This document shows, one piece after another, positions 1-64,000 of a stretch of 64,000 bases of DNA. The stretch is from Verrucomicrobiota bacterium (GTDB lineage Bacteria; Verrucomicrobiota; Verrucomicrobiia; Limisphaerales; UBA11358), in assembly GCA_049523455.1 (NCBI GenBank), contig JBEKMW010000013.1, positions 8,513 through 72,512 on the forward strand, in the 5' to 3' direction. Every line of letters starts with the position of its first letter. Position 1 is the first letter of the stretch. A model generated the notes under the pieces. The model ran no database searches, had not been told where the DNA came from, and saw only the letters and a program-made list of their open reading frames with translations. The position numbers were made by a program, and so were the translations under genes.

Positions 1-1316
1 CGGGTCCAGACGGTCACGTAGGTGCGTGACAACGCCAGCAGCGAGAACGTGGGCGTGACCCAGACCGGCAGGTCCAGAAACCATCGGTGCCAGAATTCCG
101 CCTTGGACGGTTCGAAAATCCACATGGCAACGGCCAGGGACGCGCCCAGGCACACCATGTCCCAGACGGGGTAAGCCAGCGATTTGAGCTGGGCATGAGT
201 GGGACGGCGCAGGCCCGATAACAGCATCTTTCCCGTATCACGCAATTCGATGACCGCCATCCGGCGCAGGAGCACATAGACAGCCGCCAGCAAGGCCAGC
301 AGGAAGAATCCGAATGCGTGCGATTGAAAGGTTACCATCAGCAACCCAAACACCACCAGCCCGGCGTTGATGATGCACAGCACCGTCGCGACGCGGCGGG
401 TGCTTAAACCCATCTTCAGCAGCCGGTGGTGCAAATGGTCCACGTCCGGCCGCATAATTCCAATGGACACGCCGTTCCCACCCGGGGCGCCACTATTCAT
501 TGCGCGCCGGACCGAGCGGCGCCAGATGGCCAGCAAGGTATCGTAGATCGGCACGCCCAACACCAGCATGGGAATAGCCAGCGACAGGAAAAACGTGCTC
601 TTGGTGCAGGATTGGAGAGAAACCACTCCCAGGACCAATCCGATAAACATGCTGCCCGTGTCGCCCAGGAAAATTGTGGCGGGATGGAAATTATAGCGCA
701 GGAAAGCCAGACATGCCCCGGCCAGAGCCACCAGCACCATGGTATTGCCGGGAAGGTGTCCCAGGACCAGGACGCCACACAAGCCGGTGGCGGCGATGAT
801 GGCCAGCCCCGACGCCAGCCCATCCAGTCCGTCAATCAGGTTGAAAGCGTTGATGATAGCCACGATCCACAGCACCACCAGCAGGCAGTCAAGAACCGGT
901 GGCAGGGGCCATCCAAAGAGACTGCCGAAGCGCGTGCCTGAAAGACAGATAAGCGCTGCGGCGATAACTTGTCCTCCCAGTTTCTGCCACGGTCTCAATC
1001 CCCGGACATCATCCACAATACCGACGGCCAACAAGACCAGCGCTGCCGGCGCAAAACCCAGCCACCAATGGAAATCGAGGCCACCGGAGCGTGTGCCACC
1101 GGGGAAGGCCAGCACGAGCAGGCAGGCGGCATTCACTCCCAAAACCACAGCCAGGCCGCCGCCACGGGCGGTCGGATGTTTGTGCGGCCGGCGTTCGCTC
1201 GGCAAGTCCACGACCCCAAACCGGCAGGCCAGTTCCCGGACCAACGGCGTCAACAGGTAGGTCACCACCAGTGCCGTCAGAAACGCCGCAAGGTATCTGT
1301 CCAAATTACCGAACAT
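1..1316 (-). CDS. Polyprenyl-phosphate sugar-1-phosphate transferase, WecA/MraY family (initiating transferase); C-terminus runs off the window
   Basis: Not in the supplied ORF track because there is no stop in the window. My reverse-strand translation from ATG 1316..1314 reads MFGNLDRYLAAFLTALVVTYLLTPLVRELACRFGVVDLPSERRPHK. It carries family motifs VDDVRGL, NAFNLIDGLDGLA and FLGDTGS and many hydrophobic helices. The frame is still open at position 3. Confidence 0.8.
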   Translation of the reverse strand, partial: MFGNLDRYLAAFLTALVVTYLLTPLVRELACRFGVVDLPSERRPHKHPTARGGGLAVVLGVNAACLLVLAFPGGTRSGGLDFHWWLGFAPAALVLLAVGIVDDVRGLRPWQKLGGQVIAAALICLSGTRFGSLFGWPLPPVLDCLLVVLWIVAIINAFNLIDGLDGLASGLAIIAATGLCGVLVLGHLPGNTMVLVALAGACLAFLRYNFHPATIFLGDTGSMFIGLVLGVVSLQSCTKSTFFLSLAIPMLVLGVPIYDTLLAIWRRSVRRAMNSGAPGGNGVSIGIMRPDVDHLHHRLLKMGLSTRRVATVLCIINAGLVVFGLLMVTFQSHAFGFFLLALLAAVYVLLRRMAVIELRDTGKMLLSGLRRPTHAQLKSLAYPVWDMVCLGASLAVAMWIFEPSKAEFWHRWFLDLPVWVTPTFSLLALSRTYVTVWT

Positions 1317-1319
1317 GTT

Positions 1320-2540
1320 TTATGCTGACTCCAACACTTCGGCCAGTCGCGGCAACAACGCTTCTTTGGAGAATTTCTCCACGAGCCCTCCCGTTTCCCC
1401 CCCATTTCTGCTTTCTGCTTTCCCAATTTCGGTTTTGTTTTTGGCGGCCACGATGTGTTCAACCACCCGGTCAACTTCCCCGTGTTGCGCCGACGCAACA
1501 GGCAGTTCGCCGTCGAGCGCCTGAAGGATTTCGGAAATGTGACTGGGTTGCGGACCAATGTAGAGCAGCGGTGAACCCACCCGCAGGATGTTGTAGATTT
1601 TGCACGGATGAACAATGCCGACGAAGGGATTTCCCATGACGACCAGGTGCAGATCGGCGGCCGACAACATCCCCGCCAGTTGAGACATCGGCTGATACGG
1701 CAGGCAAAGGATCCTGGACAGTGAGTGCTCATCGGCGAAGCGCTTGACCGGCGCGAATTGGCTCCCACCGCCGACGAAAAGAAACGCAATCTCCCGGTTT
1801 CCCGCCAATGCCTTCGCGGCGTTCAGGACCGTATCCAGCGGATGACAGGGGCTGTGGTTGCCCGCATACATGACGACAAATTTGCCGTCCAACCCGTGGC
1901 GCTGGCGAAATTTGGCCCGGCCTTCGGGATCAAACTGAACCTGCGAATCATGCGACCACGGCGGAATGATCGCGATGCTTTTGGCATCGAGGCCTTTATC
2001 CAGAAGGCGCTGTTGCATGAAGCGGTCGAGCACAACGATTTTTGCGGCATGGCGCAGGCTGAAAACGGAACAACGCTCCAGCCAGCGCGCAGCGAACGAA
2101 TCGCGTCTGAGCCAGCCCGCAGCCAGGGCTTCGTCGGGATTCAGGTCCATGATCCAGTAACAGAAACGGCTGCCGCGCAGACGCGCAAACCACGCCCCGA
2201 TGAATGAAATCAGCGGCGGCGAGGTCATGGCGACCACCAGATCCTGCCTGGGCAGCCAGAGCAGGTTCCAGCAGCAGGAGCAGAGAAAACTGGCAAAGTC
2301 GGCGGCGCGCCGCCATTTGGCGCGTTTCCCGAATCCGGCGACCCAGACACGGCGGACGCGGATGCCCCGCCAGGTTTCGCGCCGGGGGAAAACCTTATCC
2401 GGGCTGTCATAGGCGCGCCGGCTGGTGACGACCGTGACCTCATGGCCGCGTTCCCCCAAGTGCAGTGCCAATTCCGTCAGATGTTGGCCACTGGAAACCA
2501 CATCCGGGTAAAAGGTCTGATTGAGAAGCAAAATGCGCAC
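1320..2540 (-). CDS. Glycosyltransferase, GT4 (GT-B fold, WcaI-like)
   Basis: 406-aa ORF starting MRILLLNQTFYPDVVSSGQHLTELALHLGERGHEVTVVT, a typical GT4 N-terminus. GTG start. The stop lies 3 nt from the WecA-like start. Confidence 0.85.
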   Translation of the reverse strand: MRILLLNQTFYPDVVSSGQHLTELALHLGERGHEVTVVTSRRAYDSPDKVFPRRETWRGIRVRRVWVAGFGKRAKWRRAADFASFLCSCCWNLLWLPRQDLVVAMTSPPLISFIGAWFARLRGSRFCYWIMDLNPDEALAAGWLRRDSFAARWLERCSVFSLRHAAKIVVLDRFMQQRLLDKGLDAKSIAIIPPWSHDSQVQFDPEGRAKFRQRHGLDGKFVVMYAGNHSPCHPLDTVLNAAKALAGNREIAFLFVGGGSQFAPVKRFADEHSLSRILCLPYQPMSQLAGMLSAADLHLVVMGNPFVGIVHPCKIYNILRVGSPLLYIGPQPSHISEILQALDGELPVASAQHGEVDRVVEHIVAAKNKTEIGKAESRNGGETGGLVEKFSKEALLPRLAEVLESA

Positions 2541-2553
2541 TTGAAGTTAAAAG

Positions 2554-2646
2554 CAGAGGTCGGAGGTCAGAGGTCGGAGGTCGGTGTTTCAGTGAACCGG
2601 TGTTTCGGTGTTTCAGCGTTTCAGTGTTTCAGCATTTCAGCGTTTT
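2554..2646. repeat. Mosaic short tandem repeat block: (RGAGGTC)x4 then (TTTCRGYG)x7
   Basis: Direct reading gives cagaggtcggaggtcagaggtcggaggtc followed by tgtttcag/tgtttcgg/cgtttcag/catttcag units. It fills the GT4-exosortase junction. Confidence 0.9.
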
Positions 2647-4292
2647 ACTTCAATGAGCTTGTCCAGCTCGCGGGCGAGGGCCTGCTTTGCCTGCTCCGGA
2701 TCATTCATGCCCACAATGACAAATTCCAAAACCTTCTGGCCCTTGTCGCCACGGCCTTCCCAGATCGCCCGAATCAGGTTAAACCGGCCGGACTCATGGG
2801 TTACATAGGCGCCGGTCTGGGCGCCGGCTTCCCAGCGGCAATGAAAGACCTGGGCTATCCCGTTGCCGGTTTGAAACCGGTAGCTGCGGATGGGCAACTC
2901 CACCCCGTGCACGTTCATCATGGTCAAATCCGGGCCGGAGAGGAGTTTATAGCCTGTGGCCGTGAGACAAATCTCCGGGGTGTGCCTTTTGGCGAGGTAA
3001 CCAGCCACCCGGCCCGGCAACCAACTGAAGTACGACGCGTCCCATTGCGTTCCATCGGATTCAGTCCAATCGGCTTGCCTGCCTTCGTCGAACCGCAGCA
3101 AATAGCGCGTCTTGGCGTCTATGGGCACTTCCTTTAAAGACGGATTGTCCCGGGGAAAAGTCAGGGTCCACGACGGGCCGGGCTTCAGGTGCGCCTCGCG
3201 GGAGCGATACCAAACCTGGACGCCGGCTTCCACGAGGCACAACCAGGCGAGCAGGGCCAGGGAAAAACTGGAGACCACGGACCACGGACCACGGACTACG
3301 GGACTACTGACTGCGGGACTACTGACCTCTGACCTCTGCTTTTCAGACGGTCCCGTAGTCTCGTTGTCTCGTTGTCCTGTCGTCCTTGAACTGCTTTCTG
3401 CTTTCTTCAACCCCACCGCCAAGCCCCAAAGAGTGAGGGTGCAAAGGATGGCTATGGTGACTCCGGCGGGGTCGTGGTAATCGGCAATGGCGGCGACCCC
3501 TTTTTTCGCCGCGATCAGCGTCAGCAACGACATGCGGCAGACATTGAACGCAATGGAAAACGCAAATCCGAGCGGCACCAGCAGCCAGCGGCGCCCGGTG
3601 CTCAACCGGTAAAATTCACCGAGAAACAGAGAAATCATCAAACTGCTTTGAAACGAGCGGATGCCACTGCAAGCTTCATCAATGCCCACCCATCCGCTGC
3701 CGACCTCGATGACGTTGCCGTGGGCGACTGCCGGCACGTCGAGCCATCCGAGCAACTCAACCACGATCGCTGCGCTGGCGCGCGTCAACTCTTGAATGAG
3801 TGGAATTTCGAAGATCGTCGGCCAGGGAATGGCGACAAAGAAGAAGCAAATCGGAAACGCCAATTGCTTCAGCCAACGTCGCCCCAAGCAGAGGTAAATG
3901 GCACAGAGCGTCAACCCAATGGCAATGACTCCGAGCGACCATTGAATGGGCCGCCATTCCGGGACGGCGGCTTCCACCAAACGGGTCGGCAAATAAAGGA
4001 AGGCCAGGGAAAAAGCTAAAATAGTGAAAAGCTGAAAAGCTGAAATCCGGCTGCTGACCACGGACCACGCACCACGGACCGCGGAGCTACTGACCACGGG
4101 ACTACTGACCACGGACCTCTGATCTCCGACCTCTGAAAAGCCGTGCCAGCGGCGGACGAGCAGGCCGAGGCAAAGGAAGGGAACCAGCAGGCCGTAGCCA
4201 TATTGCGGATCGGTCGTCCACTCCAGGCGCAGGTTGTTGATCAGCCTGAACCAGAGGTAGGCGAGCGGCAAGAGGACGATAAACCATCTCAT
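2637..4292 (-). CDS. Exosortase (EpsH/XrtA-like) fused to a C-terminal EpsI-family domain
   Basis: 551-aa polytopic ORF with the exosortase catalytic-Cys context GIDEACSGIRSFQS and a downstream AFNVCRMS Arg motif. A final TM segment precedes a soluble C-terminal domain (WTLTFPRD...IVGMNDPEQAKQAL) of EpsI type. It carries two repeat-derived in-frame inserts. Confidence 0.85.
   Translation of the reverse strand: MRWFIVLLPLAYLWFRLINNLRLEWTTDPQYGYGLLVPFLCLGLLVRRWHGFSEVGDQRSVVSSPVVSSSAVRGAWSVVSSRISAFQLFTILAFSLAFLYLPTRLVEAAVPEWRPIQWSLGVIAIGLTLCAIYLCLGRRWLKQLAFPICFFFVAIPWPTIFEIPLIQELTRASAAIVVELLGWLDVPAVAHGNVIEVGSGWVGIDEACSGIRSFQSSLMISLFLGEFYRLSTGRRWLLVPLGFAFSIAFNVCRMSLLTLIAAKKGVAAIADYHDPAGVTIAILCTLTLWGLAVGLKKAESSSRTTGQRDNETTGPSEKQRSEVSSPAVSSPVVRGPWSVVSSFSLALLAWLCLVEAGVQVWYRSREAHLKPGPSWTLTFPRDNPSLKEVPIDAKTRYLLRFDEGRQADWTESDGTQWDASYFSWLPGRVAGYLAKRHTPEICLTATGYKLLSGPDLTMMNVHGVELPIRSYRFQTGNGIAQVFHCRWEAGAQTGAYVTHESGRFNLIRAIWEGRGDKGQKVLEFVIVGMNDPEQAKQALARELDKLIEVKR
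3273..3408. repeat. Mosaic repeat block inside the exosortase ORF (linker between exosortase and EpsI domains)
   Basis: (GACCACG/GACTACG)n, then (GACCTCT)2, then the 72-nt element (3324-3394), then (CTGCTTT)2. It translates in frame as KKAESSSRTTGQRDNETTGPSEKQRSEVSSPAVSSPVVRGPWSVVSS. Confidence 0.9.
4010..4140. repeat. Mosaic repeat block inside the exosortase ORF (first loop)
   Basis: (GCTGAAAA)n, then (GACCACG-like)n, then (GACCTCT-like)n. It translates in frame as SEVGDQRSVVSSPVVSSSAVRGAWSVVSSRISAFQLF. Confidence 0.9.
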
Positions 4293-4293
4293 A

Positions 4294-4391
4294 AAGCGGA
4301 AATTGGGAAAGCAGAAAGCAGAAATAGGCCGAAACGCTGAAAAGCTAATATGCTGACATGCTAAGATCCTGAAAAGCTGACATTCTAAAAG
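4294..4391. repeat. Mosaic repeat block upstream of the exosortase start
   Basis: aaagcagaaagcagaaat, cgctgaaaagct, and gctaatat/gctgacat/gctaagat units. A related gctaacat family occurs at 12930-12985. Confidence 0.85.
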
Positions 4392-4426
4392 AATCGCTCC
4401 GGCTCCTGCCGCCAGTTCACATTGCT

Positions 4427-4669
4427 TTACCTTCCGTAGATGCGCGCCCTGCGTTCGGCGGTCATGGGCGTGGCCGGGCGGGTTTGCAACAGCAATGCCT
4501 CCAATTCATCCGCGTTGCGGAAGCTCGCGCCTTCGGGGCCTTGGCCCCGGGTGACGGCATCCAGCAACGCCAGCGCCTGGTGAATGACCTCGCTTTTGTT
4601 CGAGGCGCGTCCAGCGCGGATTTGCCGCTGAATGATCGTTTCGTAGTAATCAGTGCGCGTGTAACCCAT
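4427..4669 (-). CDS. ParD/CopG-like type II antitoxin (orphan; no toxin partner seen)
   Basis: MGYTRTDYYETIIQRQIRAGRASNKSEVIHQALALLD fits the ParD pattern (helix, then G-x-Y/A-x-S-x-SEV-I/V-x-x-AL-x-LL). The ORF track opens at TTG 4693; the first ATG is at 4669. Confidence 0.5.
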   Translation of the reverse strand: MGYTRTDYYETIIQRQIRAGRASNKSEVIHQALALLDAVTRGQGPEGASFRNADELEALLLQTRPATPMTAERRARIYGR

Positions 4670-4722
4670 ACCCTCACTGTAAACTATTGGCAAATGCTGT
4701 CAATCTCCTGAAAAACTAAAAT

Positions 4723-4774
4723 CCGACCTCTGACCTCTGACCTCCGCTTTTCAGCGTTTCAGTGTTTCAGCTTT
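4723..4774. repeat. Short tandem repeat block (GACCTCT)x3 + (TTTCAGYG)x3
   Basis: Direct reading: ccgacctctgacctctgacctccgcttttcagcgtttcagtgtttcagc. Confidence 0.9.
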
Positions 4775-5323
4775 TTCGGTGATGGTGCGTGGGCGCAAAA
4801 ACACTGCCGGGTTGCCGCCATAAATGCCAAAAGGTTCCAGATTTTTGGTCGCCGCCGAGCAAGCACTAAGCACGGCATGAGTGCCAACCGTAACGCCAGG
4901 GCCCACCCAGGCTCCAGCGCCAATCCAGACGCCGTCATCCACGATGATTGGCTTGGTGATCAAATCGAATGTGGCAAGCTGATAGTTATGGTTGCCCGTG
5001 CAAAGAAAGGCGCGTTGCGAGATACATACGTTGCTCCCAATCGTGATACGCTCCAGGTTCAGCAGCCAGCACTCCTCCCCCAACCAGACATGGTCGCCAA
5101 TCGTTAGCTTCCATGGAAACGTAATCTTTACCTGCGGCTTGATGGTCACGTTCCGTCCAATCCGTGCGCCGAAGGCGCGCAGCGTCACGCGCTTGAGCGC
5201 CGAGAAGCTGAATGGGCACAATCGAAACAGGAGGAGGCTGGCGATGAGCCAGAGGCCTTCCTTGATCGGCCCTGCGCCACGGTTGAAGCTGCCGGTGGAA
5301 TATTTGGAAAGGTCAAGGGGCAC
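4751..5323 (-). CDS. Hexapeptide-repeat O-acetyltransferase, WcaF-like
   Basis: The C-terminal 170 aa show a left-handed beta-helix pattern (IGDHVWLGEECWLLNLERITIGSNVCISQRAFLCTGNH...VDDGVWIGAGAWVGPGVTVGTHAVL). The track ORF extends to 5512 through repeat DNA and overlaps the next gene. I prefer GTG 5323 (VPLDLSKYSTGSF). Confidence 0.75.
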   Translation of the reverse strand: MPLDLSKYSTGSFNRGAGPIKEGLWLIASLLLFRLCPFSFSALKRVTLRAFGARIGRNVTIKPQVKITFPWKLTIGDHVWLGEECWLLNLERITIGSNVCISQRAFLCTGNHNYQLATFDLITKPIIVDDGVWIGAGAWVGPGVTVGTHAVLSACSAATKNLEPFGIYGGNPAVFLRPRTITEKAETLKR

Positions 5324-5331
5324 AGGAAAAA

Positions 5332-5440
5332 CAGAGGTCAGAAGTCGGAGGTCAGAGGTCGGAAACGGAAACGGCCACCTCACCCCGGCCCTCTCCCCCA
5401 GAGGTGGAGAGGGAGTGAGGTCGGAGGTCGGTGTTTCAGC
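5332..5440. repeat. Mosaic repeat block with an embedded REP-type hairpin
   Basis: (RGAGGTC)n, ggaaacggaaacgg, the hairpin ccctctcccccagaggtggagaggg, (GGAGGTC)2 and tgtttcagc. Confidence 0.85.
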
Positions 5441-5451
5441 TTGGCAGTCTT

Positions 5452-6636
5452 TTACGATTTGACGTCGTCGGGTCTTGAGGCGTTTCCGGCTAGCCACTCG
5501 TACACCCTGCACATGCGGACCGCGATGGCCGGCCAGGTGTAATATTGTTTCACCAGATCCTGTCCCCGTTGTCCCATGGCCTTTCTTTCGGCATCGGAGA
5601 GTTTCAGGATTTGGCGGAGTCCCTGTTCGACGGCAGTAGCCTGGGGTGAAATTTCAATGGCGGCTCCCGATTTTGCGAGCTCTGGAAAATTGCACTCCGG
5701 AGTGAGCAAGACCGGCAGGCCGGCGGCGGCGGCTTCGAGAATCGCCACGCTGAACCCTTCGCTGAACGAGGGAAGCACAAACGCGCTCGCGGCGGCCAGC
5801 ACTTGTCGCTTGTCCCTCCCCTGCAACGGGCCCAGGAAGAGAACACTTTTCTCCAAAGCATATTCTTTCACGCGGGCCTTTAATTCCATTTCGTAAGCCG
5901 GCTGGCCGGCTCCGGCAATGAGCAGGCGCCAATCCTTGCAATCGCCCGCTACCGCCTGCCACGCCTGCAACAGATTTACCAATCCCTTCTTGGCATGGAG
6001 GCGGGACAGAAACAAGACACCCCGGCGACCGGCCAATTCCGGGTATCGGTCAACGATCTCCGTCGTCGGCGGATTTTCGATTTCCGGCATATCCACTCCA
6101 TTGGGAATAATGGCAATCGGATTCTTCAGCCCATAACGGCGAAAATGATCGGCTTCCGCCTCGCACAGGGCGTGCAGGCAATCGGCTTCCCGGAGATTTC
6201 TGTCTTCGAACAGCCACGCCGCGATTTTCTTCTTCAGGCGCGAATGCTCCAAGGCCCACGGTTCAAGCATGCCGTGGGGTGAAATGACCAGCGGGTAACG
6301 TCCCTTGACCGCGCATTTCCGGGCCGCCGTACCCGGATGCATCCATAATCCATGACTATGGATGATACCGCCGGGACGAATATGCGCCCGCAATTGAGCA
6401 GTCAACCCGGGTGAAAATCCAATGGCTTTGGGTCCCCAAATCCTTCCGGCGACCACCGGCACATGATTACCGGTGCAATCCTGGTCGGTCCATTGATCCT
6501 TTAGGCCATGGATGGAGCACGGGAAACCCCGGCGACTGGTCTCTCGCGCCAGCGCCCAAACGACCGGCGGGATGCCGCCGCCCTGGCGCGAAAGCCATGA
6601 CGTAACGTGGACCACACTGGTAGTTGAACTTCCCAT
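5452..6636 (-). CDS. Glycosyltransferase, GT4
   Basis: 394-aa ORF. Its C-terminal Glycos_transf_1 signature is VLPSFSEGFSVAILEAAAAGLPVLLT. Confidence 0.85.
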   Translation of the reverse strand: MGSSTTSVVHVTSWLSRQGGGIPPVVWALARETSRRGFPCSIHGLKDQWTDQDCTGNHVPVVAGRIWGPKAIGFSPGLTAQLRAHIRPGGIIHSHGLWMHPGTAARKCAVKGRYPLVISPHGMLEPWALEHSRLKKKIAAWLFEDRNLREADCLHALCEAEADHFRRYGLKNPIAIIPNGVDMPEIENPPTTEIVDRYPELAGRRGVLFLSRLHAKKGLVNLLQAWQAVAGDCKDWRLLIAGAGQPAYEMELKARVKEYALEKSVLFLGPLQGRDKRQVLAAASAFVLPSFSEGFSVAILEAAAAGLPVLLTPECNFPELAKSGAAIEISPQATAVEQGLRQILKLSDAERKAMGQRGQDLVKQYYTWPAIAVRMCRVYEWLAGNASRPDDVKS

Positions 6637-6644
6637 TTAATCAA

Positions 6645-6776
6645 TGTTTCAGTGCTTCGGTGAAACCGGCCCACCGGCTCACCGGTTCACCGGTCCACCG
6701 GCCCACCGGCCCACCGAAACACCGGCTCACCGGTCCACCGGCCCACCGAAACACCGCCCCACCGAAACACCGCCCC
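6645..6776. repeat. Octamer tandem array (CACCGGNC / CACCGAAA)x~14
   Basis: caccggctcaccggttcaccggtccaccggcccaccgg...caccgaaacaccgcccc. It spans the GT4 / GT4-kinase junction and encodes the last residues of the 839-aa ORF. Confidence 0.9.
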
Positions 6777-9246
6777 ACGCGGCCATCAGTCTGCCTGCGT
6801 CCGGCACACCACAGCCGTTTCTGAACGCGATCGCCAGCATGATATCCAATCGCCGTTGCGCGGAATCATCCGGCAGGAAATGCGCTCGAAACTTCGCAAG
6901 CTGGGCAGCGGGATCGCGCGGAACTTTGCCGACGGTGAAAGACATGAAAAAGCCAACGGCATCCGTCAAGACGGGAGCATCCGGATGGCTTAATTCCCAG
7001 TCGAACAGCCAGGTGCAGGAGCCATCAGTGACCATGTTTGACAGCGCCAAGTCACCGTGAGCCCGGCACACTTCCGCCCCGGAAGCCAGCAAGCGGGTCA
7101 ATTCCTCATGAAAGTCCCGATGCTCCGGGCGAAGACTTTGGATATATTCGGTCCACCATGACAGCCCGGTGATTTCGTCCCTGGTCATTCGTCTGCGGAG
7201 TCCGCAATACTCCGCGGTTAATACGGAAGTGCCCCAATCCTGTTTCAGCAAAGGCGGGCGTGCTTCAGTCGGCAGCGGTTGAACGACCAGATAGCTCGCC
7301 GGGCCGAAGTGATCGTGCCTTATTAACTGCGGCACGCGGAGCTGCCGGAAGGTCAGCTTGCTCAATGCTGCCAGGGCCTCGGCCTGTGCCGCTAAGCGGG
7401 GCCGGTCCTCCGGTCGCAACGCCAGTTTGACAAAGGCAAATGAACGCAAATGCTCGTCGAGCAGGTGAACATAGAAACGACGGCGCCAGGGTTCCGATGG
7501 CCAGCTTACGATAGGATGCGCTATGCGCCGGCCAAGATGTTCTTCGAGTTCCCGTTGCCAGGATTTAAAGTCAAAATTTAAGGCCGGCTCTATTGGTCCG
7601 GCGCGCCGCCTGGCCAGCAGCCGGGACCCGCCCGTTCGGATGGCCGCTGAAAGCAACGTGCGGTAAAGCTGCCGTTTGGGCGTAAACGGTTGGAATTTTT
7701 CCAGACCGGCCCGCAACAATGCCTTCGATTTTTCCGGAACGGCCAGCACATCCCTGCCTTGGTAGCGAAAAACGAGAAAATTGTGGTCATCTTCGCCGGT
7801 ACCTGCTGCGCGGCCATCAACCTGCTTGCCCGAATCATCCGTTGGCTGGCTCCGGAACCCGTGAACGAGAGCGGAGACGGAAAAATTGTCAACCAAACCC
7901 GGATTCGGCGCGGCTGTTCGCAACGCCGTGTCCACTGCCTGCCGCAAGCCGTCCGCAAACCGCGCCGGGCCCCAGTTGGCGATGATCTCACGGCTCTTGG
8001 AGCCAAAAGCTGAAATGCTGAAACGCTGAAACGCTGAAATACGAAGCATCAGCGAGGCAAGCTGTTCGACGTTGAACGGATCAAAGGTGAATCCATTAAC
8101 GCCATCTTTTACCAGGTCCCTGGCGCAACCGCAGCGGTTGGAAACCAGCACGGGCAGGCCGGCGGCCATCGCTTCGTTCACCACCAGGCCCCATTGCTCG
8201 GTCGAGCTGGCATGGACGAAAGCGGAAGCCATACCGTAGTAGGCTGGTAGTTCATCGTATTGCTTGAAGCCGGGCAAGTGCACGAAGTGCTCCAAGCCAA
8301 GCGAAGATCGAAGATCGAAGATGGAAGATTGGAGCGGGCCGTCGCCCAATAGGACCAGGGACCACGGCACCACCAGACCACTGACCACCGGACCACCGAC
8401 CTCTGACCTCTGCCTCTCAGACGGTCCCGTAGTCTCGTAGTCTCGTTGTCCCGTAGTCCTTGAACCGCTTGCCGCCCTCTTCCGATACAGCGCATACGCT
8501 TGGATCAATCGCGTAAGGTTCTTCTTCTCGACGAACCGCGCGCTCGCCAGAAAGTATTTGTCCGGCAACCCATACTGAACGCGGACCTCCGACCTCTGCC
8601 TTTCAGACGGACCCGTAGTCTCGTTGTCTCGTTGTCCCGTAGTCCTTGAACCGCTTTCTACTTTTCCTTCCACGCCCTCTTCCTTCTTCCTTTTCACTTC
8701 ATCCGCTCCGGCGGCGAAATGGGCGTTGTCCACGGCGTCATAGCCCAAAAAAATCCGTTCCTGTGGCAAGCCTAGCTGCTGCAAGTATTCCGCGTGGGGA
8801 GATCCGCCGACCAGACCTGTCGAGCACAAGCGCACCACGCGCCGCTTCAATGCTTCTTTCCACCATTTACGCTCATCATCCCACGCCGTCGTCTCAGACA
8901 TGACCACGACCGGGACATGGCGAGCCATGCACCAACGCATGGCGGCCAGGGAACAGCGGTCGTACCATCCGGGAACGGCTACGACTTGTGGAGCAAGCTG
9001 GTCCAAGGCCTCGCCGACACGCTTGAAGATGCGGTTGGCCGGCAACTCATTGACCGGGGTCCCGGAAAACAGCGTCAACCGGTCGAACCCATCGGAACCT
9101 TCCACCAAGTCCCAGGCATAGGTGAGATCCACGTTCGAGAACTCCACCGCGGTCACGCGCAACCGTGAACCGGCGGCCTTGAGCCGCGCGTAATGATACG
9201 GGCCAATCCGGTAAAACAGCACAGCCACGTGTGGGACATTAACCAT
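6727..9246 (-). CDS. Fusion ORF: N-terminal GT4 glycosyltransferase + C-terminal APH/choline-kinase-like phosphotransferase domain
   Basis: 839 aa. The GT4 core is FVHASSTEQWGLVVNEAMAAGLPVLVSNRCGCARDLVKDGVNGFTF. The C-terminal half has a kinase catalytic-loop pattern, CRAHGDLALSNMV (HxDxxxxN), followed by LFDWELS. Repeat-derived inserts lie at 8302-8469, 8584-8655 and 8005-8042. Confidence 0.7.
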   Translation of the reverse strand: MVNVPHVAVLFYRIGPYHYARLKAAGSRLRVTAVEFSNVDLTYAWDLVEGSDGFDRLTLFSGTPVNELPANRIFKRVGEALDQLAPQVVAVPGWYDRCSLAAMRWCMARHVPVVVMSETTAWDDERKWWKEALKRRVVRLCSTGLVGGSPHAEYLQQLGLPQERIFLGYDAVDNAHFAAGADEVKRKKEEGVEGKVESGSRTTGQRDNETTGPSERQRSEVRVQYGLPDKYFLASARFVEKKNLTRLIQAYALYRKRAASGSRTTGQRDYETTGPSERQRSEVGGPVVSGLVVPWSLVLLGDGPLQSSIFDLRSSLGLEHFVHLPGFKQYDELPAYYGMASAFVHASSTEQWGLVVNEAMAAGLPVLVSNRCGCARDLVKDGVNGFTFDPFNVEQLASLMLRISAFQRFSISAFGSKSREIIANWGPARFADGLRQAVDTALRTAAPNPGLVDNFSVSALVHGFRSQPTDDSGKQVDGRAAGTGEDDHNFLVFRYQGRDVLAVPEKSKALLRAGLEKFQPFTPKRQLYRTLLSAAIRTGGSRLLARRRAGPIEPALNFDFKSWQRELEEHLGRRIAHPIVSWPSEPWRRRFYVHLLDEHLRSFAFVKLALRPEDRPRLAAQAEALAALSKLTFRQLRVPQLIRHDHFGPASYLVVQPLPTEARPPLLKQDWGTSVLTAEYCGLRRRMTRDEITGLSWWTEYIQSLRPEHRDFHEELTRLLASGAEVCRAHGDLALSNMVTDGSCTWLFDWELSHPDAPVLTDAVGFFMSFTVGKVPRDPAAQLAKFRAHFLPDDSAQRRLDIMLAIAFRNGCGVPDAGRLMAAWGGVSVGRCFGGPVDR
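8302..8469. repeat. Mosaic repeat block inside the GT4-kinase ORF, including copy 2 of the 72-nt element
   Basis: (CGAAGAT)x4, then gaccac-type units, then the element at 8398-8469. The element region translates in frame as ...GSRTTGQRDYETTGPSERQRSEV. Confidence 0.9.
8584..8655. repeat. Copy 3 of the 72-nt element inside the GT4-kinase ORF
   Basis: gacctccgacctctgcctttcagacggacccgtagtctcgttgtctcgttgtcccgtagtccttgaaccgct. It translates in frame as GSRTTGQRDNETTGPSERQRSEV. Confidence 0.9.
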
Positions 9247-9262
9247 TTGAAAAGCACTCTAA

Positions 9263-9380
9263 CTTAAGAATACCGCACAGAAGGAAACGAAGGCAACGAA
9301 ACTGCCGCAGCCTTTGTTCGTTGGCTCGAACCCCGAAAGCTTTCGGGGCTGTTAAATTTTTATCCGTGTTCATCTGCGTA
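9263..9380. repeat. Dispersed intergenic repeat (cttaagaataccg...aaggcaacgaaa...atccgtgttcat), copy a
   Basis: It shares segments with 13205-13310: cttaagaataccg, aaggcRacgaaa and atccgtgttcatNNg. Confidence 0.7.
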
Positions 9381-9689
9381 TATGTGTGCGCAGTAGGGTT
9401 GAATAGTGTTGAGCAGTGTTGATGCTGGCCAATAGCGCCCATAAGTGCCCACAAGTGCCCATGAGCGTTTATCTGCGTTAATCTGCGTTTGTCTTTCAGT
9501 CTCCATCTACGGCCGGATCGGCCAGCCTCCGCCCTGAGGTTGGTTACGGCCGCCGGTTCCGTCTTCATCAGACTTCGACGCGACATGTCGCTTTGGCGCG
9601 GCAATTCAGCACGGATGGCGTGGGGGAGACGGGCGATTTTTCCGTTTCTTGTTGTCATAAACCCCATTGAAACACGGTTGGGGGTTTAT

Positions 9690-9721
9690 GAATAGGCGAC
9701 GGTCGCGCATTATGTACGATT
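9690..9721. repeat. 32-nt conserved motif gaataggcgacGgtcgcgcattatgtacgatt, copy 1
   Basis: Identical to 44022-44053 except for the central base. It has a palindromic core (gcgacNgtcgc). A perfect 10-bp hairpin, cataaacccc/ggggtttatg (9656-9690), precedes it. Confidence 0.85.
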
Positions 9722-9761
9722 CCTTTTCGACCATATTTTCGGCCCTCACGGGAACGCTGCT

Positions 9762-11333
9762 TCAGCTTTTCAGCGTTTCAGCGTTTCGGACGCCTCGCAC
9801 CCCCCGCCTGGGCCAGGCGCGTTGGATAACCGTGAACCTGGGTCGGCGGAGCAAACCATAGCCGGGCCTTGGCGAGACTGCCGAAGGTTGACCGCTGACT
9901 ACCGGACCACGGACCACCGGACTACTGACCACCGGACTACTGATCACGGACCTCCGACTTCCGGGCGCTGGCGAGCGATGGCGCTCGACCCACCACACCA
10001 GCAGCGCGCCGAAGGCAAAGGGATAAAGGGTGATGAGCGTGATGTCGCGGCCCAGGTTGAAGGTGAGAATCATTCCCAGCGCATACAGCGGCAGACGGCC
10101 AAACTTCTGGATGTTCAGGTCCAGGCGCGCGAGGATGGCCACCCAGAAAGCCATGAGCAGCGCGGCAAAGGCCGGTCCGAGGATGCGCCCGAAATTCACG
10201 ACGCCCTGGCCAATCATGCCGGTGGAGATGGTGGCATAAGCGCCGGCCGCGCCCGCTTGGCCCGTTCCTTGTCCGCGGGCGATGGCGTAATCAATCCCAA
10301 TCAGGGGTTTTCCGGGCCAGAACCGGCGGGGAATGGGATTCACGAGTTCGGCAAAATAGCGCGCGCCCCAATTGGGTTTGTAGGTTCCCTCCACTATGAA
10401 GGTGTTGACCCAGCACAACTCCTCAAACATGTTCAAGCCCTCGTGGTGGACCCGGGCATTCTCATGCACGCTGAATCCCTTTGTCTTGAGGGCTTCGACG
10501 ACGCTCATGCTGGAACGGTTGGCGATGACAAATCCCATCCAGGCGTTGACCAGCACGAAACAACCGGCGAGCACCGCGAACCGTTTCCACATTCCGCCGC
10601 GCATTCGCAAAAACACCCAGCTCAACAGACCGGGGACGACGACGGCCAGCATCGAATTACGGACACGGGAAAAAATGAAAAAGGGCCAGGACAGGAGACA
10701 ACAGAGCAGCGCCAGCCAGCGAATCCGGCGATTGGTGGAGAGCGCGGCCACCACGCCGAACAGGCCGGCAATCAGCAATTGCAGGTATAAGGCCACGATG
10801 GAGAGAAAATCAAAACCTGTGCCGACGCGCCCGTGACCCCAGGGGTTGGCCTGGTACCCAAGGAACGGGAAGAAGAAGTAGAGAACCGCACTCTGGAGTC
10901 GGATAACGGCGATGATGCAGAGGATGAGCCAGATGGAGGCGCATCCATAAAACAAGCGGGTCAACTGCCTCTGAAACCCCGGCTGGCCGACGCCGAATTT
11001 GAACAATTGCAAGACGCCGCTGGTCCCGCGAAGATACCGCCTGTTGAGCCAGCGATGAAGCGCCGGGGCGGCCAGCAGAAACACCGTCAGGAACCAGGCC
11101 ACCTGCCACCAAGCGCTTTGGAGGATGCCCGGTTCGAACACCTTGGCATGATAATCGGCATAATCATTGTAAAACGCGTCACCGACGTACCACGCGGCAA
11201 TCGTCCCCAACACCGCCAGGGTCGGCAGGCCGGTGCCGTCGCGCAGATGCCGGACGGCCCAGACGGCGCCGAGAGCGAGCACGGCGATGACTGCCCAGAA
11301 GGCGAGAGGGAGGATGGAGAGGGTTGAGGACAT
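9762..11333 (-). CDS. Polytopic membrane protein, probable Wzy-type repeat-unit polymerase
   Basis: 523 aa with about 10-12 hydrophobic segments and a large loop (HENARVHHEGLNMFEELCWVNTFIVEGTYKPNWGARYF). It sits among GTs next to no other polymerase candidate. The C-terminal tail is repeat-derived (VISSPVVSSPVVRGPVVSG). Confidence 0.55.
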   Translation of the reverse strand: MSSTLSILPLAFWAVIAVLALGAVWAVRHLRDGTGLPTLAVLGTIAAWYVGDAFYNDYADYHAKVFEPGILQSAWWQVAWFLTVFLLAAPALHRWLNRRYLRGTSGVLQLFKFGVGQPGFQRQLTRLFYGCASIWLILCIIAVIRLQSAVLYFFFPFLGYQANPWGHGRVGTGFDFLSIVALYLQLLIAGLFGVVAALSTNRRIRWLALLCCLLSWPFFIFSRVRNSMLAVVVPGLLSWVFLRMRGGMWKRFAVLAGCFVLVNAWMGFVIANRSSMSVVEALKTKGFSVHENARVHHEGLNMFEELCWVNTFIVEGTYKPNWGARYFAELVNPIPRRFWPGKPLIGIDYAIARGQGTGQAGAAGAYATISTGMIGQGVVNFGRILGPAFAALLMAFWVAILARLDLNIQKFGRLPLYALGMILTFNLGRDITLITLYPFAFGALLVWWVERHRSPAPGSRRSVISSPVVSSPVVRGPVVSGQPSAVSPRPGYGLLRRPRFTVIQRAWPRRGVRGVRNAETLKS

Positions 11334-11542
11334 GGGACCAAAAAGGTGCAGAGAGGAGAGAGGAGAGGGGAGAGAGGAGTCACCAAACAGAGAGAAGGGC
11401 GAAGATGGGAGAAAGCAAACTCGCCAGCTTCCATTTGCGGGATTCGGTGGAGCGGATGAGACCAGCCATGATCTGCCCGGCGCTTACCGCGTTTTCGCGG
11501 AGTTCCACGGCGTCCGCCGCCAATGTGGGATAATTGTGAATT

Positions 11543-12892
11543 TCAAACGTCATCGGCGGTTTCAATGGTTGCATTTCTTCTCTCCTCTCTTCCCTCTTCC
11601 CTCTTCTGCTCCACCAACTTGCGCAGATTCTCTCCCAGCGTTTCCAATGTGAACTGGCGGGACTTGGCCAGCGCGGCCTCCCATTGCGCGGACAATAAGT
11701 CCGGTTCGGTGAAATAACGGCGGATGGTGCCGGCCAAAGCCCCGGCATCCCGCGGCGGAACGACGAACCCATCCACGCCGTCACTGACGATTTGCCCGCA
11801 GCAAGGCGTGGCGATGACCGGCAGACCGTGCGCCATGGCCTCCAATTGGGTGATGGCAAACCCATCCGATAACGTCGGCAACACGAACAAATCCGCCTTG
11901 CAATACCACTCGGGCGCTTCGCGGGGGCTGACCGGCCCGTGGAAGGTCATATTTTTGGGCGCGGATGCCACTGCGGCCGGCAGAATTCCGATTCGGCCAA
12001 CGATATCGAAACGAATCCTCTCCGGTTCGAGCATCCGGGCCGCTTCCATCAGGTAGTGGATGCCTTTGCGGACGTTGACTTGGGCGAGGAACAGAACGCG
12101 GAGCGGTGCTTCGGTATTTCGGTGCTTCGGTGTTGTAGTGTTTCGGTGCTTTAGTGTTTCAGATTTCAGCGTTTCAGCTTTCAGATTTTCAGCGTTTTGC
12201 TCAAACGCCAGCGGCACGACGACGAGCTTGTGCGATGGCACGCCTTGTTTCATGAGGGCTTTGCGGCTCCACTCAGAATTGACTACGATGCGGTCAGCGA
12301 GCTCCCATTCGCGGCGGTTGCGGTCGTAATAGGCCGCCGGAAACATTGGCGGCGGACCAGCCAGTTGCGGGAAGCGGGCCATCTCTTCCGCCACCAATTC
12401 GAACTCCGCCGCACCCGGATCAATCTGATCCAGTATCGTCAAGATGCCGCGCTTCTTTTCCGCCACGAGCATTTCCAGGCTGGCGTAGGAATAACCGAAG
12501 AAAGCGTCATGGGGCGGCAGGTTGAGCCGGGCGACGGCGGCGGCAAAGGCGGCATCGGTGTGAAGGTACGCCTCGTGACTGCGTCCCTGGGCCGTCAGCC
12601 GGCGCACGCGCCATTTCCAGAACAAGCTGCGGACGGGAAAAGCATGGACCAGGTCGTCCGGGAGGCCGTCGGCGTGAGCCGCCAAGGCCGCGCGGCTGCG
12701 GCCGGCGAAATGCTGAAACGCTGAAACGCTGAAACGCTGAAATAATTTCTGCTTTCTGCTTTCCCCATTTCTGCTTTCGTATCCAAACCCATACCAATCG
12801 GTGACCAGGGCGGCGAGCATGCCATGCTGGTGCAGGGCGCGTGGCACGGCGTAATGTTCGCGCGCGCCGATTTGGGAAACAACGATTTTCAC
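11543..12892 (-). CDS. Glycosyltransferase, GT4
   Basis: 449 aa with LPTLSDGFAITQLEAMAHGLPVIATPCCGQIVSDGVDGFVV. GTG start. Two repeat-derived inserts lie at 12709-12778 and 12106-12197. Confidence 0.8.
   Translation of the reverse strand: MKIVVSQIGAREHYAVPRALHQHGMLAALVTDWYGFGYESRNGESRKQKLFQRFSVSAFQHFAGRSRAALAAHADGLPDDLVHAFPVRSLFWKWRVRRLTAQGRSHEAYLHTDAAFAAAVARLNLPPHDAFFGYSYASLEMLVAEKKRGILTILDQIDPGAAEFELVAEEMARFPQLAGPPPMFPAAYYDRNRREWELADRIVVNSEWSRKALMKQGVPSHKLVVVPLAFEQNAENLKAETLKSETLKHRNTTTPKHRNTEAPLRVLFLAQVNVRKGIHYLMEAARMLEPERIRFDIVGRIGILPAAVASAPKNMTFHGPVSPREAPEWYCKADLFVLPTLSDGFAITQLEAMAHGLPVIATPCCGQIVSDGVDGFVVPPRDAGALAGTIRRYFTEPDLLSAQWEAALAKSRQFTLETLGENLRKLVEQKREEGREERRNATIETADDV
12106..12197. 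repeat. Octamer array (TTTCGGTG / TTTCAGNN) inside the GT4 ORF
   Basis: Translates in frame as NAENLKAETLKSETLKHRNTTTPKHRNTEAP, between the two Rossmann halves. Confidence 0.9.
12709..12778. repeat. (GCTGAAAC)x4 + (TTTCTGC)n block inside the GT4 ORF
   Basis: Translates in frame as ESRNGESRKQKLFQRFSVSAFQHF. Confidence 0.9.
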
Positions 12893-12900
12893 GTCGTATG

Positions 12901-13037
12901 AAAATGGACCACGGGACTACGGACGTCTTAAAAAGCTACAATGCTAACATTCTGAGACGCTAACATACTGAAATACTGAAACACCGCCCACTGACCACCG
13001 GACCACTGACCACGGGACTACTGACCTCCGACCTCCC
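12901..13037. repeat. Mosaic repeat block upstream of the GT4 start
   Basis: Gaccacg/gactacg units, gctacaat/gctaacat units, ctgaaat units, and gaccac plus gacctcc units. Confidence 0.85.
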
Positions 13038-13204
13038 CTCTTCTATATGCCATCTCCGCCCTCCGGCCTTCCTGCCGGGCCGTCGTCTCTCCCTGCCGGT
13101 TCAGAGCTTCCGGCCTGCCCGCCACAACTGCTGCCTGCCGGGCCACAACTGCTGCGCGAAGGCGGGAGCGAAGGCGGGAGCGGAGGCCGGTAACGAGATT
13201 CTGA

Positions 13205-13310
13205 CTTAAGAATACCGAGCAGAATGAGACCAAGGCGACGAAAGTGCTCCCGGTCTTTGTCATCTGCGTCGGCTTCGTTTAAACTTGGATCCGTGTTCAT
13301 ACGTGTTCAG
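13205..13310. repeat. Dispersed intergenic repeat, copy b (see 9263-9380)
   Basis: cttaagaataccgagcagaatgagaccaaggcgacgaaa ... ggatccgtgttcatacgtgttcag. Confidence 0.7.
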
Positions 13311-13485
13311 ATCCCCTGGCATCGGATGTCGGGTTCTGTGGTTAATAATTGCTCGAGGTCTGCAGTCCGTAGTCTTGTGGTCTTGCTGTCCGTGGTCGCA
13401 TTTCAGCATTTCAGTATTTCAGCTTTTTACAATGCCTCGTCGTCCTCTTGTCCGGTTGTCTCGTAGTGCTGTAGTCCTGTAGTTG

Positions 13486-15450
13486 TCATGGTCCTGGCAC
13501 AATCACCCGTACATTGGTTGGCGGAGTGGGCCCATTCGGGGAAAGACTCATCCACACGCCATTCGTCCACATTGCTACCAAGGATTGACCGCTGGGAACA
13601 TTAACCGGGCCTATGGTGAGGGCGCTGTTCAAATAGACCGGAATTGTGGCTGAACTCGAGTTGTCATTCTGAATGAGGATCTGCGCTCCCGGAGGTATCT
13701 GGCTAGCGTTGGTATCCACCAAGGCATAAACCGTTCCGGCATGAAAAGAATAGATTACTTCAAATCTCGAACCGTTCGCATAACTGATGCCATTCGTGAC
13801 TCCGTTAAGATCACAGATTGACGAGAAGTAAATGTTATTAATGCTATCTAACACATAAAAAGCGCTGTTACCCACGCCGGATTTGACAGAAGCTCTGCAA
13901 TTTCCATTAAGTGGGTCGGAATTTGTTGTGACAGTGTTTTTAAATAGATTCACATTAGTATAGTAACCACCAAAATTAATCAAAAGCGCGACGTTTCCTC
14001 CGGTACCCGGCCCAACGATATTATTACTGCATATTTGGACACCTTCTACGCGGTATAGGTCGTTTACATTGGTAACGCTACCACCACCCAGCTCAATTAC
14101 TGTTTCTGGGTTGTAAAATGTATTGCCGGCAACTACAATATTGCTGTTTTCGAATGTTCCCTGAGCCCCGACACAACTTATGACGATACTTTGCGAATAG
14201 AGGTTGGGGTTAAAAAATTGATTGCTAATTATGAATACATTATCGGCGGGTGTTGTTTCAATGCCGTTATAACCATTGCCGCTCAGATAAAATGTATTGT
14301 TTTGCATCACAAACGGCGGGTTGTTTCCTTTGCCGCCATTGATGGCAAAAGTATTGCCGGTGGTGTTGGTGACGAGATTATTTTGGAAGTAGGACGTGTT
14401 GGTCGAGTATCTCTGATAATATTCGGCTACCTGGAATAGATTGGAATACAAGCAATGTGAGGCGTTGAGTGATGGATAATAATTGATTGCGGTGGCGTTG
14501 CCGTCGGCAAATGTGCAATTTATGATCTCTTGATTCCCGTTGGTGCTTCCGTCGAGGCTCTTGACCATTTCTCCGCGCCAATGGGTGAACATGACATTTG
14601 TCCAGGTCGCGTGCGTAAAGGTATTGCCTTGCCCCATTGCTACAATGGCATCCGAAGTTCCGTCCCAGCCCGACCCGTCAACGGGATTTGCCGGGTAACC
14701 GTGCTCGGACGTATTTCCCTGCTGGACGCCGCCGTCCATTGTCAGATTCTCGATGCTGAAAGGATAGTCATTGGTAATCGGCAAATAAAATTCAAACAGA
14801 AAGCCGCGCCACACGGCGTTACTGGTGCCCGAGACATTTGGGACTGTCCATGCGCCTTTACCGAGTAGCACGGTGTTGGTCATACCCGCGCCGACAAAAT
14901 GAATCCCGCCCCGCTGTATCCAAACAGAGGCATATCCGTAAGCGGAACCGTTGGACGAAGGCATTAGCAAGTATTTGCCAGAAGGAATGTTAATTGTGTC
15001 GTTCGTTCCATTACACGCAGCGATTGCCAGAGCGAAAGCCGGCGCGTTATCGTGTCCGTAGGTGGCGAAGGTGTTGGTCCGTGTCGCTTGGTCAAACTGC
15101 GAAACGTAGATATTTGTGCCATTGACGACATTTGTGATGGTGGCAACCATGTCTTGATTGCCATTCGTATTGTTGCCATGGCTGTCGACCCCGGAAGTCT
15201 GCAACCCTGCCCCGAAAATCTCAATTGACTCGCCAATGGCGCTGGCCGGCATCTGGTTCGTGGTAGTGACGACCACAGAATTGCTCGTGGTACTGACATA
15301 AAACTGGACAGCATCCCCGACCGCGCCAAAATTTGTGACATTCAATGTCCCTTGCGCGTGGCTGGAAAGCGCGATCAACGACCCCCATCCAACTGCCATC
15401 GTCAGAAGCAGTTTCTTCAAATCTCCCGGATTAATTCCGAAGCGAGCCAT
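13486..15450 (-). CDS. Secreted right-handed parallel beta-helix protein (pectate-lyase-superfamily-like; possible polysaccharide depolymerase or modifier)
   Basis: 654 aa. It has a signal peptide (LLLTMAVGWGSLIALSSHAQG) and an N-terminal LNVTNFGAVGDAV motif typical of Pectate_lyase_3-type proteins. It is Asn/Gly/Thr-rich with periodic repeats. The DNA is visibly more AT-rich than its neighbours. Confidence 0.6.
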   Translation of the reverse strand: MARFGINPGDLKKLLLTMAVGWGSLIALSSHAQGTLNVTNFGAVGDAVQFYVSTTSNSVVVTTTNQMPASAIGESIEIFGAGLQTSGVDSHGNNTNGNQDMVATITNVVNGTNIYVSQFDQATRTNTFATYGHDNAPAFALAIAACNGTNDTINIPSGKYLLMPSSNGSAYGYASVWIQRGGIHFVGAGMTNTVLLGKGAWTVPNVSGTSNAVWRGFLFEFYLPITNDYPFSIENLTMDGGVQQGNTSEHGYPANPVDGSGWDGTSDAIVAMGQGNTFTHATWTNVMFTHWRGEMVKSLDGSTNGNQEIINCTFADGNATAINYYPSLNASHCLYSNLFQVAEYYQRYSTNTSYFQNNLVTNTTGNTFAINGGKGNNPPFVMQNNTFYLSGNGYNGIETTPADNVFIISNQFFNPNLYSQSIVISCVGAQGTFENSNIVVAGNTFYNPETVIELGGGSVTNVNDLYRVEGVQICSNNIVGPGTGGNVALLINFGGYYTNVNLFKNTVTTNSDPLNGNCRASVKSGVGNSAFYVLDSINNIYFSSICDLNGVTNGISYANGSRFEVIYSFHAGTVYALVDTNASQIPPGAQILIQNDNSSSATIPVYLNSALTIGPVNVPSGQSLVAMWTNGVWMSLSPNGPTPPTNVRVIVPGP

Positions 15451-15519
15451 AATTGTGAACGGGCACTATTTCTTCGTAAAGCACGCGGCACGCCACAGTG
15501 CGGAGTCACCGGCCACTTT

Positions 15520-16374
15520 TCACTTCAGCCGCAGCCAGGTGCGGTAACGGGGCCAGGGAATCGGGGTTCGCTTATTCAGGCAATAGGGAATGCCCGCGAT
15601 GGCTTGCCGCCACCAAACCGGCTCGCGAATGACCCAACTCATCCCCCGTTTGCAGGCGAAGCGAAATTGCGAGAAAACCCGGTAGGCGGCCAGGACCAAG
15701 ACCTGTGGAAACGGGCAGCGAATCAGCGTGCTCCAGAATTCATTGCGCGAATGGCGATGATGATTTCTCATTTCACTCCGCGTCTGACCAGACCAATGGT
15801 GACGGATTGTCACGACCGGAGAAAACAGCACTTCGTAGCCAGCGCCAACACATTGCAAGGCATAGTCCGGCTCCTCATACATGTGGAAGAATTTGGGGTC
15901 AAAGCCGGGCAATTGGAGGTAAATCGAACGGCGCAGCACCGCGCCGGAGTTGGCGAAGGAACGGGTCGCACGTTCGGGTCCGAAATCTGTTTGCGTGAGT
16001 GTTTCCGGGTATTCATCCGTGCGCTGAGGGAAATGCAAAACGGCCAAGGAGGGGCGGAGAGAGAAGATGGAAGAGAGAAGATGGAGACAATCCAGTTGCT
16101 CCGGGTAACTGTCATCGTCCAGCGCAAGCACGAGGTCGCCTTTTGCTTCCCGCATCATCCGATCACGCGAAGCCACTGAACCTTGACTCACCTCATTCAC
16201 GATCACTTTCGCGTCTCCCATTTCCGATTTCACCATTTGGACTGTGTCATCCGTGCAACCATCCGCAGTGATAAGGACTTCGTACGGTGGCGGATTCAAC
16301 TGCCGCAGTGCTCGGCAGGTGCGGCGTAACTCCGCCGAACGGTTTCTCGTGGTGATCATTACCGAGAGGTTCAC
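15520..16374 (-). CDS. Glycosyltransferase, GT2
   Basis: VMITTRNRSAELRRTCRALRQLNPPPYEVLITADGCTDDT...LALDDDSYP (DxD). The track ORF begins at 16644 inside the upstream gene. GTG 16374 overlaps that gene's TGA (GTGA), which I prefer. Confidence 0.8.
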   Translation of the reverse strand: MNLSVMITTRNRSAELRRTCRALRQLNPPPYEVLITADGCTDDTVQMVKSEMGDAKVIVNEVSQGSVASRDRMMREAKGDLVLALDDDSYPEQLDCLHLLSSIFSLRPSLAVLHFPQRTDEYPETLTQTDFGPERATRSFANSGAVLRRSIYLQLPGFDPKFFHMYEEPDYALQCVGAGYEVLFSPVVTIRHHWSGQTRSEMRNHHRHSRNEFWSTLIRCPFPQVLVLAAYRVFSQFRFACKRGMSWVIREPVWWRQAIAGIPYCLNKRTPIPWPRYRTWLRLK

Positions 16375-17396
16375 GCAACATGCCGGTGAGGATTGTACGT
16401 TATCGCCGAGGACCATTTTTGTGCCGGCTTTTCCACCCAGCGATAAAGTGCGCTTGCTGCCACGAGCGATACCCCAAGCCCGACAAGCAAAAGCAGCAAC
16501 TGGCTCCGCCAACTCGAGGCAATTCGCATCCCAAGATTGATGGTCTTCACTCCTGTTGGGTTGTGGATTAAATACAAAGAGTAAGAAATTCTGCCAAAGA
16601 ACTGAGTAATCGCATTGGTGGAATTGATGAAGAGAATGGCGCACGCGGTCGCCAAGCCCACCGTGGCATCAGCCCATCCTAAACTCGCCCAAGCGGCCGC
16701 CGAGAGAAGGAACATCAGTCCCATAAACTCCCATTTGCCCACCACGCCACAATGCCAATGGAACGCCGTCATCCCCAACATGAAAAGGAAAATCCAATGG
16801 AAAACAAAAGGCCGGGCGCTTGCCGGAGAAAAAATGACCGCCAGTCCGCCAAAGCCGGCAAAAACCGTATAGCGCAGCCAACGCCTGCGACTGGCAATCA
16901 GCGGAAACAGCAAGCCAACCAACAGGTAATACTGAAATTCTATGCCGAGCGTCCAGAATACCGGGTTGACCCAGTTATCCTTAAAGAAGGAATTCAGATA
17001 CGCGAAGTGAAGCAGCACCTGGCTAACCGATACATGATACGCCGGCCCTCTAAACCCGGGAGCCATTGCGCACAAGTAGCCCAATGGAATGATCAGGCAA
17101 ATTGCTGCCAAATACGGTGGATCCAGCCGGATCATTCGTTTCGCCACAAAAGTCCCGTAACTCCGAAGCCCATAACTGGCTTTAAACAACGAATAAGGGA
17201 TGATGAACCCAGAAATAACGAAAAAGACCTGAACGCCAATGCCCCCCCATGATCCGGAAGCCCGGACAAAGCTTCCCTCTGGAAAAGATAAGGTTAAATG
17301 GCGATAGCACACGGAGAGTGATGCTATCCCGCGTAGCACATCAACCGAATAGAGTCGTTGAGCAGGCTTGCTGAGGTTTGGTACCTTGACTGACAT
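16371..17396 (-). CDS. Acyltransferase family 3 (membrane O-acyl/acetyltransferase, OafA/WecH-like)
   Basis: 341 aa with about 10 TM segments. Its N-terminal VDVLRGIASLSVCYRHL is typical of Acyl_transf_3. Confidence 0.8.
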   Translation of the reverse strand: MSVKVPNLSKPAQRLYSVDVLRGIASLSVCYRHLTLSFPEGSFVRASGSWGGIGVQVFFVISGFIIPYSLFKASYGLRSYGTFVAKRMIRLDPPYLAAICLIIPLGYLCAMAPGFRGPAYHVSVSQVLLHFAYLNSFFKDNWVNPVFWTLGIEFQYYLLVGLLFPLIASRRRWLRYTVFAGFGGLAVIFSPASARPFVFHWIFLFMLGMTAFHWHCGVVGKWEFMGLMFLLSAAAWASLGWADATVGLATACAILFINSTNAITQFFGRISYSLYLIHNPTGVKTINLGMRIASSWRSQLLLLLVGLGVSLVAASALYRWVEKPAQKWSSAITYNPHRHVA

Positions 17397-17493
17397 TAAG
17401 CGTTCACGATTCCCAAATTGACACAGGTCGGCTGCGCCGCAATTCCGGCACCCGGTTCCGCGTGGTGATCATGACGGAAACGGTCATGCAGCA

Positions 17494-18234
17494 TCATTGG
17501 GCGATGCAGAGACAATCAGTTTCTAACATTTTGACTTCGTAGCCAAATCGTTCCATAATCGCCTTTGCGGCCGATTCATCCTGTTTGGATAAATGTTTTC
17601 TCTCAAAGATAACGATCTTGGGGCGTATGACCGAAAAATTGAATTGTTGCAGAATAGAATAGTCATGCCCCTCGGCGTCAATGTGCAATAAATCCACTTT
17701 GCGAACTTCGTTTCGGACCAATAGACTCGCGACTGACAGACAGTCCACGGTCGTTTCCCTGATCGCTCCGCGCATTTCTGGCAGAAGATGTTTCTCAACA
17801 TGGGCGCGATCAAGGCTGGCCACACCACGAAGCCAGACTGGAAGCGGCTGTCCCTTTGAATCGGTCGCCTTCTCATCCACAAAGTACATGGTGGTTTTAC
17901 CGTCTTTCATAGCGATTGCCGCCTGTTCAATCATAAACCGACCCGTTTTCTCATAATTCGCCGAGAGCATGTTCGCATATTGTGGGATCGGTTCGACCAA
18001 GAGACCGCGATACCGACCGTCATTCAGCAGGAAGTCGGCAAGCGGATCACTTTCAACGCCGTCGTTCGCGCCAATTTTCAAGACGAACACCTCATCAAAA
18101 TTGCGAAAGGCTTGTTCAACGCGAAAACGCAGACCGGGACGAAAAATGCAGTAAATTCGTCTAACCGCACTGTGGATAAGTGGAAATCTCCTTAACAACT
18201 TGGAGGTGTTCAGAGCAAAGGAAGAAGAATTCAT
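17494..18234 (-). CDS. FkbM-family methyltransferase
   Basis: VLKIGANDGVESDPLADFL (SAM motif I-like) and VDLLHIDAEGHDYSILQQFNF are typical FkbM motifs. AT-rich DNA. Confidence 0.75.
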   Translation of the reverse strand: MNSSSFALNTSKLLRRFPLIHSAVRRIYCIFRPGLRFRVEQAFRNFDEVFVLKIGANDGVESDPLADFLLNDGRYRGLLVEPIPQYANMLSANYEKTGRFMIEQAAIAMKDGKTTMYFVDEKATDSKGQPLPVWLRGVASLDRAHVEKHLLPEMRGAIRETTVDCLSVASLLVRNEVRKVDLLHIDAEGHDYSILQQFNFSVIRPKIVIFERKHLSKQDESAAKAIMERFGYEVKMLETDCLCIAQ

Positions 18235-18270
18235 ATTTGAATAAGGTTTGGCAGAAATGGTTATTGATCC

Positions 18271-19203
18271 TCACATTTTTGCGGCGTAACGCTTCAGCCT
18301 GCGCCTCAACTTGACTAATAAAACGTTACGTTCCTCATTCAAGATTGCGAGCCACGCACCCAGATTGCCATGCCGTCGCCGATGGTGCTCCAGCCGGGCA
18401 ATAGTAAACGGGCGCGAATAGGCCTTGCGGTCAAACAGGAAGGGCTTGCGCCAGCAAAAATGGGCTACGCGCGGTCGGCGAATGGCTTTCGGAAAATGCC
18501 AACCCGCACCCGCGCAATCCCTGACCAATTCATCTTTGCCGTGAAACGCCCAAAGGTGCTGTAAATCGGTAACGGCAGTTTTGATTTCGCCGCGCTGCGT
18601 TTTTGCGTGGACCAAGTAATTTAACTGGCCCTGGTCTCCTGCCTCGCATGTTCCCCAAGAGCGCACTCGCACCCATTCCTCAAAAGAGAACACATTGCGG
18701 CGGCATGCGTAGACGCCGGAAGAAAAGTAGGCATGGCCACGCCAGTCAAAGGACGGATCAAACTGACGCAATCGTTCCGCATCAAAGTAAAAATGTTTCA
18801 GCCAGGAAGGAATTGTGCTGGCGTCATGAGGAATGGAAACCTCATTCCAAAAAATTTGAAAGTCCAAGTCGTGGCGCACGTACGAGGTGAAGTCTCCCCA
18901 GACAATTGCATCCGAATCCATGAACACATAATGCTCAAATGGTCCTTCCCACATTGCGGCCATTTTCGCATGAAAGTTTCGCATCATCAGCTCTTTCATT
19001 TTCGTGGATGGCAAATCCACAATGGGCAGCAAAATGAGCTTGTATTCTTTGACAAGGTCGGAAACACCAAAATCCTCGTCCACAATCAGACAAATTGGCA
19101 CGCCTGGACAAAAATGTCGCATGGACGCGAGCGTTGCTTGCACCAGGATTTTATCCCCAGGGTGGCAACTGGTCACAAAACCAAAAGGAGCCTGCACGTT
19201 CAT
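18271..19203 (-). CDS. Hypothetical protein, possibly a nucleotide-diphospho-sugar transferase
   Basis: 310 aa. FVTSCHPGDKILVQATLASMRHF...YVFMDSDAIVW contains a DxD-like DSD motif. ATGA overlap with the upstream GT8. No family recognised with certainty. Confidence 0.35.
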   Translation of the reverse strand: MNVQAPFGFVTSCHPGDKILVQATLASMRHFCPGVPICLIVDEDFGVSDLVKEYKLILLPIVDLPSTKMKELMMRNFHAKMAAMWEGPFEHYVFMDSDAIVWGDFTSYVRHDLDFQIFWNEVSIPHDASTIPSWLKHFYFDAERLRQFDPSFDWRGHAYFSSGVYACRRNVFSFEEWVRVRSWGTCEAGDQGQLNYLVHAKTQRGEIKTAVTDLQHLWAFHGKDELVRDCAGAGWHFPKAIRRPRVAHFCWRKPFLFDRKAYSRPFTIARLEHHRRRHGNLGAWLAILNEERNVLLVKLRRRLKRYAAKM

Positions 19204-20195
19204 GCCTTGGCAAATGACTCGACGGAAGCAGGAGGACTCATGACGGGCACGCCTTTAACCCGCTTCAGCCAGCCACGAGAGTAGCCAGTGAACAGAAAAC
19301 GGTCCTTGAGGGTTTTTTTATAGCCGACCCGCGCCTTGCAAGTCTTAGGGAATTTGCGGGATGACGCGGCGTGCCATGAGCGGAAATCTTTCATCGCCGT
19401 CCGGTCCAGCACCGAACGCCATAGGCCATATTGAGGGTGCACAAACTCGCCCAGGAAATCCCACGGCTTGGGATAATCCACAAAATGCACCAGCCTGTTG
19501 ATCTTACCGTAGGGCTGTTTGAGGAAGGGCCAGTTCTTGCGCATGTTGGCAATGCAGTTGAATCGCTCATCCAACTGAATGGCACTGCCATGCAATACCA
19601 CATTCAGTGCGGACTGGTCCCAATAATGCGGATGATGTTTTGCAAGATATTCCATCGCCCTTTCCGTAACCCGTTGCCGCCGCCATTCCGCCACGTTTAC
19701 CAAGATAACGCCGGAATTAAAGTAGGGTTCCGCCGGGCTGTTGCCCAATCGCACGGCTACAACCCGATCCGCTGCACCGGCGAGCGGAGCTTCCGGCACC
19801 AAGCCGGCGGGTGCCGGGCCCAAATCGGAGGTGTTTAGTTCACTCAGGTCCACATCGCACAAGGTATCGGCATCCACATACAGGAAACGCTCCACGTCCA
19901 ATGCTTTTGGCACCATCAACCGATAGTAAGCGGCCCAACTGCCGTTCAAGCACGGAAAACCTGTGAACAACGCCGCCTCAACCCGACGCAACTCCAAAGC
20001 GAAGGGCTTGTTGAGTGATGCCAGCGTTTTTTTCAGCAATCCCAGGTCGGTTGCATCCAATTCATCGCTGAAAAGAAGGAAGCGCGTTTGCGCCACCGCC
20101 GGACTGATGCGTTCCAACAACGAGAACGCCGCCACATGGAGTCCCGGCAGGGCGCTCCTGTCGGCGCAAAAGACGAAATGGGCTGGCTCACTCAT
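19200..20195 (-). CDS. Glycosyltransferase, GT8 (RfaJ/LgtC-like)
   Basis: FVFCADRSALPGLHVAAFSLLE, YVDADTLCDVDLSEL (DxD), FNSGVILVNVAEWRRQ and DQSALNVVL. Confidence 0.85.
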   Translation of the reverse strand: MSEPAHFVFCADRSALPGLHVAAFSLLERISPAVAQTRFLLFSDELDATDLGLLKKTLASLNKPFALELRRVEAALFTGFPCLNGSWAAYYRLMVPKALDVERFLYVDADTLCDVDLSELNTSDLGPAPAGLVPEAPLAGAADRVVAVRLGNSPAEPYFNSGVILVNVAEWRRQRVTERAMEYLAKHHPHYWDQSALNVVLHGSAIQLDERFNCIANMRKNWPFLKQPYGKINRLVHFVDYPKPWDFLGEFVHPQYGLWRSVLDRTAMKDFRSWHAASSRKFPKTCKARVGYKKTLKDRFLFTGYSRGWLKRVKGVPVMSPPASVESFAKA

Positions 20196-20206
20196 TTTTC
20201 AGATCA

Positions 20207-21442
20207 TTAACCCAGAGCCTCGCGGTAGAGGTTCAAATACCGTTCCGCCATCTGTTCCGCCGAAAAAGTTTGCCGCACCCAGTCGGCTGCCCGACTTCCC
20301 ATTGTCGGTAAACTGCCATCCGTCGCTGCTGCGCAAATACTTTCAGCCATTTTTTTTGTGTCGGGAAAGGGTATCAGACTTCCGGTCACGCCGTTTTGAA
20401 TCGCGTCTCGCAATCCTCCTACATCAAATGCCCAGACCGGGGCGCCGCATGCCTGCGCTTCGGTTGCCACCTGGCCGAATGTTTCCATCCTCGAAGTCAT
20501 GACAAATACGTCTGTGGCCGAATATACCAAGCTTTGGAGTATTGGTGAAGACAGCCGCCCTAAACTGTGCACCTTGACCCGCGGGCTCCCCGCCGCCGAA
20601 AGACCATCACCAAAAACAAGGGCATCCACCGCACCGCGCCAGCCCGCCACTTTTTCAGCTACCTCAAGAAATCGGTTGAACCCCTTGTTCTCGTCCGTGA
20701 GTGCCGCCGCCCCAAAGCCGAGAACAAACCGGTCCTGCGCAATTCCTAACAGCCGTTTCGCTTCGGCCTTTTCATGGCGGACGAATTCACGAACATTCAA
20801 AGCCGGGTGAATCGTCACAATCTTTTTTGCTCCGCGAAACAAGGCAGATTTTGTAATCAGGCTTGTGGTAAAGGCGCTGTTGCCAACGGCAAATATTCGC
20901 CGGCCTTCCAACGCGTGGGCTCGGCGTTTCCACTCTCGGGCCGCCACAAACCGGTTGAAGGGAGATTTTAACAAGGGACAGCAGCGGCACCCGCTTTCAA
21001 GTTGCCCACAGCCGAAATCTATAAAGCATCCACCCGCCAAGGGACTCACGTCGTGGATCGTCCACACGATGGGGACCTGCTTGGGGATTCTGTTGAGGAA
21101 ACTCGGTAAATCCAGCCAGCGACTGACCCAATGCAAATGAATCACGTCAGCCGAATAATCTACTGCAGGCGGCGGCGTTGCTCTATGCTGACGGCAACGA
21201 CCGAAATACGACGGGGCATCGGGGACCATCGCCCAAGTCTCAAAGCGCTGCCGGATCCGCTCGCGCTGACGATCCAGCCAGCCCTGGCAATATTCCAGAC
21301 GTTGCGCCTCTGGCAGTTGCAGGTTCCCCCTCCGGTACCGAATGCGACTATCGTGGCCCATGACACGCAGAGCATCGTGGAGGCGCAACATCAATGTAGC
21401 CGAGCCGCCATCAGCAAAAGTGTTGTAATGGGAGACGCGCAC
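20207..21442 (-). CDS. Glycosyltransferase, GT4
   Basis: 411 aa with TSRMETFGQVATEAQACGAPVWAFDVGGLRDAIQNGVTGSL. Confidence 0.85.
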   Translation of the reverse strand: MRVSHYNTFADGGSATLMLRLHDALRVMGHDSRIRYRRGNLQLPEAQRLEYCQGWLDRQRERIRQRFETWAMVPDAPSYFGRCRQHRATPPPAVDYSADVIHLHWVSRWLDLPSFLNRIPKQVPIVWTIHDVSPLAGGCFIDFGCGQLESGCRCCPLLKSPFNRFVAAREWKRRAHALEGRRIFAVGNSAFTTSLITKSALFRGAKKIVTIHPALNVREFVRHEKAEAKRLLGIAQDRFVLGFGAAALTDENKGFNRFLEVAEKVAGWRGAVDALVFGDGLSAAGSPRVKVHSLGRLSSPILQSLVYSATDVFVMTSRMETFGQVATEAQACGAPVWAFDVGGLRDAIQNGVTGSLIPFPDTKKMAESICAAATDGSLPTMGSRAADWVRQTFSAEQMAERYLNLYREALG

Positions 21443-21448
21443 AAGGAG

Positions 21449-21796
21449 TCAAGCAGGCGACTGTTGCTCAGTGGCAATTGCCCGGCGCGTTGCTTGGATG
21501 GGTTGCGCTTGAATTATATCCGGGTTGAAATCCGTTTGCGCCGCTTGGCGGGCGGCGGCGGCAAGGCGTTCCAGTTCGCCTGGGACCGCTGCTAGGTTTT
21601 CCAGAGCGTTGCGAAGGATGGTTGGAATTCGGGGACCGGAAAAGTGCCGGACGATTTCCAGGCTTTTGTCGGCGGAACCGCTTTCTACCACAATCATCTC
21701 CCAATGTGGTGCGGCCTGGGCAGGCACCGAGCGGATGGTTTCCGCAATGTGATGTTCCTTGTTGTAAATGGCGGTGATTATGCTTACGTGTGGCAA
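21449..21796 (-). pseudogene. Chimeric glycosyltransferase remnant (GT2 head joined to a GT-B-type tail)
   Basis: 115 aa. The first ~55 residues, (L/M)PHVSIITAIYNKEHHIAETIRSV...WEMIVVESGSADKSLEIVRHF, are a GT2 N-terminus with DDGS degraded to ESGS. The rest (AVPGELERLAAAARQAAQTDFNPDIIQAQ) resembles the C-terminal helix region of GT4 enzymes. Confidence 0.55.
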
Positions 21797-21839
21797 GTTT
21801 AGCTCCTTTCATTCGTTGACGCTTTGGTGCGTAGAATTA

Positions 21840-23081
21840 TCAAAGTCGTCGATCTATTCCTGTAAGCATTGTCGAAAGTTCATCAGCCGGGCTTCTCATT
21901 GATTTGTATGCCGCCTCGAATCTCTCAACCACACGCGGCCAGATGAAATTTTCCGACGCCTTCCGGCTTGCCTGACCGAGTTTGCGGCATCTTTCCGGCG
22001 AATTCAGTAGTTCAAACAGGCCCGCCGCCAGCTCGTCAATCTCAAGCTCAACATGGTTTTTCGAAGCGCCTTGACGGCCAAGCAAAAGACCAGCTCGGCC
22101 ATGGTCTAACAATTCTTCCAGCACCGGCAGGCGGCGCGCCACCACGGGCTTCGCGTAACGCCCCGCCTCCATATAGACCAAACCGAACGACTCGCCCACT
22201 GACGGAACACATAGGCATGAACAAGCCGACAAAGCATCGTTTTTCATCTGCTCCGGCACAAAGTCGAGATCAAGCAAGCCTGGCATCGGAGGGATCTTCC
22301 CGTTTCTGTCGCCAGGCCCCATGCACACCAGCGAGACTTCGGGCATCTTCTGGCGCAATTGTCTGAACGCCGCTGTAACCAGCGGATAGCCTTTGTCCGG
22401 ATCTTTGCGGCCGATAAACAAAATGAAAGGACCGGCAACACCCGTTGCGTTACGAAATCGCTCTGCGCAACCGTCGGTGCGATCTTCAATGCCATTTCCC
22501 ACCACGTCCACCGGAATCTTCGGGTAGCGCGATTCAAAATAGCCGCGCTCAAATTTCGTATGAACCAGAAGCCGATCTGCGCGTCGGAACAAGAAGTGAT
22601 CGCGATAGGCGTCACCGGCCTGATCCGGATGACAGGTGGGCTGGACTAGAAAGGGCACGCCGTGAAAGCGGGCAGCGCGTTCGGCGGCGAACCCCATTAG
22701 CGCCGTGGATTGGCCTATGTGGTGAACAAGTTCCGCGCCGCGAAATGCTTCTTGCGCCGAACGGCCTGCGAGCCACTCATAAAGGCGAACCCCCAGCGCG
22801 GTAAATTGGCGGTGCTCAACGCACCGGGACAAAAACCAGTTCAAGAGCCGCCCATGGGGAGGCAGGCAGAGCGGGCGAGTGGTCACGCCGTTGATACAGG
22901 TGTCCCCGCTTTTCTCATTTTGATAAAGATAACCGCAGCCTTGTGGCAGAAAAGAGTAGAATCGGGTAATCAACATTACCTCATGACCCCGTCGCTGCAA
23001 CGCAAGGCACAGCTGCTCGGCGTGGCTTTGAAGTCCGCCCGTTCCGGGCTTGAACATCCAAAGACTGATTGCAATTTTCAA
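21840..23081 (-). CDS. Glycosyltransferase, GT4
   Basis: 413 aa with VPSVGESFGLVYMEAGRYAKPVVARRLPVLEELLDHGRAGLL. Confidence 0.85.
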   Translation of the reverse strand: MKIAISLWMFKPGTGGLQSHAEQLCLALQRRGHEVMLITRFYSFLPQGCGYLYQNEKSGDTCINGVTTRPLCLPPHGRLLNWFLSRCVEHRQFTALGVRLYEWLAGRSAQEAFRGAELVHHIGQSTALMGFAAERAARFHGVPFLVQPTCHPDQAGDAYRDHFLFRRADRLLVHTKFERGYFESRYPKIPVDVVGNGIEDRTDGCAERFRNATGVAGPFILFIGRKDPDKGYPLVTAAFRQLRQKMPEVSLVCMGPGDRNGKIPPMPGLLDLDFVPEQMKNDALSACSCLCVPSVGESFGLVYMEAGRYAKPVVARRLPVLEELLDHGRAGLLLGRQGASKNHVELEIDELAAGLFELLNSPERCRKLGQASRKASENFIWPRVVERFEAAYKSMRSPADELSTMLTGIDRRL

Positions 23082-24694
23082 ATTGATTCTCCAGATTTTT
23101 CACTTTGCAAGATCCGCCTGCGCATACCCCCTATACTGAAACGCAATTTCCGAAGCCCAAAAATCGCGCTGGACAGAATGGTCCCCACGTTGTGATCAGC
23201 CTGCGTACGGTTCAGGGTGCGGTCAGGCATGGGCCAGATTCTCCGCTTCTCCGTAATTGCGTTAAAGTGCACGTGGCTCAGAATGTCCTGGCCGCTCCTG
23301 ACACGTAATGTCGTCCAAAACTCACACTCTTCGTCGTTCATTGGCTTGGTTTCCAGCAACGGATAGACTTCGTGTTCGACGGTTACGACTCGCTTTTGCA
23401 ATCCTTGCCAATAGCCTCTCCACCCATTTTGACAATGGTGCCGATCAATGGACTCCGCCAACCGTTGACCCTCCGCTTGTCGCCGGCTTGGGTTGAAAAC
23501 TAGTTGCACGGCCATTTCCGTATATTCATTCATGTTCGCCGGCTGCGATACTTGCTCAAATGCCACGTCGTTGATGCCCATCGGTACGTCGGCGGGCGTC
23601 AGCACGCAGGGCTTTTTTTGCAGGCCGATTTCAAGGACGGCGGTCTGAGAGGGAAACGGCACGCTGCCCAAACCGATGTCACAAGCGGCATGGCAATCGG
23701 TCAAATCGGTTTGGACGCCCAGTGCCTTAAGCCGGCCGGCGAAGGCCGGATTCGAGGCTTGCCAGCAGCCTGTTGCTGGAACTCCTGCTACTAAAATGAC
23801 TGACCCAGGACAACGAGCGAGAATACGTTCCGCAGCTTTGATAAAGTCCCATTCGCCTACCGGCTTGAATTTGTAGTCGCTGCCCACCGCAAGCAGCACA
23901 ACCGCGTCGTCAGATATGCCAAAACGGACACGGGCCGCCGTACGACGTGACGGCAAGGCCACCGGGGCTGGATTTGCCACGGGCAAAGGCAGCAAATAGC
24001 TACGGTCTGAACCACGATGGGCAAGCATCCAGCGTTCCCCGAGCTCGCGGAAATTTATAATTAGATCCATGGCCGAAATTCCCGGCCAAAACATGTGGTC
24101 GTCAACATTCATCCGGAGAATCGGGGGGCCGCCCGCCACTCCAAAGGCCAGAGCCGGGACCACGTCTGTGGTGCTAGTGTGCAGTACGACTGCATCCGCG
24201 CGCTCTGCCGCAAGACGACGTAGCGCCGCAGCCTTCTCCAGAAGAGGAGACGAGCACGTCAGATTCAGCAAGCTTCCACCGGCTTCCTCCACGATGGCCT
24301 GCAACGGCCCGAGCCAATTCGAGTTCCTTTGGTCTAAAACCACAACCTCATTAACCGTCTCCTCGTGGCTGAAAAGTATCCAACGTTTTAAGTTTTCCAC
24401 CATGCCGCCCCAATACCAAGCTTGGGTCATGACGTGTAACCACCGACGCGGCAGAGCGCGGCTGGAACTAGGGCGGACAGTTGGCAAGATCGCGGCGATT
24501 TGAAGAAGCACGTCTTCAAGTTCGGCGTTGGCCAGACAACCGAACCACCCGGGGCCTGCCGCGAGAAACGATGCCAGGGCGCACCATTGGGCCGCTTTTT
24601 CCGATTGGCCTTTCCCCAATTGCCGTCGAGCGGAACGGATGCACCATTCAAACACGGCCCTGTTTCGTGCCAGTATATCTCCAGTTGAATCCAT
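23078..24694 (-). CDS. Hypothetical protein (possible GT-B-like transferase)
   Basis: 538-aa ORF with coding-like composition and a 4-nt overlap with the downstream GT4. VLLAVGSDYKFKPVGEWDFIKAAERILARCPGSVILVAGV resembles a Rossmann-type C-terminal half. Family not recognised. Confidence 0.4.
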   Translation of the reverse strand: MDSTGDILARNRAVFEWCIRSARRQLGKGQSEKAAQWCALASFLAAGPGWFGCLANAELEDVLLQIAAILPTVRPSSSRALPRRWLHVMTQAWYWGGMVENLKRWILFSHEETVNEVVVLDQRNSNWLGPLQAIVEEAGGSLLNLTCSSPLLEKAAALRRLAAERADAVVLHTSTTDVVPALAFGVAGGPPILRMNVDDHMFWPGISAMDLIINFRELGERWMLAHRGSDRSYLLPLPVANPAPVALPSRRTAARVRFGISDDAVVLLAVGSDYKFKPVGEWDFIKAAERILARCPGSVILVAGVPATGCWQASNPAFAGRLKALGVQTDLTDCHAACDIGLGSVPFPSQTAVLEIGLQKKPCVLTPADVPMGINDVAFEQVSQPANMNEYTEMAVQLVFNPSRRQAEGQRLAESIDRHHCQNGWRGYWQGLQKRVVTVEHEVYPLLETKPMNDEECEFWTTLRVRSGQDILSHVHFNAITEKRRIWPMPDRTLNRTQADHNVGTILSSAIFGLRKLRFSIGGMRRRILQSEKSGESI

Positions 24695-24726
24695 CGTGAA
24701 CAGCTTCTATCGCTATGTGCTTTCGT

Positions 24727-25875
24727 TTACAGTTGACCTTGCCGTCCGAAAAACGCAAGATAAGGATCGGGAGCACATCCCCCCGGAGGAGGGGGCGTTG
24801 CCTCTAGCTTGGCGTGTTTCGTCCACCTCCGAACCCAAGCGAATAATGATGGATCACACCTCCATAGGAGCCAACCAACCATTTTCTTCCTCCTTATGCC
24901 TACAGCAATATATTTTACAATGACAAAAGCCAGCGAGAACCAACGGCGATCATGACTCAAAATATTGATCTGGCCGCGCTGCAATTCCCAACGGAAACGT
25001 GTTTCAAAATATCGCGCCTGGCTGCGGGACAAGAAGCGTTTTTTGAAGGCGGTCTTGGTATCCCTTAGATTGTTTTCGTCTAATCTCACGATATGCTGGT
25101 TTAGCACGTAGTCATAGTGTGCTTTCTTCTCCGGGGGGACATCGTCCGGCACAAGATGTTCCGTATGCCTCCGGTATAAAACCAAAGGCTCATCAACGTA
25201 AGCGACTCCGCCAAGTATGTTCGCGCGATAGCATAACGCCTCATCTTCTCCGAACAGAGTCCCCCACAACGGGCCGAATTCATCGTATATCTTGCGTTGA
25301 ATGGCATTGGTTGCTCCGAGCACCCCGCTAGCATACCACACTTCCCTGTAACCAGTTTTTAGAAGCGATACACGCACCCTATCGTCATATCTCCTTAGTA
25401 CGATGCGTCCAGGATTAGTATCGTTTTCCGCGTGAAAGAAATGACTGGCTATGACCTTGCCATTCTGGTCAATCGCTGCCGCGTTTGACATGATACAGAA
25501 AGCGCGCCCATCCGTCTCACGCCACTTCTCGTAAAGTGTCTGGACACGGCGCGGCAACGATATATCGTCGCAAGCGCCCATTACGATAAATTCGCCTGTG
25601 GCCAGTTCCATGGCCCGGTTAACATGCCTTCCGACATGAAGATTTGTTTCATTTCGGTTTAGAATAATCTTGTGCGCGCCTTTGTAATCTGCCGCCATTT
25701 CGGACATCACGCGATATGTATTGTCCTTGGAACAATCATCTGAGAGTACAATTTCCAATGGGGAGTAGGTTTGAGAAAGCACCCCATTGACCGCCTCGCG
25801 GACATACCGCTCCTGATTATAGCCGATCAGGATGAACGAGACCAACGGCTTTTTGTAATTATCAGGCGAAATCAC
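24727..25875 (-). CDS. Glycosyltransferase, GT2 (paralog of 29756-30808)
   Basis: KPLVSFILIGYNQERYVREAVNGVLSQTYSPLEIVLSDDCSKDNTYRVM...GACDDISLP. Confidence 0.85.
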   Translation of the reverse strand: MISPDNYKKPLVSFILIGYNQERYVREAVNGVLSQTYSPLEIVLSDDCSKDNTYRVMSEMAADYKGAHKIILNRNETNLHVGRHVNRAMELATGEFIVMGACDDISLPRRVQTLYEKWRETDGRAFCIMSNAAAIDQNGKVIASHFFHAENDTNPGRIVLRRYDDRVRVSLLKTGYREVWYASGVLGATNAIQRKIYDEFGPLWGTLFGEDEALCYRANILGGVAYVDEPLVLYRRHTEHLVPDDVPPEKKAHYDYVLNQHIVRLDENNLRDTKTAFKKRFLSRSQARYFETRFRWELQRGQINILSHDRRWFSLAFVIVKYIAVGIRRKKMVGWLLWRCDPSLFAWVRRWTKHAKLEATPPPPGGCAPDPYLAFFGRQGQL

Positions 25876-25900
25876 GTGTTGAAGGTGGTTTTAGGCGTGA

Positions 25901-27451
25901 CTATTTTCGATCAATCCCGGGCTTCACTTGAATTGCGTTCGTCAATTTGTGCCAGGCTGCTGTGACCGGATTTTTCCCGGTCAACCGAGTGAGTGTTCTC
26001 AGAGAGTACCAACCGACAATGGCGGCCAAGGTCAAACCAATGACCGCACCGTAACGCAGCGCCAGCGTCCACGAAGCTGTCAGGGCAACCGCCAGAACGA
26101 GGGCCGTCCATGTCAGAAGTTTTTGACTGAACGCACCCCAAGAGTAGCCGGTGAGGCGCGCGGTGACGATTAACATGAAGACGGTATAAAACAGGTACAG
26201 TGCGAAAAAGGCCACCCCGGTGCCAACCAAGCCAAACAACTTTATTCCGGCCCACATCAGGGCCACGCTCACAAGATGTGTTGTCAATTCAACCCAGAAA
26301 TACAAATGCTTTTCGCCCTTGGCCAACATGATGAAGGCCATGGGCCATGAGACTAAGCGCAGCATCAGGCCGAGTGTTTGCCACCGCAAAACTTCAACCG
26401 CGGGCATGAATTCAGACGTGTAAAAAAGCGTGATCACCAGCGGCGCCAGAGTCAGCGTGAGAATAATGCCCGGCAAGGCCAGTAGAAGCCCGACCTCGGT
26501 TTGCTCGTTAACAAGCCGATTCACCTGGGTATGGTCATGATTCACCTCGGTCAAGCGCGGATAGAAGTCCGCCCCCATTGCTCCCAGTATGAATCCGATG
26601 TAGTAGCTGGAAAGGTTAAATGCCGAAGAGTAAATCCCGTTGGCTTCGAGGCCAAGTTGGCGGATAATTAGCACCCGTTGAAGATAAATTGCACCAGCGC
26701 TAATCAGATTTGTGCTCATCAGAACCGCCCCTAAGTGAAGCATCGGTTTGGCCTCCATCCAGGTTTCCTGCCAGCTCATGGTTACCGGAACCAACTTGAT
26801 ACGCCGGGCGAACCACCAGGTGACAAAGAACGCCACCAATGAGGAGGTCAACATCATCGGCACCAAGGCTTTTACACCCCATAACATCATCATCGGGATG
26901 GCAATCGGCAGGCTGAAGATCGAGCCGAGCATGGCCTGAGTGGCGAGGTCACGGATGCGTCTTAAGCCCTGTATTATGGCACCCAGCCCCCCGGCGACTG
27001 AGCCGATGAGAATGGTTAAAGACAAGGCACACAGGGGGAAAACCTGATTGGCATTGCCGAAAGTTGCAACGCATAAGGGATAAGACAAAACGAGCATCAA
27101 CAACATTCCCAGCAATCCGGTGACCCACGCGGAACGGCGGACGGCCAGCAAAGAGCGGGCAATTTTCTCCTGGTCGCCCTGGCCGGCAGCCTCAGCAATC
27201 TGACGCACTCCGCTGGAATTGATGCCGAGGCCAGCAAGCGTGGATACAGGCCCTAAAATGGTGTTGTAGGCGCCAAACAGGCCCACACCCAATGTTCCCA
27301 GATAGATTGCCGTGAACTTGACCCGAATCATGCCCACCAAAATACTAATTGCCGTAGACCCGCCGATAAGTGCTGAACTTTTCAGGATTTGGCCATGGCT
27401 CGACTTATTGCTGGAGACGGGCATTGGTTGTGTAGTGATCAAGAGAGGCAC
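25901..27451 (-). CDS. wzx: Wzx-type polysaccharide flippase (MOP superfamily)
   Basis: 516 aa with about 12-14 TM segments. [67 protein letters not shown] is typical of O-antigen translocases. Confidence 0.8.
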
Positions 27452-28602
27452 GAGGACGCCGACGACGTTGGGTTCAATGGTTTCAAGCGCAAAGAGGATT
27501 TAATGGCAGTGACAACAAATTCCGCTTGTTCAGTGGTCAAATGCGGCCCCATGGGCAGGCTCAAAATGGTTGAGGCAATCTTTTCGGCAATCGGGAATGC
27601 ACCGCGCTTCAAATTTAAGCCGGCGTACGCGCCCGAGAGGTGGGGTGGGACCGGATAGTGGATCAGTGTTCCAACTCCTGCCGCAGCGAGTTCCTTTTGC
27701 AAAATATCGCGTTGCGGGCTGCAGACCACAAATAGATGCCAAACGGGGGAAGCCCATTCGGGAAAGGAAGGCAGCGTGATTTCCGATTTCCGATTTCCGA
27801 TTTCCGATTTTAACGCAGATAAATAAAAATTCGCTATTTTGGCTCTGCGTTTGTTCCATTCGTCGAGGTGGCTGAGTTTGACGCGAAGGAAGGCGGCCTG
27901 GAGTTCGTCCAATCGGGAGTTCAGGCCAATTTCATCATGTTGATATTTCACCTTGGAACCGTAATTGCGCAGACGGCCCAGGCGGTCCGCCAATTGCCGG
28001 TCATTGGTGGTGACAGCCCCGGCATCGCTGAACGCGCCGAGGTTTTTCCCCGGATAAAAACTGAAAGCGGCCGCATCGCCCAGGCTGCCCGCGCACCGGC
28101 CCTTGTAGCGGGCGCCGTGCGCTTGTGCCGCATCCTCCACTACTTTCAACTTGTGGCGGCGTGCGATTTCCAAAATGGGGTCCATGTCCGCCGTCTGCCC
28201 GTAGAGGTGTACCGGCAGGATGGCCTTGGTACGGGAGGTGATAGCCGCCTCAATGAGGTTTGGATCCAGATTGTAAGTCTGCGGATTCACTTCCACCGGC
28301 ACCGGCGTGGCCGCGGCAAACGTGACGCCCAGCCACGTGGCAATGAATGTGTGCGAAGGAACGATCACCTCATCGCCCGGCCCGATGTCGTAGCCGCGCA
28401 AAATCAGGTGGATGGCGTCGAGTCCGTTGCCGACAGCGATGCAATGCTTGACTCCGCAATAAGTGGCAAACTCATTTTCAAAGCCTTCGAGCTCCTGGCC
28501 GTATAAATACCGTCCAGAGTCCATCACACGCTGGTAAGCGGCATCGAACTCGTCCTTCAGTTCGAGGTAGGTGGGTTTTAATTCAAGAAATGAAATGTTC
28601 AC
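27439..28602 (-). CDS. DegT/DnrJ/EryC1-family sugar aminotransferase (FdtB/QdtB-type)
   Basis: [68 protein letters not shown]. It is adjacent to FdtA-like and FdtC-like genes. It contains a (TCCGATT)x4 insert. Confidence 0.85.
27779..27810. repeat. Heptamer array (TCCGATT)x4 inside the aminotransferase ORF
   Basis: ttccgatttccgatttccgatttccgatttt. It translates in frame as [11 protein letters not shown]. Confidence 0.9.
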
Positions 28603-29012
28603 TTTTGTGCCTTAAGCGCGAGAAGAAAATCCACGTGGTCACGGTAGTAGTCAGATTCTTCGTAGTAGTTCGAGGCCAAAACCATGCAAACTGATCCGGA
28701 CGAAAAATTATCGATCTCCCGCCAGATCATGGGAGGAATATACAGACCGATATAGGAACGATTCAGGTGGATACGTCTCTTCTCGTAACCGTCATCCAGC
28801 ACCACATCAAAACTCCCGGACATGGCGACAATAAGTTGGTGAAGCGCCTTGTGGGCGTGACCGCCACGTTCTGCACCGCCAGGTACATCGTAAAGATAAT
28901 AGACGCGCTTTATTTCAAACGGCACATGGCGTCCCCCCTCGATGAAGGTCAGGTTGCCGCGCGGATCAGCAATCTTGGGCAGGTCAATGAGTTTGCAGTT
29001 TTCGAGGCTCAT
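28599..29012 (-). CDS. dTDP-4-keto-6-deoxyhexose 3,4-ketoisomerase (FdtA/QdtA, WxcM-like cupin)
   Basis: 137 aa: [47 protein letters not shown]. 4-nt overlaps on both sides. Confidence 0.85.
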
Positions 29013-29575
29013 AATTTTTCCTGAATGGAGTCAGCGTTGATGTTTCGAAAGGAGCGGCCGCAGGGACAAAGCGCCGACCTGTTTTTGAACTGCAGCTTAT
29101 TGCCGCATCGGCAGAGCCAGGCGGCGAGGCTCGCCGGATTGCCTCGCACGAGCGCGAAGTCAGGGACATCCCTGGTAACCACCGATCCGGCGGCGACCAA
29201 TGCCCAGCGCCCGATGCTCACGGGCAGAAGCGTGGCATTGGCGCCTATGCTGCAGCCGTGCCGCAAATGGGTCTCGGCAAATTTCTCCGGATACTTCTTG
29301 CTCCTGGGCCACAGGTCATTGGTAAACGCCACGCACGGCCCGACAAACACATCGTCCTCCACGGTCGTTCCTTCCCATAAATAGACGCCACATTTGACGG
29401 TGACACGATTGCCGAGGCGCACGCCTTTCTCAAAAAATGTATGGTCGCAGAGGTTGCAATCTTCGCCTATAACGGCACCGTTACAGACATGGGCAAACGC
29501 CCAAACGCGCGTGCCAGCCCCGACAATCGCCCCAGAGTCAACCAAGGCTTGCGGATGGATGTGGGGGGGATTCAT
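29009..29575 (-). CDS. Left-handed beta-helix N-acetyltransferase (FdtC/QdtC-type)
   Basis: 188 aa: IHPQALVDSGAIVGAGTRVWAFAHVCNGAVIGEDCNLCDHTFFEKGVRLGNRVTVKCGVYLWEG. The C-terminal segment is Cys-rich (CRCGNKL...CPCG). Confidence 0.8.
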   Translation of the reverse strand: MNPPHIHPQALVDSGAIVGAGTRVWAFAHVCNGAVIGEDCNLCDHTFFEKGVRLGNRVTVKCGVYLWEGTTVEDDVFVGPCVAFTNDLWPRSKKYPEKFAETHLRHGCSIGANATLLPVSIGRWALVAAGSVVTRDVPDFALVRGNPASLAAWLCRCGNKLQFKNRSALCPCGRSFRNINADSIQEKL

Positions 29576-29755
29576 GGTTCAAAATCAAAAACAGAAATTA
29601 GGAAGGCAGAAAGCGGAAATTATTTCAGTATTTCAGCATGTCTGCTTTTCTGCTTTCCTCGATTTTATTGCACCGGAGCGAACCCCTTATTGGTTCGGCG
29701 TTGGAATAAGGGTTTAAGGTATGAACGAAATCACTCCGCGCCTAAACTATGCAGT

Positions 29756-30808
29756 TCAAACGTGACCTCGGTGGGGCATCAAGGGCTTCCTGCAAAAGCG
29801 CAAAATCCTGCGCAGCCAGTTGGGAAGATGTGATTCTTCAAACAGACTGAACATTCCAGGGCGATACTTGCCGGCAATAATTGCTCTTATCATCCAAATG
29901 ACCGCTGAATTCCATCGCCTATTATAAACGATTATAAACTGTAGCATGGGAAAACTGCGTCGCAACGCGCTGATGTAATATTCCGCTTTTTCTGGAGCAA
30001 GAATTCCCTTTTCAGCAGCCAGGCGCAGGGTATCATCTCGTATCCGTTCGCCCAAAATGCAATCCCGGTAATATTTTTCCAGCAGTTGTTTTCGATTCGC
30101 TCTGGACATTTTTTGAATGTCGCGGGCATCGTTAAAGAGATTCTCAGCATGACGCCGATATAAAATCAAACGATCGGGAATCCAGCATACCCCTCCAAGT
30201 ATCAAACTGCGAAAGCCAAGCAGATCGTGCTCGCCAAATGACCGGGGGTCTATGGCGCCAAAAAGGTCAAAGGTTTTTCGGCTGAACGCGTGCGCGCATC
30301 CGGAAATACCGACAATTCCGCTTTCAAGCATTTGATCCACCGAATTTATTTCGCGATAAGAATGCGGGTTTAAATATGCTCCCCGACGCGATCCGAATTC
30401 GTCAATTATTTCCGCGCCAGAACAGATCGAATGCCAGCGTCGCCCGGGCCTCATCCACTCATCGGCAATCCGCTCACAACGATGCGGGAGCGAAATATCA
30501 TCGCCTGCGGCACCCACAATTAGCTCACCGCTGGTTAACTCTAGCGCCTTATTTAGGTTCCCACATAACCCTAAGCTGTTCTCATTTCGACTCAGTATGA
30601 TTTTATGCGGCCCTCGGTAAACGGCGGCCATTTCCTTAATGATATCGAACGTGCGGTCGGGTGAGCAATCGTCGGAAATTATGATTTCCAATGGCGAATA
30701 GGTTTGGGCAAAAGCTCCTTCCACTGCTTCGCGAATGAATCGCTCTTGTTTGTAAGCGACCATGACGAATGAGAGCAATGGTGTTTCAGGCATATCAGGC
30801 AATGTCAA
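29756..30808 (-). CDS. Glycosyltransferase, GT2 (paralog of 24727-25875)
   Basis: PLLSFVMVAYKQERFIREAVEGAFAQTYSPLEIIISDDCSPDRTFDIIKEM...GAAGDDISLP. AT-rich. Confidence 0.85.
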   Translation of the reverse strand: MTLPDMPETPLLSFVMVAYKQERFIREAVEGAFAQTYSPLEIIISDDCSPDRTFDIIKEMAAVYRGPHKIILSRNENSLGLCGNLNKALELTSGELIVGAAGDDISLPHRCERIADEWMRPGRRWHSICSGAEIIDEFGSRRGAYLNPHSYREINSVDQMLESGIVGISGCAHAFSRKTFDLFGAIDPRSFGEHDLLGFRSLILGGVCWIPDRLILYRRHAENLFNDARDIQKMSRANRKQLLEKYYRDCILGERIRDDTLRLAAEKGILAPEKAEYYISALRRSFPMLQFIIVYNRRWNSAVIWMIRAIIAGKYRPGMFSLFEESHLPNWLRRILRFCRKPLMPHRGHV

Positions 30809-30832
30809 ACGCTTGAGTCTGTAAGGGCGTCT

Positions 30833-31035
30833 TCAAGGCGACACCCCTCGATGTTCAGGGACCCGTGGCTTTGCTGACACTGCGTTGAACAGTTTATGCC
30901 ACGCGACCGTGAGCGGGTTTTTCCCCCTTAATCGGGTTAATATTTTTAGCGAGTAACCGGCGGTAATGGCTCCAGGCACTACGCCGAGCGCCACACGAAC
31001 AGGGAAATCAAATCGCGATAGCGCCAGAGTTGCTT
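30833..31035 (-). pseudogene. Remnant of a second wzx flippase gene (3' end only)
   Basis: GVVPGAITAGYSLKILTRLRGKNPLTVAWHKLFNAVSAKP aligns with the C-terminus of the intact Wzx ([39 protein letters not shown]). It has the same position relative to a GT2 paralog. Confidence 0.7.
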
Positions 31036-31204
31036 CAAGCGCCAGTCCAGCCAGCCGCGGTGGGGTGTAATGACGGTGGTCCAGCCTTCGCCGGCGGCGA
31101 CGGAGCACGCCGGGATGTTGGTTTGCACATTTTCGCTCATTTTCCCGTTCGACACTTCGTGCCGGTCAATTCGCAGGCCGGTTTGGCCCTGGCCCGCGAT
31201 CTAC

Positions 31205-31525
31205 GTGCGCCAAAGAAAAAGCAGACATTTGGAAAGCAGAAAGCAGAAATATACCAAATCAAAAACAGAAATTCGAAATTAGAAACAGCCAAGACAAAAG
31301 CAGAAATGAGGAAAGTAGAAAGCAGAAATTCAATTCTGCGTCCCTCATTCCTATTTCGCTCATTTCCATATACTGTTCTACTTTCGACATTTTTGCTTTA
31401 ACCGTCATTTCTGTTTTCTGCTTTCGACATTTCTTCTTTAACCGTCATTTCTGTTTTCTGCTTTCGACATTTCTTCTTTAACAGTGCTTTCTGCTTTCTG
31501 CTTTCCCGATTTCTGATTTTTTTCA
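31205..31525. repeat. Opposed heptamer arrays: (AGCAGAA-like)n on plus, then (TTCTGCT-like)n, with a 43-nt tandem duplication
   Basis: 31205-31335 reads gcagaaagcagaaat etc. 31390-31520 reads the complement-type units. ttaaccgtcatttctgttttctgctttcgacatttcttct occurs twice in tandem (about 31399-31484). Confidence 0.85.
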
Positions 31526-33651
31526 GCCGGGTAATAGTCGGCGTAGCGGTAGTAGTAACCGGAACGGCCGGACCCGGTGGCGCCGTTGTAGATGACGCCG
31601 AGAATACGCGCCTGCCGCTGCGCCAGCAGGTCCACGGCTTCCCGCGTGGCCCGCGCGCCGGAATGGCGGTTGCGCACCACAAAGAGCGTGCCGTCCATCT
31701 TCGGGGCCAGGCAACTGGCGTCGTCCGCCGCAAACAGCGGGCTGCTGTCCACCACGACGTAATCAAATTCCTGGCGCCATTGGGCCAGGATCTTGTCAAG
31801 GCCGGAGCCGAGCAACAGGTCGCCGGGATTGCCGGACGGCTCGGCGCCACAGGCGATGAAAGTCAAATTGGGCAGCGAGTCCTTCTGCATGACCTGGGCG
31901 GGGGTGCAGGTTTGATTCAAGAGTTCGACGAGTCCGGGTTCGCGTTGCAGGCCCAGAAGGTGGTGCAGATGCCCCTTGCGCAGGTCGGCGTCCACGAGCA
32001 ACACGCGGGAGCCGGACTGGGCCAGGGTGCGGGCCAGGTTGGCCGCAACGGTGGATTTGCCCTCGCCGGGCATGGCACTGGATATGAGGAGGAGTTTGGG
32101 CCGCTCGCCGCCGGTGGGCAGAAAGAGCAGGGCGGAACGCAGGCTGCGATAGGATTCGGCATAGCTGTGCCGCGGGTCGTTGAGGGCCAGCAACGGCATG
32201 ACCGTTTTCCCATCGTCAGTCACTTCCGGCAACAGACCCACCACGGCATCGCCCACAGTGGCATTGACTTCGGTGATATTGGTGAAGCGATCGTCACGGA
32301 CGGCGATGAAGAAAACCAGGCCGAGGCCGGCGGCCAGGCCGCCCACGATGGCCATGGTCAGTCCGCTCTTCTCGCTGGCATAGGAGCGGGTGGCGGGCGA
32401 GGCCGGTTCCAAGACGGCCAGGGTTTCCTGGTCAATGTTGCGGCTGATGCCGACGTTTTGGACGAGGAGGGTGAGGCGGTCATAGACGCTTTGGGTGCGC
32501 TGAATGTTCATCTTGAGATGTTCGGCGTCGGCGATGGTGTCGTTGGCCTGGATGACCTTGGTTTCCCATTCCTTGATGGTGCCGTTCACCTCGTCGGTTT
32601 TCAACTGGTTGGCCTGGCGGGCGGCGAGCAGTTGTTCACGATTCTGGCCGCGGTACATTTCCTGCATCTTTTCTCCGCGCGCGATCTGCTCGTCCAACGC
32701 AACGATTTTGGGATGTTTGGGCTTGAGATATTTGCTGAGGCGATCGCGCTGGAGTTTGAGGACCTGGAGGTCGTTGAAGGAGCTTTGTTGCTGGGTGGAC
32801 GCGCCGGCCTGCGGGGCCTGGGGGGTGACGTCGGAAGTCAGCGGCATGGAGGGGACGGAAAGCATGGCGTTGGTAGCGGTGTTTTGATCCGCAATCGTCG
32901 CATCCAGGAGGCGCGCTTCCAGTTGCAGGTCCGAGAGTTGCGTTTTGAGCCGGGTGAGGTAACCGCCGGCCGCGGTGGCTTCTTCCTGGAGGATCGCCAG
33001 GTTGTTGGTGCGCTCGAAGGCCAGCAGGGCGTCCTGCTGCGTGTTCAGGTCCCGTTCCCACCGCTGCACCTGGTCGGAAATGGAGGAGAGCGTTTCGCCG
33101 GAGACTTCGCGGCGGACGTTCCGTTTGTAATCCAAGTAGGCCTGCATGAGGGCGTCCAGGTAGGTTTGGGTGAACCGGGGATTCGAACCGGAGGACTTGA
33201 TGAGATAGACGGAGCTTTTGGGGTTGCCCGAAACGCTGATGTCCATCCGCAATGGTTCTCCGTCCTTGCCCAACACGATGGAGGCGCTGTTGGTGGAGAT
33301 TCGCAAAATTCCCAGGGCTTGCTGCCGCAGCGTCTCGCTCTGGAGCAGGCCGGTCAGCGTGCCGAGATAATCCTGCATTTCCTCGCTGAAATAATCGCCC
33401 TCGGGCAGCTCCATCTTCAGCGTCTCCCACATGCTGGAGTGGGAGACAAAGGTGGGCTGCTTCCAATGAACGTAGGCGGCTTCGAGGGCGAGGCCGATGA
33501 CGAGGGTGAGAGCCGGAATCCACCAGAATTTGGGCAGGAACAGGAGGAAGCGGCGCAAGCGCAGCCGGAAGATCCCGGCACTGCTGCCGTCGTCCAAGGG
33601 GCCGGCCGGTTGGAATTCCGGTTCCGGGGCGGGTAATAGTGGTGTATTCAC
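31438..33651 (-). CDS. Polysaccharide co-polymerase / BY-type tyrosine autokinase (Wzc/EpsG-GumC-like)
   Basis: 737 aa. It has two TM segments flanking a long coiled-coil periplasmic region. The Walker A is SSAMPGEGKSTVAANLA, the Walker B region is VVVDSSPL, and the C-terminal Tyr cluster is GYYYRYADYY. GTG start. The tail is repeat-derived. Confidence 0.9.
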   Translation of the reverse strand: MNTPLLPAPEPEFQPAGPLDDGSSAGIFRLRLRRFLLFLPKFWWIPALTLVIGLALEAAYVHWKQPTFVSHSSMWETLKMELPEGDYFSEEMQDYLGTLTGLLQSETLRQQALGILRISTNSASIVLGKDGEPLRMDISVSGNPKSSVYLIKSSGSNPRFTQTYLDALMQAYLDYKRNVRREVSGETLSSISDQVQRWERDLNTQQDALLAFERTNNLAILQEEATAAGGYLTRLKTQLSDLQLEARLLDATIADQNTATNAMLSVPSMPLTSDVTPQAPQAGASTQQQSSFNDLQVLKLQRDRLSKYLKPKHPKIVALDEQIARGEKMQEMYRGQNREQLLAARQANQLKTDEVNGTIKEWETKVIQANDTIADAEHLKMNIQRTQSVYDRLTLLVQNVGISRNIDQETLAVLEPASPATRSYASEKSGLTMAIVGGLAAGLGLVFFIAVRDDRFTNITEVNATVGDAVVGLLPEVTDDGKTVMPLLALNDPRHSYAESYRSLRSALLFLPTGGERPKLLLISSAMPGEGKSTVAANLARTLAQSGSRVLLVDADLRKGHLHHLLGLQREPGLVELLNQTCTPAQVMQKDSLPNLTFIACGAEPSGNPGDLLLGSGLDKILAQWRQEFDYVVVDSSPLFAADDASCLAPKMDGTLFVVRNRHSGARATREAVDLLAQRQARILGVIYNGATGSGRSGYYYRYADYYPAEKNQKSGKQKAESTVKEEMSKAENRNDG

Positions 33652-33655
33652 GGTT

Positions 33656-34597
33656 TTAGAAATGAACCAATCGCTCGGAAATGTAGATGAGATCGCCCGG
33701 TTCCAGCGTGGGGTCGGTGCTCATTTTGCCTTTTTCCAATATCTGCTCCACATCCACGGTAAAGGTCTGTTCGGCCGCGCCGGCGGCGGTTCCCTTGCGG
33801 GTGACCTTGACGTGGTGCTGGTCGGCATAATCGGTGAAGCCGCCGGCGCGCAACACCGCCTTGCTCAAGGTGAAGACCTCGTCGCTGGGAATGTCCTGGG
33901 GCCCGGGCGCGCGGACGGCGCCCACGAGATAGACTTTGCCGCGGCTCTTGGTCATTACGTTCACGGCGATGATGACGGTGGCCTGGTAATAATAATCCTT
34001 TTCCAATTCCGCCTTGAGCGCCTGGGCCAGCTCTTTGCAGGTTTTGCCGGAGGCAGGATAGCGCCCGATATACGGCACTTCCAAATCGCCCGAATCCGTC
34101 ACTGGTAGCTGCCTGGGATCGTCCTCGTCTTCCTGAATGCGGAAACTGATGACGTCGCCGATGGCGAGATGATATTTGTCGTCCAAGGCATCCATGGCGT
34201 TGGTGGGGGCAGTGGCCAGGGAATTGGTGGCGCCCGGGGTAAAGGCGCGGGCGAAGTTGGTGGCGGCGGTGTTGGTGTTGGTGGGCGCGGCAGTGGTGAT
34301 GGCCGGCAGCAGGTTGGTGGAGGGCTGATTTACGGGAACATCAGTAAAAAAAGGGTCTTTGGCCGGCGAGGAGGACACTAAAAAAGCAGAAAGCAAGAAA
34401 GCAGAAAGCAGAAATCGGAAACGGCGGTTCGAGGACGAGGAGGAGGCGCGGCCCACAGGCTGAGGGGAACACTCAACATTGAACATTGAACGCTCAACGC
34501 CCGCCCTCACCCTGGCCCTCTCCCCCAGGAGAGGGGAAAGCGGGCGGGGGGCACTCGTTTTTGTATGATTTGCGGCAAACTCAGTCGCTGGTGTCAT
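33656..34597 (-). CDS. Polysaccharide export protein (Wza-like: Poly_export + SLBB)
   Basis: YHLAIGDVISFRIQED...LEVPYIGRYPASGKTCKELAQALKAELEKDYY...VYLVGAVRAPGPQDIP...LSKAVLRAGGFTDYAD. ATG 34597 overlaps the upstream stop (ATGA). An alternative ATG lies at 34486. The signal-peptide core FLLSAFLLSAFLV is encoded by a heptamer repeat. Confidence 0.85.
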   Translation of the reverse strand: MTPATEFAANHTKTSAPRPLSPLLGERARVRAGVERSMFNVECSPQPVGRASSSSSNRRFRFLLSAFLLSAFLVSSSPAKDPFFTDVPVNQPSTNLLPAITTAAPTNTNTAATNFARAFTPGATNSLATAPTNAMDALDDKYHLAIGDVISFRIQEDEDDPRQLPVTDSGDLEVPYIGRYPASGKTCKELAQALKAELEKDYYYQATVIIAVNVMTKSRGKVYLVGAVRAPGPQDIPSDEVFTLSKAVLRAGGFTDYADQHHVKVTRKGTAAGAAEQTFTVDVEQILEKGKMSTDPTLEPGDLIYISERLVHF

Positions 34598-35946
34598 GGT
34601 GTCAGATAGGTTAAGGCAATGCCCACCACGTTTTGGGTGTATTCATCCGTCGGGAGGTTGGATGAGCGGACGGTGAGCCGGTAGTTCAGCGCCAGGGAGA
34701 GCCGCTTCATTATGGCATAGCTGACGTCTATGTTGGCGCCGAGCCAGTCGTAGGTTTCGGTGAGGTTGCCAAAAACGTTTCCCTCGCCCTGGTTGCCGTG
34801 CTCGTACGAGAGGCCGGTGGTCAGGCCCAGGTTCTTGATGATGCTCCAATGAACGGACGGGCGGGCATAATAGTCTTCAACCACGTCGGCCTGGATTCCC
34901 GATTGCACCTCGTGCCCGGCGTCGAGTGAATAGCCGATGGCGTCGGTGATTTGGTGGGAAATAGTCAGGCCGGCATACCAGGAGGGAACGTCCGAGGTTT
35001 CGATGGAGAGGCTGGTGTGCTGGATTTGGGTGATGGTGTAACCGCCGCGGGCCTGGACATCCAGCGCTTTGCCCGGTAGCCAGTCGGCGTAGAGGCCGGC
35101 GCTATAATTCTGGTTGTTGTTCAAAATCGCGTAGTCGTAGCTGGTGAAGGCGGCCGTGGTTTCGACGCCGGTGGTCACGCCGGGATAGACCTGGAGTCCG
35201 GCCCGGGCAAACACGTCCTCGGTCGCGCTGTCCACGGAGTCATACTGCGAGGTGGTGGCGATGACGTTTGCGTGGTCGTAACCGGCCGTCAGGGTGACTT
35301 TGTTCAAGTCGCAGGTGGCGCTGAGGCCGGCGGTGTTGTTAATGGTGGCGTAGTTGGCGCTGTTGGCCAGTTCGGGCTGTTGGGAGGTGTCCTGGACGAC
35401 GCTCGCCCGGTCGTGGAGGTTGATCAGGAAATTCTTGACGGAAATGTCGAAGGACAATTCGGTGCCCGATTGCAGGGTCAAGGTGCTGTACTGGTTGTGC
35501 TCGAGATATTTTTCGTAACCGACGCCGACGTTCAAGCTGAGGACTTGCTGGGCGGTAATGGGGTAGCTGGCGGTGACCTGCACGCCTGGTTGCACGATGT
35601 AGTCCTGTTCGGCGCCGGTTTTGGCCGTGTTGATATTGTCGTTCCAAGACAGGTCGAGCGAGGGGGCGACGAGCATCTTGAAGTCGCCGGATTTGAGGGT
35701 GTAGGGGAGGGACCCCATCTGGACGCTTCTGGCCTGGGCGGCGGCTTCGCCGGTGAGGGAGTCGCGCAAGGCCTCTTGAGCCCGGGCGGGCAAGACGGTG
35801 AGGGCCATGAGGGTGGCCAGACAGGCGCCCGCTGAAACAAGCTGCGATCGCGCAAGCCTTGCAGGCCGCCCACCCTCACGCGTCCCCGCCCGTAGTCCCG
35901 TGGTCCCGTAGTCCGTGGTCCCGTAGTCTTTCATGGAGCGGTTCAT
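34594..35946 (-). CDS. Outer-membrane beta-barrel protein of the EPS/PEP-CTERM locus (EpsL-like)
   Basis: It has a signal peptide (AGACLATLMALTVLPARAQE) and alternating beta-strand pattern with aromatic-rich strand ends (LNYRLTVRS...VGIALTYLTP). I place the start at ATG 35946, which overlaps the AraC stop (ATGA). The track ORF start (36210) lies inside the AraC gene. Confidence 0.65.
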   Translation of the reverse strand: MNRSMKDYGTTDYGTTGLRAGTREGGRPARLARSQLVSAGACLATLMALTVLPARAQEALRDSLTGEAAAQARSVQMGSLPYTLKSGDFKMLVAPSLDLSWNDNINTAKTGAEQDYIVQPGVQVTASYPITAQQVLSLNVGVGYEKYLEHNQYSTLTLQSGTELSFDISVKNFLINLHDRASVVQDTSQQPELANSANYATINNTAGLSATCDLNKVTLTAGYDHANVIATTSQYDSVDSATEDVFARAGLQVYPGVTTGVETTAAFTSYDYAILNNNQNYSAGLYADWLPGKALDVQARGGYTITQIQHTSLSIETSDVPSWYAGLTISHQITDAIGYSLDAGHEVQSGIQADVVEDYYARPSVHWSIIKNLGLTTGLSYEHGNQGEGNVFGNLTETYDWLGANIDVSYAIMKRLSLALNYRLTVRSSNLPTDEYTQNVVGIALTYLTP

Positions 35947-37025
35947 GCGGGTGGTTGGGTGGGGGTATTTGCCTTGGGATAGATCAGCGGCGGCCGCGGT
36001 TCGAGGGTTCGCTGCACGGGTTGGCTGCCCCGCGATGGCTTGGCGCCCGCGGATTTGACCCCGGGAGCGGTCTTGGGCGCAAGTGGAGTGGTGCCGCCCG
36101 GCGAACCGGCCGATATGGGGCACAATCCCTTGGCTCGTAATGGGCAGGAGCGTTCTTCGACGGGCGAGGGGGCGGGCTGGGTGCTTCCGCGGCTGACCTC
36201 TTTGCGCCACTGGCCCGGGGCGATCCCGAATCGCCGCTTAAAGCAGGTATTGAAGAGGCCCAGATGGTTGAACCCGCATTGGGCAGCCACGTTAATCACC
36301 TTGGAATTGGCATCCCGCAGAAGCGAAACGGCCTTCAGGAGGCGCATTTCCATTCTCAACGCGCCGACGGAAAAGCCGAAGTATTGATGAAACAAGCGAT
36401 TGAGATGGCGGCGGCTGCAACCGAATTTCCCGGCCAATTCGGGGACCGAATGACCCAAAAGTTGATCCACCGAAAGCTGTTCGAAGACCTGGATGATGCG
36501 ATCCTCGACCTGCCCCATACCGACGCGCTGACGCTGGGCCGTCCGGAATTCATCGTTGAGAATGGCCGCGCCAATTCGCAACAAATGGCTGCGATGTTCC
36601 AGGTCAGATTGGGTGGGGACCTCCTCAATCCACCGGTGACACTTTTTGGCCAGCGGAGAGGAAGCGGGAAAAAGCTTTGACTCTTTGAAATGGCCGGCGA
36701 CATCCTCGAGCAGAGCCACCTCATCGCCGGCAAAAAGCGGCAAGAGGTGCTCCACCCGCAGCGAGAACGACCAGAAGAGGAGTTCGGCGCCCTTGGCAGC
36801 GGAGAGCTTGCCCGCCGGGCTGCCATCGGCGACCAGAATGTCGCCGGCCGCGAGCCGTTGGGCGGCGGACCCCTGGAGAAACTGGCCAACGCCATCCTTG
36901 GGGAATAGAAAATAAAGCCCTTCCTTTTGAGGCGACCACTCCTCCGCTGATTTCAAACGGAGCAGGCGCAGAACGAAATAATTTTGATCAAACATATCGT
37001 TCCCATTTGAATGGACATCCAGCAA
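35943..37025 (-). CDS. AraC-family transcriptional regulator
   Basis: The C-terminal HTH pair is VPELAGKFGCSRRHLNRLFHQYFGFSVGALRMEMRLLKAVSLLRDANSKVINVAAQCGFNHLGLFNTCFKRRFGIAPGQWRK. It is followed by a Pro/Gly/Ala-rich tail of about 90 aa. Confidence 0.85.
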   Translation of the reverse strand: MLDVHSNGNDMFDQNYFVLRLLRLKSAEEWSPQKEGLYFLFPKDGVGQFLQGSAAQRLAAGDILVADGSPAGKLSAAKGAELLFWSFSLRVEHLLPLFAGDEVALLEDVAGHFKESKLFPASSPLAKKCHRWIEEVPTQSDLEHRSHLLRIGAAILNDEFRTAQRQRVGMGQVEDRIIQVFEQLSVDQLLGHSVPELAGKFGCSRRHLNRLFHQYFGFSVGALRMEMRLLKAVSLLRDANSKVINVAAQCGFNHLGLFNTCFKRRFGIAPGQWRKEVSRGSTQPAPSPVEERSCPLRAKGLCPISAGSPGGTTPLAPKTAPGVKSAGAKPSRGSQPVQRTLEPRPPLIYPKANTPTQPPA

Positions 37026-37257
37026 TTAGCAGGCCGTGAGTCGCTTCGAGGTCTGTTTGTCCAAATCAAGCCTATTAGACAGAGGGAAGGGCGCGTTGTC
37101 TATACATAATTGGGACATTAAAAGGCACGTATGAGACGAGAGCATACACGTTCCGGCCACATTCGCAAGCGCTGCCGCGCGTCCGGCTGCCGCTTCTCCC
37201 TCTCCCCGCCAAACGGGGAGAGGGCCGGGGTGAGGGGTTCGTTTTCCGTATTCTGCT

Positions 37258-37300
37258 TTCATTGGATGTTGGATGTTGGATGTTGGATGTTCCCCGGTTC
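37258..37300. repeat. Heptamer array (TTGGATG)x4-5
   Basis: ttcattggatgttggatgttggatgttggatgttcccc. A second copy lies at 58055-58095 and a related complement-type run at about 34466-34500. Confidence 0.9.
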
Positions 37301-37370
37301 ATGGAAACGGCCGGGGCCTGTCGAGCCGTAGCTTCCCCGCGAAGGCCGATGAGGTGGCCCTTTCCGTTCC

Positions 37371-37462
37371 GTCCTCCGACCTCTGTTTTTTGGAATGCCC
37401 CGTGGTCTCGTGGTCTCGTGGTCCCGTGGTCTCGTAGTCCGTGGTCAGTGGTCAGTGGTCAG
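37371..37462. repeat. Mosaic repeat block (GACCTC, GTGGTCN units)
   Basis: cctccgacctctg...cgtggtctcgtggtctcgtggtcccgtggtctcgtagtccgtggtcagtggtcagtggtcag. Confidence 0.9.
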
Positions 37463-37491
37463 ATTTGAGCCTTTTAGAAAACATCCACCGG

Positions 37492-37523
37492 TCATTTATT
37501 GTTTTCGCCGCAGCAATAAATGA
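37492..37523. promoter_or_regulatory. Perfect AT-rich 10-bp inverted repeat TCATTTATTG-N12-CAATAAATGA (candidate operator)
   Basis: Read directly. It lies in the divergent AraC / PEP-CTERM intergenic region, about 185 nt upstream of the PEP-CTERM ATG. Confidence 0.35.
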
Positions 37524-37705
37524 GCGGCCCTAATCTGAATAAAGATGTCCCAGGATGGGATAGATGGATTATGCCTCTTTGTGCAAGACTCTCAACGTGG
37601 TAAAAGCATGTTCACTTGTGTGAAAGACCGGCTTGTGGCCAAGACGTCAGGCCAGAAGTCGCTTTCCGCAATAGTCGAAAACAGAAAAACAACGTGAAAA
37701 CCAAT

Positions 37706-38482
37706 ATGAAAAGATTACAGTTAGCAATAATGGCAGCTACTTTGGCGACTTCCATGAGCGCGAGCGCGGATTTACTCTTTGACCGCGGACTGCCCACGGC
37801 CAACATCAACACCGGCAACGCCAACCAAGCCAACGTTGCGTGGGCCGATAGCGAGTCGAGCCCCTCTGGCCCCTTCTATCTGCCGGGGGACGACTTCACG
37901 CTTAGCGGGTCTGGAGCCTACCAAGTCACCGACATTCGTGTCTGGACGACGGATCCCACCGCCGGGCTCAGTCTCCTAGGGGGTGTGGCAGGCACCACGA
38001 TAGGGACGATTTCCAGTTCGTATACTGCGACGCCAGTGACTTACGCTAATGGCCAGGGCTACCAAACACAATCGGGATCGTTTCTTCAAATTTACCAGCT
38101 CGACTTCAGCGTTAACCTCGCGCTGAACGGTGGCCAGACATTTCAGTTTTTCCTGAATGGGCCGCCAAGCTTGTATGGAGACGGTACCTATGTGAACGCA
38201 TACTTGCTCGCATCGAACGCAGCCTTGAGCGGATCTCCGCAAGAGGGAGCAAATGGGCAGTTCCTGTGGCTCGCACCCGACGGCACCGTTTTAACTTGGT
38301 ATTCGGGTGACGGTGGCGGAACATCAGGTTGGTATGCAGGCTGGGACAAGAATTCTGACGGCGACGTGCAGGTTTTCGGAACTCCCGTGCCCGAGGCGAG
38401 CACGATGATCGCCGGCGCGTTGCTGCTGCTGCCGTTTGGGGCGAGCACGCTCCGGATTCTGCGCAAGACGCGCACGGCGTAA
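37706..38482 (+). CDS. PEP-CTERM-anchored secreted protein (exosortase substrate)
   Basis: The signal peptide is MKRLQLAIMAATLATSMSASA. The C-terminal sorting signal is VPEASTMIAGALLLLPFGASTLRILRKTRTA (PEP-like motif, TM helix, basic tail). The track ORF starts at 37616; ATG 37706 gives a proper signal peptide. Confidence 0.85.
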   Translation: MKRLQLAIMAATLATSMSASADLLFDRGLPTANINTGNANQANVAWADSESSPSGPFYLPGDDFTLSGSGAYQVTDIRVWTTDPTAGLSLLGGVAGTTIGTISSSYTATPVTYANGQGYQTQSGSFLQIYQLDFSVNLALNGGQTFQFFLNGPPSLYGDGTYVNAYLLASNAALSGSPQEGANGQFLWLAPDGTVLTWYSGDGGGTSGWYAGWDKNSDGDVQVFGTPVPEASTMIAGALLLLPFGASTLRILRKTRTA

Positions 38483-38522
38483 CGGCCGAGCAAGTTGGAT
38501 TCCCAGATCCATTTTTAGCAAT

Positions 38523-38556
38523 CAGGCCGGTCCGCAAGACCGGCCTGCTTCTTTTT
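38523..38556 (+). terminator. Rho-independent terminator after the PEP-CTERM gene
   Basis: caggccggtc-cgcaa-gaccggcctg followed by cttcttttt. Confidence 0.75.
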
Positions 38557-38829
38557 CCGAGGCTCCAACCCTGGCCAACACAGATCGCAATGCCGCGTTG
38601 TTTTACCGCGGATGGACTCCGATGGACCCGGACGAAGTCAAAAGCATTCGCACAAAAAGCGCTACATGAATTAAGGGAAGTGAGTCTCCCGATTTCAACG
38701 CCGGTTTGGCTATCAACGCGCTGCGGGTTGGGACAACCCGCGTTCCGAAGAATCTTCGCGGCACGCGAAGATTCTGACGTAATGCATCGCAGGGAGCACG
38801 CGGATGGGGTTGCGCCGCGACATCCGCCG

Positions 38830-39177
38830 TCAAACACGGGCGGCCAGCAATTTGTCCACGCCTTCCTTGAGAGCCAGCATGTGAGCCGGCCGTTCAATCA
38901 CCAAGTCCACGCAGGAGGGATCCTCCGGCGCCCGTCCGGTGTACATGAGCACCGGCGTGGACGGAGAACGCATCTTGATGACATGAGCCATTTCCAAGCC
39001 GCTCATTCCGGGCATCGAATTATCGGTGATGATGACGTCATGGACTTTTGAATTGAAGAGCGTGAGGGCTTCCTCGGCGCTGGGCGCGGTATCCACCACG
39101 TATCCGAAATTGGTAAGAATCCACTTCGTCGAGATACGGATTTCGCTGTCGTCATCTACCAAGAGAATCGTATACAT
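38830..39177 (-). CDS. Single-domain response regulator (CheY-like receiver)
   Basis: MYTILLVDDDSEIRISTKWIL...VIITDNSMPGMSGLEM...VLMYTG...VIERP. The position of the conserved Lys reads Arg (ERP instead of KP). The track ORF start (39303) is upstream of the domain. Confidence 0.75.
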   Translation of the reverse strand: MYTILLVDDDSEIRISTKWILTNFGYVVDTAPSAEEALTLFNSKVHDVIITDNSMPGMSGLEMAHVIKMRSPSTPVLMYTGRAPEDPSCVDLVIERPAHMLALKEGVDKLLAARV

Positions 39178-39429
39178 TCGTCGCCACGGCTCGCACGGCT
39201 CGATCAATTGCACCGACTCGCAATGTCGTGTGAGTATTATCTGGGGCTTTGGGGCATGAAAGTCAATCCAGCCTTGGGACTTTCGTAGACACTGATGGGA
39301 CACGCCCTTGACCTCCTAACCCCTTGGATTCCGGCGTGTTGCAGCCTGTTCCAGCCTGCTCCGGGCCGGGTGCGCCAGGCCTTGCGGCCGCCCCATGAAC
39401 CGGAAGTCCGCCCGCAGGTTTTTGGGAGT

Positions 39430-39498
39430 GCGCGGACATGTCCGCGCTTTGTTTCGACGCGACATGTCGCGTCGAGAAAAGCGGCGACATGTCGCCGC
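39430..39498. repeat. Triple-hairpin REP element built on GACATGTC palindromes, copy A
   Basis: gcgcggacatgtccgcgc, tcgacgcgacatgtcgcgtcga and gcggcgacatgtcgccgc, in tandem. Confidence 0.9.
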
Positions 39499-39643
39499 AC
39501 TCCAGGACGCTATCGCGGCAATTGGCTTGCGGCAGGTTCAGGGGTTCAATGCGCGAATGGCTTCGGGAAATTCTCTCCTCTCTCCCCTCTCCTGTTGGGA
39601 AAAATGGCGAAGATTCAGATGACGGGTGTGCTCATGGCTTGGT

Positions 39644-41758
39644 TCAAACCTCGATCACAACGCCCGTGTGCAGGGTGAAGGTGGGCACGGTGATTTTTAC
39701 CACGCCGTTCTCCTGGGTGAAGCCAGGCGTCGCGCCGCCGGGAATGGTCCTCACGCTGGTGACGCGTTCCGGGAGGCGCACCTCCAGCATCACGCCGGGA
39801 ATGGGCGGGAAGTCCTCGATCACTTTGCAATCACCCCGCTGCAAGGCCGGGCTGTAAAGCAGATGCGCCACATAACGATGCTGCGATGGCTGATGCAACA
39901 GGCTGACGCGCCCGCTGCTCGGCAGGCCGGTCACCTTGAGCACGGGTTCGGTGTCGAGCAGATCAATCGCGTTCTTGAAAAGTTCGCGGTGAAGGCGGAG
40001 GCCGTTGGCGTAATAAAGCCGATCGAGCGCATGCGCGAAGAAGATGACGTTGCCCTGGCGCACGACCGCTGGAAAGGCGGAGTCTTCAAGCTGATAGGGC
40101 GTGTTCTCATGGCCGGAATAATGGCCGTAGGTGCGGTTGAAATAGGGTTCACGAATGACGGCCAGCGGTTGGCCGGTGGTGGGTTTGGTGCGCAGTCCGG
40201 GCGAATAATTCAGGAACGGCGAGGAAACCACATGGGCGCCGAGGCCGGTCTTGACCACCGTGTAATCGCAGTCATATTCGGAAGCGCCCAGGTAGTCGGT
40301 TCCCATGTCCAGCAGGAAGCGGCTTTTCATTTTGTCCAGCGCGCCCGCCGCAAAGACCAGCAGCTTGCCGCCGCCCTTGACCCAGGCCGAAATGGCGGCC
40401 GCCTGCGCCTCCGAAAGGCACGGCTGGCTCGGGATGACCAACGCAGTGAGATGCTCCAGATTGTTTCCGTCCGCCGGCACGAAATCATAATGCATTTCCA
40501 ACAGCATGTTGACCGTGCCCTGGTCGGCCGCCGGATCGCGGGTCAACCACACCCCCAGCCTGGAAAAGGGAATTCCGCCGGGACCGTATTCCTCGATTTT
40601 TTCGACGTAACTGTAGGCTTCACCGATGTTGCGGTAGGTGGCCATGTCCATCTGGCCGCAGGGATGCAACTGGTCGCCGAAATTGCAGGCGGCGCCGTTG
40701 GCGATCATGGCGGCCGCCTCGTATTTGATGGCGTCAGGGGATTTGAAGCCGCCGAATTCGCCCCAGGACTTGTGAAACTTGCCGCTCATGGCGACGACGC
40801 GGGAGCCTTGGCCGAGATGATATTTGGCTTCGATGGGCAATTTGTCGTAGCCGCCCCAGGTGGTCGGCAAGTCCTCCAATTCCTGCTGCGTATTTTCCTC
40901 AAAGAGGCGGGAGGTGAACATGGCCTGGTATAGATGCGGCGTCTGGTTGAAGAAGACCGTGGCATCGGGATGGCTCCGGGCGATCAGTTCCCGCAATTGC
41001 CGCATGTGTTCCTTGTAGGCACGGGCGGTGCTTTGCGCCACCGCTTCGGGGTCCGCGGGATCAACTCCCTCTCTTGTCATGCGCGCCCGACACGTGGCGC
41101 AATAGCAACCGTGGTTGGCCGGCTCGTAAATGTCGAACCAAAAGCCATCCACCGGGTATTGCTGACAGATTTCCTCCACCTGCCGGAGGATGAAGGGGTG
41201 ATACGGCCCGTCGGCCGCCGAACAGAGCCACTTCCAGTTGACGTAAGGCTTGGGGTCCGCCGGCTTGACGTCCGCCGGCCATGCGCCGCAAATCTGAACA
41301 TCCCCGTTTGCCTCACGGGCACACCAATCGGGATGGAGTTCCGCGTCGCGGGCCGACCAGCCGACGCTGTAGTAGATCGGGCAGTTGACGCCCAGCTCGT
41401 GGCAGGCGGCAATTTCAGCGCCCAGCAAATCGAATTTGAGATTGGGATGCCGGTTCCCAATTTTGGTGGGGTAATAGCTCCAGCTATGATGGCACTTCGC
41501 GAAAATGTTAATGTGGTTCACATGGCCGGCGCGCAGCGCTTCTTGAAACTGCTGCTTTTCAAATTTTTCGCCGACGCCGGGGATGAATTCCGAGGTGTGA
41601 AAGTCCAGATGCACCTGCCGCGTGCCCGGGGCCGGACGAATGGCTGGGCGGATCCCGGCTGACTCCGGCGCGTCCCCGGCCAGGCCAACCATTGGCACGG
41701 CGACGGCGGCGGCCATTCCGGTTTTGATGAAATCGCGGCGGGTGAGATGAGTGTTCAT
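39644..41758 (-). CDS. Tat-signal putative glycoside hydrolase (GHL6/GH42-like TIM barrel + trimerisation-like domain)
   Basis: Starts at ATG 41758: MNTHLTRRDFIKTGMAAAVAVPMVG (twin-arginine motif). HLDFHTSEFIPGVGEKF...INIFAKCHHSWSYYPT...VDGFWFDIY resembles the hypothetical glycosyl hydrolase 6 / beta-galactosidase-like families. The family assignment is from memory. Confidence 0.55.
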   Translation of the reverse strand: MNTHLTRRDFIKTGMAAAVAVPMVGLAGDAPESAGIRPAIRPAPGTRQVHLDFHTSEFIPGVGEKFEKQQFQEALRAGHVNHINIFAKCHHSWSYYPTKIGNRHPNLKFDLLGAEIAACHELGVNCPIYYSVGWSARDAELHPDWCAREANGDVQICGAWPADVKPADPKPYVNWKWLCSAADGPYHPFILRQVEEICQQYPVDGFWFDIYEPANHGCYCATCRARMTREGVDPADPEAVAQSTARAYKEHMRQLRELIARSHPDATVFFNQTPHLYQAMFTSRLFEENTQQELEDLPTTWGGYDKLPIEAKYHLGQGSRVVAMSGKFHKSWGEFGGFKSPDAIKYEAAAMIANGAACNFGDQLHPCGQMDMATYRNIGEAYSYVEKIEEYGPGGIPFSRLGVWLTRDPAADQGTVNMLLEMHYDFVPADGNNLEHLTALVIPSQPCLSEAQAAAISAWVKGGGKLLVFAAGALDKMKSRFLLDMGTDYLGASEYDCDYTVVKTGLGAHVVSSPFLNYSPGLRTKPTTGQPLAVIREPYFNRTYGHYSGHENTPYQLEDSAFPAVVRQGNVIFFAHALDRLYYANGLRLHRELFKNAIDLLDTEPVLKVTGLPSSGRVSLLHQPSQHRYVAHLLYSPALQRGDCKVIEDFPPIPGVMLEVRLPERVTSVRTIPGGATPGFTQENGVVKITVPTFTLHTGVVIEV

Positions 41759-41885
41759 GGCCAATTTGGCTTCCAGCCCACGACCAGCGTGGACCTTTTT
41801 GATGGTTTTTCGTGATTCTCGCCGTGTTCCACCAGTTTGCAAGAGTATTTTCCAGCCCGTTCCGATACCAGGAAAAGCATGTGAA

Positions 41886-43379
41886 TCATGCAAACAAAAC
41901 CTTCCGTGACACGCGGCCCATGCCCATGTTGCCGATGCGCGGATACGGCAGGCGTTTGAGCGCGGCGTAAGCGAACGGCGGTGCGGCGTTGGCGGCGCGC
42001 AGCGCCAATGCGAGCGCCCAAAAGTGGTCCGCATGGCCCGCTTCATCACGCACCGCGGCTATGCTTACCTGGCCGCCGGCTGACGTGATCTTTTCCGGCT
42101 TGCGCAGGTCGTCGAAGCCGTCGGCGTCCAATCTCACCTCGATGGTGAGAGAACGGTCCTCGAACACGCCGAGCAATTCGGTGGCCATGATTTCCGTCAC
42201 TTTGGCCCGCTCTCCATTGCGGCCTTCGGACCGGATGCGGTCACTGATGGGTTCGGTCGTCGAAAAGTTCACGCCGGATACTTTGTAACTGCCCCACTTT
42301 TGCTGGGCGTATTCCACCAGGCCCAGGCCCAGGCCCGTCATATCGAGGCACGCGCGTTTGAACCTGGGCACGGCGCAGACCGGGTCCAGTTGCGCCTGTT
42401 GCGCCGGCAACCGCATCCCCGACATCCGCAGCATGGCAATCACCTTCTTGCTCTGCCCGTTTGTCTCCATTACGGCAAACACCGACAGGTCACGGTTCCG
42501 TCCAATATCACCGCCCAGCGACAGTGGCCCCTCCGCCCGCCACATCCGCGCCATCGATACCTCCGACCACGCCTGCTCATCAATCGGGATCCCCTCCCGC
42601 ATCGCCTGCTGAATGAGTTCGTTGGTGAGCAGCGCCATGTTCTCATCGGCGAACTTGCACTCATAATTTTGGTCGTAGGCCCGCTTGTCCAACGCCTTCA
42701 GCCGCGCCTCCTCGGGTGTGACGGGCTCGCGCGTGATCGGGTCGTATATTGTGACGCCCATCTGCCATGCCGCCGTGCGCGTGACCCGGCAGACTATAAA
42801 ACCAGCGGTCGAAACGAAAAACGTGCCGCCGTCAGTTCCGTCCCCGGCGACCATCCGGTAAAACATGTTGTGTTTGCCGTTGCCGGTCGAAGCGATGCGG
42901 CACAGAAAATCATGGTTGCTCGAGAGAATCGGCTCCGCGGCTTCCCAAATCGCGTTGCTGTCTTCGTGGAAGGCGAATTCGTCCAGAATCAAATCCCCGC
43001 TGAAGCCCCGCGCCGTCCGGGGATTGGCCGCCAGCACCTTGATCCGGCCCGTCTTTCCCTTGACCTTGATGCGCACCTCCATCCGCATGTTCTCGTAGGT
43101 CGAATCGGGCGACTCGTCCATCTGCTCGCACACCGCGCCCAATTTCCGGCACACCTCCGCGCATTTCGCCACGAACTCCGCGCCGTTGTCCCGCGAGTTG
43201 GACAGCACCGTCACCAGCCGCCCTGGCCGCGTGAGCAGACGGTCCACCGCCCACGCCGCCAGCGTGTAACTCTTCCCGATCTGCCGCGCCCAATGCAGCA
43301 CCACCACGCCGCTCTTCCGATCCAGGAAAACCGGCATCTGGAACGTGCGAAACGGAATGCGCCCTTTCTTCTTCTTCAT
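41886..43379 (-). CDS. Phage terminase large subunit-like protein
   Basis: Starts at ATG 43379 (ATGA overlap with the upstream ORF). The Walker A-like motif is HWARQIGKSYT and the Walker B-like motif is DLILDEFAF. The C-terminal RNase-H-like nuclease region is ACLDMTGLGLGLVEYA ... HADHFWALALA. Confidence 0.75.
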   Translation of the reverse strand: MKKKKGRIPFRTFQMPVFLDRKSGVVVLHWARQIGKSYTLAAWAVDRLLTRPGRLVTVLSNSRDNGAEFVAKCAEVCRKLGAVCEQMDESPDSTYENMRMEVRIKVKGKTGRIKVLAANPRTARGFSGDLILDEFAFHEDSNAIWEAAEPILSSNHDFLCRIASTGNGKHNMFYRMVAGDGTDGGTFFVSTAGFIVCRVTRTAAWQMGVTIYDPITREPVTPEEARLKALDKRAYDQNYECKFADENMALLTNELIQQAMREGIPIDEQAWSEVSMARMWRAEGPLSLGGDIGRNRDLSVFAVMETNGQSKKVIAMLRMSGMRLPAQQAQLDPVCAVPRFKRACLDMTGLGLGLVEYAQQKWGSYKVSGVNFSTTEPISDRIRSEGRNGERAKVTEIMATELLGVFEDRSLTIEVRLDADGFDDLRKPEKITSAGGQVSIAAVRDEAGHADHFWALALALRAANAAPPFAYAALKRLPYPRIGNMGMGRVSRKVLFA

Positions 43380-43948
43380 TGCGCCGCCGCCCCCTCTCCA
43401 AACAATTCCTCGCGTGCCCGCTGAATTTTTTCGTCCTCGCTCAACCTGGAATTGGCCTTGATCCGTTTGAGCGATTCCAGTTTCCCCATCGCCGCCTTGG
43501 TCGCGTCGAACTCGAACTTCGCCCAGTCCAATTCCAGCGATCCCACCCGCACGTCCGCCGCCACCGTCCTCAGCCCAAGCTTCGCGTCCCCCCTCGTCCG
43601 CGCTCGGTAGTAAAACCGCTTCAGCAAATCCGCCCGCACGTCGTCTTTCGTCCATTCCGGATGCTCCTTGAGCACGCGTTCCTCGTCTTCCTCCGCCTTC
43701 TCCTGTATCCAGTCCATCTCCCGCTGCTCCGCTTCCCAATCCCGGAACCGGTTCAACTGTCTATTGTAACGCAGATTGATTTTCAGTTTGTCCCACAAAT
43801 GCCGCCGGATTTGCGGCTGCGACATCCTGGGCGACACAAACAGCTCCCGCCAGTAGTCCTTCTCTCGCTCGGACATGGTATCACGCCACATCAGCTTGAA
43901 CTTGGTGATGTCCTCGGGGCCCGCACGTAATTTTTCGTTCGCTTTCAT
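43376..43948 (-). CDS. Hypothetical protein, possible terminase small subunit
   Basis: 190 aa, charged and helical. It lies immediately upstream of, and is translationally coupled to, the terL-like gene. No motif identified, so the call is positional only. Confidence 0.35.
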   Translation of the reverse strand: MKANEKLRAGPEDITKFKLMWRDTMSEREKDYWRELFVSPRMSQPQIRRHLWDKLKINLRYNRQLNRFRDWEAEQREMDWIQEKAEEDEERVLKEHPEWTKDDVRADLLKRFYYRARTRGDAKLGLRTVAADVRVGSLELDWAKFEFDATKAAMGKLESLKRIKANSRLSEDEKIQRAREELFGEGAAAQ

Positions 43949-44021
43949 AATTTCATCGTTTCAGCGTTTTCGTCGCTCTTCGCCGTCATCTGCCGCAAGT
44001 AAATCACAGGTCTGTCATCCC

Positions 44022-44053
44022 GAATAGGCGACCGTCGCGCATTATGTACGATT
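44022..44053. repeat. 32-nt conserved motif gaataggcgacCgtcgcgcattatgtacgatt, copy 2
   Basis: Same orientation as 9690-9721 with 31/32 identical. It lies 74 nt upstream (minus sense) of the terS-like start and 142 nt upstream (plus sense) of rpsO. Confidence 0.85.
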
Positions 44054-44194
44054 GTCCGGAACAAACTGAAGTGCTGCAAAACTCAAAAGCGGGGACGAGG
44101 AAGAAGGGGACAGGCTGGATGGAGCTTCGTTTTATTGGCTTTTATTGGCTTTACAGGGCGCCGCCGCTTAACCTATCCTTCCAGTTTGAATCAT

Positions 44195-44452
44195 ATGGAA
44201 GCAAAGACGAAGATCATTGAGACGTTCAAGCTGCACGACGGCGACACAGGGTCGGCGGACGTGCAGATCGCCCTGCTGACGCAGCGGATCAACCACTTGA
44301 CCGAGCATTTGCAGACCAACAAGAAGGACCACAGCTCCCGCCGTGGCCTCCTGATGATGGTCGGCCAGCGCCGGCGTCTCCTGGAGTATCTCCAAACCAA
44401 CGACCTGAGCCGTTACCAGGCGGTCACCAAAAAACTGAAATTGCGTCACTAA
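44195..44452 (+). CDS. rpsO: 30S ribosomal protein S15
   Basis: [66 protein letters not shown]. Confidence 0.95.
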
Positions 44453-44456
44453 TTTG

Positions 44457-44500
44457 GCGAAAGAAAGGCGCTGGGGTTTCCCGCGCCGTCCTTTCGCTTT
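44457..44500 (+). terminator. Long hairpin after rpsO (terminator/attenuator or pnp-leader processing stem)
   Basis: gcgaaag..ggcgc..ggg-gttt-ccc..gcgcc..ctttcgc followed by ttt. The T-tract is short. Confidence 0.45.
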
Positions 44501-44651
44501 CGGATTCGGGCCCGTGACAGCGCGAACGACCCGGTCCTCCAACCAACCACATCGCGTATGAAAATTCCGTCATCCCTGGGAAATTTCACTCAGCTCCGAA
44601 ATGGTTCGGAGTTTACTGAAGTTCCCCGGGCGCTGGCGGGCAGAAACAGAT

Positions 44652-46790
44652 ATGTCAGAGAAAATCACCGCCCAAGTGGGCGAACACCAAGTCATTATTG
44701 AAACCGGCAAGCTCGCCAGGCAGGCGGACGGCGCAGTCACCGTCCAGGCCGGCGACACCATCGTGATCGTGGCGGCCGTGGCCGCCACCAAAGCCAAGGA
44801 GGGACAGGAGTTCTTTCCCTTGACCGTGGATTACCGTGAAAAAGCGGCGGCGGCGGGCAAGTTCCCCGGCGGCTACTTCAAGCGTGAAGGCCGCCCCACC
44901 GAAAAGGAAATCCTCACCTCGCGGTTCACCGACCGCCCCATCCGTCCCCTCTTTCCCAAAGGCTGGTACAACGAAGTGCAGGTGCAGAGCATCGTTTTGA
45001 GCGCCGACGGCGAGAACGACCCGGACGTTCTGAGCATCGTGGGCGCCAGCACCGCGCTGATGCTGAGCGACATTCCGTGGGCTGGGCCGCTGGGCGCCGT
45101 GCGCGTGGGCCGCGTCCAGGGCAAATTCGTCGCCAACCCCACCCACTCCCAGATGAAGGAGAGCGACCTGGACCTGGTCTATGTGGGCAACGAAACCGAC
45201 ATCGTGATGTACGAAGGCTCGGCCAAGGAAATCTCCGAGGCCGACTTCATTGCCGCGCTCAAGTTCGGCCACGACGCCATCCAACCCATCATCGCCGCCC
45301 AAAGGGAGCTGGTCGCCCGGGCCGGCCGGAAGAAACGCGAAATCAAGCTCAACATCGTTCCCGACGAGGTCCTGCAGGAGGCCAAAACGCTGGCCGGCGA
45401 TCGTGTGGTGCCGGCCCTTTTGATGCCCGGCAAGCTCGCCCGCGAAGCCGCCGCCAAGGCGATTCAAGATGAGGTGGGCGTCAAGCTCGTCGAGAAATTC
45501 GGCGCGGAGAAGGTGACGGACTTCGTCATCAAGGACGCGTTCTATTACATCCAGAAGGAAGCGATCCGCAGCTTGATTTTGGACCAAAACAAGCGGCTGG
45601 ATGGGCGCGATTTCAACACGGTGCGCCCGATTTCATCCGAAGTGGGCCTGCTGCCGCGGGCGCATGGATCGGCCCTGTTCGCGCGCGGCGAAACCCAGGC
45701 CATTGCCCTGGCCACCCTGGGCACCGGCCAGGACGTGCAGGAGTTCGACTCCTACACCGGGGGCGAGAGCGAGAAGAAATTCATTCTGCATTACAACTTC
45801 CCGAATTTCTCGGTGGGCGAAACCGGCCGCATCGCCGGTCCCGGCCGGCGCGAAATCGGCCACGGCGCCCTCGCGGAACGTTCCCTGGAGCCGATGCTGC
45901 CGGTCGAGAATTATCCGTACTCCATCCGCGTGACCAGCGAGATCATGGAATCCAACGGTTCCACCTCCATGGCCACCGTCTGCGCCGGGTCGCTGGCGTT
46001 GATGGACGCGGGCGTGCCGGTGGTGCGCCCGGTGGCGGGCATCAGCGTGGGCATTTGCACCGAATACAGCGGCGGGAAGATTTCCCGCTACCAGTTGCTC
46101 ACCGACATCATCGGCTGGGAAGACCATTACTGCGACATGGACTGCAAGATCGCCGGCACCGAAAAGGGCATCACGGGCTTCCAGCTTGACCTCAAGCTGA
46201 AGGGGCTGCCGCACGCGCTGATGGCCGAGGCGATTGAAAAGGCCCGCGTCGCGCGCCTGCACATTCTCGGCGAAATGGCCAGGACACTCGCCGCGCCGCG
46301 TCCGGAAATCAGCAAGTACGCTCCGCGCATCGAGGTCATCAAGATTAATCCGGAAAAAATCGGCGCCCTCATCGGCCCCGGCGGCAAGAACATCAAGAAG
46401 CTGGTCGAGGAATCCGGCTGCGAGATTGACATCGAAGACGACGGCACGGTGAACATCTTCTCCGTGTCGCCCGAAGGCATGAAGATCGCCCGCGACTCGA
46501 TCATGGGGATGACGGCGGAAGCCGAGCCCGGAAAGACCTACCGCGGCAAGGTGGTCACCATCAAGGAATTCGGCGCCTTTGTGGAATTTCTGCCCGGCAA
46601 GGACGGCCTGGTGCACATCAGCGAACTGGCCAACTTCCGCGTCAAGAAAACCGAGGACATCGTCAAAGTGGGCGACGAGATCACCGTCAAGTGCCTGGGT
46701 GTGGACGAAAAAGGCCGGGTGCGTTTGTCCCGCAAAGCCGCCATGGCCGAGCGCGACGCCGAAATGGCCGGGAACGAAAAGAAGCATTAA
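44652..46790 (+). CDS. pnp: Polyribonucleotide nucleotidyltransferase (PNPase)
   Basis: [29 protein letters not shown]..., two RNase PH domains, a KH domain ([11 protein letters not shown]) and an S1 domain ([17 protein letters not shown]). ATG 44652 is preferred over the track start 44601. Confidence 0.95.
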
Positions 46791-46814
46791 CCGCCGGCCA
46801 GCGACTCGAATTCA

Positions 46815-46848
46815 AAAGCGCGAACGGACAACCGTTCGCGCTTTTTTC
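46815..46848 (+). terminator. Rho-independent terminator after pnp
   Basis: aaagcgcgaacgg-acaa-ccgttcgcgcttt followed by a T-run. Confidence 0.85.
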
Positions 46849-47057
46849 CGGGTAGTGTCCTGATTTGCGGCGGAGCGCGGGGTCTGCGACCCGCAGCGGC
46901 TTGGATTGCATGGGGATGTGCTGCGGCTCATAGAGCCGCGCTCCTGAGTTTAGGACACTGCCTTTTTCTGGAATCGTTCGTCCCTTTTGGACGATGATAC
47001 GATTTTGCAGTCAAAGCGTCGCAAATCGTCCGGGCACGCCGCGCCTTAACGTGGACT

Positions 47058-47126
47058 GCGCAGACATGTCTGCGCTTTGATTCGACGCGACATGTCGCGT
47101 CGAAGAAAGCGGCGGCGTGCCACCGC
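47058..47126. repeat. Triple-hairpin GACATGTC REP element, copy B (third hairpin degenerate)
   Basis: gcgcagacatgtctgcgc, tcgacgcgacatgtcgcgtcga and gcggcggcgtgccaccgc. Same order and orientation as copy A. Confidence 0.85.
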
Positions 47127-47217
47127 ACTCCAAGACGCTGCGCGTGTCATCCACGCCATGTTGCCCATCCCAAAATGAATTCAGGATAAGAGACCGTTGC
47201 CCACGCGGAATTTGGAT

Positions 47218-47529
47218 TTAAAGATTCAACCACGTTTGAAGGTGTTGATTCAACGTTTGCAAATCGGCAGTTGCCAGTTTCCCGACAATTTTTACCACGA
47301 GTCTTTCCTCAACGGTCGCAAGCTGTGCCTTGATGCCAGAGGGCACGTTCAATCCCGCCGCGCGCCATTCCGCGAGGGGAAAATCCGTGTTAGCCAGAAC
47401 CGAGGAAACGGGAACCACAAACAAATCCGCGCCGCTGCGGCCAATGACGATGGCGGGCCGAACTTTGCGGCTGGTCAAGTCCGTGAACGGAATCGGAAGG
47501 AGAACGACGTCATTTCGCGAGCAGTTCAT
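47218..47529 (-). CDS. PemK/MazF-family type II toxin (mRNA interferase)
   Basis: 103 aa: DVVLLPIPFTDLTSRKVRPAIVIG...VVPVSS...LNVPSGIKAQLATVEERLV. Confidence 0.8.
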   Translation of the reverse strand: MNCSRNDVVLLPIPFTDLTSRKVRPAIVIGRSGADLFVVPVSSVLANTDFPLAEWRAAGLNVPSGIKAQLATVEERLVVKIVGKLATADLQTLNQHLQTWLNL

Positions 47530-47713
47530 TGAAAACGTCGTCGTCCGGGTGGTTCCAGGTCTTCAATAATTCTTCCTCGGAAAGTTTCAGCCACGCCTCG
47601 CGCTCCACGTCGGATTCGATGGTCACGCGCACGCGGGATTTTTCCGGCAGCGACAGCGGCGCTGGCAAAAGGAGTTTGCCTTGTTCGTAAATGGCTTCAA
47701 CCGTCGTTGTCAT
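47510..47713 (-). CDS. Antitoxin (DUF104 / AF2212-like family)
   Basis: MTTTVEAIYEQGKLLLPAPLSLPEKSRVRVTIE is the characteristic N-terminus. It overlaps the MazF-like gene by 20 nt. ATG 47713 is preferred. Confidence 0.7.
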   Translation of the reverse strand: MTTTVEAIYEQGKLLLPAPLSLPEKSRVRVTIESDVEREAWLKLSEEELLKTWNHPDDDVFNELLAK

Positions 47714-47783
47714 AAGGCAATTGTCGCCGGAAATGGGATTGCGGCAAGTGAAAATTGCCCCAATCGTCCATCCCAAAATGAAT

Positions 47784-47990
47784 TCAGGCCTGAATGTCTT
47801 CAGGTTCCAAGCCGGGATACTCCTTGAGAATCTTGCGCTCGGTCGTGCCGGAAGCGAGCAAATCCAAAATCAGCGAAACCCAGATGCGATGTCCGCGAAT
47901 GCACGGCTTGCCGAAGCAACGCGCCGGGTCAATCCAGATGCGCTGAAGCAACTCTTCCCGGGAAAGTTGTTTATGTGCCTTTGCCTTCAT
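47784..47990 (-). CDS. DUF433 domain protein (antitoxin-like HTH)
   Basis: IWIDPARCFGKPCIRGHRIWVSLILDLLASGTTERKILKEYPGLEPEDIQA matches the DUF433 pattern. No DUF5615/PIN-like partner is seen. Confidence 0.7.
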   Translation of the reverse strand: MKAKAHKQLSREELLQRIWIDPARCFGKPCIRGHRIWVSLILDLLASGTTERKILKEYPGLEPEDIQA

Positions 47991-48019
47991 CGCAATGAAA
48001 TTATCGCCCTAATTTTAAC

Positions 48020-50509
<2,490 letters not shown>

Positions 50510-50755
50510 TCATCGGCCTGCTGGTGGACACCGACCCAGGCGGTTTGCGCCCGACCCGCAGGTCCAAAGCTCCAACTCAAACTCCAAGACCATAACCTAT
50601 GTCCTCGCCTTCCATCCTCACCCATGTCCCCGCCCCGTGCCGGAAAACGCGCCCTACGAAGCAGCCGTTGCTTCCTGGCATTGAAGCAACTATGAAATAT
50701 CCGGGTTAAAGGCTAAAGCTTGCCGGCTGGCTAGACCGGGGGCGTGCGCTTGCTT

Positions 50756-51901
50756 TCAGGTGTTACTTCGCAATTGGAGTTCGCGTTCGGTCTTCAAGCG
50801 CAATTGGCCGCAGGCTGCGTCAATATCGCCGCCCTTTTCATGCCGCAGGGTGGCGGCGACCTTTTGTTTTTTCAGCGCGCTCTGAAACGCCTCGCAAACA
50901 TCATCCGCGGGCCGTTGCCACGGCAGGCCGGCGACCGGGTTGTAGGGAATGAGGTTCACCTTGGCGAAAAGCTTTTTAGCCAGCGTGGCGAGCGGTTTGG
51001 TCTGTTCCAGTGAGTCGTTGACACCGGCGATCAAAATGTATTCAAAGGTGATCATCCGTCCCTTCCGCCGCTGATACTCCTGGCAGGCGGCGATGAGTTC
51101 CGGGAGCGGATACTTGCGGTTGATCGGCATGATCCGGCTGCGCACGGCGTCGGTGGCGCCGTGCAGTGAAACGGCGAGGCGAAACTGAAACGGCTCGGCG
51201 GCGAGGCGGCGGATTTGCGGCGCGAGACCGCTGGTGGAAATGGTGATCTTGCGCGCGCCGATGGCGCCGCCCCAGGGCGCATTGGCGATGGCCAGGGCCT
51301 GCAACAGGTTTTCATAATTGGCCAGCGGCTCGCCCATTCCCATGATGACGAGGTTGTCAATCAGGCGCGGGGAGCCTTGGGCGGGCGGAGCGGCCGGTGC
51401 GGCGGCGGCCGGATTTTCCTCGTGCAATGCGCGTTCAGTGTTTTGCACCCGCTGCACGGCCAGCACCTGTTCCACAATTTCGTCCGGGGTGAGGTTGCGC
51501 TTCCAACCCTCAAGCCCGCTGGCGCAGAATTTGCAACCGTAAGCACAACCGACCTGGGTGGAAACGCAGAGCGTCCGCCGGTCGCTGGCGTCGCCGTAAA
51601 GGGCGGGGTTCGCGGGGATCAAGACGCTTTCGATGAGCGCGTGGTCGCGCAGCCGCCACAGGAATTTCCGGGTGGCGTCGCCGGCCCCCTGCTGGCGCAC
51701 CAATTCCAGCGTGTGCAGCGAAAAGGTTTCCGCCAGTTTTTGGCGCAAGTCCTTCGGCAGATTGGTCATGACGTCCCAACCGGTGGCGCGGCGGGCGTAA
51801 AGCCAATCCAGCAACTGCGCGGCGCGATAGGCGGGCTGTCGCCAGGCGGCGAATTGGGCTTCCAATTCGGCGCGGGTCAATGATTTTATATCCGGCAGCA
51901 C
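50756..51901 (-). CDS. rlmN: 23S rRNA/tRNA adenine-C2 methyltransferase RlmN (radical SAM)
   Basis: AYRAAQLLDWLY, CVSTQVGCAYGCKFCASG, MGMGEPLANY and RHEKGGDIDAACGQL. GTG start. Confidence 0.95.
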   Translation of the reverse strand: MLPDIKSLTRAELEAQFAAWRQPAYRAAQLLDWLYARRATGWDVMTNLPKDLRQKLAETFSLHTLELVRQQGAGDATRKFLWRLRDHALIESVLIPANPALYGDASDRRTLCVSTQVGCAYGCKFCASGLEGWKRNLTPDEIVEQVLAVQRVQNTERALHEENPAAAAPAAPPAQGSPRLIDNLVIMGMGEPLANYENLLQALAIANAPWGGAIGARKITISTSGLAPQIRRLAAEPFQFRLAVSLHGATDAVRSRIMPINRKYPLPELIAACQEYQRRKGRMITFEYILIAGVNDSLEQTKPLATLAKKLFAKVNLIPYNPVAGLPWQRPADDVCEAFQSALKKQKVAATLRHEKGGDIDAACGQLRLKTERELQLRSNT

Positions 51902-51977
51902 GCCGGCAACTTAAGCGTGGCGAACGGGAAAACCAACCCCGAAAGCTTTTCAGTCCAGCGCAAAACGCGCAAAAAGC

Positions 51978-52005
51978 TTGACCTGTGGCGCAATCCGGTT
52001 ATGAT
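51978..52005 (+). promoter_or_regulatory. Candidate sigma-70-type promoter TTGACC-N16-TATGAT
   Basis: Hexamers read at 51978-51983 and 52000-52005, upstream of the leader ORF and DAHP synthase. Confidence 0.4.
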
Positions 52006-52011
52006 GCGGGC

Positions 52012-52154
52012 GTGAACAAGAGCAGTTGGCAATTTACCGGCAACGCTGCCGCGTGGTTTTACTTTACCACGGCGGCGGACGGGTATTTGTCGCTGCGCTG
52101 AATCGCAACCACAACCAACACCATCCGCCGCAGGTCGCCACCTGCGGTTTTTTT
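52012..52154 (+). promoter_or_regulatory. Candidate aromatic-amino-acid leader peptide plus transcription attenuator upstream of DAHP synthase
   Basis: A 29-codon ORF (GTG 52012 to TGA 52101) encodes VNKSSWQFTGNAAAWFYFTTAADGYLSLR. Alternative hairpins are present. The terminator ccgcaggt-cgcc-acctgcgg plus T7 lies at 52128-52154, 33 nt before the aro gene ATG. Confidence 0.5.
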
Positions 52155-52186
52155 GTGGAGACCTCCGGCCAACTTGAAAGGCAAAC

Positions 52187-53206
52187 ATGATCATCGTCCT
52201 CAAACCCGGCATCTCAAAGCAGCAGGAGTCTTCCGTGCTCGCCGAAATCCGCAAGCGCGGCTACCGTCCGCACGTGATGCGCGGCGTGGCCCGCATCGTC
52301 ATCGGCGCCATCGGCGACGAATTAACCCACGCCAGCCTCGAAACGCTCGTCACGGAATTCCCGGCCGCCGTCGAAAGCGTCATGCCCGTGCAGAAACGCT
52401 ACAAGCTTGTCAGCCGCGAGGCGCATCCGGTCAGTTCCACCGTCACCATTCGCGGCCATGTCATTGGCGGAAAAAAACTCCAGGTGATGGCCGGGCCGTG
52501 TTCCGTCGAAAGCGAAAAACAGTTGCTCACCACCGCCGTGGCCGTGAAGGCGGCGGGCGCCACGATCTTGCGCGGCGGCGCATTCAAGCCGCGCACCTCG
52601 CCGTATGAATTCCAGGGCCTCGGGGAGAAGGGATTGAAGCTGCTGGCCAAGGCGCGGCGCGAAACCGGCCTGGCCGTGATCACCGAGCTGCTTTCCGAAA
52701 ACCACACCGACCTCGTCGCTGAATACACTGACATCATCCAGATCGGCGCGCGTAACGCGCAGAACTTCCAGTTGCTCAGCGCCGCCGCGAAAACCGGCAA
52801 GCCCGTCCTGCTCAAGCGCGGGCTGTCCATGAAGATTGAGGAATGGCTGCTCGCCGGCGAGTACATCCTGGCCAATGAAAACCCCAACCTGATGTTCTGT
52901 GAGCGCGGCATCCGCACTTTCGAGACTTACACGCGCAACACGCTCGACCTCTCGGCCATTCCGATCATCAAGAAGGAGTCGCACTGTCCGATAGTGATTG
53001 ATCCCAGCCAGGGCGCCGGCCGGGCCGATCTCGTGGCCGCCATGTGCAAGGGCGCGGTGGCGATGGGCGCTGACGCGCTGCTCATCGAGGTGCATCCCAA
53101 TCCGGCGGAGGCGTGGAGCGATGGCGCGCAGCAGGTTTCGCTCGAACTGTTCGCGAAGCTGATGGACGAACTGCGCCCGTTCATCCAGGCGGCCGGCCGG
53201 GAATGA
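52187..53206 (+). CDS. 3-deoxy-7-phosphoheptulonate (DAHP) synthase, type I-beta with an N-terminal ferredoxin-like regulatory domain
   Basis: 339 aa: MIIVLKPGISKQQ... (regulatory domain), then MAGPCSVESEKQLL...ILRGGAFKPRTSPYEFQGLG...DIIQIGARNAQNF...IDPSQGAGR. Confidence 0.9.
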   Translation: MIIVLKPGISKQQESSVLAEIRKRGYRPHVMRGVARIVIGAIGDELTHASLETLVTEFPAAVESVMPVQKRYKLVSREAHPVSSTVTIRGHVIGGKKLQVMAGPCSVESEKQLLTTAVAVKAAGATILRGGAFKPRTSPYEFQGLGEKGLKLLAKARRETGLAVITELLSENHTDLVAEYTDIIQIGARNAQNFQLLSAAAKTGKPVLLKRGLSMKIEEWLLAGEYILANENPNLMFCERGIRTFETYTRNTLDLSAIPIIKKESHCPIVIDPSQGAGRADLVAAMCKGAVAMGADALLIEVHPNPAEAWSDGAQQVSLELFAKLMDELRPFIQAAGRE

Positions 53207-54259
53207 AGAACGATGCCGGAGGACAGGTTCCTGGTCCGTTACGGCGTCGTGGAATTTGAGGATGTCGCCTTTTTCGCCCTTGAGTTCGGCTTCCTTGAAC
53301 TTGATGGCGGCGCGGGGGTGTTGGTTCAACATGCCGGTGAGCAGATAGGGCAGGTCGTAGCCCCATAGCAGTTTGGCGCGCATGGGTTCGACGTGATTTT
53401 GCACGCAGTCGAGCACGGGACGCAGTTTGTACTTGGGGTTGTGGAGGAATCCCAGCAGCAGTTCCATGGGACAGTTGCCGGCGCCGCGGCCCAAGCCGGC
53501 CATGGTGGCGTCGAGAAAATTGGCGCCCAGGATGATGCCTTCGATGGTGTTGGCGAAGGCGAGTTGCATGTTGTTGTGCATGTGCACGCCCACTTCCTTG
53601 CCCGAGGCCTTGCAGAAGTGCTGGTATTTTTTCACCAGGTATTGCACCCGCTCGCTGTAAAGGGCGCCGAAGCTGTCCACCACGTAGATGACCTTGGCTT
53701 CGGATTGGGCGAGCATCGCCAGGCCTTCGTCCAGCTCACGGTCCGGCACGGCGGAGGCCGCCATGAGATTCACCGTGGTTTCGTAGCCCTTGTCGTGCGC
53801 GTCTTTCACCATGTCCAGCGCGGTGGGAATCTGGCTGATATAGGTGGCCACGCGGATCAGGTCCAACACGCTGTCTTTTTTCTGCAAGATGTCTTCGTGG
53901 TAATCGCACCGGTCGGCGTCGGCCATGACGCTGAGCTTGAGGCTGGTGGGATTGTCGCCCACGATGCGGCGGATGTCCTCCTCGAGGCAGTATTTCCAAC
54001 AGCCGTGTTCGCCGGCCTTGATGCCTTTGCGCGACGCCTTGTAACCGAGTTCCATGTAATCCACGCCCGCGGCCACACACGTGTCATAGACGGTCTTGAC
54101 GAGTTGGTCGTCGAACTGGTGGTTATTCATCAAGCCGCCGTCGCGGATGGTGCAGTCGAGCACCTTGATTTCGGGGCGGTAGGATAGCCAGCGGCTGGTG
54201 GCGGTATTCTTCGGCGCGCGGCTGGGAGCGGCCGGCTCGTTAGGCTTCGTTGCTTTCAT
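52322..54259 (-). CDS. HMGL-like (DmpG / pyruvate carboxyltransferase-type) aldolase; recognisable domain ends near 53230 but the first in-frame stop is at 52322
   Basis: From ATG 54259: MKATKPNE...KVLDCTIRDGGLMNNHQF...GVDYMELGY...VGVHMHNNMQLAFANTIEGIILGANFLDATMAGLGRGAGNCPMELLLGFL. Beyond ...KFHDAVTDQE the translation looks like antisense noise of the DAHP synthase gene. Confidence 0.6.
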   Translation of the reverse strand: MKATKPNEPAAPSRAPKNTATSRWLSYRPEIKVLDCTIRDGGLMNNHQFDDQLVKTVYDTCVAAGVDYMELGYKASRKGIKAGEHGCWKYCLEEDIRRIVGDNPTSLKLSVMADADRCDYHEDILQKKDSVLDLIRVATYISQIPTALDMVKDAHDKGYETTVNLMAASAVPDRELDEGLAMLAQSEAKVIYVVDSFGALYSERVQYLVKKYQHFCKASGKEVGVHMHNNMQLAFANTIEGIILGANFLDATMAGLGRGAGNCPMELLLGFLHNPKYKLRPVLDCVQNHVEPMRAKLLWGYDLPYLLTGMLNQHPRAAIKFKEAELKGEKGDILKFHDAVTDQEPVLRHRSSFPAGRLDERAQFVHQLREQFERNLLRAIAPRLRRIGMHLDEQRVSAHRHRALAHGGHEIGPAGALAGINHYRTVRLLLDDRNGREVERVARVSLESADAALTEHQVGVFIGQDVLAGEQPFLNLHGQPALEQDGLAGFRGGAEQLEVLRVTRADLDDVSVFSDEVGVVFGKQLGDHGQAGFAPRLGQQLQSLLPEALEFIRRGARLECAAAQDRGARRLHGHGGGEQLFFAFDGTRPGHHLEFFSANDMAANGDGGTDRMRLAADKLVAFLHGHDAFDGGREFRDERFEAGVG

Positions 54260-54315
54260 AGTTTGAATCAGACCGGAGCGCGCACGCCCCAAGGTGTGGA
54301 TATTTATTGGCTGAA

Positions 54316-55422
54316 TTATGCGAAGAAATCCTTGATGACCCGGGCGACGCGCTGGATTTGGGCGTCGGTCAACTCCGGATAAATTGGCAGGCTCAGGCAT
54401 TCGCGCGCGGCTTTTTCCGCCACGGGGAAATCGCCGGCTTGGTGGCCCAGGCTGGCGTAAGCCTTTTGCAAATGCAGCGGAATGGGATAATGCACGGCGC
54501 AGCCGACCCCCTGGGATTCGAGGTGCTGCTTGAGTTCGTCGCGGCGCGGGTGCCGGACCACATAGACATGCCACGCGCTTTCGGCGTATGGGGCCTCGCC
54601 TGGCAGTTGGAGCGGCGTGTCGGCCAGCACTTCGGCGTATCGGTGCGCCACCCGGCGGCGTCCGGCCGTCCATTTGGCCAAATGCTTCAGCTTAACGCCC
54701 AGGGTCGCGCCCTGAAAACCCTCCATGCGATAATTGAAACCAATCTCGTCGTGGTAATAGCGCACCGTGGAACCATGTTCGCGCAAGGCGCGGGCACGCT
54801 TGTCAAACGCAGCGTTGTTCGTCACCAGCGCGCCGCCTTCGCCGCAGGCCCCGAGATTCTTGCCCGGATAAAAACTGAAACAGGAAATTTCGCCGAAAGT
54901 GCCGACGGTGCGACCGTTGTACGTCGCGCCGTGCGCCTGGGCGGCGTCCTCGACCAGCGGCAACTTGTGTTTCCGGCAAATGGCCAGAATAGGATCCAGA
55001 TCGAAGGGATGGCCATAAAGGTGCACAGGCATGACGGCCTTGGTGCGGCGGGTAATGGCGCGTTCGAGCAGCTTGGGATTCAGATTGAACGTGTCGTCCT
55101 CGATGTCCACGTAAACCGGTTTGGCGCCGACGTAGGAAATGGCCCAACTCGTCGCGACAAAGGTCAAGGGGGTGGTGACGACTTCGTCGCCGGGCCCGAC
55201 CCCGAGCAGCAGCATGGCCACGTGCAGCGCCGAAGTGCCGCTGTTGAAGCCGGCACAGTGATCGGCGCCGATGTATTGCGCGAAGTCCTTCTCAAATTGG
55301 GCGACGTCCGGCCCCAGGCAGAACGAGCAGTGATCAACGGTGCGCGCGAGCGCGGCGTCAATTTCCTTGCGAATGCCGCGCAATTGCGCCGGCAGGTCGA
55401 GGTACGGAATTTTTTCAGCCAT
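54316..55422 (-). CDS. DegT/DnrJ/EryC1-family PLP aminotransferase
   Basis: MAEKIPYLDLPAQLRGIRKEIDAALARTVDHCSFCLGPDVAQFEKDFAQYIGADHCAGFNSGTSALHVAM...[14 protein letters not shown]. An alternative GTG lies at 55434. Confidence 0.85.
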   Translation of the reverse strand: MAEKIPYLDLPAQLRGIRKEIDAALARTVDHCSFCLGPDVAQFEKDFAQYIGADHCAGFNSGTSALHVAMLLLGVGPGDEVVTTPLTFVATSWAISYVGAKPVYVDIEDDTFNLNPKLLERAITRRTKAVMPVHLYGHPFDLDPILAICRKHKLPLVEDAAQAHGATYNGRTVGTFGEISCFSFYPGKNLGACGEGGALVTNNAAFDKRARALREHGSTVRYYHDEIGFNYRMEGFQGATLGVKLKHLAKWTAGRRRVAHRYAEVLADTPLQLPGEAPYAESAWHVYVVRHPRRDELKQHLESQGVGCAVHYPIPLHLQKAYASLGHQAGDFPVAEKAARECLSLPIYPELTDAQIQRVARVIKDFFA

Positions 55423-55461
55423 GGTGGAGCACACGAGCCACCTTCGTGCTCCGGGTTAAAA

Positions 55462-55497
55462 TGCAAAAAATCCCGCGGCAATGCAAGCCGCGGGATT
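55462..55497 (-). terminator. Rho-independent terminator after hsp20
   Basis: On the minus strand: aatcccgcggc-ttgcatt-gccgcgggatt followed by ttttgcatttt. Confidence 0.75.
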
Positions 55498-55596
55498 GGG
55501 GATCGTCAAACGTACGCATCTATTCATGGCTATTAAATGGATTGCCGCTTTGGTGAACGCCCGGCAGGCAAACTGCCTGCCGGAATTCTCATTGGC

Positions 55597-56061
55597 TCAC
55601 TTGCTCGAGACGTCAATGCGTTTCGGTTTGGCTTCCTCGGTTTTCGGGAGTGTGACCGTCAGCACGCCGTCCTTGTATTCGGCTTTGACTTTGTCCGCCG
55701 CCACCGCCGCCGGCAGAGTCAGCGTGCGCTGGAAACGCCCAAAGAATCGCTCGGCGCGGTGCGTCTCGGCGTCCTCGTGTTTGGTTTCGCTCTTGCGTTC
55801 GCCGGAGATGCTCAGACTGCCCTCGTGGAGGGAGACTTCGATGTCTTCCCGTTTCATGCCCGGCAGCTCCGCCTTGACGACAAAGTTCTCCTTGTCCTCA
55901 TAAACGTCGAGCGCCGGAACCCAGCCGCTCATCCAGTGGGAGCCGCGCGCCAGTCCGGTAAGCGGCGATTCAAACACCCGGTCAAGCTCATCGCGCAGGC
56001 TCGAAAGCCGCCCGAAACTTGACCAAACCGATCCAGGTTGTTGATAACGTATCAGATTCAT
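55597..56061 (-). CDS. Small heat-shock protein, Hsp20/alpha-crystallin family
   Basis: 154 aa: WVPALDVYEDKENFVVKAELPGMKREDIEVSLHEGSLSISGERK...FFGRFQRTLTLPAAVAADKVKAEYKDGVLTVTLPK. Confidence 0.9.
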   Translation of the reverse strand: MNLIRYQQPGSVWSSFGRLSSLRDELDRVFESPLTGLARGSHWMSGWVPALDVYEDKENFVVKAELPGMKREDIEVSLHEGSLSISGERKSETKHEDAETHRAERFFGRFQRTLTLPAAVAADKVKAEYKDGVLTVTLPKTEEAKPKRIDVSSK

Positions 56062-56601
56062 AATTGTCCTTTCGTGTCAATTGTTTCAGTAATATCAAGC
56101 TCACATCATGCCAAGACTGAAGAACGCTGGAATTGGCTGGAATTTGCAGGATAATTGAGGGAAATGCCATAGAATGTGCGTCAAAGTGGCACTTATTTCG
56201 GCGTCTCACTGCCGAGGTATTGTGCCAAAACGGCATTGCCATGTGGCGGTCGCGGAGCGACCGGGGACATTAGCCGGGGACAACGTCCCCGGTAATGCCC
56301 CGACCAAAGCCACCCGCCCCGGCACGGGCGGCGGAAATCCTTGTAAAATCAATCCTTTCCAGCATCCCTTCAGCACGCCCGAATGCTGTCGGCCTGCGGA
56401 TTTGCCGGCGATTGGTGCCCTGCAAGCGTACAACAAGGGAGTGTGCCGATGCCAACACTGGTTTGGCTTTCAACGCGCAGCGGATTGGGGCAATCCGCGC
56501 TCCCATTCGGAGTTTGTTTGGGCGCGATCAACACAAACGAAAAGGCTCCCGGCGATTTGCCGCGGAGCCTTGAATTCTTTACAGGCGAGACGCCTGTGCC
56601 A

Positions 56602-57564
56602 CTAGTCAAACGCGTGGCCGGCGCAACAGAGCACGTCTTTGATTTTATGCCGGACGAGATCCTTCACTTTCTTGCGAGCCGGTCCAAGGTATTTGCGGGG
56701 GTCAAATTCCTTCGGGTTTTCGGTCAGGACTTTGCGGATGGCGGCAGTCATGGCCAGGCGCAGGTCGGTATCAATGTTCACCTTGGTGCAACCGGTACGC
56801 CGGGCGACTTCGATGTCGGCTTCGGGCACGCCTTGGGCGTCGGGCATTTTGCCGCCGAATTGATTGATTTCGGCCACGAGGTCCTGTGGCACACTTGAAG
56901 CGCCGTGCAACACCAGCGGATAGTCACCGAGGCCGGCGTCCATGAGCGCTTTCTTGATGGCTTTGAGCCGTTCGAGGTCGAGGTGTTGTTCGCCCTTGAA
57001 CTTGTAGGCGCCGTGGGAATTGCCGATGGCGACTGCCAGCGAGTCGCAGCCGCATTCCTTGACGAATTTTACCGCTTCGTCCGGATGCGTGTAATGGCCG
57101 CCGTGCGAAAAGCCGCCGCCGGCCTCGCCTTCGTCAAACTGGGCGCCGACCAGTTGACCGAGTTCGGATTCCACGACGCAATTGTGCTTGTGGGCGTATT
57201 CGACGACCTTTTTGGTAATTTCCACGTTTTTCTCGAACGGTTCGTGGCTGGCGTCAATCATCACGCTGGTGAATCCCTCGTCAATGCAGTCCTTGCACAG
57301 TTCGAAGGTGTCGCCGTGATCCAAGTGGACGGCGATGGGGATGGTGGAGAGGCTGACGGCCGCTTCGATGAGTTTCTTAAGGTAAACCGGGTTGGCGTAT
57401 TGCCGGGCGCCCTTGGAAATCTGCAGCATCACGGGGGCTTTTTCCTCTTCGCAGGCTTCGACGATGGCCTGGAGCAGTTCCATGTTGTTGACGTTGAACG
57501 CGCCGATGGCGTATTTGCCCTTTAACGCCTTGGCAAACAATTCTCGTGTATGGGTCAATGGCAT
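56602..57564 (-). CDS. fba: Class II fructose-1,6-bisphosphate aldolase
   Basis: 320 aa: YAIGAFNVNNMELLQAIVEACEEEKAPVMLQIS...IAVHLDHGDTFE...SVMIDASH...ESELGQL...LVLHGASSVP. Confidence 0.9.
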   Translation of the reverse strand: MPLTHTRELFAKALKGKYAIGAFNVNNMELLQAIVEACEEEKAPVMLQISKGARQYANPVYLKKLIEAAVSLSTIPIAVHLDHGDTFELCKDCIDEGFTSVMIDASHEPFEKNVEITKKVVEYAHKHNCVVESELGQLVGAQFDEGEAGGGFSHGGHYTHPDEAVKFVKECGCDSLAVAIGNSHGAYKFKGEQHLDLERLKAIKKALMDAGLGDYPLVLHGASSVPQDLVAEINQFGGKMPDAQGVPEADIEVARRTGCTKVNIDTDLRLAMTAAIRKVLTENPKEFDPRKYLGPARKKVKDLVRHKIKDVLCCAGHAFD

Positions 57565-57789
57565 AGGTTTTTATTCAGTTCGTTGCCGAATCGCATTCGG
57601 CGGTTTTTCAATAACGGGGGGTGATGATAACCTGAATGGCCCAAAAGGAAATAAAAATTATGGGCGCCGTTTGGGCGCGAAAACAAAGCGGAAAGCGCTC
57701 CTCCTTTGCCGAAGGCTACGGCGGGCAGGGGTGGGAGGGAGCGAGGCGGACGGGATTGGGTTGGTGGATTGGTGGAAGTGACCAGGCAA

Positions 57790-58372
57790 AGGCTGCATTG
57801 GGACCATGAACCTGCCGATGCCCCGCGGGCCTCCGAATACGAATGCTGCCCGCTTGCTGTTCCCTCTCCGCTCCCATTCTGATGGGAGGGGAGACTTTCC
57901 CTCGCCCGCAGGAGCGGGAGAGGGTGGCGCGATAGCGCCGGGTGAGGGTTGTAGGGAAAGCACAAGCCCCTGCGGTCAGGGTGGCGATAGCGCCGGGTGA
58001 GGGTTGTAGGGAAAGCACAAGCCCCTGCGGTCAGGGTGAGGTGAGGGCTCTTTACTTTCATTGGATGTTGGATGCTGGATGTTCGATGTTCCCCGGCTCA
58101 TGGAGAGCCTCCTTTCGCTTTTGCGCATGCACTGGGACCATGAACCGGACGTAAGCTGCCAGTCTGCGGAGCCAGGTTCGCGGGCCACCTGCTGTTCCCT
58201 CTCCGCTCCCATTCTGATGGGAGGGGAGAGGGTTAGGGTGAGGTGAGGGTTCGGTTCATGGAGAGCGAAGTCGGGCGACCCCAGCCTGTAAGCTTTTCAG
58301 TTTTTCAGCGTTTTAGCGTTTCAGAACGTCCCGTAGTCTTGTGGTCTGTGGTCTGTGGTCTGCAGTTCCCGT
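57790..58372. repeat. Composite cluster of REP-type hairpins, a ~55-nt tandem duplication and heptamer/octamer arrays
   Basis: ctgctgttccctctccgctcccattctgatgggaggggaga occurs at about 57857 and 58190. gggaccatgaacc occurs at about 57800 and 58133. The tandem units are at 57924-57980 and 57981-58035. (TTGGATG)n is at 58060-58090. Tttcag and gtggtct units are at 58296-58372. Confidence 0.85.
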
Positions 58373-58532
58373 TTTCGGTAGGGCGCGTCACTCCTCCCGA
58401 TATGGACCCCGATACCGGATGTCGGGGCGGATGTCGGGGTCCGTGCGCGCCGTCGTCTCGTGACTGTTCCCCAGGCTCCCCAAAAGCCCCGATTTCATTG
58501 ACTTCCGCCGTGCGCTAAATACGATTGGGCCC

Positions 58533-59870
58533 ATGAAGCCGGCGAATCACCATTTTGCTGCCGAACGGCGGGAAACGGCCGCGAAACCCAATCAACCGAC
58601 CCTGCAGTTTTCCATCGCAACCTGCTGGGACGATGCGCTGTTGGACGGTTTGGTCGCACTCCAGCGCGAACACCCGCGCGCCCGCTTTGTCGAGGTCTAT
58701 GGCGCGCATCGAACGAACATCACCGGGCATGGACGTCCGGCGTATCGGCTGCCGGAGGTCAGCGCGGAGGTTTTCGAGCGGCACGTGCGGCGCGCGCGGG
58801 AACTGGGCCTGCGCTTCAACTATATCATGAACGCCCCCGACTTCGGCGGACGCGAAACCAGCGTGGAATGGCTGGGCGAAGTCTCCCGCTGGCTGAAATA
58901 CCTCGCGCAGTGCGGCGTCAGCGGCGTCACCATTTCGCACCCGGACCTTTTGCGGTTTGTCAAACGGGAGTTCCCGGATTTCCGGCTCAATGTATCGGTC
59001 ATCACGGGCGTGGACACGGTGGCCGAAGCGCGGCGGTTCGAGGACATCGGGGCGGACGTCATCAACCTTAATCCCTTTACCATCAACCGGGATTTCGATT
59101 CGCTGCGGGCCATCCGCCAGGCCATGGATTGTGAGCTCGAACTCTACGCGAACATTCCCTGTCTCGATCGCTGCCCGCGCCGCGATGCCCACTACCGCTA
59201 CTCCGGCCGCGCCTCCCAAGCTGCGGGCGGACAGGGTGAGGGTATTAACTCGGATGGGAGGGGAGACTTTCCCTCGCCCGCGGGAGCGGGAGAGGGTGGC
59301 GCGATAGCGCCGGGTGAGGGTTGTAGGGAAAGCACAAACTCCTACGGTCAGGGTGAGGTGAGGGTCCGTCGAGAAGGCCTGGCACCCGGCGTCGCCGTGA
59401 CCGAAGACCCGTTCCTGATGCATTGTTCGCACACGTTCTTGTCCAATCCGGTCGAATTCCTCCGCAGTCCGTTCATCCGCCCGGAGGACGTGCCCGCGTA
59501 CCGCCAAATAGGAATGGATTTCATCAAACTTTCCGACCGGACCGAGGGGACCGCCTTTCTTTTGCAAACCGCCAAAGCCTACGCCGCGGGACACTACGAC
59601 GGCAACCTCTTCGACCTGATTTTCCGGAGCGGCCGAAAAATCCGGGCGGGACTGGGCTGGGTCCAGCCCGGAGCGCCGGCGCAGCCCATCCCGGTCATCA
59701 TCCGGAATTCGGTGCTGACGGAATTGAAATTCATCGAACAGATCAAAACGCTCCGCGGCGCCAAGCGGGCGGAATTTTATACGAAGGCGGCGGCGCGCGC
59801 GGTGTCATTGACGAATCCCCAAGCCGTCGAAGAGTGGCTCAGTGTGCTTCAGGCGCGCATCGCCGCGTGA
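58533..59870 (+). CDS. Peptidase U32-family-like protein, interrupted in frame by a REP-type element
   Basis: 445 aa. The TIM-barrel-like N-terminal part (FVEVYGAH...LGLRFNYIMNAP...GVSGVTISHPDLLRFVKREFPDFRLNVSVITGV...GADVINLNP...ELELYANIPCLDRCPRRDAHY) is consistent with U32 architecture. Family assignment is from memory. Confidence 0.55.
   Translation: MKPANHHFAAERRETAAKPNQPTLQFSIATCWDDALLDGLVALQREHPRARFVEVYGAHRTNITGHGRPAYRLPEVSAEVFERHVRRARELGLRFNYIMNAPDFGGRETSVEWLGEVSRWLKYLAQCGVSGVTISHPDLLRFVKREFPDFRLNVSVITGVDTVAEARRFEDIGADVINLNPFTINRDFDSLRAIRQAMDCELELYANIPCLDRCPRRDAHYRYSGRASQAAGGQGEGINSDGRGDFPSPAGAGEGGAIAPGEGCRESTNSYGQGEVRVRREGLAPGVAVTEDPFLMHCSHTFLSNPVEFLRSPFIRPEDVPAYRQIGMDFIKLSDRTEGTAFLLQTAKAYAAGHYDGNLFDLIFRSGRKIRAGLGWVQPGAPAQPIPVIIRNSVLTELKFIEQIKTLRGAKRAEFYTKAAARAVSLTNPQAVEEWLSVLQARIAA
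59231..59365. repeat. REP-type element inside the U32-like ORF (near-identical to 57881-58050)
   Basis: gatgggaggggagactttccctcgcccgcgggagcgggagagggtggcgcgatagcgccgggtgagggttgtagggaaagcacaa... It translates in frame as SDGRGDFPSPAGAGEGGAIAPGEGCRESTNSYGQGEVRV. Confidence 0.9.
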
Positions 59871-59937
59871 CTAATGACGTTATGTGTGGCAGGGACGACG
59901 CGTAGCGTCCAGCGGCGCAACTTATCCACTGCTGATA

Positions 59938-61002
59938 TTACACCGGCAACTTCTTTTCGCTCCCGCGCATAACCTGTTCGGCCACCTTTTCGGCCATCGC
60001 CTGCGTGCCGAGAATCTTGCAGCCTCGCTCAGCTAGATCGGCCGTGCGCCAGCCGGCGCGCCAGACCGCCGCAAGCGATTGTTCGATCAGTGCCGCGGCT
60101 GCGTCCAGGCCGAAGCTTTCACGCAGCAGCATGGCCAGCGAATAAATTTGGCCGGCGGGATTGGCCGCGTCGGTGCCGGCCAGGTCGCGCGCGCAACCGT
60201 GATTGGTCTGATAGACCCCATGACCCGGCGCGTCGAAGTTGCCGGAAAACGTCACGCCGCGTGAAGAAACCAGAACGCCGGTGACATCCGCCAGCACGTC
60301 GCCGAAAAGATTCGGGGCGGCAATAACGTCGAAGTTCGCCGGGTTTTGAATCAGCTCGTAAGCGGCGAGGTCCACATTCATGAACGTCGGCTCGATCCCC
60401 TGTCGCCGCGCCACCGCGTCCCCCACCTCGCGCCAGAGGGCCGTGATGGTCGGAATGCCGCCATCCTTGACGATGATGTGCAACTTGCCGCGGCGGCCGG
60501 CGGCGGCGCGCGCCGCCACCTCCACCAGCCTGTGCACTTCCGCTTCGCTGTATTGGAATGAATGTTTGGCCACCCGGCCATGGTCCGTGGCGCAATCGCC
60601 CCACTGTCCCTGGTAAACCCCGCCGGTGTTGTCCCGCACGATGAGCAGGTCCACATCTTTCAAAAAATGCGGCGCGATTCTGCCGGCGGACGCCAGTTCG
60701 GGCGCGGGTTGGACGGGAACAAACTTGCAGAACAAATCGAATCGCCGGCGCAAGTCATACACGTAACGGCCGCCGCCCGGTCCGCTCAGAATCGCCCCGC
60801 CCGACTCGAAAACATCCGCGCAAAACGCCACGGTGTCCTCAGGCAGCCATTGCCCGCAGGAGGCCGCGGCTGCTTCGCCAATTAATCCGCCCTGCCGCAC
60901 TTCAAATTTCAGACCCAGGGCCTGCTCGACCGATTTCAAAACTCGCAGGCTGGCCCGGACCACCTCCGGGCCGATGCCGGTCCCTTCCAGGACACCGATC
61001 AT
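59938..61002 (-). CDS. Isocitrate/isopropylmalate dehydrogenase-family protein (LeuB- or tartrate-dehydrogenase-like)
   Basis: From ATG 61002: MIGVLEGTGIGPEVV...LLIVRDNTGGVYQG...NLFGDVLADVTGVLVSSRGV...HGCARDLAGTDAANPAGQIYSLAMLL. The specific substrate cannot be assigned. Confidence 0.75.
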   Translation of the reverse strand: MIGVLEGTGIGPEVVRASLRVLKSVEQALGLKFEVRQGGLIGEAAAASCGQWLPEDTVAFCADVFESGGAILSGPGGGRYVYDLRRRFDLFCKFVPVQPAPELASAGRIAPHFLKDVDLLIVRDNTGGVYQGQWGDCATDHGRVAKHSFQYSEAEVHRLVEVAARAAAGRRGKLHIIVKDGGIPTITALWREVGDAVARRQGIEPTFMNVDLAAYELIQNPANFDVIAAPNLFGDVLADVTGVLVSSRGVTFSGNFDAPGHGVYQTNHGCARDLAGTDAANPAGQIYSLAMLLRESFGLDAAAALIEQSLAAVWRAGWRTADLAERGCKILGTQAMAEKVAEQVMRGSEKKLPV

Positions 61003-61344
61003 CCGGCTCTGGGAGGGATATAGCCGTGGCAAACCCCGGCTATCGGCGGGCAGATAATGAGTTAGTTTGACAGACTTCGCCCGATTGGAGACGGAGCGGC
61101 TTGATTTGGTCCTCATGTTTTTTATGGCATCACCCGCAAACCTTGCAGGCGGATTCTGGCGCAAATCCGCGCCCGAAAGCAAGCACTTGCTCTCTCCTGC
61201 TCACTTCCGAAACCGCCAACATCTTGGCGGCGGGTTTCGTCTGACTGCGCGCAACTGACCAGCTTTCCCGGCGCGCGGCCTTTCAGGCCGCTTCAGCATT
61301 CGAGGGGGATTGGACCATACGATTAATTGCCCTGGGTCCTCGGT

Positions 61345-61992
61345 TCAGACCTGCGTGTAGTCGAACCGGGCCACGTAAATGGCCCGCGCGCTGTTGATGT
61401 AGGCGCTGTAAACCGTCTTCATCGCGTGCTCTTCCTCGTTCGCCGAGAACAGTTGCGCGTCCTGCTCGCCCGTGCGGATGAACTCCCGGTCCTGCGAAGG
61501 CTTGCGGAAAATGCGCCCGCCCTTGATGTTGATCTCCGGGTAGCACTTGTTTACCGCCGGATCGAGGGTCGAATCCGGGATGAACACCCAGCGGATGCCC
61601 TTGTAGTTCACGCTGATCCAGCCCTTCTCAAGGATTTTTTCCTCCGGCTTGGTGGACAGCGGCGCGGCCGGCGAACACTTCACTTCCTTGTTGTACGTGT
61701 TCTGGACCAGAGGCCGCTCGTCGTCCGCCAGTTCCACCACCTGGAAGTACTGGTTGATCCACCCCATCTGCGCATAGAGGTATTTGTGCACACCCGATAC
61801 AAAATCGTAGCCACAACCCGGGTTTTCGGCGCGTGTGCAAATGGGATTTGCACTTTCCTGGGAGGCAAAATCGGACGAAAAAACCGCAGAACCCCCGACG
61901 CGATTTTCTGGACTTGTGATGGCCTTTGCCGCCGGGCTGGACAGCCCCGGCAGCAGTGCGCACAGCAACAGGTTGAACAGTCGTGCGGCCAT
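61345..61992 (-). CDS. Secreted polymorphic-toxin-like protein B (shared N-terminal module, unique C-terminus)
   Basis: 215 aa. The first ~73 aa (signal peptide MAARLFNLLLCALLPGLSSPAAKA, then ...SGVHKYLYA) are near-identical to those of 62654-63526. Similarity stops right after KYLYA. Confidence 0.6.
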   Translation of the reverse strand: MAARLFNLLLCALLPGLSSPAAKAITSPENRVGGSAVFSSDFASQESANPICTRAENPGCGYDFVSGVHKYLYAQMGWINQYFQVVELADDERPLVQNTYNKEVKCSPAAPLSTKPEEKILEKGWISVNYKGIRWVFIPDSTLDPAVNKCYPEINIKGGRIFRKPSQDREFIRTGEQDAQLFSANEEEHAMKTVYSAYINSARAIYVARFDYTQV

Positions 61993-62127
61993 CGGATTGA
62001 CGTGGCCAGTGTAGCCAAAAGGCCGCCGACAGGGAAGCAGCTAAATGAGGAAAAATCAGGCTGGCGCGTCGGTGCCAGGCTGTGTGTCTGCGCCGTTGGC
62101 CGGCGGCAGTTTGGCCGGATGTGTCAG
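61772..62127. repeat. 356-bp direct repeat, copy 1 (recombinase 3' remnant + upstream region + 5' coding module of cassette B)
   Basis: Aligns without indels to 63306-63661 at a constant offset of 1534 nt. Roughly nine of ten positions are identical by eye. Confidence 0.9.
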
Positions 62128-62185
62128 AAGGTGCGTCCCACCTGAAAATGAGTGGTTCCGTGACCTCCGAATGACAGGAATGTGG

Positions 62186-62638
62186 CTACGTTTTTGCCCC
62201 TTCAGATTGGGTTACTGGTTTGGTTCCACGCAGTCTTTGCACCACAAATACGGCGGGCAAAATGCCACAAATGACGACCGGATACCAAAGGCTGATCATG
62301 AACGTCCACCAAGTTTCATTTGTTTCAGTGTGTTCGATTAACCGAAAATAGAGTCCCCAGCCAGTCCAACCCCGTTCAGTTACACTTTTGTCGCCAGTGA
62401 AGCTGACTACACTACCTGTATAGGGCATGGCTCGATTGAAGAAGACTAAAATACCACCCCAGTTACTTGTGACGGCAACATGAAGGTTGCTACCCAGTGA
62501 GGCAGAAGACCAGTGTATGCCCGATTCGTCTGCTCGGGGATTGGAAGTAGCTAGCCATGCGTAGGCAAGGAGACCGGCAAATCCACAAAATAAGACTGTG
62601 GAAGCGTAAGCACAGTTCTTATACAGCCTGTTTTTCAT
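62186..62638 (-). CDS. Small membrane protein, candidate immunity protein for cassette A
   Basis: 150 aa, AT-rich, with hydrophobic segments YASTVLFCGFAGLLAYAWLAT and WWTFMISLWYPVVICGILPAVFVV. It starts 16 nt downstream of the cassette A stop. The role is inferred from position only. Confidence 0.4.
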   Translation of the reverse strand: MKNRLYKNCAYASTVLFCGFAGLLAYAWLATSNPRADESGIHWSSASLGSNLHVAVTSNWGGILVFFNRAMPYTGSVVSFTGDKSVTERGWTGWGLYFRLIEHTETNETWWTFMISLWYPVVICGILPAVFVVQRLRGTKPVTQSEGAKT

Positions 62639-62653
62639 TGGACACCTCGTTCA

Positions 62654-63526
62654 TTAAAACCCAAAGTCGCTCCTTATGGTGGAGCGTGACGATGGTAAAA
62701 CAGTGTAAGGAGCAAAAGCGCTTGCGGTTCCAGAGGTGATCTCTCCATTCGGGTTCCAATTATGATCCCAATGTCCTCCCGCATTCAACCAAATCACCTC
62801 ATGGGCAAAAATATTCGCAAAAGTTTGGGCTGTCGGACTGCTGCTAGTCTCTGAATTAATGGCAGTTGGATTAACACTTGTTTCCCCTCTAGCAGAAGAG
62901 GCAATGCCAAACTTTAATCCCCAAGTAACCCGATCAACATAGGTGTGTTTTGGGCTGCCAATCCATTCCAATGTGCCCGGACCGCTTGATTCATCATGGA
63001 CTTTGATGGTTACACTATGTCCAGCGGGAGGATGGTCAAACACATTGGCTGAAAGCTCTGTTTGGAGGGTGCTCTGGACCGCACTCGGACTGAAACGTGA
63101 TGGCGCACCAGAAGGGTCAACGCTAATATAAACAATTATCGAAGGCGAAAATGCGAGATTCTCAAATCCAGGTTCGGATGTCACGGGCGTGCCAATTGTC
63201 GTTGCAAGCAAACCATAAATAGAAGCGCTATTGATGCCGAAACTGTCACCAATTGAAAAGTCATCATTCCCCGATGGATCAACGTTATCCACCGGATCAT
63301 CCTCCGCATAGAGGTATTTGTGGACCCCCGATGCAAAATCGCAGCCACAACCGGGGTTTTGGGCGCGTGTGCCAATGGGATTTGCACTTTCCTGGGCGGC
63401 AAAATCGGACGAAAAAACCGCAGAACCCCCGACGCGATTTTCCGGGCGTGTGATGGCCTTTGCCGCCGGGCTGGACAGCCCCAGCAGCAGCGCGCACAGC
63501 AACAGGTTGAACAGTCGTGCGGACAT
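62654..63526 (-). CDS. Secreted polymorphic-toxin-like protein A (shared N-terminal module with an Rhs-core-tip-like motif, unique C-terminus)
   Basis: 290 aa. It has signal peptide MSARLFNLLLCALLLGLSSPAAKA. GVHKYLYAEDDPVDNVDPSG resembles the conserved end of RHS-repeat-associated cores (YxYxxxxPVxxxDPxG). The C-terminal ~215 aa are AT-rich and unrelated to cassette B, and contain FAHEVIWLNAGGHWDH. Confidence 0.6.
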   Translation of the reverse strand: MSARLFNLLLCALLLGLSSPAAKAITRPENRVGGSAVFSSDFAAQESANPIGTRAQNPGCGCDFASGVHKYLYAEDDPVDNVDPSGNDDFSIGDSFGINSASIYGLLATTIGTPVTSEPGFENLAFSPSIIVYISVDPSGAPSRFSPSAVQSTLQTELSANVFDHPPAGHSVTIKVHDESSGPGTLEWIGSPKHTYVDRVTWGLKFGIASSARGETSVNPTAINSETSSSPTAQTFANIFAHEVIWLNAGGHWDHNWNPNGEITSGTASAFAPYTVLPSSRSTIRSDFGF

Positions 63527-63661
63527 CGGGTTGACGTGGCCAGTGTAGCCAAAAGGCCGCCGATAGGGAAGCAGCTAAATGAGGAAAAATCAGGCTGGCG
63601 CGTCGGTGCCAGGCTGCGGGCCTGCGCCGTTGGCCAGTGGCAGCTTGGCCGGATGCGTCAG
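63306..63661. repeat. 356-bp direct repeat, copy 2
   Basis: See 61772-62127. It covers the recombinase-fragment 3' end (63590-63661), the intergenic region and the first ~73 codons of cassette A. Confidence 0.9.
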
Positions 63662-63931
63662 CCGGTGGACTTCGATGAGCTTCTGGATGTTGACGCGTGT
63701 GTAAATCTCGGTGGTATTCAACCGGGCGTGGCCGAGCATTTGCTGGACGTAACGCAGATCCGCGCCTTTCTCCAGCATCAAGGTGGCCATCGCGTGCCCA
63801 AACAGGTGGCAGTTCAAAAAGGCGCAGTGGAGTGACGCCGATGAAAAGCTCATCGAGTGAACGCCCACGGGGGAGCCAAGTCTTGTCGGGCTTCGCGGCG
63901 TAGCTCTTTTAAGGGGAAGCGAAACCGACAA
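63590..63931 (-). pseudogene. Tyrosine recombinase (XerC/XerD/integrase family) C-terminal fragment
   Basis: CHLFGHAMATLMLEKGADLRYVQQMLGHARLNTTEIYTRV matches box II (HxLRH...LLGH...Y), but the Arg position reads Gly. The upstream part of the frame is closed by TAG and TGA codons at 63944-63976, and no N-terminal recombinase sequence is recognisable before the window ends. Confidence 0.5.
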
Positions 63932-64000
63932 GTCTTGGCGACGGGGGGAATGCTAAAGTTGCCCGTGCTGGACTCAGCGCCCTCGTGGCGGCAGACTGAC

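Follow-up and report, generated by a model that had tools for sequence, protein, structure and literature searches.

The stretch of DNA analysed here (hereafter the window, 64,000 nucleotides from the draft genome of a soil Verrucomicrobium in 219 contigs, with genes called by a crude self-trained ORF scorer) carries two EPS genes, which between them hold three closely similar copies of a 72-nt module (Table 1). The copies are pairwise 92-94% identical, differing at 4-6 of the 72 nt, and in a blastn search of the whole 4.86-Mb assembly copy 3 was matched by copy 2 along all 72 nt with 94.4% identity (E 8e-26) and by copy 1 along 68 nt with 92.6% identity (E 5e-21), a likeness far beyond chance. 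The preliminary description, made from the letters of the window, had located all three copies correctly except for the end of copy 1, which extends by one base to 3395. It had also called the module dispersed, a term that suits a wider family of related sequences found at 75 loci (see below) but not the full 72-mer, which occurs exactly three times in the genome, always inside the same 5.3 kb. The full 72-mer was found in none of 120 genomes of the same genus, and an exact-pattern scan for the junction of its two parts (arm and loop, see below) gave no match in genome_contigs and only a conspecific contig, with no other species, in metagenome_contigs. Two independent sample assemblies of the same species reproduce the copies, all three being present and unchanged in one that is 99% identical (L066) and copy 1 being present in the other (L034), which excludes misassembly.

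Table 1. Repeat-derived features of the two EPS genes and two intergenic relatives of the module, in window coordinates
Feature	Position	Strand	Composition or annotation	Encoded peptide and placing
Host gene 1	2637..4292	-	551-aa exosortase with C-terminal EpsI-like domain; PF09721, E 2e-38	
Arm B of the copy-1 hairpin	3273..3322	-	(GACCACG)/(GGACTACB) arrays on the + strand	SSPAVSSPVVRGPWSVVS
Copy 1 of the module	3324..3395	-	Arm A octamers and loop heptamers	SSSRTTGQRDNETTGPSEKQRSEV; aa 300-323 of the exosortase-EpsI-like protein
Second composite repeat block, exosortase gene	4008..4136	-	SEVGDQRSVVSSPVVSSSAVRGAWSVVSSRISAFQLF	Loop between transmembrane helices
Host gene 2	6727..9246	-	839-aa GT4 glycosyltransferase fused to APH/kinase-like domain (Pfam)	
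Octamer array, GT4 site 4	8005..8039	-	(AAACGCTG)x4.4	ISAFQRFSISAF; helix-turn-helix near the GT4 C-terminus
Heptamer array, GT4 site 3	8302..8329	-	(CGAAGAT)x4 (TRF)	SSIFDLRSS
Arm B at GT4 site 2	8353..8397	-		GGPVVSGLVVPW
Copy 2 of the module, GT4 site 2	8398..8469	-		SGSRTTGQRDYETTGPSERQRSEV; aa 260-283 of the 839-aa protein
Copy 3 of the module, GT4 site 1	8584..8655	-		SGSRTTGQRDNETTGPSERQRSEV; aa 198-221, inter-domain connector
Purine-rich array beside copy 3	8656..8704	-	7-nt TCTTCCT run at 8678-8704 (TRF)	KKEEGVEGKVE
Intergenic relative of the module	37373..37460	+	(GACCTCY), short spacer, (GTCYCGTGGTC)n; 81% to element positions 3-61	
Intergenic relative	58283..58362	+	(TTTCAGCR)n, GAAC, then (GTCCCGTAGTC / TGTGGTC)n	

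Both hosts are genuine and intact genes under selection. The best NCBIfam alignment of the exosortase is to the long XrtD type, below cut-off, and some of its homologues match PF11984. The GT4 model shows a GT-B fold with BshA and MshA as its best PDB matches, the fusion to the APH/kinase-like domain is kept in a sister species, and the EX7E residues of the glycosyltransferase are invariant. Together with dN/dS values against the sister species of 0.16 for the exosortase and 0.15-0.24 for the GT4 gene, this speaks against a reading of the hosts as pseudogenes. The AlphaFold model of the GT4 protein has a pLDDT of 90.2 overall and of 54-70 at the two inserts, both in coil (copy 2 in 265-295, pLDDT 54-63; copy 3 in 194-219, pLDDT 57-70), and that of the exosortase has 80.4 overall, the linker with copy 1 forming a coil at 309-336 with a pLDDT of 41-46. 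In these confident models the three peptides are predicted to occupy disordered surface loops. The loop with the second repeat block of the exosortase (residues 62-81) is likewise modelled with a pLDDT below 50.

All three copies are read in one frame as [S/G]SRTTGQRD[N/Y]ETTGPSE[K/R]QRSEV, as had been described; the frame lies on the minus strand and the host-frame offset is 0 in each. The caution attached to that observation also holds, for two of the three sense frames of the module are open (copies 1 and 3 additionally have one open antisense frame) and a shared frame would arise by chance about once in 4 to 9 cases, which alone is not significant. Of the 8 positions at which the copies differ, 5 carry synonymous changes when read in the frame of the hosts, whereas the two alternative frames give 2 and 0 (P = 0.027, with n=8 only). 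We infer that the copies are translated into protein.

The module itself can be parsed as (GACCTCY)2, followed by one TTTCAG unit and then by (GTCYCGTW)4. It comprises one arm (arm A) and the loop of a hairpin whose sequence consists of octamers and heptamers in tandem, and constitutes the stop-free core of a ~330-nt composite repeat. Copy 1 and its flanks form a 149-nt stretch (3262-3410) that folds into a long imperfect hairpin with paired columns of ~45-55 nt per arm (DNA z -4.2; sense RNA -55.4 kcal/mol, z -4.5; antisense RNA z -6.7). Copy 2 pairs as sense RNA with the adjacent arm B, giving a hairpin of -70.2 kcal/mol (z -4.95); this arm B is orthologous to an array of the sister species and to the 'SPVV...PWSLVLL' of many orthologues and is therefore older than copy 2. 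Copy 3 has neither arm B nor a hairpin, with folding z of +0.2 and +0.8, and the conserved 72 nt taken alone do not fold. Overall the hairpins holding copies 1 and 2 are imperfect, ~110-140 nt long, and reach z values of -4.2 to -6.7. A search with Rfam across the window gave no family at gathering score. The strand preference of folding is mixed, with the sense strand favored at copy 2 and the antisense strand at copy 1, and the asymmetry was dropped as a sign of an RNA-level role on account of this disagreement.

Arrays of such short units are abundant in this genome as a whole. At a TRF score of at least 40 there are 475 period-7 and 157 period-8 arrays, whereas a genome simulated with a Markov-3 model has 1 and 3; 58% of the 7/8-nt arrays are intergenic where ~18% would be expected, and 111 of 617 have an inverted partner at most 250 nt away, compared with 8 in the control. 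For ~115 arrays in ~79 genes, the sequence on either side has coding potential in one and the same frame. The anchors (GACCTCY)2 and (GTCYCGTRGTC)2 follow each other in that order at 12 loci (8 intergenic, 1 across a gene end and 3 corresponding to the EPS-gene copies) and in swapped order at 1. With a ~330-nt type copy as query 75 loci were recovered, 66 of them intergenic (88%), and this type copy is essentially absent from 40 congeners; the composite repeat is species-specific. The preliminary description had regarded a preponderance of intergenic copies together with genic copies in all frames, including disrupted genes, or else hosts that proved to be pseudogenes, as speaking against its reading; the intergenic excess is indeed what the wider family displays, which makes up half of the first pattern, and the hosts are not pseudogenes. 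Among genic arrays 57 have stops on the antisense strand only and 10 have sense-strand stops, a count that is circular in that the genes are ORF-defined, and a filter on orientation or stop codons was discarded as evidence for this reason.

The history of the copies is illuminated by the sister species (contig L033, ~90% nucleotide identity, dS 0.23-0.76), in which the module is present in the exosortase linker only. The absence of the GT4 copies there makes copies 2 and 3 younger than copy 1, although these may instead have been lost in the sister lineage. At site 2 the sister has (GGAGGTC)x12 where copy 2 sits here, and at site 1 it has unrelated repeat content in the place of copy 3. At both sites the flanks match the sister perfectly up to GTAGAAAGC / GGAAGARGGC on one side, and the alignment resumes at (RGAGGTC)n / TCCGCG, the content between being wholly different. 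The purine-rich array beside copy 3 is common to the two species and bounds the replaced tract on its left. None of the three copies shows a target-site duplication. Copies 2 and 3 have the state GGACTACGGG in common with the sister species, plus two derived states common to each other. The 4-6 differences per 72 nt between copies are to be set against the species dS of 0.23-0.76. No genomes intermediate between this one (G000) and L033 were found. The case is unusually well resolved, in that the sister species dates two of the three copies and the junctions suggest copying between sites over transposition.

Beyond the sister species, ~120 orthologues of each gene show that these positions are variable in length, with 0-86 aa at site 1, 0-82 aa at site 2 and 31-140 aa in the exosortase linker. 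Relative to the orthologues the three copies are extra sequence; the sites are repeat-filled in nearly all of them, with many different repeat-derived peptides, and some orthologues are without an insert. In the exosortase linkers of 24 orthologues an arm-A-type peptide is found together with an arm-B-type one, the order of the two being fixed (Fisher P = 2e-6, a value that is overstated because the counts take in related sequences and relatedness is uncorrected).

Based on these observations we consider it probable that the module is the core of a hairpin composite repeat, which was copied between repeat sites and has been kept as a translated passenger, without being a functional module. The earlier notion of an element inserted three times does not fit, since what was copied is a fragment of a hairpin, copies 2 and 3 overwrote existing repeats, and the sister species also has copy 1, the older one. 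The oldest copy would be the one in the disordered linker that joins the exosortase domain to the EpsI-like domain, where the long imperfect hairpin resides. After the split from the sister species, two copies of its arm and loop would have been made in the GT4 gene at a distance of 5 kb, in each case in a loop that already contained other repeat arrays, so that content was replaced and not simply inserted. We infer the direction and mechanism of this copying from the junctions: its ends fall in short repeat motifs that donor and target have in common, of (GAAAGC) type at the 5' end and (RGAGGTC)n at the 3' end, and it is hence taken to have been homology-anchored, possibly through ectopic gene conversion or template switching, the support comprising two junction pairs with a common motif of only 7-10 nt. 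Persistence of the copies would have been favored by a length that is a multiple of three, by an orientation and frame free of stops, by the shortening of the (TTTCAGCR)n module, which bears stops in the intergenic family, to a single unit, and by landing in surface loops where added disordered peptide is harmless.

Among the alternatives, the one that fares best, though we regard it as unlikely, is that of a MITE- or REP-like non-autonomous element moved by a trans-acting enzyme, either a PF05635 machinery or a Y1 transposase, and inserted three times independently. The fixed module order of a species-specific family dispersed over so many loci, and its near absence from congeners, imply a recent spread, and many PF05635 genes of the genus have inverted heptamer arrays on either side (3/3 in this genome and 19/30 sampled in the genus). 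The sister species carries one such cassette at a distance of 1 kb from its exosortase gene, and the corresponding spacer of this genome is without one; the inverted repeat of that cassette comes from the same octamer family as arm A (32/37 identical; alignment score 49, the best of the shuffled controls scoring 24). However, the copied unit is less than the whole hairpin, the three genic copies constitute a subfamily of their own with a very narrow range, and their targets were occupied by repeats beforehand. A MITE has terminal inverted repeats and a target-site duplication; no duplication is present here, and the edges fall in motifs shared with the differently filled sites of the sister. 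The five Y1-transposase genes (PF01797 matches) and three reverse transcriptases of this genome adjoin neither the repeats nor the PF05635 genes. A RAYT/REP link was rejected as the flanks of the four Y1-transposase genes that were inspected are without these arrays, and a DGR link was likewise rejected as the reverse transcriptases lie on contigs other than those with PF05635 genes.

It is less probable still that the module was recruited for a function, whether as a flexible charged linker peptide or as an mRNA hairpin slowing ribosomes at domain boundaries during folding or membrane insertion. Two of the three sites, namely the exosortase/EpsI linker and the connector between the GT-B domains, coincide with domain boundaries, hairpins in the sense RNA with energies of -55 to -70 kcal/mol are found at copies 1 and 2 and in the linker of the sister, and the mild synonymous excess in the used frame and the ordered pairing of arm peptides among orthologues would be in keeping with such a role. 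Against this, site content and length change freely between orthologues, even between sister species, and some orthologues are without any insert; copy 3 lacks a hairpin, the mRNA strand is not favored, the same repeat families are mainly intergenic, and nothing in the data requires a linker role.

We give even less credence to the arrays acting as contingency loci, in which slippage of 7- or 8-nt units toggles the EPS genes by phase variation. The unit lengths are not divisible by three, both hosts are genes for surface polysaccharide, and the GT4 gene of the sister is out of frame, by one unit, exactly at its (GGAGGTC)x12 array, where 13 or 10 units would restore the full-length frame and the halves on both sides are still under purifying selection. 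This frameshift could nevertheless be an assembly error, and is suggestive for that array only. The copies in the present genome hold only 2-4 of each unit type, most arrays of these families are intergenic, and the change in unit number among close strains that marks a phase-variable locus is not seen within the three copies across the three independent conspecific assemblies (G000, L034 and L066, ~1% divergence). Finally, a misassembly or a chance read-through of pseudogenes is scarcely credible: the genome is a draft, repeats are prone to misassembly and one database version of the GT4 protein is in two pieces, yet independent assemblies agree base for base over the copies, the hosts have the purifying signal, confident folds and EX7E residues given above, and the split version ends at '...RVQ', just before Tyr225 and well outside any repeat, in what looks like a point nonsense change.

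Translated repeat DNA in genes is already known from Rickettsia and from REP-rich bacteria, and the present case is a variant of this theme. Rickettsia palindromic elements (RPEs; Ogata et al. 2000), as summarized in PMC3733652, are hairpin-prone short repeats found in frame in functional genes and also between genes. The comparison with RPEs made in the preliminary description is fair for behavior: the module shares with them the defining in-frame presence inside functional genes, where it adds peptide at tolerant positions, and a family that is also intergenic. It does not extend to a free-standing element inserted three times. An RPE is as a whole an imperfect palindrome of ~100-150 bp; here copies 1 and 2 are parts of imperfect hairpins of ~110-140 nt, and copy 3 is without a second arm and does not fold. 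In contrast to RPEs, the arms here are modular tandem arrays of 7-8 nt in a bacterium of another phylum, a fragment (arm and loop) was copied, and the sites are long-lived repeat hot spots with swapped content instead of one-off insertions, so the likeness is best taken as an analogy.

A second comparison is offered by the intragenic GTAG/CGTC REPs and BIME-like dimers, which are numerous in the Verrucomicrobium Opitutus terrae, Verrucomicrobia being rich in them (PMC3733652). In the REP family described by Di Nocera et al. (2013, PMC3733652) most members lie between genes, a smaller number fall wholly inside ORFs and encode 20-30 (up to ~80) residues, and some genes are hit twice. The family of our module is similarly mainly intergenic, with a minority in ORFs and one gene hit twice. 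It differs from REPs and BIMEs in that there is no GTAG- or CGTC-headed palindrome of 20-40 nt, the units being direct tandem heptamers and octamers (GTAG occurs in the module only inside the octamer CCCGTAGT), and in showing no association with RAYT-type Y1 transposase genes.

Closer in composition are the heptamer repeats known as STRRs in cyanobacteria (Mazel et al. 1990, as cited in PMC4692102), the GGGNATC repeats of Xanthomonas and Nostoc (Rehm et al. 2015, PMC4692102) and the TAACTGA repeats of Beggiatoaceae (MacGregor 2015, PMC4679880). As in these, many loci carry 2-26 tandem 7-nt units, convergent pairs are frequent, and one orientation has stops in all three frames, leaving genic copies in the other orientation and at protein peripheries; the arrays of this genome thus display the dispersal above expectation, intergenic enrichment and inverted pairing typical of STRR-like repeats. 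The published cases involve one or a few unit sequences per genome, with genic copies that are rare and peripheral, whereas here dozens of unit families are chained in preferred order into composites, and arrays are found in internal loops of conserved enzymes and, in one instance, in a structural helix.

The PF05635 proteins ('23S rRNA intervening-sequence protein', an Avd-like four-helix bundle) are related to the DGR protein Avd (PMC10053308). As in rRNA intervening sequences, the PF05635 genes of this genus lie inside long inverted repeats, here usually of tandem heptamers, whereas the three EPS copies contain no gene and the PF05635 genes of this genome have no adjacent reverse transcriptase. 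Nothing specific was found in the literature on a link between PF05635 and heptamers or on heptamer repeats in Verrucomicrobia. As a hypothesis, the gene-less hairpins may be derived from PF05635 cassettes. We tentatively raise the further idea, which we think doubtful, that the arrays and hairpins are the footprint of an undescribed mobile cassette, a PF05635 gene between inverted heptamer arrays, whose leftovers rewrite enzyme loops. Gene-less arms and loops would be left behind or copied and would then spread between loci sharing units, and surface loops of ordinary enzymes would be continually rewritten, even one heptad-periodic helix. If this were true, the EPS-gene copies would be a visible step of a genome-wide and sequence-targeted hypervariability of loops that operates without a diversity-generating reverse transcriptase. 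The bracketing of PF05635 cassettes by the same arrays in any case provides a lead on the unanswered origin of dispersed heptamer repeats.

Returning to the proposed copying between repeat sites, hundreds of orthologues show a repeated refilling, with different 7-8-nt arrays, of the same loops in the two conserved EPS enzymes. For annotation this serves as a warning that such 'low-complexity' loops are driven by DNA and not by protein. The heptamer array at GT4 site 3 illustrates a further outcome: its SSIFDLRSS corresponds to alpha-helix 306-315 of the GT4 C-domain, in blocks with a mean pLDDT of 96-98, and orthologues have alternative versions with a 7-aa period. The case shows that a working amphipathic helix can be read from an array of heptanucleotides (3 x 7 nt = 7 codons).

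The three 72-nt stretches that the preliminary description had picked out in two EPS genes are borne out at the described places, and the observation of three in-frame copies is confirmed. A search of the whole 4.86-Mb, 219-contig assembly of the window's genome (G000) with copy 3 recovered copy 2 (94% identity, E 8e-26) and copy 1 (93% identity, E 5e-21) and no fourth full copy, the remaining matches spanning just the octamer part of the element (positions 27-63). Misassembly is ruled out because independent conspecific contigs from other samples, L034 (99.6-100% identity; copy 1) and L066 (98.6-99.6%; all three copies), agree base for base. On the minus strand all copies are read in one common frame as [S/G]SRTTGQRD[N/Y]ETTGPSE[K/R]QRSEV. 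The earlier caution that the shared frame is not significant alone holds, since sense frames 0 and 1 of the element are both open (frame 2 has one stop) and two copies also have an open antisense frame. Of the 8 variable sites of the three copies, 5 are synonymous in the used frame, the two other frames giving 2 and 0 (P = 0.027 for an expected synonymous fraction of 0.25), which weakly points to translation under mild constraint.

Features of the region, in window coordinates
Feature	Position	Remarks
Exosortase gene	2637-4292	PF09721, E 2e-38; C-terminal extension of long XrtD type
Copy 1	3324-3395	exosortase-EpsI linker
88-aa antitoxin-like ORF	4427-4693	alone between exosortase and hexapeptide transferase genes
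Gene-less spacer	5300-5452	between 394-aa GT4 and hexapeptide transferase genes
Octamer array (ACCGGCCC)x15	6665-6784	covers 3' end of 839-aa ORF and spacer beyond
GT4 glycosyltransferase fused to APH/kinase-like domain	6727-9246	839-aa ORF
Heptamer array (CGAAGAT)4	8302-8329	encodes structural alpha-helix, GT4 residues about 306-315
Copy 2	8398-8469	GT4 site 2
Copy 3	8584-8655	GT4 site 1
Translated arrays in neighbouring EPS genes	9871-9956, 11587-11606, 12095-12197, 12697-12788	peptides SSPVVSSPVVRGPVVSG; EEGREERR; NLKAETLKSETLKHRNTTTPKHRNTE; ESRKQKLFQRFSVSAFQHF
Relatives of composite repeat	37373-37460 and 58283-58362	

Both host ORFs are real genes. Some homologues of the exosortase ORF also match the EpsI family (PF11984), the GT4-APH fusion is kept in the sister species, and the dN/dS values of the locus genes against that species are 0.15-0.24. 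The GT4 part yields a confident GT-B model (pLDDT 90.2, pTM 0.88) with BshA and MshA as closest PDB matches, and its EX7E residues E350 and E358 are invariant across 95 sequences.

The sites occupied by the copies are, judging from orthologous sequences, old repeat hot spots. Across about 120 aligned GT4 orthologues (best 65% identity), site 1 (the inter-domain connector) measures 0-86 aa and site 2 (located before strand 296-300) 0-82 aa, and each is filled with varied repeat-type peptides such as SEVRxQxSEVR, AESRNK, AEMLKTETLK and one beginning TTDN; in two congeners the orthologues have little or none of the extra sequence at these sites, or unrelated extras. The exosortase linker spans 31-140 aa across 120 orthologues, 24 of which combine a 'TTG/TTD' arm with an 'SVV/PVV' arm after it (Fisher P = 2e-6, with kinship among orthologues ignored). 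In the models the encoded peptides lie in low-confidence coil: copy 3 at GT4 residues 194-219 (pLDDT 57-70), copy 2 at GT4 residues 265-295 (pLDDT 54-63) and copy 1 at exosortase residues 309-336 (pLDDT 41-46), with a second exosortase repeat block (residues 62-81) equally disordered. The (CGAAGAT)4 array, separately, encodes a helix, and three heptamers make seven codons, enough for roughly two helical turns; orthologues show fixed-length, 7-aa-periodic versions at this site (SSILNLR in 15; SDLCHLI in 30, the sister species among them; STLNSQL in 25), and a continuous series leads from these to ordinary helices, for example LRPALESQIATLNL.

Read on the + strand, the element consists of (GACCTCY)2, a single CTTTTCAG unit, (GTCYCGTW)4 and a short tail. 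Copy 1 with its flanks forms a long imperfect hairpin as DNA (z -4.2) and as RNA (sense -55 kcal/mol, z -4.5; antisense z -6.7), and copy 2 with its flanks does so chiefly as sense RNA (-70 kcal/mol, z -4.95). The second arm is missing from copy 3, which does not fold, and neither do the bare 72 nt; therefore the conserved unit is one arm of a hairpin, the octamer arm (arm A), together with the loop, and not the whole palindrome.

The sister-species contig L033 (89-92% nucleotide identity in shared genes, dS 0.23-0.76) carries the element in the exosortase linker only. Its GT4 site 2 holds (GGAGGTC)x12 followed by the same opposing hairpin arm (arm B) as in G000, and its site 1 is filled by some 130 nt of different sequence, with (GGACTACG)-like units and (GACCTCC)3 at the end. 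Copies 2 and 3 and the L033 linker copy have GGACTACGGG in common, where copy 1 shows two private changes, and two derived states link copies 2 and 3 to each other. The simplest history suggested by these sequences is that the linker copy is ancestral, that one GT4 copy would have been derived from it after the species split, and that the second would have been made from the first GT4 copy, 186 nt away. The flanks match L033 perfectly as far as GTAGAAAGC at site 1 or GGAAGARGGC at site 2, and alignment resumes from TCCGCG or from an (RGAGGTC)n array, the donor's corresponding edges being GCAGAAAGC and (CAGAGGTC)2. Because of these edge motifs at donor and target, and since junctions compared with L033 showed no target-site duplication at the copies, homology-anchored copying by ectopic conversion or template switching is probably to be favoured over transposition.

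The window and the genome alike abound in tandem arrays of short units, 7 and 8 nt long: at TRF score >=40, G000 has 475 period-7 and 157 period-8 arrays vs 1 and 3 in a Markov-3 simulated genome. A strong excess is also seen for period-10 arrays (195 vs 7 at the same score) and for periods 14-16, the latter combinations of 7 and 8. Of 617 non-overlapping arrays 356 (58%) are intergenic, with about 18% expected under random placement, and 161 lie inside called genes. The same best-coding frame is found on both flanks of 115 of these 161, in about 79 genes, in a test that random internal positions pass 82% of the time. An inverted partner array occurs within 250 nt of 111 arrays vs 8 in the control.

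Partial matches to the element in the genome revealed a recurrent module order, (GACCTCY)n, (TTTCAGCR)n, GTTTCCGAMC, (GTCCCGTRGTC)n, with anchors in this order 12 times vs once in swapped order; 8 of the 12 loci are intergenic, 1 straddles a gene end and 3 are copies 1-3. What the long members have in common is a unique head (CCCCATTTAACCAATTACCATTTAACGACTTAAC) and a unique tail (CGAATGCGCGACCKTCGCCTATTCA), with variable arrays in between; the head by itself recurs at about 20 loci. A type copy of about 330 nt (G000 C33:38110-38440) matches 75 full or partial loci in G000 (66 intergenic, 6 internal, 3 straddling). Strong matches number 23 in G000, and 40 congeners give one marginal match; this composite repeat is species-specific. 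Copies 1-3 are the shortest family members and retain a single TTTCAG unit, an array of whose reverse complement, CTGAAA, would place TGA in every frame.

About 1 kb from its exosortase gene, in the spacer between the 394-aa GT4 and hexapeptide transferase genes (L033 7140-7860), L033 carries a gene of PF05635, the 23S rRNA intervening-sequence protein/Avd-like family. Upstream of it lie about 260 nt of (GGACCACG/GGACTACG/GAGACNAC) octamers, which match arm A at 32 of 37 positions (score 49-57 vs a shuffled-query maximum of 24), and downstream an inverted (GTCCCGTA)4.6 array. The same spacer in G000 has no gene, just about 140 nt in which (GACCTCY) arrays surround a hairpin of another, GGGGAGAGGG type; at this spot the sister species differ in the presence of the cassette. 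In G000 each of its three PF05635 genes stands between inverted heptamer arrays built of differing units, and neither a reverse transcriptase nor a Y1 transposase gene adjoins them. Such genes occur in 40 of 41 genomes of the genus (1-13 each). At 19 of 30 sampled loci the two flanks make up an inverted repeat that is 7- or 8-nt periodic and outscores the 95th percentile of mismatched flank pairs. The gene-less hairpins may be cassette derivatives, the tie between the two being one of association, and we found no paper on a link between PF05635 and heptamer arrays.

Translated repeat DNA inside genes is already known. The element behaves like the in-frame palindromic repeats described for Rickettsia and for REP-rich genomes including the Verrucomicrobium Opitutus terrae (PMC3733652). 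It is built like the dispersed heptamer repeats of cyanobacteria, Xanthomonas and Beggiatoaceae (PMC4692102, PMC4679880), reports that include inverted heptamer pairs and one orientation closing all frames. It is a variant combining RPE/REP-like behaviour with a heptamer-repeat build. The preliminary interpretation, an element comparable to Rickettsia palindromic elements or a recruited linker, is supported in part, as regards in-frame copies within real genes; the element fails the defining tests of REP/RAYT, of MITEs and, in the window's species, of contingency loci. Conspecific assemblies differing by about 1% show no change of unit number in the copies. The L033 GT4-APH gene is out of frame exactly at (GGAGGTC)x12 (L033 3447-3531, site 2); 13 or 10 units would give one frame of 861 or 854 aa, and both halves are still under purifying selection. 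The 12-unit array is possibly a real switch, possibly an assembly error.

On one JGI contig the GT4-APH gene is split into two ORFs (P0330 and P0331; the first of 224 aa, ending RSEVRVQ, the second of 553 aa, starting VVSGLVVPW), likely by a nonsense change, because the break, directly before Tyr225, falls outside the repeats. The (ACCGGCCC)x15 array supplies the last ~19 codons of the 839-aa ORF (...GGVSVGRCFGGPVDR), and the sister species stops earlier (...AWANHPN). In orthologues (P0034, P0040, P0041, P0047 and others) the GT4 core has a C-terminal fusion partner that varies with the lineage (here APH/kinase-like; elsewhere a methyltransferase, a sulfotransferase or a second GT4), which suggests that exosortase-linked EPS loci have a modular family of tailoring enzymes. 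Translated arrays also occur in neighbouring genes for a 523-aa polymerase-like membrane protein and a 449-aa GT4, the latter and the exosortase gene having four validated arrays each (genome maximum five). The sister orthologue of the 88-aa ORF lies elsewhere (L033 11856-12107), directly upstream of a ParE toxin gene, and the window's version looks like a relocated orphan antitoxin.

Follow-up and report, generated by a model that had tools for sequence, protein, structure and literature searches.

The short leader 5' of the DAHP synthase gene in the 64-kb stretch of Verrucomicrobiota DNA analyzed here (the window) is very likely a ribosome-mediated transcription attenuator, in which translation of a leader peptide controls expression of the gene. 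An initial annotation had proposed this interpretation, which is now supported by the conservation of the leader ORF, of its cluster of aromatic codons and of the alternative RNA pairings among related bacteria. The evidence is computational throughout, and on this footing we regard the element as real and as probably working through the ribosome.

Anatomy and conservation of the leader

Unless a strand is given, the features described below lie on the plus strand of the window. The promoter consists of a -35 hexamer, TTGACC (51978-51983), and, after a spacer of 16 nt, a -10 hexamer, TATGAT (52000-52005). It matches 10 of 12 consensus positions and ranks first among the three promoter-like sites found in 3 kb, where shuffled sequences give an expectation of 0.5. 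Six nucleotides separate the end of the -10 hexamer from the GTG start codon of a leader ORF of 29 codons plus a TGA stop (52012-52101, with the stop at 52099-52101). This ORF encodes VNKSSWQFTGNAAAWFYFTTAADGYLSLR, a peptide with the C-terminus LSLR, and carries the candidate regulatory codons TGG TTT TAC TTT, for Trp-Phe-Tyr-Phe, at 52054-52065. An unstructured, A/C-rich and G-poor spacer (52102-52120; family-wide composition 44% A, 31% C, 8% G and 17% T) leads from the stop codon to the segment that we call region 3, which overlaps an intrinsic terminator, GCCGCAGGU-CGCC-ACCUGCGGU (52127-52154), with a 9-bp stem (52127-52148), a CGCC loop and U7 at 52148-52154. The last T of this run lies 32 nt before the ATG of the DAHP synthase gene at 52187. 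The promoter, the GTG-TGA ORF with its W-F-Y-F run and the strong terminator just before the gene had all been annotated, and each is present in the sequence at the coordinates given. The leader measures about 145 nt in total.

The gene that would be regulated (52187-53206) encodes a type I-beta DAHP synthase. Its earlier identification holds, with a full-length match that includes the N-terminal extension and with two profile scores above their cutoffs (NF006421, 457 bits against 335; TIGR01361, 369 against 268). The gene is monocistronic, the next one (53213-54259, minus strand) being convergent. The RlmN gene located 5' of the leader is divergent, on the opposite strand, so we rejected the idea that the leader terminator ends an upstream gene. 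Across the whole window, hairpin-plus-T-run terminators of comparable quality number only six. A candidate second attenuator, with a terminator at 55497-55469 on the minus strand just 5' of an aminotransferase gene, was also rejected, this being the ordinary terminator of an Hsp20 gene.

For comparison, 80 orthologous DAHP synthase loci of Limisphaerales/Pedosphaera-type Verrucomicrobiota were fetched from species-level genomes, among more than 562 relatives that exist, and counts were made over 81 loci. The same layout of promoter, GTG or ATG start, ORF of 24-32 codons, G-poor spacer, terminator and DAHP synthase gene is shared by 72 of the 81, and the leader ORF with its aromatic codons is thus kept in relatives. 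The other nine are without a usable leader: six have none (L030, L061, L063, L068, L070 and L076), two are on contigs that end inside the leader, and one has an ORF lacking the aromatic run. Of the 72 with a leader ORF, two (L059 and L077) lack a terminator altogether. The family consensus is a TTGAC-N16-TAnnnT promoter, with TTGAC placed 16 nt 5' of the -10 hexamer in 69 of the 72 leaders, a start codon 6-7 nt further on, and a near-invariant terminator GCCGCAGG/CCUGCGGC with its U-run. The terminator arms are invariant or nearly so among the 66 aligned relatives, and the terminator is present in the full-length minimum free energy (MFE) structure of 62 of these 66 leaders.

The DAHP synthases of all 72 leader-bearing loci are of the Verrucomicrobiota type, with 82-88% identity. 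Each locus has one copy of the leader, every time immediately 5' of the DAHP synthase gene, and nhmmer detected no further copies in the window or the 80 loci. A pattern scan of metagenomes with TTGCGGCTGCG-N22-50-GCCGCAGG returned mostly chance matches from other GC-rich organisms. Among the matches listed, 3 of 120 loci were true leaders, and a DAHP synthase gene followed directly 3' in all three, which makes for a weak test of linkage. In metagenome locus L090, the DAHP synthase alignment covers just the first 56 residues.

Coding signatures of the leader ORF

The 72 leaders encode 71 distinct peptides, ended by TAA (34), TAG (23) or TGA (15). In frame, 24.6% of the residues are aromatic; the other two frames give 6.6% and 8.1%. 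The promoter and the antiterminator, the strand described below that competes with the terminator, are 100, 103, 106, 109, 112 or 115 nt apart, in steps of three, whereas the non-coding spacer (33-39 nt) shows no periodicity; the 3-nt length periodicity is confined to the ORF. Substitutions within the cluster exchange one aromatic codon for another, as in Tyr to Trp (TAC to TGG) or Phe to Tyr, and in a 13-member subfamily the four positions are always aromatic (TGG; TTT/TAT; TAC/TAT/TGG; TTT). The cluster reaches up to seven consecutive aromatic residues, and in 61 of the 72 relatives it contains F, W and Y together. An N-terminal VNS is also conserved, and 39 of the 72 peptides end in LRLR-stop; outside the aromatic cluster and the C-terminus the peptide varies freely. 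The nucleotide sequence of the leader hairpin differs widely among subfamilies, with the peptide pattern kept. Taken together, these signatures indicate, if indirectly, that the leader ORF is translated.

They also bear on whether the ORF matters at all. The leader could be a translation-independent RNA switch (a riboswitch, a T-box or a TRAP-like element) in which the binding of a metabolite, tRNA or protein decides and the ORF is incidental. The leader is indeed strongly structured, and a binding site might account for the unusual invariance of its terminator and antiterminator. This idea is countered by the several independent coding signatures and the divergence of the hairpin sequence between subfamilies in which the peptide pattern persists. 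In addition, a search of the entire window against Rfam gave no family at the gathering score, and positions 51800-52300, scanned permissively with E values up to 10, gave chance-level matches only (E 1.2-9.6). We therefore consider such a switch highly unlikely.

The position of the start codon suggests how translation may begin. The -10 hexamer and the start codon are separated by 6 nt in 49 of the 72 leaders and by 7 nt in 17 (66 of 72 together), a gap too short to fit a Shine-Dalgarno sequence, and GTG (60 leaders) and ATG (12) interchange at the same position. The absence of a Shine-Dalgarno sequence before a GTG at the predicted transcription start, which had been raised as a caveat for the window, thus turns out to be a conserved family trait. 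The conserved spacing and the exchange of GTG and ATG point to a transcription start at or adjoining GTG 52012, and hence to leaderless translation.

Alternative RNA pairings and proposed mechanism

In the window, the leader folds more stably than its shuffled versions (z -4.2 with the terminator, -3.4 for the ORF alone). In the MFE structure, a basal helix pairs 52022-52032 with 52087-52096, with weak covariation support. Above it, region 1 (52044-52057), which contains the Trp codon, forms the 5' strand of a hairpin predicted to sequester region 2 and so to act as an anti-antiterminator. This hairpin (52044-52057 / 52066-52077) has 12 bp, a 2-nt bulge and the loop UUUACUUU, with 52044-50 paired to 52071-77 and 52053-57 to 52066-70. 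A hairpin at the aromatic codons had already been described; it exists, with a conserved apical stem, but the size given was too small.

Region 2, the antiterminator strand ACC..GCGGCGGA..GG (52066-52082), can pair alternatively with region 1 or with region 3 (52121-52135), which includes the terminator 5' arm (52127-52135). The assignment of region 3 draws on duplex energies, nascent-RNA folding and covariation in the subfamily. The competing pairing of 52072-52079 with 52124-52131, put forward in the initial annotation, matches exactly, and this core extends through small internal loops (ACC 52066-68 with GGU 52133-35, GG 52081-82 with CC 52121-22) into a duplex of -22.6 kcal/mol (z -3.9). 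The duplex covers 8 of the 9 nt of the terminator 5' arm, and 7 of the 9 are paired in the nascent-RNA fold of the window. The earlier reservation that the antiterminator overlaps only 4 nt of the terminator stem does not stand, given this reach and the compensatory changes seen in the subfamily. When the 3' arm is included, the equilibrium MFE structure of the window retains a shortened 6-bp terminator alongside the antiterminator; the decision between terminator and antiterminator must therefore be kinetic.

An antiterminator pairing with the terminator 5' arm was found in every family member examined. In most relatives the antiterminator strand sits within the last four codons of the ORF and the pairing spans the entire 5' arm. 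The window uses a proximal antiterminator that begins 1 nt past the last Phe codon, and its distal antiterminator is degenerate: the family sequence CUUGCGGC appears as UUUGUCGC, with one C.C mismatch, in what is also the 3' strand of the basal helix (52087-52096). Altogether, three distinct sequence solutions yield one and the same pairing. Because the ORF aligns by codons and the registers of pairing differ among subfamilies, we folded each sequence separately, computed duplex energies and aligned a subfamily; an RNAalifold consensus of the 66-sequence alignment recovered the terminator alone. The duplex between the post-aromatic segment of the ORF and the 5' arm averages -17.6 kcal/mol, against -8.6 kcal/mol for a control segment. 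In the distal antiterminator helix, 95% of the cells are paired, against 27-56% in shifted registers. Family-wide, this helix shows conservation and one-sided changes only, double-sided covariation being absent because the terminator arm is invariant. In the 13-member subfamily, the proximal helix of the window type has 94% of its cells paired, and two pairs change on both sides, with compensatory G-C, G-U and A-U pairs at 52077:52126.

Covariation thus favors the proximal antiterminator, with a score that 1 of 500 shuffles attains, and is weak for the region 1:2 hairpin, where the window structure imposed on the same subfamily is 71% paired and 32 of 500 shuffles reach its score. Other measures of this hairpin are mixed. 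The 5' half of the ORF takes up the antiterminator strand in 59 of 66 MFE structures, and folding of the ORF alone gives a family mean z of -2.6. Pairing of the two ORF halves (5' with 3') gives -27.0 kcal/mol within a leader and -22.2 kcal/mol across leaders, and 25% of unrelated partners pair equally well.

We simulated the effect of a ribosome by masking its position on 66 leaders and scored the terminator 5' arm as sequestered when at least 60% of it was paired away. With the ribosome stalled at the first, middle or last aromatic codon, the arm was sequestered in 65, 58 and 56 of the 66 leaders, respectively, and with the ribosome at the stop codon in 2 of 66. In the window, 7 of the 9 arm nucleotides were sequestered by a stall at Trp, 5 at the first Phe, 4 at Tyr and 3 at the last Phe, where the ribosome covers half of the proximal antiterminator. 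In this model, a stall would clearly be productive at Trp and at the first Phe, borderline at Tyr and unproductive at the last Phe.

From this anatomy we infer where transcription starts, that translation is leaderless and coupled to transcription, and how the leader responds to amino-acid supply, as follows. Transcription would begin at or adjoining GTG 52012, and the leaderless 29-codon leader would be translated as RNA polymerase advances. When aromatic amino acids are plentiful, the ribosome would pass Trp-Phe-Tyr-Phe and reach the stop codon, with region 2 recaptured by region 1 or, in most relatives, held inside the terminating ribosome. With region 2 unavailable, the terminator (52127-52148 plus U7) would form and transcription would stop about 32 nt before the ATG. 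When charged tRNA-Trp, -Phe or -Tyr is short, the ribosome would stall on the aromatic codons and cover region 1, leaving region 2 free to pair with the emerging 52121-52135; this would remove the base of the terminator stem and allow read-through into the gene. An untranslated leader would form one long hairpin plus the terminator, so the default state would be off. Because Trp, Phe and Tyr codons are all present in the cluster, it should behave as an OR gate that responds when any one of these end products of the common pathway is short.

Two further explanations have to be weighed against this mechanism. The leader forms a complete promoter-ORF-terminator unit and could be an independent small gene, for a 29-residue aromatic-rich peptide or an sRNA of about 140 nt, with DAHP synthase transcribed from its own promoter; trans-acting attenuator RNAs and leader peptides exist elsewhere, as with rnTrpL and peTrpL of Sinorhizobium. 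Yet the promoter scan of 3 kb found no promoter-like site in the short interval between the terminator and the ATG, the unit occurs only directly 5' of DAHP synthase in the window and the fetched loci, the conserved antiterminator geometry would serve no purpose, and the aromatic codons fit the product of the pathway. An independent gene is extremely unlikely on these grounds; the leader may still have a role in trans on top of attenuation.

The other explanation, to which we give equally little credence, is a nascent-peptide arrest sensor of the TnaC or '+X+' kind, in which LRLR-stop or the aromatic run, rather than uncharged tRNA, stalls the ribosome. The frequent LRLR ending and the conserved VNS N-terminus would fit, and R-L-R is a known drug-dependent stalling motif (PMC8632094). 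The LRLR codons, however, double as the antiterminator strand CUUGCGGCUGCG, the partner of the invariant terminator arm, and this RNA constraint alone explains their conservation. Moreover, the window peptide ends in LSLR instead, the family peptides vary freely away from the cluster and the C-terminus, and a stall at the stop codon would favor termination, which is in line with the classical model too. In a combined version, arrest by the peptide would supply the attenuator with a second input. The conserved C-terminal (H/C)LRLR-stop, and perhaps the aromatic run too, would then make the nascent chain either keep the ribosome at the stop codon, sitting over the antiterminator, or sense free aromatic amino acids in the manner of TnaC. 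Peptide tail and antiterminator strand are specified by one set of nucleotides, and sequence analysis cannot tell the two constraints apart; we consider this addition very unlikely.

Relation to known attenuators and significance

The proposed attenuator follows the four-region logic of trpL and pheL in E. coli: the regulatory codons fall in or beside region 1, a 1:2 hairpin is predicted, and region 3 pairs either with region 2 (antiterminator) or with region 4 (terminator with its U-run). In the window, about 18 nt separate the Trp codon from the region 2 core that follows it, close to the geometry of trpL. Unlike these leaders, that of the window matches neither the Trp_leader nor the Phe_leader covariance model of Rfam, appears to control the common first step of the pathway rather than a terminal branch, mixes three amino acids in its cluster, and has its start codon at the predicted transcription start without a Shine-Dalgarno sequence; most family members also carry the antiterminator strand inside their last four codons. 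That one peptide can integrate shortage of several amino acids from a common pathway is familiar from the E. coli leaders of ilvGMEDA (Leu, Val, Ile) and thr (Thr, Ile). Their multivalent logic is alike, and they differ from the window leader in phylum, in sequence and in the amino acids involved.

Leader-peptide control of DAHP synthase is itself not new. In aroR-aroF of C. glutamicum (Neshat et al. 2014, summarized in PMC11802643 and PMC7356990), ribosome stalling at the aromatic codons of a Phe-Tyr-Phe leader peptide raises transcription, and Phe limitation alone is effective according to a review. Both systems place a leader peptide 5' of DAHP synthase, and the W-F-Y-F of the window includes F-Y-F. 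C. glutamicum belongs to the Actinomycetota and the present family to the Verrucomicrobiota; the likeness, drawn from the description of aroR, is functional. The Verrucomicrobiota cluster is longer and almost always adds Trp codons, and the enzyme in the window is of type I-beta (TIGR01361). In Acholeplasma, the predicted uORFC-13-1 occurs solely 5' of aroF, the DAHP synthase gene, and is followed at once by an intrinsic terminator whose formation its Phe codons are proposed to govern (PMC8632094). By its description, this uORF has an RBS and a U-run encoding at least one Phe, and is confined to Acholeplasma and environmental sequences. Short regulatory ORFs at the mRNA 5' end are also represented by the leaderless polycysteine uORFs of mycobacteria, which start with AUG or GUG and sense cysteine supply (bioRxiv 10.1101/834739); the leaderless status of the window ORF is deduced from promoter spacing.

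The initial annotation had considered such a layout undescribed for this kind of organism. This agrees with the literature that we found, with the qualification that leader-peptide control of DAHP synthase is known in C. glutamicum and predicted in Acholeplasma. As far as the literature shows, we thus describe a new and well-conserved family of probable attenuators in Verrucomicrobiota, built on a concept that was already known. A survey from 2010 listed leader-peptide systems only in Proteobacteria, Actinobacteria and one Firmicutes case of its own, and the Verrucomicrobiota family widens this phylogenetic range. The leader of about 145 nt could join annotation resources for RNAs and small ORFs, its ORF of 24-32 codons being probably missed by gene callers.

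In E. coli, the TyrR and TrpR repressors act on separate DAHP synthase genes, according to a review; in these Verrucomicrobiota, entry into the shikimate pathway may instead be controlled by a single attenuator that has codons for Trp, Phe and Tyr. If the conserved spacing reflects the real transcription start, these bacteria would use leaderless GUG initiation and tightly couple transcription to translation. Hardly any cis-regulatory RNAs have been characterized in Verrucomicrobiota, and the family offers a well-conserved handle on how genes are regulated in this phylum.

The DAHP synthase leader and its surroundings

The promoter, short ORF, aromatic codons and intrinsic terminator that the initial annotation placed upstream of the DAHP synthase gene are all present in the sequence, at the positions it gave. 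On the forward strand, a -35 hexamer (TTGACC, 51978-51983) is separated by a 16-nt spacer from a -10 hexamer (TATGAT, 52000-52005); at 10/12, this promoter matches best among the three sites of its kind found in 3 kb, where shuffled sequences give 0.5. The leader ORF runs from GTG 52012 to TGA 52099-52101, encodes the peptide VNKSSWQFTGNAAAWFYFTTAADGYLSLR and contains the regulatory codons TGG TTT TAC TTT (52054-52065). The terminator GCCGCAGGU-CGCC-ACCUGCGGU (52127-52148) is followed by seven T (52148-52154), and the DAHP synthase ATG lies at 52187. The downstream product matches the DAHP synthase models NF006421 (457 bits, cutoff 335) and TIGR01361 (369, cutoff 268). The upstream neighbor, the RlmN gene, is on the opposite strand, so the terminator ends no upstream gene, and since the next gene is convergent, DAHP synthase is monocistronic.

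The z-score for folding is -4.2 for the 151-nt leader and -3.4 for the ORF by itself. The hairpin described earlier around the aromatic codons exists but is larger than proposed: in the minimum free energy (MFE) structure, 52044-52057 pairs with 52066-52077, forming a stem of 12 bp, interrupted by a 2-nt bulge, around the loop UUUACUUU. A whole-window scan and a permissive local scan of Rfam gave no family match for the leader.

A strict hairpin-plus-T-run search detected six terminators in the entire 64-kb window, including that of the leader. Two of the others, both strong, lie immediately 3' of the PNPase gene (46815-46844, forward strand) and on the reverse strand at 55497-55469, about 100 nt past the Hsp20 gene and 35 nt 5' of a DegT-type aminotransferase ORF. 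The latter was considered as a second attenuator, before the aminotransferase, and rejected, as it looks like the ordinary gene-end terminator of Hsp20.

Conservation of the leader in related loci

Using the DAHP synthase protein as a query and one genome per species, we took 80 loci with 82-88% amino-acid identity; more than 562 relatives exist, and the comparison rests on these 80 loci plus the window. Almost all belong to Verrucomicrobiota, under the labels Limisphaerales, Pedosphaera or Verrucomicrobiia, and some MAG titles are evidently mislabelled. Several records with a Verrucomicrobiota-type locus carry the titles Bifidobacterium, Bifidobacteriaceae, Candidatus Binatia or Candidatus Acidoferrum (L001, L013, L019, L020, L022, L033, L042, L054, L064 and L072), and these labels are probably wrong.

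A common upstream layout, with its ORF, aromatic codons and terminator, is kept in 72 of the 81 loci, window included. It consists of TTGAC, a 16-nt spacer and TAnnnT, a GTG or ATG start 6-7 nt further on, an ORF of 24-32 codons (18 in one case), a G-poor spacer, a GCCGCAGG-loop-CCUGCGGC terminator with its U-run and, about 30-45 nt beyond, the DAHP synthase ATG. A leader profile search found exactly one copy per locus, always directly 5' of DAHP synthase, and no second copy within the 64-kb window. A pattern scan of metagenomes yielded at least three further true leaders among the matches listed. DAHP synthase follows immediately in all three (one of them shows its first 56 residues only, where the alignment stops); the other listed matches were chance matches.

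Nine loci have no usable leader: six lack any (L030, L061, L063, L068, L070, L076), two contigs end inside it (L003, L005), and L055 has an ORF without an aromatic run. In L055 (2838-2969, about 163 to 32 nt 5' of the DAHP synthase ATG), the same promoter and a GCCGCAGG-type terminator flank a 29-codon ORF encoding VKSHAAKMIWLSHVSLARAAVGTADSVRF; this leader either has decayed or takes another input. Among the 72 loci, two lack the terminator entirely (L059:2071-2210 and L077:381-493): they keep the leader hairpin and the aromatic ORF (MIWCLARFSSFAAWFYYW... and MIRCFARFSSFAGWFYY..., respectively), no intrinsic terminator was found ahead of DAHP synthase, and the switch may work in a different way in these two, for instance at the level of translation. 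L071 retains no more of the terminator than a hairpin followed by a weak, interrupted T-run. In L006 (2820-2972) the GCCGCAGG box is retained and a different hairpin precedes the U-run (GCCCCGAA-AACC-TTCGGGGC); it seems that another terminator has taken over and that the antiterminator target was kept.

Several independent signatures indicate that the leader ORF is coding. Across the 72 loci, GTG (60) and ATG (12) interchange as start codons at one and the same place after the -10 box, all three stop codons are used (34 TAA, 23 TAG, 15 TGA), and the ORFs, which encode 71 different peptides, nevertheless all remain open. Aromatic codons make up 24.6% in frame, versus 6.6% and 8.1% in the two alternative frames. 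Measured from the -35 box, a conserved (C/T)TGCGG close to the end of the ORF lies at a distance of 100, 103, 106, 109, 112 or 115; loci with a promoter spacing of 7 form a second series, shifted by one. The spacer that follows, which is non-coding and 33-39 nt long, shows no periodicity. Within the window's 13-member subfamily, every variant of the four regulatory codons is aromatic (TGG; TTT or TAT; TAC, TAT or TGG; TTT), and the replacements include one from Tyr to Trp that takes two nucleotides. Phe, Trp and Tyr occur together in the densest 8-residue window of 61/72 peptides, and 31 peptides have unbroken aromatic runs of 6-7 residues.

The initial annotation had noted as a caveat that the GTG lacks a Shine-Dalgarno sequence and lies at the predicted transcription start. 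This is true, and it turns out to be a family-wide rule: the start codon follows the end of the -10 box by 6 nt in 49 loci and by 7 nt in 17 (66/72), and the few nucleotides in between vary among loci. Such spacing is a signature of leaderless mRNA, a predicted trait in Verrucomicrobiota, and translation of the leader probably begins at a leaderless GUG. Elsewhere in the window, two further ORFs start 5-8 nt past a TTGAC-N16-18-TAnnnT promoter match, with the same promoter-to-ATG arrangement: a 445-codon ORF without an NCBIfam match (58533-59870, forward strand) and an 80-codon ParD-like antitoxin ORF (4427-4669, reverse strand, start 4669). The mRNAs of both are candidates for leaderless translation, a hint that this mode may be common in the source organism.

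A predicted four-region switch

The two arms of the terminator, GCCGCAGG and CCUGCGGC, vary little or not at all, being identical in 64-66 of the 66 species aligned (alignment columns 145-178; window 52127-52148). This is unusually strict for a stem, given that the leader peptides are almost all different, and may reflect a triple constraint (terminator, antiterminator, coding) or possibly a binding partner. In every member, the segment from the aromatic cluster to the stop codon can pair with the terminator 5' arm, with a mean duplex energy of -17.6 kcal/mol versus -8.6 for an equal-length control from the ORF start; z against shuffles is below -2 in 44/66.

This antiterminator pairing has three sequence solutions. 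The main group has a distal type (CUUGCGGC : GCCGCAGG), which begins 15-18 nt past the last aromatic codon and ends 5 nt ahead of the stop codon. In the 66-sequence alignment, 95% of its cells are paired versus 27-56% in shifted registers, with one-sided changes only, because its partner never varies. The window and about 12 relatives, most of which also have the distal type, have a proximal type (GCGGCGGA : UC(C/U)GCCGC) immediately 3' of the cluster. Here, 94% of cells are paired versus 28-53% when shifted (13-member alignment), and two pairs show changes on both sides, one of them being G-C in 6, G-U in 4 and A-U in 3 sequences with zero mismatches; the covariation score was equalled by 1/500 shuffles. 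An ACCUGCG...GGGC type occurs in L053, L066, L074 and L075.

In full-length MFE structures, the terminator forms in 62/66 leaders, and in 59/66 the antiterminator strand is taken up by pairing with the 5' half of the ORF. The ORF region alone has a mean z of -2.6 against dinucleotide shuffles, and its long hairpin (regions 1:2) shows weak covariation. The spacer between stop codon and terminator (window 52102-52120; L001-L080) is composed of 44% A, 31% C, 8% G and 17% T, against 30% G in the ORF, which fits an unstructured linker forming the loop of the antiterminator.

We simulated ribosome stalling by masking the RNA through 12 nt beyond the A-site codon and folding the emerged RNA, the terminator 3' arm not yet being made. 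With the stall at the first aromatic codon, at least 60% of the 5' arm was sequestered in 65 of 66 leaders; the number was 58 for the middle and 56 for the last aromatic codon, and 2 with the ribosome at the stop codon. In the window, a Trp stall gives an antiterminator structure of -27.8 kcal/mol holding 7/9 arm nucleotides and a first-Phe stall holds 5/9; a Tyr stall (-23.2 kcal/mol) is borderline, as 4/9 are held, and a last-Phe stall occludes half of the antiterminator helix. Once the 3' arm is available, the equilibrium structure combines the antiterminator core with a shortened 6-bp hairpin that stops short of the U-run. Intrinsic terminators generally require the stem base beside the U-tract for release; loss of these base pairs should therefore weaken termination.

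The attenuator interpretation of the initial annotation is thus supported by the layout, the coding signatures and the switch pairings, and a classical four-region, ribosome-mediated attenuator is the best-supported and a highly probable reading, on wholly computational grounds. The predicted regions, all on the forward strand, are the sequestering strand (1, 52044-52057), the antiterminator strand (2, 52066-52082), the terminator 5' arm side (3, 52121-52135) and the terminator 3' arm (4, 52140-52148). The default state would be off. Without translation, the 1:2 and 3:4 pairings would form; with translation through to the stop codon, region 2 would be re-captured, or masked in most relatives, and both states would be off. 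A ribosome held up at a codon for Trp or Phe would turn the gene on, as probably would one at Tyr. The cluster nearly always mixes all three residues, so shortage of any one aromatic amino acid should open the common pathway.

A sensor based on arrest by the peptide itself would draw on the LRLR-stop end of 39/72 leader peptides, whose R-L-R matches a '+X+' ribosome-stalling motif (PMC8632094), but the window peptide ends LSLR (52087-52101) and we consider this very unlikely. Because these nucleotides double as the antiterminator strand, selection on this end at the peptide level is inseparable from selection at the RNA level. Similarly slight is the chance that the RNA switches independently of translation, or that the ORF is an unrelated small gene.

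Precedents and significance

The ribosome-mediated attenuator proposed here shares its logic and geometry with E. coli trpL and pheL; leaders of this type gave no covariance-model match to the window leader. In C. glutamicum, the aroR leader peptide (Phe-Tyr-Phe) lies 5' of aroF and was shown to respond to Phe limitation (Neshat et al., 2014, summarised in PMC11802643 and PMC7356990), with the same target gene and aromatic motif. A uORF motif adjoining a terminator is predicted upstream of aroF in Acholeplasma (PMC8632094) and would be an analogue. Mycobacterial leaderless regulatory uORFs with AUG or GUG starts are documented (bioRxiv 10.1101/834739) and offer a precedent for the leaderless start. 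A 2010 survey described leader-peptide systems as then confined to Proteobacteria and Actinobacteria, adding its own Firmicutes case.

The suggestion that such a leader was undescribed in this kind of organism holds insofar as we found no report of leader-peptide attenuators in Verrucomicrobiota in the literature searched; the novelty is modest, since attenuators of this principle, and even on this target gene, are already known. By covariance-model search, the leader is unrelated in sequence to the leader families of Rfam, and it would extend a known principle to a new phylum. It combines a Verrucomicrobiota host, a three-amino-acid codon cluster and, probably, a leaderless GUG start. Absent from Rfam, this leader family is robust and useful for an understudied phylum.

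Follow-up and report, generated by a model that had tools for sequence, protein, structure and literature searches.

A Verrucomicrobiota element family whose recombinase appears to cut within a 15-base stretch of Rhs genes, swapping toxic tips in frame

Introduction

The displacement of one Rhs tip by another has been published as homologous recombination through retained core fragments, and a circular carrier of such tips has been postulated (Jackson et al. 2009, PMC2935791; Poole et al. 2011, PMC3150448; Koskiniemi et al. 2014, PMC3967940). A second system close to the locus described here is rAID-1 of Bacteroidales, in which a 5′ recombinase accompanies low-GC arrays of immunity genes and which is defined by a XerD-like recombinase at least 44% identical to BF9343_RS08045 (Ross et al., bioRxiv 10.1101/471110).

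The locus in question lies at the end of a 64-kb stretch of Verrucomicrobiota DNA (hereafter the window). An initial annotation described two tandem polymorphic-toxin-like cassettes sharing a module with a recombinase 3′ remnant, and raised the possibility of an integron-like or rAID-like array. Comparison with metagenome loci points elsewhere, namely to a family of mobile elements whose recombinase appears to cut within a 15-base stretch of Rhs genes and thereby to exchange their toxic tips in frame.

A repeated module and its payloads

Two direct repeats of 356 nt each (61772-62127 and 63306-63661) are found in the window at a constant offset of 1534 nt. Their identity, first put at about 90%, amounts to 93.5% and drops to 20-30% in 20-nt windows outside both repeat edges; a 24-nt probe taken from the module has these two matches in the entire 64 kb, where none would be expected. 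The three parts named by the initial annotation are all present: read on the minus strand, each repeat consists of the last ~24 codons of a recombinase gene (LTHPAKLP...), a spacer of ~63 nt and the first 73 codons of an open reading frame, which specify a hydrophobic N-terminus with an AKA motif and then GVHKYLYA. Homology between the two reading frames does end right after KYLYA, and the end of the repeat is an invariant 15-mer, CACAAATACCTCTAT, encoding HKYLY (Table 1). The array is not an assembly artefact, because its A-to-B junction is also carried by four independent short metagenome contigs (L128-L131) and a longer one (L001) spans all four cassettes described below.

Table 1. Parts of the array in the window, listed in minus-strand reading order
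Feature	Position	Strand	Remarks
Conserved non-coding element, ~130 nt	63817..63946	-	Follows cassette 2, itself located past the end of the window
Recombinase 3′ remnant, cassette A	63593..63814	-	About residues 246-307 of a 307-aa Xer-like tyrosine recombinase
Recombinase stop codon and ~63-nt spacer	63527..63592	-	Two terminator-like hairpins
Cassette A leader	63323..63526	-	Sec-type signal peptide (MSARLFNLLLCALLLGLSSPAAKA) and ~44-aa spacer ending in DFASGV
15-mer CACAAATACCTCTAT, copy A (HKYLY)	63308..63322	-	Proposed crossover core (att)
Cassette A payload	62654..63307	-	Second aspartyl-protease motif (AEDDPVDNVDPSG), then putative metzincin-like toxin domain
Putative immunity protein, cassette A	62186..62638	-	150 aa, hydrophobic at both ends
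Recombinase 3′ remnant, cassette B	62056..62127	-	Last ~23 codons and stop
Cassette B spacer and leader	61789..62055	-	
15-mer CACAAATACCTCTAT, copy B	61774..61788	-	
Cassette B payload	61345..61773	-	141 aa after KYLYA, host-like GC

Residues 65-86 of cassette A match the final 22 positions of TIGR03696 (Rhs_assc_core; E = 1.2e-3) with 19 bits, below the family cutoff of 32.5, and the sequence upstream is a signal-peptide leader, not an Rhs core. As first suggested, the cassettes are of the polymorphic-toxin kind and built on an Rhs-core tip. The C-terminal domain of cassette A (CT-A) elsewhere forms the C-terminus of Rhs-core proteins of 700-1400 aa (P0009, P0011); CT-A homologues are also found behind four other leader types. 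CT-A contains the invariant motif AHExxWxNAGxHxD, and the 49 best PDB matches of its AF2 model (mean pLDDT 69) are metzincin-type metalloproteases (E of at least 5e-3, TM ~0.45).

The 150-aa protein encoded next to CT-A is strongly hydrophobic in a C-terminal segment and less so in an N-terminal one, and a Pfam search matched it to no family. Its gene had been assigned to the immunity position, in keeping with which the two proteins remain neighbours and co-vary in L117 (58%/60% identity) and L022 (47%/33%); CT-2 and imm-2 likewise persist as a pair. The AT-richness reported for the cassette A C-terminus and the 150-aa gene is real, with a GC content of 46-50% as against ~60% for the module and cassette B.

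The payload of cassette B has neither an NPVNxxDPSG motif nor, as already noted by the initial annotation, a partner gene. Its sole match in a database search is itself, and its AF2 model (pLDDT 45) is unusable. It is probably sequence that once lay downstream of the first integration site, and since the DPSG motif is lacking, this first integration would have missed a canonical Rhs tip.

The longer of the two recombinase copies, adjoining cassette A, matches Pfam Phage_integrase (1.2e-10) and NCBIfam XerC (9.4e-27), with XerD matched as well. It had been annotated as a disrupted fragment at 63590-63931. The 3′ remnant is genuine, and it is a pseudogene because its HxLRH box II reads HLFGH; yet only 63638-63814 is recombinase-derived, with 91.5% identity to residues 246-304 of the intact recombinase of L006 (tblastn). 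What had been taken for the N-terminal part (63817-63946) is a conserved non-coding element, present in a single copy in the window; sequences with 80-90% identity to it lie behind cassettes in L116 (two copies), L061, L069, L037 and L067. No Rfam match was obtained in 61000-64000. The stop codon and spacer behind the remnant are kept in all four L001 cassettes.

Probable downstream end of a decayed array

Contig L001 overlaps the window at 59941-64000 and runs 4 kb further, and the additional cassettes that the initial annotation had suggested looking for past base 64000 lie just beyond it. The array therefore comprises not two but at least four tandem units, each consisting of recombinase remnant, leader, core, C-terminal domain and partner gene; the last is cassette B, which has no partner. 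From unit to unit the remnant measures ~40, ~300, ~200 and 72 nt, each with a different left homology edge, and such unequal edges are as expected of independent deletions. An intact recombinase was found neither in the window, which holds only pseudogene remnants, nor in L001. A full-length Rhs gene was not found within reach of the window either: as first reported, the 64 kb contain no Rhs/YD shell gene, and none occurs in the 4 kb upstream in L001. In the relatives L005, L006, L089 and L133, the cassettes do follow a same-clade rhs gene of full length. It is likely that members of a ~7-kb element family integrated here repeatedly and that the window captures the downstream end of the resulting tandem array, now decayed; the 356-bp module would then be the worn right-hand end of such an element.

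Intact elements in related loci

Such an element exists in intact form, at ~7 kb, in related Verrucomicrobiota loci, directly behind a full-length Rhs gene with the same 15-mer. It comprises, in this order, an XRE regulator, a primase-helicase (a DnaG-type primase fused to a P-loop helicase-like domain), the recombinase, the leader, the 15-mer, a toxin C-terminal domain and an immunity gene. The full succession—Rhs, core, C-terminal domain and immunity gene, followed by XRE regulator, primase and recombinase, followed by leader, core, C-terminal domain and immunity gene—is found in L006 and L005 (both GTDB MAGs) and in L074, L089, L116 and L053. L074 contains two backbones, 99.9% identical over 5798 nt, and between them a variable cassette of 1267 nt whose start lies 17 nt past the core.

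The intact recombinase has Phage_integrase and SAM-like domains, and its closest solved relative is XerD (1.8e-48). In nine loci the core lies 256-277 nt past the recombinase stop codon, including two whose recombinases are only 62% and 53% identical to the reference and whose leader is unrelated or absent. A recombinase of 46% identity is followed by another signal-peptide leader and an Rhs tip. The leader itself, which the initial annotation had recognised on each cassette, turns out to belong to a real family of ~100 clusters at 50% identity, located N-terminally in proteins of 200-450 aa with differing C-termini.

The initial annotation had recommended a search for further module copies with other payloads. 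The 108 C-termini found behind the core include NucA/NucB, Tae4, AHH, LHH, EndoU, Tox-REase-9, PT-HINT and lipases, and ~80% of these toxin domains belong to no Pfam family; should the mechanism proposed below hold, the sites would mark a catalogue of uncharacterised toxin/immunity pairs.

The 15-mer as a proposed recombination core

In full-length Rhs genes, the 15-mer sits between two DPxGL-like aspartyl-protease motifs (DPLSL | HKYLY | xxxNPVNxxDPSG). Among 25 HKYLY sites that were not retrieved by DNA pattern, a small set with members related to each other, 19 have the exact 15-mer, whereas local codon usage would lead one to expect 1.2%. The metagenome loci cannot be used to measure this conservation because they were retrieved with the exact 15-mer. 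The conserved Leu and Ser beside the core use all six of their codons. In leader relatives obtained by protein search, 12 or more of the 15 core bases are kept, with TACCTCTAT intact. The 15-mer is not universal, given that six Rhs-type or leader-type HKYLY sites show synonymous variants. In the window as well as in L001, L074, L116 and L089, all cores are direct repeats.

Sequence relationships change at this stretch. Where two loci share their upstream but not their downstream sequence, divergence sets in 0-3 nt after the core in 68 of 112 pairs, at least 27 nt ahead of the DPSG motif; the converse relationship was found in only two pairs, which diverge 0-2 nt to the left of the core. The left and right flanks of the 15-mer assort independently. 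One flank is seen in both an occupied and an empty state, in relatives and not in the window itself: L060, with an Rhs core, the 15-mer and a domain CTx, and L116, with recombinase, leader, 15-mer and CTx, are 100% identical over 1830 nt rightwards, past CTx and immx and into a downstream Rhs fragment, while their leftward sequences are unrelated. Similarly, one cassette recurs in L005 and L089 along with the left end of the backbone (1274 nt at 93.5% identity), joined in each to a different Rhs core, and in L005, L006 and L089 the 15-mer is present on both the Rhs side and the leader side. Inverted-repeat arms typical of tyrosine-recombinase core sites were not identified around the 15-mer, and no circular junction or excision product of the element was seen. 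Taken together, the assortment of flanks, the L060/L116 block, the fixed distance from the recombinase and the conservation at synonymous sites point to site-specific, in-frame integration.

Proposed mechanism and alternatives

In the mechanism proposed here, which we consider likely, an element circle would carry, in this order, a core, a new C-terminal domain, a new immunity gene, the backbone, the recombinase, the leader and again the core. The recombinase, if it is the enzyme that catalyses the exchange, would cross over inside the 15-mer of an Rhs gene. Provided that the exchange runs in this direction, the Rhs shell would be joined in frame to the toxin domain that comes in, and the old toxin domain, with its immunity gene and all that follows, would come to lie behind the leader of the element. 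Repeated integration could then build up tandem units, from which later deletions would remove most of each backbone, leaving 40-340 nt of recombinase 3′ end, the spacer and the leader, with each surviving remnant preceding a displaced toxin/immunity pair. Speculatively, the leader might keep displaced toxin/immunity operons expressed and exported. The most far-reaching reading, in which self-replicating integrative elements of Verrucomicrobiota use Xer-like, in-frame integration at a 15-nt Rhs site to re-load the host shell, with the displaced toxin led by a signal peptide and its immunity gene still expressed, is given a probability of roughly 55%.

Points against the proposed mechanism are the synonymous variants of the 15-mer, the missing DPSG motif of cassette B and the sharp core/tip junctions that also occur in Rhs and CdiA systems without a recombinase. 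An unlikely alternative is ordinary Rhs C-terminal displacement, with tips acquired horizontally and inserted into the conserved tip region by RecA-dependent homologous recombination, older tips pushed downstream as orphans, and the recombinase and primase as passengers of an island that by chance lies in Rhs loci. Dissociated tips lined up behind Rhs genes are what this process classically yields, and homologous recombination through a circular intermediate is its published model; moreover, orphans with real Rhs-core fragments do occur (L089 site 7677, L013 and L126), and at 356 bp the module could sustain homologous recombination between cassettes. However, L060 and L116 are joined precisely at a shared core of 15-17 nt, which is too short for efficient RecA action, the breakpoints precede the protein-level boundary (DPSG) and coincide with a stretch conserved as DNA, and the distance between recombinase and core stays fixed across recombinases of 53-100% identity and unrelated leaders.

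The integron-like or rAID-like platform of the initial annotation, on which a resident recombinase would add small promoterless cassettes, each with an attC-like site of its own, in succession at an attI-like site, did not hold up and is quite unlikely. It would account for a recombinase that is Xer-like, as are IntI and the rAID-1 recombinase, for tandem co-oriented genes with payloads of lower GC, for toxin-antitoxin pairs adjoining the recombinase in L125 and L053, for the ~130-nt non-coding element that recurs after some cassettes and for leaderless sites in which a stop codon immediately precedes L-HKYLY (L026, L066 and L084). Against this stand the complete 5.8-kb backbone between cassettes of intact arrays (L074), part of an element of ~7 kb, and the unequal remnant lengths among cassettes, as well as a recombination site located in frame inside toxin coding sequence. 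In the window, neither cassette A nor cassette B ends in an attC-like repeat, and the payloads are toxin plus immunity genes rather than orphan immunity genes. Furthermore, the integron-integrase model TIGR02249 scores 47 bits on the recombinase fragment against a cutoff of 265, and the intact recombinase aligns to IntI4 over 61 residues only, in contrast to XerD, to which it aligns almost full length.

It is very unlikely that the att site instead lies at the outer end of the backbone, with the element carrying a cassette behind its own leader and the 15-mer kept for a protein-level or translational reason: tandem arrays would look identical under both models and the conserved left end of the backbone (GATTCCGAAGTAAACTTCCCC...) does recur after cassettes, but no conserved attB candidate is found past the variable immunity genes of the Rhs loci, which the backbone directly follows in L005, L006, L089, L053 and L057, the L060/L116 identity extends beyond CTx/immx into chromosomal Rhs-fragment DNA, L005 and L089 have the same cassette and backbone left end on two different Rhs cores, and a protein-level reason leaves the synonymous-site constraint unexplained.

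Implications

The acquisition of new tips by polymorphic toxins has hitherto been explained via homologous recombination with hypothetical circular carriers. The loci described here offer a candidate carrier together with a candidate enzyme and a defined 15-nt site, as well as two contigs that resemble the states before and after. If integration at the 15-mer is the correct reading, the integrase-borne carrier of Rhs tips proposed in 2009 would be supplied; we found no report of such a carrier in the literature. Mobile elements that re-arm a toxin-delivery shell of their host would, moreover, constitute a new relationship between element and host and provide a natural tool for in-frame domain swapping, and the ~100 clusters of signal-peptide-led Rhs-tip toxins would be explained.

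Comparison with known systems

As in orphan rhs-CT/immunity arrays, variable tips and their cognate immunity genes are strung behind an Rhs gene, with newcomers displacing older ones. Unlike in those arrays, the tip is accompanied by a Xer-like recombinase and a primase-helicase, its junction lies upstream of the cleavage motif in 15 nt that are conserved at the DNA level, and the displaced tips gain a signal-peptide leader instead of a core fragment.

With integrons and rAID-1, the present loci share the linkage of a Xer-family recombinase to co-oriented, acquired genes of interbacterial conflict with lower GC. Those systems have a single 5′ recombinase, cassettes the size of a gene and short sites, either attC or repeated intergenic ones, whereas here the unit is ~7 kb in size and the site lies in frame within a toxin gene. 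Besides, rAID-1 payloads are mostly orphan immunity genes and the system is confined to Bacteroidales, in contrast to the toxin plus immunity payloads found here in Verrucomicrobiota.

In shufflons (Rci/pilV of plasmid R64) and in the switching of tail fibres by invertases, resident segments are inverted between inverted sites and no new DNA is taken up. The likeness to shufflons lies in a recombinase that acts at short sites within coding sequence and joins alternative C-termini in frame to a constant N-terminus, as it is proposed to do here; the difference lies in direct repeats, in the proposed integration and excision of a mobile element and in an open-ended repertoire.

Finally, integrases that target tRNA genes, and P4-like islands bearing a primase, hit the 3′ end of their target gene and restore it. 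The elements described here resemble them in having an integrase beside att, a primase-helicase module, the same core at both junctions and tandem integration. They would differ in that the target is re-tipped rather than restored, and in that the displaced part gains a new N-terminus.

The repeated module and its array

The tandem cassettes described in the initial annotation are confirmed as an observation: two direct repeats, offset by 1534 nt, are 93.5% identical over 356 nt, and their edges are sharp, with identity of 20-30% within 20 nt outside both ends. A 24-nt probe derived from this module hits two sites in 64 kb, which are the two copies themselves, with none expected. All genes of the feature lie on the minus strand. 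Each copy comprises the last ~24 codons and stop codon of a tyrosine-recombinase gene, a spacer of ~63 nt and the opening 73 codons of an ORF, from a signal-peptide-like segment (MSARLFNLLLCALLLGLSSPAAKA) to GVHKYLYA. Past KYLYA, the ORFs of cassettes A and B are unrelated. Cassette A continues as EDDPVDNVDPSG, which aligns with the final 22 positions of the Rhs-associated core model at a score below the model's cutoff; its payload and the adjoining 150-aa gene have a GC content of 46-50%, compared with ~60% in the module, cassette B and neighbouring housekeeping genes. As first described, the window holds no Rhs shell gene. The recombinase fragment is the only Pfam match among its proteins. 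The proposed longer recombinase fragment stood in part: it is recombinase-derived at 63638-63814 only, and the part at 63817-63946 is a conserved non-coding element of ~130 nt. This element, which recurs behind toxin/immunity cassettes (see the table), is 80-90% identical between copies, exceeding the conservation of adjacent coding DNA, and contains an internal CAAGACTTG repeat (CGCCAAGACTTGCCGG ... CCCGGCAAGACTTGGCTCCCC); it occurs once in the window and has no Rfam match.

Each module copy also carries two terminator-like hairpins. A promoter scan gave nothing exceeding shuffled expectation, and an Rfam search of 61000-64000 gave no match. The inter-cassette spacers in the window, checked for backbone remnants (XRE regulator, primase-helicase, recombinase), hold only recombinase-derived DNA and the 130-nt element; the window array is a relic with no intact recombinase within reach. 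Two side observations concern other repeats in the window, namely a 30-nt inverted repeat, 77% complementary, which may be due to chance, and a G-rich repeat (...GGTCAGGGTGAGGTGAGGG..., families D2 and D4) with several copies 1.3 kb apart, unrelated to the cassette module.

Coordinates of features in the window and in related loci (L-numbers, genome or metagenome contigs)
Feature	Locus	Position	Strand	Remark
Module, direct repeats	window	61772-62127 and 63306-63661		
Terminator-like hairpin 1	window	63595-63612 and 62061-62078	minus	overlaps recombinase stop codon
Terminator-like hairpin 2	window	63556-63575 and 62022-62041	minus	in spacer, before leader start
Inverted repeat	window	61800-61829 and 62167-62196		arms in cassette B leader just upstream of core and just past immunity-gene stop, respectively
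G-rich repeat	window	58000-59370		inside/around overlapping long ORFs at 58515-59870
130-nt element	window	63817-63946	minus	
130-nt element	L116	1978-2098 and 4080-4204		downstream of cassettes
130-nt element	L061	3405-3543		downstream of cassettes
130-nt element	L069	265-337		downstream of cassettes
130-nt element	L037	1403-1542		downstream of cassettes
130-nt element	L067	2525-2588		downstream of cassettes
DUF433 + DUF5615 pair	L001	15-257		
DUF433 + DUF5615 pair	L125	1767-2356		
ParD/RelE-like pair	L053	~7800-8400		between recombinase gene and leader
Unrelated leader	L016/L070/L096	~1212		
Unrelated leader	L020	1049		
Unrelated leader	L021	587		
Unrelated leader	L082			past recombinase
Stop upstream of core	L026	319		
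Stop upstream of core	L066	rc 1444		
Stop upstream of core	L084	180		
Stop upstream of core	L055	2085		
Backbone left-end remnant, 139 nt	L089	6859-6993		
Backbone left-end remnant, 139 nt	L126	2213-2347		

The array does extend past position 64000. L001, a metagenome contig of 6.7 kb, encodes an exact cassette A. It overlaps with the end of the window, reaches 4 kb past it and carries four tandem units. Cassettes 1 (327 aa, with a 151-aa hydrophobic protein) and 2 (319 aa, with a 225-aa protein) lie on L001 and retain ~40 and ~300 nt of the recombinase gene, respectively; of the two units found on both L001 and the window, cassette A (with its 150-aa partner) retains ~200 nt and cassette B, the last in the array, 72 nt. 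Spacer, leader and GVHKYLYA are common to all four, and one of the recombinase remnants is frameshifted. Because the depth of homology into the recombinase gene differs from unit to unit, the remnants point to independent truncations of a once complete gene; with an extent different in every unit, their left edge is ruled out as a fixed cassette boundary. Misassembly is likewise ruled out, since the A-to-B junction is shared by four further short contigs from other samples.

In some element variants, a toxin-antitoxin pair separates the recombinase gene from the leader. In L001, the ~40 nt of recombinase sequence left in cassette 1 directly adjoin the stop codon of DUF5615, and comparison with L125 suggests that, in the genome of the window, a recombinase fragment and a DUF433/DUF5615 pair lie upstream of this cassette.

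An intact element in relatives

In a codon-independent scan covering one genome per species, four Verrucomicrobiota MAGs contained the leader. On a 4.6-Mb contig, the locus L006 starts with a long YD-repeat Rhs gene that ends in ...DPLSLHKYLYCQADPVNKIDPTGH and a C-terminal domain, followed by genes for an LRR protein, an XRE regulator, a DnaG-type primase with a P-loop domain (962 aa) and an intact tyrosine recombinase (307 aa); 68 nt on comes a signal-peptide leader ORF with GVHKYLYANVNPINGIDPSGH and a C-terminal domain, and then two small genes. L005 has the same gene order, then the start of a second element copy. The L006 recombinase has SAM-like and catalytic domains, and its closest solved relative is XerD. 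In L074, two backbones that are 99.9% identical over 5798 nt stand either side of a 1267-nt variable cassette, which begins 17 nt past the core, i.e. the DNA encoding HKYLY. A scan of viral contigs for the core pattern gave no match. The module is very probably the right-hand end of a recombinase-bearing element.

Linkage was surveyed by tblastn with the L006 proteins. The leader directly follows an intact recombinase gene in L089, L074 (twice), L005, L053, L018 and L116, and 3′ fragments of the gene are found in L125, L041, L009, L057, L134 and the window. From recombinase stop to core, the distance is 256-277 nt at nine loci, including L096, with a 62% identical recombinase and an unrelated leader, and L055, with a 53% identical recombinase, a stop codon before the core and no leader ORF. 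Downstream of the 46% identical recombinase in L082 stands a further leader of signal-peptide-like character, in fusion with a fragment of an Rhs tip. Recombinase and core are hence the constant feature, as would be the case for an integrase with its att site.

Leader relatives were sought by a full phmmer scan, as a word-indexed protein search yielded five short matches only. The leader showed no similarity to the N-termini of full-length Rhs proteins, for which gene starts are uncertain. Signal-peptide leaders of at least five unrelated kinds are joined on at HKYLY or shortly ahead of it (the proteins P0008, P0010/P0012 and P0015, and the loci in the table), some with a piece of Rhs tip (ARYLNTGTGRF...). 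This recurrence in several unrelated forms, the sole basis on which we infer leader function, suggests that tip-only toxins have repeatedly been selected to carry an export signal. In other cassettes, which lack a leader ORF and may be silent, a stop codon precedes the core by one or two codons (*LHKYLY, V*NIYLY).

The 15-mer, conserved as DNA

All leader cassettes, as well as the full-length Rhs genes in L005 and L006, encode HKYLY with the identical CACAAATACCTCTAT. A metagenome scan with this 15-mer and a loose downstream motif returned at least 120 stretches. Among the matches listed, most are Rhs tips, in which YYLRARYxNPxTGRFWTMDxxxGNxxDPLSL, HKYLY and xxxNPVNxxDPSGH follow one another and 170-280 variable residues come after DPSGH; about 20 of the matches listed are of the leader type, several with other, unrelated signal-peptide leaders. 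As these loci were selected on the 15-mer, conservation was measured solely on sites not so selected. The exact 15-mer is present at 19 of 25 such sites, a small set with interrelated members, against 1.2% expected from the codon usage of the same ORFs. For the conserved Leu and Ser alongside, all six codons of each are in use. Among leader relatives retrieved by protein similarity alone (L132-L135), the core is exact in L134, has one synonymous change in L132 and L133, and in L135 has His-to-Cys in the first codon and the remaining 12 bases unchanged; the Rhs gene adjoining the L133 leader has the exact core. Recombinase-adjacent variants retain TACCTCTAT, even with differing amino acids before it. 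Given the 19 exact sites, the free flanking codons and the conservation in protein-retrieved relatives and recombinase-adjacent variants, the 15-mer is evidently constrained as DNA, if not absolutely; synonymous variants occur at six HKYLY sites. Visual inspection of the DNA flanking the 15-mer revealed no convincing inverted-repeat arms.

Breakpoints and locus pairs

In 112 pairs of sites, upstream DNA is at least 80% identical and downstream DNA unrelated. Divergence sets in 0-3 nt past the core in 68 of these and within 11 nt in 91, which places these breakpoints at least 27 nt ahead of the DPSG motif, the limit of conservation at the protein level. In two pairs with matching downstream and different upstream DNA, the split falls 0 and 2 nt to the left of the core. 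L060 (Rhs core, 15-mer, CTx) and L116 (recombinase, leader, 15-mer, the same C-terminal domain CTx) are 100% identical over 1830 nt from the 15-mer rightwards, up to the end of L116, and unrelated leftwards; the shared stretch includes a downstream Rhs-core fragment that is 96.6% identical to L060's own Rhs gene. The two contigs can be read as a single chromosomal tip, in one case still attached to its Rhs gene and in the other parted from it by inserted elements. One cassette, together with the backbone's first ~130 nt, is shared by L005 and L089 (93.5% over 1274 nt) and is attached to a different Rhs core in each.

L089 and L126 hold a remnant of the backbone left end between an Rhs-attached cassette and an orphan with a real 185-aa Rhs-core fragment, so that site-specific and core-fragment-homology events seem to coexist in one locus. 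P0087, a 460-aa protein, resembles the outcome of an off-register or secondary recombination: where HKYLY would stand, its leader passes at the His into an internal fragment of the Rhs core, and this fragment extends to an HKYLY tip of its own.

Payloads

Among the matches listed, 108 distinct C-termini follow the core. Roughly one in five matches a known toxin family (NucA/NucB, Tae4, AHH, LHH, EndoU, Tox-REase-9, Tox-PL-2, NlpC/P60, lipases and PT-HINT), and Pfam has no family for the remaining four fifths or so. The original toxin-cassette reading was right: homologues of CT-A, the C-terminal domain of cassette A, stand behind Rhs cores and at least four other leader types. An AHExxWxNAGxHxD motif is invariant across them. 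The CT-A model has a mean pLDDT of 69 (80-93 in its core), and shows a weak but consistent resemblance to metzincin metalloproteases: its best 49 PDB matches are all of this type, at E-values of 5e-3 or weaker and a TM-score of ~0.45; CT-A is read as a predicted metzincin-like peptidase toxin with Trp in place of the second zinc-binding His. Two pairings, of CT-A with the 150-aa protein and of CT-2 (from cassette 2) with the 225-aa protein, are kept as neighbours in other loci at 33-60% identity, behaviour expected of toxin-immunity pairs.

Proposed mechanism and comparison with known systems

At a probability of roughly 0.7, judged from sequence comparison, the element swaps Rhs tips by site-specific recombination at the 15-mer. 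A circular element in the order core, CT, immunity, backbone, recombinase, leader, core would integrate by conservative recombination inside the 15-mer of an Rhs gene, which would re-tip the gene and leave the old tip behind the leader; the direction of this exchange is proposed mainly from two locus pairs. Two DPxGL-like motifs define the Rhs C-terminal aspartyl protease, with the catalytic Asp in the second (PMC8636562). As the core lies between them, the shell would keep the first and each cassette would supply the second together with its toxin. Any core could serve as the next target, giving tandem arrays, and the compact window units would result from backbone loss by deletion.

Cassette B is best read as the sequence that lay downstream of the site first used for integration; another reading considered is that it is the C-terminal end of a resident gene, struck at a secondary site. 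It has host-like GC, no DPSG motif, no partner gene and the terminal position in the array; a homologue search with CT-B matched only itself, and its single-sequence AF2 model is unusable (pLDDT 45).

Displaced Rhs tips in downstream strings are well known, and the published mechanism is homologous recombination through a hypothetical circular carrier (PMC2935791, PMC3150448, PMC3967940). Full-text literature yielded no description of recombinase-mediated Rhs tip exchange, an absence that is no proof of novelty as most subscription-journal papers fall outside this coverage. Shufflons switch C-termini in frame, as the present element would, and do so through inversion of resident segments. Finally, integrons and rAID-1 (bioRxiv 10.1101/471110), to which the array was initially likened, share the enzyme family and conflict-gene cargo with the present element; the likeness was not borne out, as unit size, site type, payload and host all differ.
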